A stretch of DNA of 20,000 nt from sequence record DRR723986_8380; one strand, written 5' to 3'. The notes under the pieces were generated by a model. That model was not told the origin of the DNA. It did no database searches and worked only from the letters and a program-made list of their open reading frames with translations. This document shows positions 1-20,000 of the stretch, one piece after another (position 1 is the first letter of the stretch; each line of letters begins with the position of its first letter). The position numbers and the translations under genes are program-made.

Positions 1-2
1 GG

Positions 3-947
3 TCCATGTGGAGCTAAAGCTCCGCTTCTTATAGATAAACTAGGATCTGGCACCAATTTGTGTTCATTGACCACATATAATTCGCCAATGCCATTACAGT
101 TCTGGCAAGCTCCTTTAGGTGAGTTGAATGAAAAGTTATTTGGCTCTGGATTAGGATACGAAATCCCTGACGATGGACACATTAAATTTCGGCTAAAATA
201 GCGTGGTTCGTTAGTGTCCTGGTCAATAACCATCAACACATCATCTCCATGATACATGGCTGTGTTAATGGATTCCATAAGACGTTTTTCATTGTCTTGT
301 GTATCATCAATCTTTAAGCGATCAATAACTATTTCTATATCATGCGTTTTGTAACGGTCTAGTTTCATTCCTTTTTCAAGGTCAACAATCTCACCATCAG
401 TTCGCACTTTTACAAAACCTTGTTTAGCAATTTGTTCAAAGAGTTCACGGTAATGGCCTTTACGCGATCTTATTACAGGAGATAATATGTTTATGCGTTT
501 GCCTTTATAGGATTCTAGGATAAGGTCCTTAATTTGCGCATCACTATAGCTCACCATTTTATCACCAGTTTCATAACTGTAAGCATCAGCTGCTCTGGCG
601 AAAAGAAGTCGTAAAAAATCGTAGATCTCTGTAATTGTACCTACGGTAGAACGTGGCGATTTGCTCGTTGTTTTTTGCTCAATAGCAATAACAGGAGAGA
701 GGCCATCAATCTTATCCACATCTGGGCGCTCTAAACTTCCTAAAAACTGACGTGCATAAGCCGAAAATGTTTCAATATAACGACGTTGCCCTTCGGCATA
801 AATGGTATCAAAAGCCAAAGATGATTTTCCACTACCAGACAAGCCAGTAATCACTACCAGTTTCTCTCTGGGAATGCTGACATCAATGTTTTTAAGGTTG
901 TGAACACGTGCACCTTTTACTTCAATAGAATCGTCAAAATGGCTCAT
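3..947 (-). CDS. uvrA: Excinuclease ABC subunit A, 5' part (runs off the left edge)
   Basis: Manual translation from ATG at 947: [57 protein letters not shown] (UvrA N-terminus with Walker A). The same frame near the left edge gives [15 protein letters not shown] and [15 protein letters not shown]. Missing from the ORF track because it is truncated. Confidence 0.97.
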
Positions 948-962
948 AAATTAGCAAAAGTG

Positions 963-970
963 CAAAGGTA
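963..970 (-). promoter_or_regulatory. Bacteroidota -7 promoter element for uvrA
   Basis: Minus strand TACCTTTG matches TAnnTTTG, 15 nt upstream of the ATG. Confidence 0.65.
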
Positions 971-1018
971 CATATTTAGATGTTAATTTCGTGTGAAGGT
1001 TTGTGATGATCTATTATA

Positions 1019-1048
1019 AAAAATGCGCTGAAAACTCAGCGCATTTTT
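1019..1048 (-). terminator. Intrinsic terminator downstream of ORF 1071..1421
   Basis: Perfect 13-bp stem AAAAATGCGCTGA-aaac-TCAGCGCATTTTT with T-runs on both strands. Confidence 0.85.
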
Positions 1049-1070
1049 AATTCGTTTATATGTTTTGTAT

Positions 1071-1421
1071 TTAGCTGCCTGCTAATAGTTCTTTAGCCTC
1101 TATAGCCTTAGTGTAATTTGCTTTTACACTACTGAGATATCCAAAAAATTTGGAGCCATCTTTTTTCTTTAAAATAACATATACAGAGCCGTCGTCTTCT
1201 GTCATTACCTCAGACACAGTAACTTCATTTCCATACACACTTTTATAATTGGCAACTTTACCACGTTTGGTTAAAGTGTTTAGTTTAGGAAATTTCACAT
1301 AGCGATAGGTTAGTGAAGCAGGTGTATTAACCACCAAGGCATCTCCGACTTTAGGCACGTCTTGCGCAGTCATACTAATAGTGAATCCGAAAAATAGTAG
1401 TATAAAAAATAGTTTTTTCAT
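1071..1421 (-). CDS. Hypothetical secreted protein (116 aa)
   Basis: N-terminal signal peptide (MKKLFFILLFFGFTISMTA-Q), TAATTTTG -7 element at 1451-1458 on the minus strand, and a downstream terminator. Confidence 0.8.
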   Translation of the reverse strand: MKKLFFILLFFGFTISMTAQDVPKVGDALVVNTPASLTYRYVKFPKLNTLTKRGKVANYKSVYGNEVTVSEVMTEDDGSVYVILKKKDGSKFFGYLSSVKANYTKAIEAKELLAGS

Positions 1422-1834
1422 AATTAAACAGGCTTAAATTAAGAATACTGCAAAATTATTAAATATTTAAAAATTTGTCAAGGATTTTAGATGTTTTTTT
1501 GCAATACAAATAGAGCCATTTAACCAAAGTTTTATAAAGAGAAAATAGGGTCGTTTATCTAATAAAACTATTCAAATAAATAAAAATATAGTAACTTATT
1601 AGACAATTCATTAATGTACCACTCCTTAATGGTACAAAATAACATAATTCGTTGTTGATTACACGGTACGTAAGATATACCCTGTATTGGGTATGTTTTG
1701 CCGTGGTGTTAGCTATTAAATTTGACTATTGACCATTTACACGGTTTAAATTGCCCTATGTAATAAATGGTAAACGTATTTTTATGTCTAAGAGAATTAG
1801 TATACTTGTAGTACTAATTTTTAAACAGCAACAC

Positions 1835-2362
1835 ATGAAATTACTCGGAATAGGATCAAGAATCAACCATGCAGACTACGGCAAGGGAGTTATAACCAAT
1901 GTCACTTCAAAACACTACTGGGTGACCTTTATAGACCAAGGCTTAGAAACCATAGAACTCGACTCAGAATTTGAGGTTATAGAAGCAGCCGAAGATGATG
2001 TGGATACTGTTAGCTTTTATGAGGTTGAAAAAAGCCTTAGAGACATCCTTAAAAAATGGTCTGATGCCAGTGAAGTCATTACCATAGCAGACAAATGGAA
2101 AGGTGGCAAACTGATCTTAGAACCAGGTGATACCAATCTGCAAGGTAAAGAGCTACCAATTGATACCTTCTTTCATAAGATTACTATGGTGCGTGATCGT
2201 TTACGTGTTATGGAGCAAAAGATCAACTCTAGTAAAAACCTGGATGAGCAAGAGAAAATAGACTTGCAGCAATACATTACACGTAGTTATGGTAGTTTAA
2301 CAAGTTTTAATGTGTTGTTTAAATTAAAGAGCCAGCAGTTTGTAGGGCAGAGTTCGAAGTAG
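1835..2362 (+). CDS. Hypothetical protein (175 aa) with a possible N-terminal SH3/Tudor-like domain
   Basis: The track start at 1751 is probably too early. ATG 1835 has an A-rich leader and a TATACTTG -7-like element at 1801-1808. N-terminus LGIGSRINHADYGKGVITNV; C-terminus looks helical. Confidence 0.8.
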   Translation: MKLLGIGSRINHADYGKGVITNVTSKHYWVTFIDQGLETIELDSEFEVIEAAEDDVDTVSFYEVEKSLRDILKKWSDASEVITIADKWKGGKLILEPGDTNLQGKELPIDTFFHKITMVRDRLRVMEQKINSSKNLDEQEKIDLQQYITRSYGSLTSFNVLFKLKSQQFVGQSSK

Positions 2363-2371
2363 AAATTGAAC

Positions 2372-2403
2372 TGTCATTGCGAGGACGTAGGACGATGCAA
2401 TCT
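2372..2403 (+). repeat. YGTCA-tagged palindromic repeat, unit A
   Basis: TGTCATTGCGAGGACGTAGGACGATGCAATCT; stem ATTGC/GCAAT. Confidence 0.85.
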
Positions 2404-2429
2404 ATTGATTGGTAACGGAAACGAGAAAC

Positions 2430-2457
2430 AGACTGCCGCGCTGCGCTCGCAGTAACG
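2430..2457 (-). repeat. YGTCA-tagged palindromic repeat, unit B
   Basis: Minus strand CGTTACTGCGAGCGCAGCGCGGCAGTCT; stem ACTGC/GCAGT; 24/28 identical to unit G (3767-3794). Confidence 0.85.
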
Positions 2458-2493
2458 ATTCAAATTTCATACTTCGCCATAACCTTACTATAT

Positions 2494-2501
2494 TAGTTTT
2501 G
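2494..2501 (+). promoter_or_regulatory. -7 promoter element for the GIY-YIG gene
   Basis: TAGTTTTG matches TAnnTTTG and ends 5 nt before ATG 2507. Confidence 0.5.
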
Positions 2502-2506
2502 CGTTA

Positions 2507-2803
2507 ATGAAACCAGGTTATACATATATTCTAACAAATCGAACGAATACTACTTTATATATCGGTGTAACTTCTAATCTAAATAAGCGTGTACTGCAGC
2601 ATAAAGAAAAGAAATACCCGAAGTCATTTAGTGCGCGTTACAATTTAGATAAATTAGTGTATTATGAAGCCTTTCAAATGATTGGTGATGCGATTGTAAG
2701 AGAAAAGCAGCTTAAAGCTGGTAGTAGAGCACAAAAACTAAAACTTATTGAAAATTTCAATCCTGAATGGGCGGACTTATATGATGGTTTGGTTTTGGAT
2801 TAA
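2507..2803 (+). CDS. Stand-alone GIY-YIG nuclease (98 aa), probable Ssn-like family
   Basis: GYTYIL...LYIGVT motifs, conserved R28, H32 and E66 (REKQLK), and C-terminal LIENFNPEWADLY typical of small stand-alone GIY-YIG proteins. Flanked by palindromic repeats. Confidence 0.92.
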   Translation: MKPGYTYILTNRTNTTLYIGVTSNLNKRVLQHKEKKYPKSFSARYNLDKLVYYEAFQMIGDAIVREKQLKAGSRAQKLKLIENFNPEWADLYDGLVLD

Positions 2804-2804
2804 T

Positions 2805-2831
2805 GAGACTGCTTCGTGCCTCGCAGTGACG
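2805..2831 (-). repeat. YGTCA-tagged palindromic repeat, unit C
   Basis: Minus strand CGTCACTGCGAGGCACGAAGCAGTCTC; 2801-2831 is 29/31 identical to 3724-3754. Confidence 0.88.
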
Positions 2832-2835
2832 TTAG

Positions 2836-2860
2836 TTTTGCTTCCTTCCCAGCGATGACG
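2836..2860 (-). repeat. Degenerate YGTCA-tagged repeat, unit D
   Basis: Minus strand CGTCATCGCTGGGAAGGAAGCAAAA keeps the CGTCAT tag and GAAGCAA end; abuts the stop codon at 2861-2863. Confidence 0.6.
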
Positions 2861-3592
2861 TTAAAACGATAAGCCTTTAACCTCTCCCATATCTAAGTCT
2901 AAAACCAATAACTTATGTGTTGTGGGTAAAAGGGCGCCACTTTCTGTAGTTATCCAATTATCCCAAGTGGCTTCTAAACCATCAATAGGTAATATATCTA
3001 CCCACATTTGGTAGCTTTTAGGTTTCCCAGTATCATCTAAGTGCCATAAATAAGAATCTCCTGGTGTGGTGCCACCAGATGTGTAGGTCACTAATAGAGC
3101 GTCTTTGCCGTCTTCGGTTTTTACCAAACGACGTTCTGTGTCTTGGTCAAACACCTTATAAGGTGCAACTAACCAAAAGGAATCGTTGTTAAAATAGCTT
3201 TCGGCTTTATGGATATACTCATGTTTTTGTTCACCGTTGTATTCCTGTTCACCAGCAAATACTTTAGATTTATCATGATTGTTGAGATCTAAAATGACGG
3301 TCATGTTATCCCATGATACTTCACAGGATTTTTCAGACTTATACCATTTATAATGATGTACACCTTTAAATGTCCATTCTATATACTCCGTATTTAGATA
3401 AGCCTCTTCATTCAAGGCTTGCAACATTTGTGTCGCCAATTGGTCGGCTTGTGGTCCTTTTTGACCTTCCGGAAGGTCTTCATTGTATTTAAGGTAGAGA
3501 AATCCGAAAAGTAAAAGGGTAGGAAGTGTAAAGAAGATGATGAGTCCTCCGATGATTTTTAGTATGCGCTTAGGTGTGAATTTTTTTGCCAA
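2861..3592 (-). CDS. Hypothetical membrane-anchored protein (243 aa)
   Basis: TTG start with TATTTTTG -7 element at 3613-3620 on the minus strand. N-terminal hydrophobic segment, then motifs FNNDSFWLVAPYK and GGTTPGDSYLW. Function not recognised. Confidence 0.85.
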   Translation of the reverse strand: MAKKFTPKRILKIIGGLIIFFTLPTLLLFGFLYLKYNEDLPEGQKGPQADQLATQMLQALNEEAYLNTEYIEWTFKGVHHYKWYKSEKSCEVSWDNMTVILDLNNHDKSKVFAGEQEYNGEQKHEYIHKAESYFNNDSFWLVAPYKVFDQDTERRLVKTEDGKDALLVTYTSGGTTPGDSYLWHLDDTGKPKSYQMWVDILPIDGLEATWDNWITTESGALLPTTHKLLVLDLDMGEVKGLSF

Positions 3593-3666
3593 TGATAGAA
3601 GTGTTCTTTTTTCAAAAATAATAAATTAATAACTGTGATTGCGCCTATACTACACATCAAACGTAA

Positions 3667-3706
3667 TGTCATTGCGAGAAGTGAGGTACGAACGACGAAG
3701 CAATCT
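3667..3706 (+). repeat. YGTCA-tagged palindromic repeat, unit E (long loop)
   Basis: TGTCATTGCGAGAAGTGAGGTACGAACGACGAAGCAATCT. Confidence 0.88.
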
Positions 3707-3727
3707 TATAAATTAATCCATAATAAT

Positions 3728-3754
3728 GAGACTGCTTCGTTCCTCGTAGTGACG
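3728..3754 (-). repeat. YGTCA-tagged palindromic repeat, unit F
   Basis: Minus strand CGTCACTACGAGGAACGAAGCAGTCTC; near copy of unit C. Confidence 0.85.
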
Positions 3755-3765
3755 ATTGAAACAAA

Positions 3766-3794
3766 GAGATTGCCGCGCTGCGCTCGCAATGACA
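3766..3794 (-). repeat. YGTCA-tagged palindromic repeat, unit G
   Basis: Minus strand TGTCATTGCGAGCGCAGCGCGGCAATCTC; abuts the stop codon at 3795-3797. Confidence 0.9.
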
Positions 3795-4694
3795 TTAATT
3801 ATGGAGTTTTTCTTTTATTGCTTTCGCCAAAACATGTGCAGCTTCAGGATAGTTTCTAAACCAAAGTTCTGGTTCAATAAGTTCTAGTTCTGCTAGTGCA
3901 ATCTTACCGTTGTTATCATTAAAAATATCTACTCTAGCATATAAAGGCATTTCGTCACAGGCATTAACACAATTAATAGCGAATTGTATTTCTTCTGCAG
4001 TAGATGTGTAGTCGTGCACTGAGCCGCCAAAGTCGTCTTGCACTCTAAAGTCTCCAGCTTTGGCTTTTTTTAAAATGGCATGCGTATACTGACCGTTAAA
4101 TACCATCATGGAAACTTCTCCTTCTGACACAATTTTATGTTGAAAAGGTTGTAACATCATGGCTTCTTTAGCAATTAAGTTCTTAAAAATAGCTTCATGT
4201 TCTGCTATATTAGATGCATTCAGTCTAAAGGTATGCCTGGCACTACCAGAGATACAAGGTTTTAAAACAGTCTCTTGCCAACCTGTTTTAGCATGTAATT
4301 CTGCTAATGTTTTAGTTTCACCAGTTTCAATAAAATAGGTTTCAGCGATATGAACACCATTATCCTGAAGGTCTTGTAAATAGTGTTTATCAATATTCCA
4401 GCGAATAATAGCTTCAGAATTTATAAGTGTCGTAACTTTAGATACAGCATTTAACCATTTGGAAAATGCTTCAAAATCATCAAAATAATCCCAAGTGGTT
4501 CTAAATAGAATGGCTTTAGTACTAGCCCAATCAAAATGTGGATCACTCCATGCTAACCGTATAACATTAAGACCTAATTTTTCAAGAGTGTTTGCAACGA
4601 GTGCATCTTCAGTGATAACGTTTTTTACATAGTCATCAACGATTGTAGGGTAGGCGTGTTTTTGGTCAGTGAGAATGACGACGTCGTATTTCAT
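3795..4694 (-). CDS. ATP-grasp fold protein (RimK/glutathione synthetase-like)
   Basis: Motifs WNIDKHYL, VLKPCISGSA, MMLQPF, GDFRVQDDFGG, LYARVD and ELELIEP are typical of RimK-like ATP-grasp ligases. Confidence 0.85.
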   Translation of the reverse strand: MKYDVVILTDQKHAYPTIVDDYVKNVITEDALVANTLEKLGLNVIRLAWSDPHFDWASTKAILFRTTWDYFDDFEAFSKWLNAVSKVTTLINSEAIIRWNIDKHYLQDLQDNGVHIAETYFIETGETKTLAELHAKTGWQETVLKPCISGSARHTFRLNASNIAEHEAIFKNLIAKEAMMLQPFQHKIVSEGEVSMMVFNGQYTHAILKKAKAGDFRVQDDFGGSVHDYTSTAEEIQFAINCVNACDEMPLYARVDIFNDNNGKIALAELELIEPELWFRNYPEAAHVLAKAIKEKLHN

Positions 4695-5359
4695 TTTAAA
4701 TGTTTTAGAGCTTCTTTTTTACTTAAGGGTTTTAAATCTGTATTAGTCACAAATTGTTCTACTGCGGCCATATCAACTTTAGCATATTCTCGCAAGGCCC
4801 AGCCAATCGCTTTTCTGATAAAGAATGCATTAGAAGTCTTATGTGCCAGACATAGTCTTTGGAGTAGCTGAAAGTCGGTTTTTTCTTTGTAACCTAATTG
4901 AAATAAAATTGCAGATCGATTTAGCCACATATTGTCCGATTCTGAAAAGCGTTGAATGGTTTTATCTCTTAGCTCAGAACATTCCATTAAAAACTGTCCT
5001 AATATATGCTTAGCTATAAAATCTACGGTATCCCAATGCGAATGCGAAGTGATGAGGTATTCAATATCATCTAAATCTTTAGCAACATAATGACGCTTTT
5101 TAAAGCGCGCATAGATGTCCATAGCTACATAATGATACTCGCGTTCCTTTTTGTGATATAATGCCCTTGTAATATCTGAAACATTAGCTTTTAGTTCGTC
5201 TTTGTGACTATTAATAGCTTCTCGCAACAGTGTTTTTCGTAATGGGGATTTGATACCTAAAAACGGAAACAAATGCTTCATATACGCTTGCATTGGCAAT
5301 GCATTCTCTAAAGACCTATTGGCCTCAAAAAGTGTTGTCAACTCTTGTGCAAAAGACAT
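4691..5359 (-). CDS. DNA alkylation repair protein (AlkD-like)
   Basis: MQAYMK..FPFLGIKSPLRK, HWDTVD, NMWLNRSAI, FFIRKAIGWALREYAK. Overlaps the downstream gene by 4 nt. Confidence 0.88.
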   Translation of the reverse strand: MSFAQELTTLFEANRSLENALPMQAYMKHLFPFLGIKSPLRKTLLREAINSHKDELKANVSDITRALYHKKEREYHYVAMDIYARFKKRHYVAKDLDDIEYLITSHSHWDTVDFIAKHILGQFLMECSELRDKTIQRFSESDNMWLNRSAILFQLGYKEKTDFQLLQRLCLAHKTSNAFFIRKAIGWALREYAKVDMAAVEQFVTNTDLKPLSKKEALKHLK

Positions 5360-5387
5360 AACGGCCAGTTATAATTAAAACTTAACT

Positions 5388-8300
5388 CTAATTATCGCTT
5401 TTATAGCCTTGTGGTCGTTTCCAGCGTACCGGAGCTTTTGGCTCTGGTTTTAGTTGAAATTCATTGCCTTTAAGTAGTTTTAATGCTTCTTGTACAGCGC
5501 GTTCTAATTGCGGATCATTGCCTTGTGATGTTTCCTTTGGATGCTGAATCACTTCAATATCTGGAGCTACACCATCTCCTTCAACAGCCCATTCGCCATT
5601 AACATCGTAGAATCCACCACGTGGTGCTACCATACGACCGCCATCGATAAATCGAGGTGTATCCCAAGTACCTACTAATCCTCCCCAAGTTCTGGTTCCG
5701 ATAAGAAGTCCAAGGTTTTTCATTTTAAACATATATGGTAATAAATCACCACCTGAACCTGCACGTTCGTTAATGAGCATTACTTTTGGTCCCCAAATAC
5801 CTGCCATTGGCGTGGTCCATGGTCTATTATCACCAGCCTTGCTATTAAAATACCCAAAGAGTTCTCTAGACATAATATCTATCATATAATCGGCAGCAGA
5901 ACCACCACCATTATTACGTTCATCTATAACAACGCCTTTTTTATCTTGTTGAGAAAAGTAGTAACGGTTAAAAGAGGTAAAGCCTCCACCACCTGTATTT
6001 GGTACATAAACATAGGCGAGTTTGCCATTAGATAGTTCATCTACTTTTATGCGATTACCCTCAACCCAATCAATACTTCTAAGTCCACGTTCGCTACCAA
6101 CCGGCTTTACTAACACAGTTCTGGTATCTGTCATGGACGGTTTAGAGTTTACGGTAATTGTAATCTCACGACCAGCAGTTTGTTCTAGTAAGTTATATGG
6201 ATTTGATTTTGTATTAAGTTGCTGCCCATTAATAGCCAGTAAATAATCACCTTCTTTAACCGCAATACCTGGTTGTGCTAATGGTGCAGTTAATCCAGGA
6301 TTCCAACGCTCTCCATTGTAGATTTTAGATATTTTAAAATTACCATTCTCTAATTTAAAATCACAGCCCAACAGGCCAACAGGAACACGATCCACATCTG
6401 GGAAATCACCACCAGACACATAAGAGTGACCTACAGCAACTTCACCACTCATTATATCTACCACATAGTTAAGATCTGTTCTGTGGCGTACGTGGTCTAT
6501 CCATGGTGCATACCATTTGTATACATCGTCCCATGGTGCTCCATGAACGTTGTCAACGTATAAAAAGTCGCGCATATATCTCCAACCTTCTTTGAATATT
6601 TGGTGCGCTTCTGCTTTTGGGTCTAGTTTTATTTTGATATTAATTTTAAGGTTGTCTTTGCCATTCTTAGGTGGAGCAGAGGCACTGGTTAAAACCCAAT
6701 TTCTATTCTGAAATAACAATACTGATTTTCTATCTTCCGATGCGACCATCTGCGATACACCACTAGCAAAGTCAGATGCCTTTTCTTTTTCTACATCATA
6801 ACTATGTACTTTTAAACCTTGTGCATTCGGAATGGCTTCTGCAATAAATACTTTATGCTTTGGACCTTTTAAAAGTGCTACATAATTTCTGGCAGGTAAG
6901 TCTAAAGCAACAGTTCTATCATAAATACCAGCTTTATCTATGGTTACAGTAACTCCATTATCTTCTTTTTTACCATTTTTCTTGTCGTCTTTTTTATCGT
7001 CCTTGTCGCCATTGGTATCTTTTGTAATGGCTTCCATATCATTCTTTGGAAGGTTAGGTGCTTTATCTTTAGTGCTTAATACAACGGCATATAAACTACG
7101 TGTTAGATTAGCACCAGGATCGTAATTACTCATGTCTAACCAACCAGTAGAAAGACCATAATTTGTACTTGCCAATGTGTAGAGATACTTACCATTAGCA
7201 TCCCAAACAGGAGTAATAGCGTCTGCTATTGGGTCAGTAAGTTGAATGGTTTCTTTAGAATCTATATTGTAAGCAAAAATGGCTTTAAAATGACTGTCTT
7301 GTTGTTTGGCAAAAGCAATCCATTTACTATCTGGTGACCACACCGGATTCATAGAACGGTTAGGATGCGCATAACGATCTGTTGCTACAATCTTTGTTTT
7401 TTTACTCTCTAAATTGATTACCCAAATATTGTAATGCGTGTCTGTATACGCAATATACTTTCCATCTGGTGACCAGTCGGGTTGAAAATAAAAGGTTGGA
7501 TTTGGTAATTTTATAGCTTCTGCATTTTGCCCATCTTGATTGGCTAGCATCAACTGATATTCTCCACTTTGATCTGAAAACCAGGCGATTTTATCACCTT
7601 TTGGCGACCATATAGGACTGCGATCCGCTACACCAGGTGAATTAGTGATATTCATCCATGTACCATTTTCCTTTGGAACAGTAAATATTTCACCTCGATA
7701 CTCAAAAATGGCACGTTTTCCCTTAGGCGATACATTTGGATTTGATAAATTAAAAGCCGAGACATTGTCCCATTTAGAACGGTAAAAATTAAGGTCGGCT
7801 TTTACATCTATATTAAGTTGATTTGTTGCTCCCGAATTTGGACTGTACACATGAAGATATCCACCTTGTTCGTAAATGATTTTATCTGCACTTGCATCTA
7901 AACTTTTAACATCAAACTTTTTATGAAAGGTTACTTGTTTTTCCTCTTTTGTAGAAGGATTAAAAGACCAAATATTCATAGTGTAATCGCGCTCAGACAT
8001 AAAATATACCAGTCCGTTTAGCCAAACCGGATCCAAATGGCGTTCTTGTGTAGGCTGTGATGTTCTTATTAATTCTTTTGTTGTCATATCAACAACCCAA
8101 ATAGGCATGGCTTGTCCACCTCTGTAATTACGCCATTCTGCATCCCAACCTGTAATAGGTGTGTAGGCTAAATGTTTACCATCTGGTGACAATTCGCCAT
8201 AAGCCGCTCTTGGAATATCTAAGGCTTCAGGCAAACCACCATTAGTTGAAACTGTGAAGAACTTGTTGGTCATAGTTGGTTGTGCTTCTCTACCAGAACG

Positions 8301-8657
8301 AAATAAAACCTTACCATCTGGTGTCCATCCTTGCACAAAATCACCATCTGGATGAAAAGTTAAACGCTTTGGTTCACCACCTTCAGATGGTATTACAAAT
8401 ACATCTATATTGCCATCGTATTGTGCCGTAAAGGCTATCATTTTACCATCATTGGAAAAGTGAGGACTAGATTCATAGCCTTCGTCACTCGTGAGTCTTA
8501 TGGCAGTACCACCATTAATTGTAGATTTCCATAAATCGTTGGCATAAACAAAGACCACATCATCACCATGAAGTGTAGGTTGTCTTAATAATTGTGTGCC
8601 TTGAGAAAAGCCGTGTAATGCAAATAGGAGTGCTAGAGAAGCAATTAAATTCTTCAT
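5388..8657 (-). CDS. Tricorn-like protease, S41 family (1089 aa)
   Basis: Signal peptide, PD40/TolB-type repeats (P.WSPDGK.IA), PDZ-like region (VKEGDYLLAING), and S41 motifs IDERNNGGG, AGSGGD, GTRTWGG and GVAPDIEV. Confidence 0.95.
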   Translation of the reverse strand: MKNLIASLALLFALHGFSQGTQLLRQPTLHGDDVVFVYANDLWKSTINGGTAIRLTSDEGYESSPHFSNDGKMIAFTAQYDGNIDVFVIPSEGGEPKRLTFHPDGDFVQGWTPDGKVLFRSGREAQPTMTNKFFTVSTNGGLPEALDIPRAAYGELSPDGKHLAYTPITGWDAEWRNYRGGQAMPIWVVDMTTKELIRTSQPTQERHLDPVWLNGLVYFMSERDYTMNIWSFNPSTKEEKQVTFHKKFDVKSLDASADKIIYEQGGYLHVYSPNSGATNQLNIDVKADLNFYRSKWDNVSAFNLSNPNVSPKGKRAIFEYRGEIFTVPKENGTWMNITNSPGVADRSPIWSPKGDKIAWFSDQSGEYQLMLANQDGQNAEAIKLPNPTFYFQPDWSPDGKYIAYTDTHYNIWVINLESKKTKIVATDRYAHPNRSMNPVWSPDSKWIAFAKQQDSHFKAIFAYNIDSKETIQLTDPIADAITPVWDANGKYLYTLASTNYGLSTGWLDMSNYDPGANLTRSLYAVVLSTKDKAPNLPKNDMEAITKDTNGDKDDKKDDKKNGKKEDNGVTVTIDKAGIYDRTVALDLPARNYVALLKGPKHKVFIAEAIPNAQGLKVHSYDVEKEKASDFASGVSQMVASEDRKSVLLFQNRNWVLTSASAPPKNGKDNLKINIKIKLDPKAEAHQIFKEGWRYMRDFLYVDNVHGAPWDDVYKWYAPWIDHVRHRTDLNYVVDIMSGEVAVGHSYVSGGDFPDVDRVPVGLLGCDFKLENGNFKISKIYNGERWNPGLTAPLAQPGIAVKEGDYLLAINGQQLNTKSNPYNLLEQTAGREITITVNSKPSMTDTRTVLVKPVGSERGLRSIDWVEGNRIKVDELSNGKLAYVYVPNTGGGGFTSFNRYYFSQQDKKGVVIDERNNGGGSAADYMIDIMSRELFGYFNSKAGDNRPWTTPMAGIWGPKVMLINERAGSGGDLLPYMFKMKNLGLLIGTRTWGGLVGTWDTPRFIDGGRMVAPRGGFYDVNGEWAVEGDGVAPDIEVIQHPKETSQGNDPQLERAVQEALKLLKGNEFQLKPEPKAPVRWKRPQGYKSDN

Positions 8658-8755
8658 TTTTGGATTGGTTTTTAAAATGTAAGTTTTATTCTGAAGTTTG
8701 GTGATTATAAATATACAATTTAGTGATGGTCATTGTTGTAAAACAATGTTAAAAA

Positions 8756-10462
8756 CTAAAACCCAACAGCAGTGTCATCACCGCGCTTATCAGCACCACC
8801 TTCGAGTGTACCATCATCTAACATTAAGATGCCGTCAACTTTACCAATAACAGGTGTTTTTTTGAAATTTATGGTATAGCCTAAAGCTTTCAATTGTTTT
8901 ATGATTGACTGGTTAAAACCATTTGGTTCCATACGGATTTCGTCTGGTAGCCATTGATTATGAAAACGAGGAGCATTAACAGCTTCTTGCATAGTTAAAC
9001 CAAACTCGTGTACATTTAATATAGTTTGCAATACTGATGTAATAATTGTTGAGCCGCCTGGTGTGCCGACAGACATATAAAATTCACCATCTTTTTCAAC
9101 AATTGATGGAGTCATAGAACTTAACATGCGTTTTTCTGGAGCTATACTATTTGCTTCGGCACCAATAAGCCCATAATAATTTGGTTCACCTGGTTTACTA
9201 CTGAAGTCGTCCATTTCATTATTTAAGAAAAACCCTAATTCTTCAACAAACAGTTTAGATCCATAACCACCATTGATGGTTGTTGTAACTGCAATGGCAT
9301 TACCGAACTGATCAACTATGGAATAGTGCGTGGTTTCATCACTTTCATAACCTACAATTTCACCATGAGCTATTGAATCGACTGGAGTAGGTTGTCTGAA
9401 TGTAAAATCTTGCATTCTGTTTTGTAAATACACTTCACTTGTAAGCGTTTCAACGGGAATATCAATAAAGTCTGGATCACCCAAATAGTAACTTCGGTCT
9501 GCATAGGCACGTTTTTCAGCTTCAACAATCACTTGAATGGCTTTTAAAGAATTATGACCATAATCCTCAAGATCAAAAGGTTCTATCATGGTCATGATCT
9601 GATTGAGGCAAATACCACCAGAGGATGGTGGCGACATGGAGGTTATGCTTAAATCATCATATTGAAACGTAACAGGATCGCGCCATTTGGCTTCATATTT
9701 AGCTAAATCTTCAAGGGTTATTATACTGCCCTTAGACTCTAAATAATTGACTAATAGCTTTGCAGTTTCACCTTTATAGAATTCCTCAACACCATTATCT
9801 GAAATACGTTTAAGTGTTTTTGCTAAATTATCATTACTTATAATATCGCCTGCTTTTAAGGTCTTATTATAAAGTATTTGTTTACCATTTACAGCTGTTA
9901 ATAGACTATCATAATCAGCTAAACGATTAGCTTGTTTTTCAGTTACAACATAGCCTCTTTCAGCCAGATCAATGACTGGTTTTAAGATGGTTTTGACGTC
10001 TAACTTTCCGAAGCGTTCCTGAGCTTTAAAAATTCCGGCTATGGTTCCAGGAATTCCTACTGCCATAGCTCCGACAGTACTTTTATTTTTAATTATTTCA
10101 CCTTCTTCATCTAAATACATGTCTTTAGTAGCAGCTCTAGGTGCTTTTTCCCTGTAATCTAAAGCACCTTTAGTACCATCAGATAAGCGATAAATTAAGA
10201 ATCCGCCACCACCAAGATTTCCGGCATAAGGATAGCTCACGGCCAGCGCCATTTCAGTAGCCATCATGGCATCAAATGCATTACCGCCTTGTTTTAGTAT
10301 GTCTGCACCAATCTTTGAGGCTTCTTGTCTGGCACTGACTACCATTGCATTTTTAGTAACTAAGCCTCTATTTTCTGGCAGACCAACTTTTGCAGTTGTT
10401 TCTTTTTTACAACTTGTAAATACTATAAATAGCAGACTAAGGATTACAAAAATCTTTCTCAT
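8756..10462 (-). CDS. ggt: Gamma-glutamyltransferase (probable lipoprotein)
   Basis: GGNAFDA, LDYREKAP, nucleophile motif ETTHYSIVD, LNNEMDDFS, KRMLSSMTP, GTPGGSTI; lipobox-like FTSC. Confidence 0.96.
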   Translation of the reverse strand: MRKIFVILSLLFIVFTSCKKETTAKVGLPENRGLVTKNAMVVSARQEASKIGADILKQGGNAFDAMMATEMALAVSYPYAGNLGGGGFLIYRLSDGTKGALDYREKAPRAATKDMYLDEEGEIIKNKSTVGAMAVGIPGTIAGIFKAQERFGKLDVKTILKPVIDLAERGYVVTEKQANRLADYDSLLTAVNGKQILYNKTLKAGDIISNDNLAKTLKRISDNGVEEFYKGETAKLLVNYLESKGSIITLEDLAKYEAKWRDPVTFQYDDLSITSMSPPSSGGICLNQIMTMIEPFDLEDYGHNSLKAIQVIVEAEKRAYADRSYYLGDPDFIDIPVETLTSEVYLQNRMQDFTFRQPTPVDSIAHGEIVGYESDETTHYSIVDQFGNAIAVTTTINGGYGSKLFVEELGFFLNNEMDDFSSKPGEPNYYGLIGAEANSIAPEKRMLSSMTPSIVEKDGEFYMSVGTPGGSTIITSVLQTILNVHEFGLTMQEAVNAPRFHNQWLPDEIRMEPNGFNQSIIKQLKALGYTINFKKTPVIGKVDGILMLDDGTLEGGADKRGDDTAVGF

Positions 10463-11061
10463 AGATCTAATTGTTTTTCTATTTCCAGTTTTTTGGTTGC
10501 ACTAAATATTATCAATTCGGCAAAAAACGTTGTGAATTCGTGCTCAAATACATTATAATGTTCTTTCAGCTCCTTTGTAGCTTTATTCATGCTTGAGATG
10601 CCTTTAGTTCGTCTGTTCATTCCATTTAATACCAATTGAATACCATCAATAGTAGCGTAACTTAATAACCAATTTCCTTCAATCATTATAGGTGTCATGG
10701 TTTTGTATCTTGGAGGTAATAATTCGATATGATCCGTTAAACTTTTATAAAAGTCATCTACAAAATCTGCTAATGGTACATCTGAGTAAGACTTCCAATT
10801 TTTTGCTAGAAAGTGATCGTAAAAAATATCTATGATTACACCACTGTAATGACCGTATGGTTTATGGAGGCGCTTGGTACTTTGTCTAAATATTGGGTGC
10901 GCATCTGTAAACGTATCAATTTCTCTATGTAAACGAATACCAATTTGAATATCTCTCGAATACATCTTGTATTTATTACCTCTTACACCATCAGCCATAA
11001 AGTTGCCAATGGTTACTAATTCGTTATCACCAGACAAATAGATATGTGCGAGAAAATTCAT
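10459..11061 (-). CDS. acpH: Acyl carrier protein phosphodiesterase
   Basis: MNFLAHIYLS, GNFMADGVRG, GIRLHREIDTFTDAHP, DIFYDHFLAKNW. Overlaps ggt by 4 nt. Confidence 0.9.
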   Translation of the reverse strand: MNFLAHIYLSGDNELVTIGNFMADGVRGNKYKMYSRDIQIGIRLHREIDTFTDAHPIFRQSTKRLHKPYGHYSGVIIDIFYDHFLAKNWKSYSDVPLADFVDDFYKSLTDHIELLPPRYKTMTPIMIEGNWLLSYATIDGIQLVLNGMNRRTKGISSMNKATKELKEHYNVFEHEFTTFFAELIIFSATKKLEIEKQLDL

Positions 11062-11065
11062 AAGC

Positions 11066-11114
11066 CGAATTTACAAATTCATTACAACAAAATCCTATTA
11101 ACTAATTATATTTG
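11066..11114. promoter_or_regulatory. Divergent promoter region acpH / glmM
   Basis: Minus strand TAAATTCG (11066-11073, a -7 variant) and plus strand TATATTTG (11107-11114). Confidence 0.55.
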
Positions 11115-11131
11115 CTCAAAATCAAAACTAC

Positions 11132-12520
11132 ATGACTTTAATAAAATCTATATCTGGAATACGTGGTACCATTGGTGGCCCTGTTGAAGAGAATCTTACA
11201 CCCATTGATGCAGTTAAATTTGCAGCAGCATACGGCACATGGTTAAAACAACAACGAAACAAAGAAAACTATAGAGTTGTTGTTGGAAGAGATGCGCGAA
11301 TTTCTGGTGAGATGATTCAGAATTTGGTAATGCATACGTTAGTAGGACTTGGTATTCATGTAATTGATGTTGGATTATCTACAACACCAACGGTTGAAGT
11401 GGCTGTGCCGATGGAGCATGCAGATGGTGGTATTATTTTAACGGCAAGTCATAACCCAAAACAATGGAATGCTTTAAAGCTATTAAATGCTAAAGGTGAA
11501 TTTTTAAATGGAGCAGAAGGTCAAAAGATTTTAGAAATAGCTGAATCTAATTCTATGACCTTTGCTGAAGTTGATGACTTGGGAAAAATTACAAAAAATG
11601 AAGCTTATATAGATTTGCATATAGATGAAGTTTTAGAATTACCATTAGTTAATAAAAAGGCTATTGAGGATTCCAATTTTAAAGTGGTTGTTGACGGTGT
11701 TAATTCTACAGGAGGTATAGCAATTCCTTTATTATTGGAGCGATTAGGCGTGCATGCTGTAAAATTATATTGCGATCCAACAGGTCATTTTCCCCATAAT
11801 CCAGAACCATTAAAGGAACATCTAGGCGACTTGGCAGAAGCTGTGGTCAAAGAACGTGCAGATTTTGGTATTGTGGTGGATCCAGATGTTGATAGATTAG
11901 CATTTATGGATGAAAAGGGAGAGATGTTTGGAGAAGAATATACGCTTGTGGCTTGTGCAGACTATGTGCTAAGTAAAAATCCTGGTAATACGGTTAGTAA
12001 CATGAGTTCTACAAGAGCTTTAAGAGATGTCACAGAAAAGCATGGTGGTATGTATGAAGCTAGTGCAGTAGGAGAGGTGAACGTAGTAGAACTTATGAAA
12101 AAGAATAATGTGGTTATTGGTGGTGAAGGAAACGGAGGGATTATTTATCCTGAATTACATTATGGTCGTGACGCATTGGTTGGTGTAGCGTTATTTTTAA
12201 GTCTATTAGCAGAAAAGAAAATGACAGTTAGTGAATTAAGAGCGACATATCCTAACTACTACATGAGTAAGAAAAAAATTCAGTTGACTCCTGGACTCGA
12301 TGTTGATGGCATACTAAAAACTATGGAAGCGAATTACAGCCACGAAAAGCTGACCACTATTGATGGTGTAAAAATAGATTTTGCAGATAGTTGGGTGCAT
12401 TTACGTAAAAGTAATACAGAACCTATTATAAGAATATATACTGAAGCACCAGCACAAGACACGGCAGATGCCCTTGCAGATCGTTTTATTGCGGAGATAA
12501 AAGCTGTAGCTAATATTTAG
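11132..12520 (+). CDS. glmM: Phosphoglucosamine mutase / phosphohexomutase
   Basis: SGIRG, phosphoserine loop TASHNP, metal loop DPDVDR, sugar-binding GEGNGG, RKSNTEP. Confidence 0.88.
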   Translation: MTLIKSISGIRGTIGGPVEENLTPIDAVKFAAAYGTWLKQQRNKENYRVVVGRDARISGEMIQNLVMHTLVGLGIHVIDVGLSTTPTVEVAVPMEHADGGIILTASHNPKQWNALKLLNAKGEFLNGAEGQKILEIAESNSMTFAEVDDLGKITKNEAYIDLHIDEVLELPLVNKKAIEDSNFKVVVDGVNSTGGIAIPLLLERLGVHAVKLYCDPTGHFPHNPEPLKEHLGDLAEAVVKERADFGIVVDPDVDRLAFMDEKGEMFGEEYTLVACADYVLSKNPGNTVSNMSSTRALRDVTEKHGGMYEASAVGEVNVVELMKKNNVVIGGEGNGGIIYPELHYGRDALVGVALFLSLLAEKKMTVSELRATYPNYYMSKKKIQLTPGLDVDGILKTMEANYSHEKLTTIDGVKIDFADSWVHLRKSNTEPIIRIYTEAPAQDTADALADRFIAEIKAVANI

Positions 12521-12554
12521 TATCTTTGAGTACAAGAAAAGTATACCATACGCA

Positions 12555-14060
12555 ATGATTTCTGATACTGTAAAAACTCATGTTTCTGATTTAGAAACCT
12601 ATTTTAACCAATTTAGAGAACACATAATTGGGCAAAATCAGACTTTTGTGTCACCATATGGCGAACAAAAAATCATTTATACCGATTGGACCGCTTCAGG
12701 TAGATTATACAGGCCAATTGAAGAAAAATTGTGTAATGAGTTTGGCCCATTTGTGGCAAATACGCATACAGAAACTACTGTGTCTGGAACAGCAATGACC
12801 AAAGCTTACCATAAAGCTAAACACATTATTAAAGAGCATGTAAATGCGAGTGAAGATGATATTTTAATTGTTTCTGGTAATGGTATGACAAGTGTTGTAA
12901 ATAAGTTTCAACGAATTTTAGGATTAAAAGTACCTGAAAACTTAAGTAAATACACAGAAATTCCAGATGAGATACGACCGGTTGTTTTTATCTCACATAT
13001 GGAACATCATTCTAATCAGACCTCTTGGCTAGAAACTATGGCTAAGGTTGAAATTGTTCCGCCTGATGAAGATGGTCTATTTAGTTTAGAAAACCTCGAA
13101 AAGTTATTAGATCAGTATAAGGATTGTACCTTAAAAATTGCTTCAATTATTGGTGGATCAAATGTTACTGGTATACAAACTCCATATCATGATATTGCTA
13201 GACTTATGCACAAGCATGGTGGTGTTTGTTTTGTAGACTTTGCTTGTTCAGCACCATATGTAGACATTAATATGCACCCTGAAGATAAAGAGGGTTATTT
13301 AGATGCGATTTTCTTTTCTCCTCACAAGTTTTTGGGAGGACCAGGCTCTTCGGGTGTGTTAGTATTTAATAAAGAACTATATAAAAACATGGTACCAGAT
13401 TGCCCAGGCGGAGGAACAGTAAGCTGGACCAACCCTTGGGGAGAACATAAATATATTGATAGTATTGAAGATAGAGAAGATGGAGGAACGCCAGGCTTTC
13501 TTCAAACCATAAAAACTGCACTATCCATTAATCTCAAAGAGCAAATGGGTGTTGTTAATATGCTGCAACGTGAGCATGAGTTAATAGATACTATCTTTAA
13601 ACGATTAGAACCAATATCAAATATCAATATTCTTGCAGGTCAGCACAAAGATCGTTTAGGAGTTATTTCATTTTATATTGATGATCTACATTATAATTTG
13701 GGTGTAAAATTACTCAATGATAAATTTGGGATACAAACCAGAGGTGGATGCAGTTGTGCTGGTACTTACGGTCATTTTTTATTGCATGTAGACCAAAAAA
13801 CATCTAATGAATTAACTAGTGAAATTTCTATCGGTGATTTGGTTAGAAAACCAGGTTGGATAAGAATGTCTATTCACCCTACAACTACAGACTCAGAAAT
13901 AGAATATGTCTGTGAAAGTATTATCGCCTTAGCCAATAATCACAACGAATGGTCTAAGAATTATGATTATGCTAAATGTAATAATGAATTTATTCACAAA
14001 TCATTGGTAGAAAAAGAGTGTGAGGACACCAATATTGATGATTGGTTTAATTTAGATTAA
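12555..14060 (+). CDS. Class V PLP-dependent enzyme (cysteine desulfurase/selenocysteine lyase-like)
   Basis: YTDWTASGR, EHHSN, PLP lysine in SPHKFLGGPG, EDGGTP, RGGCSCAG. TATCTTTG -7 element at 12521-12528. Confidence 0.88.
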   Translation: MISDTVKTHVSDLETYFNQFREHIIGQNQTFVSPYGEQKIIYTDWTASGRLYRPIEEKLCNEFGPFVANTHTETTVSGTAMTKAYHKAKHIIKEHVNASEDDILIVSGNGMTSVVNKFQRILGLKVPENLSKYTEIPDEIRPVVFISHMEHHSNQTSWLETMAKVEIVPPDEDGLFSLENLEKLLDQYKDCTLKIASIIGGSNVTGIQTPYHDIARLMHKHGGVCFVDFACSAPYVDINMHPEDKEGYLDAIFFSPHKFLGGPGSSGVLVFNKELYKNMVPDCPGGGTVSWTNPWGEHKYIDSIEDREDGGTPGFLQTIKTALSINLKEQMGVVNMLQREHELIDTIFKRLEPISNINILAGQHKDRLGVISFYIDDLHYNLGVKLLNDKFGIQTRGGCSCAGTYGHFLLHVDQKTSNELTSEISIGDLVRKPGWIRMSIHPTTTDSEIEYVCESIIALANNHNEWSKNYDYAKCNNEFIHKSLVEKECEDTNIDDWFNLD

Positions 14061-14066
14061 GCCTTT

Positions 14067-14957
14067 TTATTGCCATTCTTCCGGAACTTCATCCATGTGT
14101 TTCCAACGCTTGTGCGTCCATAAATAATATTCAGGCTTCTCGTAGATCTGTTTTTCTATGTACTCTATGTATCTATCAGTAATTTCATTCTCCTTGCAGT
14201 CCTTAGGATTCATGATTACTTCCTCTATTGTCGCTTCATAATAGCCACGTTTAACCTTGTCTATTCTAAAAAACATCACAGGTACATCTAAACGTTTGGC
14301 AATCATTTCTGGTCCTGTGATAACAGGTGCTTTTATACCCATAAACTCTCGCCAATAATGGGCTTTATGCTTTTTAGGTGACTGATCTGCTGCAAAACCA
14401 GCTACAAATAATTCACCTTCAGATTTTAGTTTGGTTAATGTAGAAATTGTTTGTTTTGTAGTAATGAGGTAGGCGTTATATCTTGCTCTCATACGTTTTG
14501 CAAGATTGTCAAAATACTTATTTCTTAAACGTTTGTATATAGCGTACCCTTTATGCTTAATATGGCATTGAATAACCACTGACCATTCCCAGTTGGCATA
14601 ATGTGAACACATTAAAAGTACACTTTTGTTTTCGGCTTCAAGTGCTTTAATTTCTTCAATGTTTTTATAAACAAAACGCTTTTTTATTTCACTTTCTTTG
14701 ATTGTTAATGACTTTATAGCTTCAAGCGTGAGATCACACAAGTGGTGATAAAACTTACGGGTTATATCCTTAATTTCTTTATCAGATTTCTCAGGAAATA
14801 CCAATTTTAAATTTTCTATCACCGTATCCTTTCGGTAACCAAAAATGTTATACAAAAAGAGGTACAGAAAATCAGACAATGCATAGAGCAATCTAAATGG
14901 TAAGATAGACACTAACCAGAGTATAGGGTAAACAATAATATAGGCAATAAGATGCAT
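14067..14957 (-). CDS. Lipid A late acyltransferase (LpxL/HtrB family)
   Basis: N-terminal membrane segment, catalytic HxxxxE (HYANWE), ADQ, and EKPEYYLWTHKRWK. Confidence 0.9.
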   Translation of the reverse strand: MHLIAYIIVYPILWLVSILPFRLLYALSDFLYLFLYNIFGYRKDTVIENLKLVFPEKSDKEIKDITRKFYHHLCDLTLEAIKSLTIKESEIKKRFVYKNIEEIKALEAENKSVLLMCSHYANWEWSVVIQCHIKHKGYAIYKRLRNKYFDNLAKRMRARYNAYLITTKQTISTLTKLKSEGELFVAGFAADQSPKKHKAHYWREFMGIKAPVITGPEMIAKRLDVPVMFFRIDKVKRGYYEATIEEVIMNPKDCKENEITDRYIEYIEKQIYEKPEYYLWTHKRWKHMDEVPEEWQ

Positions 14958-14980
14958 TAAAATATGTTATCTGTAAAGCG

Positions 14981-14999
14981 CAAATATATGTTATATTTG
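14981..14999. promoter_or_regulatory. Back-to-back divergent -7 elements
   Basis: CAAATATA-tgt-TATATTTG reads TATATTTG on both strands between two divergent genes. Confidence 0.65.
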
Positions 15000-15018
15000 A
15001 TTCATAAGTTTAGAGTTT

Positions 15019-15672
15019 ATGTACAATTTAGGATTAGTAACTATAGTAATAATTGTCGCCAACGTTATTGCATCTTTAAAAGGGTTTGAAGACCGCTTAT
15101 TTTTTGAAAAATATAAGTTTAATGTAGGTGCTGTAAGACGTGGTGAACAGATTAGAATGTTTAGCTCTGGCTTTTTACACGTTGACACAACGCATTTGTT
15201 GTTTAATATGTTAACGCTTTATTTCTTTGCAGATGCTGTAATTTTAGAACTAGGACAGTTTAATTTTATAATAATCTATGTTGCCAGTTTAATCTTTGGT
15301 AATTTATTATCACTTTATTTTCATAAAGAGGAATTTTGGTATAGTGCAGTTGGTGCTAGTGGTGCTGTAACAGGTGTGTTATATGCTGCCATCTTATTAC
15401 GGCCAGAAATGAATCTTTACATGTTTTTTGTACCTATACCCATTCCAGGTTATGTTTTTGGTATAGGCTATTTACTGTATTCAATTTATGGCATGAAAAA
15501 CAGAATAGGTAATATTGGCCACGATGCACATTTTGGTGGTGCCATAGGTGGCTATGTGGTCACTTTACTATTAATGCCAAGTCTTTTTAAAACCGATTTA
15601 GGACATATTGGGTTATTAGCCATACCAATTATCATTCTTTTTGTGCTCTATAAAACAGGTAAGTTGCATTAA
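15019..15672 (+). CDS. Rhomboid family intramembrane serine protease
   Basis: FLHVDTTHLLFNM, catalytic GASG, AHFGGAIGG, and multiple transmembrane segments. Confidence 0.93.
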   Translation: MYNLGLVTIVIIVANVIASLKGFEDRLFFEKYKFNVGAVRRGEQIRMFSSGFLHVDTTHLLFNMLTLYFFADAVILELGQFNFIIIYVASLIFGNLLSLYFHKEEFWYSAVGASGAVTGVLYAAILLRPEMNLYMFFVPIPIPGYVFGIGYLLYSIYGMKNRIGNIGHDAHFGGAIGGYVVTLLLMPSLFKTDLGHIGLLAIPIIILFVLYKTGKLH

Positions 15673-15673
15673 A

Positions 15674-15700
15674 AAAAGCCAACTGAAATAGTTGACTTTT
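15674..15700 (-). terminator. Intrinsic terminator between the convergent rhomboid and TlpA genes
   Basis: Minus strand AAAAGTCAACT-atttc-AGTTGGCTTTT with one G-U pair, followed by more T. Possibly bidirectional. Confidence 0.75.
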
Positions 15701-15727
15701 AAAATTTATTAGGAAAGTTGATTTGTA

Positions 15728-16879
15728 TTACTTTTCTAGTAGTTCTTTAACTTTTAATTCTAACGCTTTCCCGCGTAAATTTTTAGCTACTATTACACCT
15801 TCTTCATCTAAAATGTAAGTTGCTGGTATAGAAGTTATATTATATAAACGTGCCACTGGATCGTTAAAATATTGTAAGTGTGATACGTGGTTCCAAGTCA
15901 ATTTATCTTGTTCAACAGCATCTAACCATGCTTTTTTAGGATCTTTTTGTCTACTCGTACCATCTAAAGACACACCAATAATCTCGAGGCCATCATCATG
16001 ATATTGATTGTAAATTCTTACAACGTTAGGGTTTTCTCTTCTGCAAGGACCACACCATTCTGCCCAGAAATCAATTATAGTTACTTTTCCTTTTAACTCA
16101 TCTAAACTAACAATTGTACCATCTGGTTTTGGAGCTTCAAAATTAGGAGCTACTTTACCTACTTCTAAATATGCTGTTTTCTCATATTCTGCATAAATGC
16201 TATCCAATTTTGCTTTTACTTCTTTACCCTTAGGGCTTTCCTTTAAGCTAGACGATAAATTATCGAAAGCTTCCATAAACGCTTTTATATCAAATTTTGG
16301 TTTGTTAGCTTCTAGACCTATTAGGTTTAAACTAAAATAGCTGTCATTGTGTTCTTTTATGAATTTTGCTGGATATGCCAGATATTTTTCACCACTTTTT
16401 TCTAATAGTGTTTTAATAGAATCTTTTTCTGCGATGTCTTCTGCCATATTTAATTTTCTGTAGGCAGCGACTAACTCTCTACTTTCGTCCTGAAATTCTT
16501 TCATACCATTTTGATAGGCAACTAAGTCACTATGAGTTTTAGAGCCTTCCACTTTAGATTCTAACATCATATCCTTATTTACCTCTATATCAATCTCGTT
16601 ATTTTCGACCATAAATAAAAGGTCACCTTCAATATTATCTACAGATAAATAGCGTACTTGAGGATAATCTACTTTTCCAGTCATTGTGAATTTCTCGTCA
16701 AATACTATTGCTGTATCATTTACAATTTCTCGGCCTTTTTCATCAAGACTTTTCATATACACTCTAATACCATTGTAAACACCTTTAGCCGAACCATTAA
16801 TCACGTAATCCGTTCTATTTTCCTGTTTACAACTAATTAGTAAAAGTCCGATAATTGTTAATGTTAGTAGTTTTTTCAT
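15728..16879 (-). CDS. TlpA/AhpC-TSA family thiol-disulfide oxidoreductase lipoprotein (DUF4369-like N-terminus)
   Basis: Lipobox LISC, APNFEAP, IIDFWAEWCGPCRRENP, IPATYILD. TATATTTG -7 element at 16938-16945 on the minus strand. Confidence 0.92.
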   Translation of the reverse strand: MKKLLTLTIIGLLLISCKQENRTDYVINGSAKGVYNGIRVYMKSLDEKGREIVNDTAIVFDEKFTMTGKVDYPQVRYLSVDNIEGDLLFMVENNEIDIEVNKDMMLESKVEGSKTHSDLVAYQNGMKEFQDESRELVAAYRKLNMAEDIAEKDSIKTLLEKSGEKYLAYPAKFIKEHNDSYFSLNLIGLEANKPKFDIKAFMEAFDNLSSSLKESPKGKEVKAKLDSIYAEYEKTAYLEVGKVAPNFEAPKPDGTIVSLDELKGKVTIIDFWAEWCGPCRRENPNVVRIYNQYHDDGLEIIGVSLDGTSRQKDPKKAWLDAVEQDKLTWNHVSHLQYFNDPVARLYNITSIPATYILDEEGVIVAKNLRGKALELKVKELLEK

Positions 16880-17060
16880 AATTTTTCTTTTTTAATAATA
16901 GCTATACATAATTAAATTCTACACTATTATAGGCATGCAAATATAAAAACAATGCTCAAAAATTATTAATTAGGATTGTGAATTAAATCTTAAATTAGTC
17001 TTACATGTAATGGGAACATTCATATATTTTAGAATACTTTTGTATTAAAGTCTTACAAGT

Positions 17061-18449
17061 ATGCATAACGATACCATTGTAGCATTAGCCACACCATCTG
17101 GTAGTGGAGCTATAGCTGTAATTAGATTGTCTGGTAAAGAGGCCATTTCAATTGCAGATAAGCACTTTAGTTCTGTAATAAAGAATAAAAAATTAATTAA
17201 TCAAGATACACACACCATTCACTTAGGCCATATTGTTGATGACAAGCGGACTTTAGATGAGGTTTTGGTTTCGGTATTTAAAAATCCGAATTCGTATACA
17301 GGTGAGGATGTTGTTGAGATTTCTTGTCATGGTTCATCTTACATTCAACAAGAAATTATTCAATTATTCTTAAGAAATGGATGTAGAATGGCCTCAGCAG
17401 GAGAATTTACTTTACGAGCATTTTTGAATGGGAAACTAGATTTAAGTCAGGCTGAAGCTGTTGCAGATTTAATATCTAGTGACAACGAAGCGTCTCATCA
17501 AATTGCGATGCAACAAATGCGTGGTGGATTTTCGTCTGAAATAGCCAGAATACGTGAAGAGCTTTTAAATTTTGCCTCATTAATTGAATTAGAATTAGAT
17601 TTTGCTGAAGAAGATGTTGAGTTTGCGGATAGAAAACAGTTTAAAGATCTCATTGAGCGTATTTTATTCGTTCTAAAGCGACTTATTGATTCATTTGCTG
17701 TGGGTAATGTGATTAAAAACGGAATTCCGGTAGCCATTGTTGGTGAACCAAATGTTGGTAAATCCACACTTCTCAACGCCTTATTAAATGAAGATAGAGC
17801 CATAGTATCTGAAATTGCAGGTACTACAAGAGATACTATAGAAGACGAAATTTCTATAGGCGGCATTGGTTTTAGATTTATAGACACTGCAGGAATACGA
17901 GAAACTGAAGATGTAGTTGAAAGTATTGGAATTAAAAAGACTTTTGAAAAAATAGAGCAATCTCAAGTTACTATCTACTTGTTTGATGCCCAAAAGAATA
18001 TTGAAAACCTCGAAGACGTATGTATTGAGATTGAAAAAATACGAAATAAATATCCTCAGAAGCCACTACTAGTTATTGCTAATAAAATAGATAAACTTGA
18101 TGATATACAGTTAGCCGATATCAATACAACTATTGCAGATGTACTTTTACTTTCTGCGAAAACTGGTTTTGGAGTTGAGCAATTAACTAATTCATTACTG
18201 AATTTAATAAATACGGGTGCATTACGAAATAATGAAACCATAGTCACCAATACACGTCATTACGATGCCTTGTTGAAAGCCTTTGAAGAAGTTCAGAAAG
18301 TACAGCATGGATTAGAAACTGGCTTATCTGGTGATTTATTGGCTATAGATATTCGTCAAGCTTTATATCACTTCGGTGAAATCACTGGAGAGATTACCAC
18401 AGACGACCTTTTAGGTAACATATTTGCTAATTTCTGCATCGGAAAGTAA
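17061..18449 (+). CDS. mnmE: tRNA modification GTPase MnmE
   Basis: DTIVALATP, SYTGEDVVEISCHG, GEPNVGKS, GTTRD, DTAG, NKID and C-terminal FCIGK. TACTTTTG -7 element at 17035-17042. Confidence 0.98.
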   Translation: MHNDTIVALATPSGSGAIAVIRLSGKEAISIADKHFSSVIKNKKLINQDTHTIHLGHIVDDKRTLDEVLVSVFKNPNSYTGEDVVEISCHGSSYIQQEIIQLFLRNGCRMASAGEFTLRAFLNGKLDLSQAEAVADLISSDNEASHQIAMQQMRGGFSSEIARIREELLNFASLIELELDFAEEDVEFADRKQFKDLIERILFVLKRLIDSFAVGNVIKNGIPVAIVGEPNVGKSTLLNALLNEDRAIVSEIAGTTRDTIEDEISIGGIGFRFIDTAGIRETEDVVESIGIKKTFEKIEQSQVTIYLFDAQKNIENLEDVCIEIEKIRNKYPQKPLLVIANKIDKLDDIQLADINTTIADVLLLSAKTGFGVEQLTNSLLNLINTGALRNNETIVTNTRHYDALLKAFEEVQKVQHGLETGLSGDLLAIDIRQALYHFGEITGEITTDDLLGNIFANFCIGK

Positions 18450-18471
18450 AATCCATATATTAAAAGAATAC

Positions 18472-18487
18472 TGTAACATAGGTTACT
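18472..18487. promoter_or_regulatory. Palindromic operator upstream of the TauE gene
   Basis: TGTAAC-ATAG-GTTACT, 21 nt upstream of the -7 element TAGCTTTG (18509-18516). Confidence 0.65.
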
Positions 18488-18538
18488 CATATAAATGGAT
18501 ACATCAACTAGCTTTGACTCGAAACTAACCAATTATAT

Positions 18539-19339
18539 ATGGATTTAAATCAAATATTTGGATATACAGGTGCGCTACTCATTGGTGTGATATTAGGCTT
18601 AATTGGAGGTGGTGGATCAATTCTTACGGTTCCGATTTTGGTTTATTTTTTATTCATAAATCCTGTTACAGCGACAGCTTATTCCTTATTTGTGGTAGGT
18701 GTATCGTCATTAGTAGGTGCGGTAAGAAACATTCAAAAAGGCTTAGTTGATTTTAAAACCGCTATAGTTTTTGCTATTCCGGCATTTATAGCAGTATATA
18801 TAGCCAGAAAATATCTCGTGCCAGCGATTCCGGAAACAGTTTTTACTATTGGAGATTTTTCTGTGACCAAGAACATTGCAATTATGTTATTTTTTGCAAT
18901 GGTTATGTTGGTAGCTTCAATATCCATGATAAGAAATAAACGTCCAGATTCAAATGAGGAATCTGAGATAAACTATAACTATCCATTAATTATTATTGAA
19001 GGCGCTTTAGTTGGCTTGGTTACAGGTATTGTTGGTGCAGGTGGCGGTTTTCTTATTATACCAGCATTGGTGCTACTGGCTAAACTTCCTATGAAAAAGG
19101 CTGTTGCGACATCATTATTAATAATTGCTATAAAATCATTAATTGGTTTTATTGGTGATGTAGAAAATTTAGAAATCGATTGGTCATTTCTACTAGTTTT
19201 TACATCAATTTCTGTAATCGGAATATTCTTAGGTATTTACCTGTCTAACTTCATAGAAGGTAAGAAACTTAAAAAAGGATTTGGATGGTTTGTACTAGTA
19301 ATGGGTATCTACATCATTTATAAAGAGTTAACAATGTAA
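18539..19339 (+). CDS. Sulfite exporter TauE/SafE family protein
   Basis: Hydrophobic protein with duplicated motifs LGLIGGGGSILTVP and GIVGAGGGFLIIPAL, plus AVATSL. Confidence 0.92.
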   Translation: MDLNQIFGYTGALLIGVILGLIGGGGSILTVPILVYFLFINPVTATAYSLFVVGVSSLVGAVRNIQKGLVDFKTAIVFAIPAFIAVYIARKYLVPAIPETVFTIGDFSVTKNIAIMLFFAMVMLVASISMIRNKRPDSNEESEINYNYPLIIIEGALVGLVTGIVGAGGGFLIIPALVLLAKLPMKKAVATSLLIIAIKSLIGFIGDVENLEIDWSFLLVFTSISVIGIFLGIYLSNFIEGKKLKKGFGWFVLVMGIYIIYKELTM

Positions 19340-19350
19340 CCTTTGTTACA
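19335..19350. promoter_or_regulatory. Palindromic operator upstream of the MBL hydrolase gene
   Basis: Perfect TGTAAC-CTTT-GTTACA overlapping the TauE stop codon; same motif as 18472-18487. Confidence 0.65.
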
Positions 19351-19412
19351 ACACATATCTTAAAACATAATTATTTTCATGCCTGATTAGTTTAATATTA
19401 ACCAAAGAACAT

Positions 19413-20000
19413 ATGAAAATAGAACAAATTTATACAGGCTGTTTAGCGCATGCCGCTTACTATTTAGAAAGTAAGGGTGAAGCAGCTATATTCGATCCAT
19501 TACGTGAAGTTCAACCATATATTAAAAGAGCAAAATTAGATGATGTTAAAATCAAATATATTTTTGAAACACACTTTCATGCCGATTTTGTTTCTGGGCA
19601 TTTAGATCTTAAAGAAAAAACAGGCGCAAGTATTGTATTTGGACCAACTGCAAAACCAAATTATGACGCTATCGTAGCAAAAGATAACCAGATATTTACT
19701 GTTGGTGATTATAAAGTAAAAGTGTTGCATACGCCTGGTCATACCATGGAAAGTACAACCTATTTATTAATTGATGAAAAAGGAAACGAACACGGTATAA
19801 TTACAGGAGATACTTTGTTTATTGGAGATGTAGGTAGACCTGATTTAGCACAGAAAGTAGTTGCAGAATTAACACAAGAAAAACTGGCATCGCATTTATA
19901 TGATTCTTTGCGAAATAAGATTATGCCTTTAAGTGATGAGTTAATTGTATATCCTAATCATGGTGCAGGTTCTGCTTGTGGTAAAAATATGAGCAAGGAA
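19413..20000 (+). CDS. MBL-fold metallo-hydrolase, persulfide dioxygenase-like, 5' part (runs off the right edge)
   Basis: Manual translation: MKIEQIYTGCLAHAAYY...DPLRE...ETHFHADFVSG...HTPGHT...TGDTLFIGDVGRPDL...YPNHGAGSACGKNMS. These are motifs of the CstB/Blh-type PDO group, often fused to rhodanese. Confidence 0.92.
   Translation, partial: MKIEQIYTGCLAHAAYYLESKGEAAIFDPLREVQPYIKRAKLDDVKIKYIFETHFHADFVSGHLDLKEKTGASIVFGPTAKPNYDAIVAKDNQIFTVGDYKVKVLHTPGHTMESTTYLLIDEKGNEHGIITGDTLFIGDVGRPDLAQKVVAELTQEKLASHLYDSLRNKIMPLSDELIVYPNHGAGSACGKNMSKE

Follow-up and report, generated by a model that had tools for sequence, protein, structure and literature searches.

The closest described systems are the Ssn nucleases with their NTS/SRM repeats (SsnA; CDD cd10448; Chenal et al. 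2025, PMC11893778). According to the text of that paper, mutation of Y6/Y17/E64 abolished cleavage by SsnA, the enzyme reduces transformation by DNA bearing the repeat, and repeat-ssn-repeat cassettes occur across phyla, for which an analogy to RAYT/REP has been raised already. A second related group is formed by the CGTC-tagged REPs, families CGTC-1 to -4, whose hosts in the text of the original description include Gramella forsetii (Bacteroidetes) (Di Nocera et al. 2013, PMC3733652). An earlier reading of the present DNA from its letters alone (the sequence-only reading) had stated that SsnA cuts ssDNA at its repeat and that CGTC REPs lack a dedicated transposase, and the texts of both papers say so. 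The candidate nuclease-repeat system that it had proposed is not supported as new in kind, given the cassettes and the analogy in the text of PMC11893778, and the locus described below is not a new kind of system.

We analysed a stretch of 20,000 nucleotides (record DRR723986_8380), here called the window. The features around the nuclease gene are as follows:

1835-2362, + strand: conserved 175-aa host gene to the left of the cassette, no Pfam family
2372-2403, + strand: unit A, the left outer unit, TGTC tag pointing away from the gene
2430-2457, - strand: unit B, CGTT tag, ACTGC/GCAGT arms (a compensatory variant), inner GC[GCA]GC
2507-2803, + strand: predicted Ssn-family nuclease gene, single-domain GIY-YIG, 98 aa, KxG[SN]R subgroup
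2806-2831, - strand: unit C, CGTC tag, ACTGC/GCAGT arms, inner G[GCA]C
2839-2860, - strand: unit D, decayed ATCGC-type, degenerate and without a 3' arm
2861-3592, - strand: conserved 243-aa host gene to the right of the cassette, no Pfam family
3667-3706, + strand: unit E, long nested inner hairpin G-AA-GT-GA-G[GTA]C-GA-AC-GA-C
3729-3754, - strand: unit F, almost a copy of C (94% over a stretch of 31 nt, flank included) with one arm mismatch
3767-3794, - strand: unit G, almost a copy of B (87% over a stretch of 31 nt)

Around the nuclease gene lie six complete units with a YGTY tag as well as D, which has decayed. Unit A consists of an ATTGC arm, GA, the inner hairpin G-GA-C[GTA]G-GA-C, GAT, a GCAAT arm and CT, and forms an inverted doublet with unit B. 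The tail of unit C lies 2 nt past the nuclease stop codon, while the tags of D and G directly follow the TAA of the 243-aa neighbour gene and of an ATP-grasp gene, respectively; in a relative (L123) an intact ATCGC-type unit occupies the position of D. The head YGTCAYTGCGAG, with one mismatch allowed, matched six times in the window, always at units, compared to 0.12 expected matches, and none of 200 shuffles reached six. A gapped full-unit pattern gave the same six matches only in the 20 kb. Both the seven units that the sequence-only reading had placed in this region, D being degenerate, and its statement that the rest of the window holds no full unit were borne out by these tests. As it had also said of transposases, a Pfam scan of 19 window ORFs (of 23 listed) returned none of their families.

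The 98-aa GIY-YIG protein with intact R28, H32 and E66 that had been read from the gene is confirmed by a Pfam match to PF01541 (residues 4-78, E 3.6e-15) and by a 38-row alignment in which these residues as well as Y7 and Y18 are all invariant. Its single GIY-YIG domain and its length lie within the size limit for Ssn proteins (<150 aa). The protein shares 46.9% identity over 96 columns (pairwise E 7e-27) with an N. gonorrhoeae protein that is surrounded by 10 NTS copies, and a plasmid-collection search recovered the same protein at E 5e-18. With this protein as a stand-in for SsnA (CAX49033.1) itself, 94 of 94 residues could be aligned, within the limits of a Chenal-type definition (>75% of SsnA length, E < 1e-10). 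In the alignment, Y7/Y18/E66 correspond to the catalytic SsnA residues Y6/Y17/E64, and the KxWxR motif of SsnA is changed to KxGSR (R65-E-K-Q-L-K-A-G-S-R74). As judged from this homology, the protein is an SsnA homologue of the Ssn family, the kinship that had been proposed. An AF2 model (pLDDT 94, single domain) has its top fold matches in the GIY-YIG domains of UPF0213 and Slx1; sequence similarity to UPF0213 is negligible (E 0.56), a PDB sequence search gave no significant match, and the sole NCBIfam match was a sub-threshold intron endonuclease. The closest GTDB homologue is 74-78% identical. In a quick tree (179 rows, 95 columns, few forks resolved) the window and Neisseria proteins fall within a 168-row branch (SH-aLRT 89), outside which lie the two long-frame sequences used as outgroups. 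RNA contigs overlap the end of the gene only and are uninformative on its expression.

The repeat unit is a bulged hairpin: its 5-bp arm is followed by a GA/GNR internal loop, beyond which lies a variable inner hairpin where GNA triloops and GA/GA steps are frequent. Where the sequence-only reading had seen a variable loop, the variability holds, and the plain loop gives way to this second hairpin. Since ViennaRNA does not score G.A steps, it folded units D, E and F weakly or not at all, and inner-hairpin pairing was judged instead by a parsing test against shuffles. Among 176 distinct inner sequences, 162 have a Watson-Crick closing pair (shuffled mean 43, maximum 58), 42 end in a GNA triloop (0.7 shuffled) and 37 contain nested GA/GA (0.6 shuffled), which argues that the folded single strand is under selection. 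Folding of a single strand could also act at the RNA level. The unit keeps the traits important for SsnA, namely the tag before the stem, the A-T first pair and the C after the palindrome; these were required by our search pattern and therefore describe the enriched unit rather than test it separately. The 5' flanks of the units are weakly conserved overall, and a candidate TTGAAC motif 5' of the tag was rejected, being present in three loci only.

How does this unit compare with the known repeats? According to the text of PMC11893778, the Ssn systems share with the window a ~95-aa single-domain protein with conserved catalytic Y/Y/E and a gene flanked by oriented YGTC-tagged hairpins with an A-T first pair and a final C, an arrangement present in the window, and their repeats are also dispersed genome-wide. 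They differ in having a perfect 8-9-bp stem instead of the 5-bp arm, GA/GNR loop and inner hairpin, and the four enzymes whose assays are described in that text include none of the window subgroup (KxWxR vs KxGSR). The published SRM pattern, HGTCWYN(0-2)YYVSBRHN(0-5)WNVSBRGN(0-2)RNCYNB, has no exact match in the window, fits one of the seven units with one mismatch and has no match across 80 homologue loci; the same code finds matches in 6 of 10 plasmid-collection loci. CGTC REPs, in the text of PMC3733652, have the CGTC/TGTC tag and A-T first pairs in common with the window unit, as well as a short tail, an arrangement in inverted dimers, location downstream of genes and lack of a transposase, but their 8-9-bp stems and 4-5-nt loops do not fit the window unit; compared on that text, the odd-loop CGTC-1 repeats of Bradyrhizobium may be of the window type. 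RAYT-REP/REPIN systems (REPtrons) likewise have the gene of a small enzyme between tagged hairpins, and inverted doublets without a gene at other places, but they use an HUH/Y1 transposase, GTAG tags and a covalent intermediate, whereas the window has YGTY tags and a hydrolytic GIY-YIG enzyme only (19 ORFs scanned). Rickettsia RPE-4, -6 and -7 share ATGAC (the reverse of GTCAT), and RPE types replace one another at given sites, like in the window gap 3593-3797, although RPEs often lie inside genes (text of PMC3767692). A search of the freely accessible literature text found no description of the window unit beside a GIY-YIG gene. Matches for GTCATTGCGAG/CTCGCAATGAC were unrelated by title and abstract. 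RPE-7 is presumably of the same TTGCGAG type as the window unit. ATTGCGA/GCAATC is absent from the text of 14 Chenal supplements (PMC11893778), and ATTGCGAG/CTCGCAAT from 4 Di Nocera supplements (PMC3733652).

The enrichment of the repeat near homologous genes that the sequence-only reading had suggested as a check is found: a unit lies within 300 bp in 68 of 80 homologue loci, on both sides in 37, and 146 matches in the 47 kb within 300 bp of these homologues compare to 11 in 326 kb located 2.5-5 kb away. As a control, 30 loci of the 175-aa neighbour gene gave no match in their flanks. Units flank 92 of 118 KxG[SN]R-type genes (26 are without a unit by the search pattern used) and none of 48 KxWxR-type paralogues, which makes KxGSR vs KxWxR a candidate specificity motif. 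On the tree, the KxG[SN]R type requires 4 changes compared to 50.5 when shuffled; the KxG[SN]R proteins are not shown as one clade by the 179 rows. A tree test of the pairing provides two independent pairs (sign test p 0.5), and the pairing rests on essentially one clade.

The repeat is not confined to Bacteroidota, and the description of the system as a Bacteroidota member with its own target was too narrow: a Novosphingobium megaplasmid holds this unit 43 times, and the unit also flanks a KAGSR-type gene (L215) in a genome from the phylum of G252 (record labelled Clostridiales). Seven of 85 genomes without a gene seen carry at least 10 units, one of them 40 (G181). The decayed gene near the repeats of the latter is of the KxWxR type and does not rescue a strict gene-repeat coupling.

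We therefore compared explanations. The protein is probably an Ssn-family site-specific ssDNA endonuclease, with the units as its cognate motif, a bulged variant of NTS/SRM. Its observed basis is family homology, the catalytic residues, the location of gene and repeat side by side, and a patchy distribution that resembles insertion. By analogy to SsnA, the tagged strand would fold into the 5-bp stem, GA/GNR loop and inner hairpin when single-stranded during replication, conjugation or DNA uptake; the enzyme would recognise the YGTY tag, the stem and the following C, and make a Mg2+-dependent nick a few bases 5' of the tag. Incoming repeat-bearing ssDNA would likely be trimmed, and nicks would stimulate recombination near repeats, which would keep the gene linked to its repeats in a small cassette of selfish character. 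Because KxGSR replaces KxWxR, specificity or chemistry may differ from those of SsnA.

Could the enzyme also mobilise the repeats? Such a role is plausible and compatible with the nuclease reading, to which it would add, although we would lean against it as things stand. The gene with its outward-tagged units would be an autonomous element and gene-less inverted doublets its non-autonomous copies; nicks 5' of the tags would start copying into new sites, and host repair would join the strands. The distribution of the cassette is consistent with this. The 175-aa and 243-aa genes are adjacent in relatives, and the empty sites that had been suggested for comparison exist: the cassette is absent from all 30 syntenic genus-level loci of the neighbour gene, and 20 of the 22 loci holding both neighbours have just 8-158 bp between them. 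Across 73 loci, homologues are found in 58 different neighbour contexts. One Lhr-helicase/phosphoesterase junction has nothing inserted in L252, is filled in L157, L158 and L160 by KxGSR cassettes that share one orientation (oriented by operon), and in L250 contains a KxWxR gene that points the opposite way and is accompanied by a different type of repeat. In 46 of 51 loci the outermost downstream unit has an outward-pointing tag, and in 22 of 37 this holds for the tags at both ends, but the outer pair has the same orientation in 13 of 37. A same-strand stop codon lies within 60 nt of 62 tags, 18 of which sit at -1 to +2 of the stop. Gene-bearing genomes contain more units than those without the gene (median 6.5 vs 2, p 0.002), a comparison of genomes that are not independent. 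On the other side, GIY-YIG enzymes hydrolyse DNA without a covalent intermediate, and strand joining is therefore unexplained. The window cassette has no target duplication, reads from 4 of 22 listed runs contain no joint skipping it, and there is no sign of recent spread because the closest GTDB homologue is so distant. Gain by homologous recombination with frequent loss would also explain the patchiness.

We consider it unlikely that the hairpin binder serves mainly in defence, as an accessory ssDNA restriction beside R-M systems. Type I R-M operons are a recurring site, with the cassette immediately upstream of hsdR (L151, L152, L154, L156), in Planktothrix a homologue is flanked by an MmeI-type gene and drmA, and SsnA lowers transformation by repeat-bearing DNA (text of PMC11893778). 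However, the neighbours in the window are housekeeping genes, PADLOC gave no match at the locus, one viral-contig scan with 7 pattern matches showed no homologue of the nuclease, and the host's own repeat is a poor target for defence against foreign DNA. It is very unlikely that the units act at the RNA level, as REP-like terminators or mRNA stabilisers gathered in intergenic gaps, and adjoin by history alone a general, structure-specific repair enzyme of the Slx1/UPF0213 type: units do lie just behind stop codons, B and G score terminator-like, the best folds are those named above and units persist in genomes without a gene found, but similarity to the Neisseria protein far exceeds that to UPF0213, the repeat is enriched specifically near a single Ssn subgroup across the 58 contexts, an Rfam search gave no match up to E 1, and GNA triloops are of the DNA type.

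Taken more broadly, Ssn enzymes might be the missing mobilisers of CGTC-tagged REPs, with one hairpin code per subgroup, a tentative idea to which we give slightly less credence than to mobilisation at this locus. The KxG[SN]R subgroup would read a modular hairpin, with fixed tag, arm and GA/GNR loop and a free inner cargo of ~5-30 nt, and would spread the cassette and gene-less doublets by nick-driven GIY-YIG transposition behind stop codons. If true, these would be mobile elements of a class that uses no HUH, DDE or recombinase enzyme. With sites that are filled, empty or replaced, the question of what spreads CGTC REPs becomes testable. A tolerated variable inner hairpin would also suit ssDNA tools.

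The nuclease-repeat pairing is real and known in kind, and its bulged target is unseen by the published pattern. The Ssn family (2025) is thereby extended to a large subgroup, for whose candidate target a concrete structure is given, and because the SRM pattern misses this target, Ssn-repeat pairing is commoner than reported. In Supp. Data 4 of PMC11893778, six Flavobacteriaceae species with homologues have 0-4 SRM; five of them carry 3-26 window-type units. As regards a top CDD hit to cd10448 with score > 100, five of six species whose homologues are 71-75% identical have a YES there, at the genome level, which may refer to a paralogue.

The small GIY-YIG nuclease gene and the tagged hairpin repeats around it comprise the following features:

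2507-2803, + strand, GIY-YIG ORF of 98 aa (PF01541, E 3.6e-15)
2372-2403, + strand, repeat unit A
2430-2457, - strand, repeat unit B
2806-2831, - strand, repeat unit C
2839-2860, - strand, repeat unit D, decayed
3667-3706, + strand, repeat unit E
3729-3754, - strand, repeat unit F
3767-3794, - strand, repeat unit G

The sequence-only reading had placed the units around this gene, with no full unit elsewhere and no transposase, and both points held. The 12-nt head of the unit matches the window six times, against 0.12 expected, and none of 200 shuffles reached six. A pattern search of the 20 kb found no full units beyond those around the nuclease gene, and no transposase was present among the 19 window ORFs scanned with Pfam. 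Common flanks over 31 nt in C and F (94%) and in B and G (87%) point to local copying of units. Mixed doublets with an ATTCAGA-type unit were noted at window 2372/2407, as loose ends in read runs X6 and X14, and at 426-492 of locus L253.

We searched the best 80 of 484 homologue loci in GTDB genomes with a pattern derived from the window units. The predicted enrichment near homologous GIY-YIG genes was borne out: 146 matches lie no more than 300 bp from the gene (47 kb searched), against 19 at 0.3-1 kb (105 kb), 29 at 1-2.5 kb (215 kb) and 11 at 2.5-5 kb (326 kb). A unit lies within 300 bp in 68 of the 80 loci, and on both sides in 37. As coding DNA makes up most of the more distant bins, other intergenic flanks were added as controls: the left-neighbour gene (1835-2362) gave no match in 30 family-level loci, and the right-neighbour gene (2861-3592) any match in 6 of 30 genus-level loci. 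The published Ssn motif pattern (SRM) has no exact match in the window or in the 80 best homologue loci, although among 10 plasmid-collection loci the same code does recover it in 6. According to Supplementary Data 4 of Chenal et al. 2025 (PMC11893778), six Flavobacteriaceae species with close homologues hold 0-4 SRM, near shuffled levels, while our pattern finds 3-26 units in each of the five of these species that we searched. Therefore, the published survey was blind to this gene-repeat pairing.

The unit consists of a YGTY tag, a 5-bp arm, GA, an inner hairpin, GNR, the second arm and CT. Among 328 units from 78 of 90 loci, the arms are ATTGC/GCAAT in 286 and carry changes matched on both sides in 42, e.g. 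ATTAC/GTAAT (20) and ACTGC/GCAGT (13), a circular count, units having been chosen by arm complementarity. No such choice was made on the inner part, and we compared its 176 distinct sequences with 500 shuffles; some of the long ones stem from matches that overlap, and loci that are related do not count as independent. A Watson-Crick closing pair is found in 162 of them (shuffled mean 43, maximum 58). GNA triloops, which are especially stable in DNA, terminate 42 of the 176 (shuffled 0.7). Nested GA/GA steps occur in 37 (shuffled 0.6), and strong stacking of tandem GA/AG steps in DNA has been described (PMC8163305). With pairing, triloops and GA/GA steps all above shuffled levels, the unit is thus under selection in folded single-stranded form, ssDNA being the simplest reading.

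The subgroup survey processed 182 loci, after exclusion of two duplicates, and gave 179 usable proteins; three were dropped as short or without a match. A unit lies nearby in 92 of 118 proteins with the KxG[SN]R motif (including the window), in none of 48 with KxWxR (within 260 bp, a further control for the enrichment) and in 1 of 13 unclassified ones. The SRM accompanies 0, 5 and 1 of these, respectively, and other paralogues are flanked by other tagged hairpins, perfect or bulged. Motif type is clustered on the tree (4 changes vs. 50.5 shuffled), but with just two independent pairs (p 0.5) the motif-unit pairing counts as an association in what is roughly a single clade, not as demonstrated co-evolution. 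Hairpins with a GA bulge but different arms (ATTCT, ATCCC) flank KxWxR-type Ssn genes at L085 (Planktothrix plasmid), L088 (Spirosoma plasmid) and L255, and the bulged design is therefore wider than the KxG[SN]R subgroup. Nor is the repeat specific to Bacteroidota, as had been proposed: a Novosphingobium megaplasmid carries 43 units, mostly inverted doublets, and no nuclease homologue was found on that record. Locus L073 (genome G251) is titled Akkermansia; since the phylum sample of G251 includes G023, which belongs to the family-level sample of Flavobacteriaceae, this title may be in error.

A tblastn search with the window protein returned 33 plasmid-collection records, one of them from Neisseria gonorrhoeae (46.9% identity, E 5e-18). 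We took this match as ssnA because its 3.3-kb locus holds 10 NTS copies. All 94 residues of the Neisseria protein are aligned, and its Y6, Y17 and E64, mutation of which abolishes cutting by SsnA (Chenal et al. 2025, PMC11893778), are matched by Y7, Y18 and E66. With this protein as SsnA stand-in, the window protein counts as a homologue by the definition of the same study. AlphaFold models the protein with high confidence (pLDDT 94), and the model matches GIY-YIG folds. SsnA reads K-K-W-N-R where the window protein reads K-A-G-S-R. In one contig, a G>A strain variant at 2633 alters codon 43 of the nuclease, which hardly varies across the aligned homologues.

On homology, residues and the gene-repeat pairing, the enzyme probably acts like SsnA; binding, cutting and biological effect we infer from the Neisseria work. 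It would bind the folded tagged strand and nick a few nucleotides 5' of the tag. In Neisseria, SsnA reduces integration of repeat-bearing transforming DNA, and the authors of that work already raised the RAYT/REP analogy (Chenal et al. 2025, PMC11893778). The lack of a dedicated transposase for CGTC repeats, cited in the sequence-only reading, is indeed stated by Di Nocera et al. 2013 (PMC3733652). In the literature text searched, we found no description of the bulged unit beside such a gene. The unit may overlap Bradyrhizobium CGTC-1 or Rickettsia RPE-7. Ssn-repeat pairing in kind was already known; what is new is a subgroup of Ssn whose bulged, modular target the published definition of the motif does not cover.

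Could the enzyme additionally spread the repeats and the cassette? This is plausible but less likely than not, and the joining step is missing. The closest matches to the neighbour genes are in genomes of the genus containing Winogradskyella sediminis, and comparison across relatives did reveal the empty sites that had been sought: the nuclease gene is absent at 30 of 30 genus-level right-neighbour loci, 22 of which hold both neighbours, 20 of these with a gap of 8-158 bp. A homologue of at least 63% identity occurs in 10 of 97 genomes of the genus, at several different sites (two of the ten with a stop codon). The 73 loci with both neighbours represent 58 distinct neighbour contexts. By eye, the gap holding E-G lacks a hairpin in about 6 of 17 relatives and is filled in about 11, with at least three tagged hairpin types. 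One helicase/phosphoesterase junction varies between genomes: it stands empty in one and carries only a hairpin remnant in another; three hold the KxG[SN]R subgroup, and one a different subgroup together with a different repeat. Tags frequently sit against stop codons: of 62 tags within 60 nt of a same-strand stop codon, 18 lie at -1 to +2 of it, D and G among them. Units per genome have a median of 6.5 with the gene (n=12) versus 2 where none was recognised (n=85; p 0.002), but recognition of the 12 was limited to the 30 best loci, and two of them score 0 by the counting pattern. Moreover, 7 of the 85 hold at least 10 units, and a re-search of five of these seven gave distant paralogues as best matches. 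At the window cassette no target duplication was seen, and no joint skipping it occurred in four read runs.

At L168 and L178, a direct duplication of ~110 bp bounds the cassette, ~110 bp either side of the gene, and includes a hairpin fused into the downstream host gene start; this duplication may be a relic of recombinational insertion. The gap at 3593-3797 and its counterparts L121-L150 are a hotspot in which the tagged hairpin type differs by species, the tag mostly lying close behind the ATP-grasp stop codon. Of the 144 units listed for 24 genomes (from G001 and G156-G190), 30 are no more than 50 kb away from the 2861-3592 orthologue (~3% expected). The nuclease gene itself is found at other sites 3-22 kb from this orthologue in G183, G194 and G197. 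These positions suggest that the neighbourhood is long-lived and that spread in it is local, some units being common by descent.

The genes at 1835-2362 and 2861-3592 match no Pfam, NCBIfam or PADLOC family; they are conserved host genes, adjacent in many Flavobacteriaceae. In type I restriction operons, the nuclease gene recurs at a site immediately upstream of hsdR (L151, L152, L154, L156, L013, L018, L051); at several of these loci its stop codon overlaps the start of hsdR, with no unit downstream. KxWxR-type paralogues in the same genus (L162-L180) occupy several junctions of an apparent phenylacetate-type operon (read by eye), flanked by hairpins without a GTC tag that run from immediately at the upstream stop codon to within a few bases of the following start codon.
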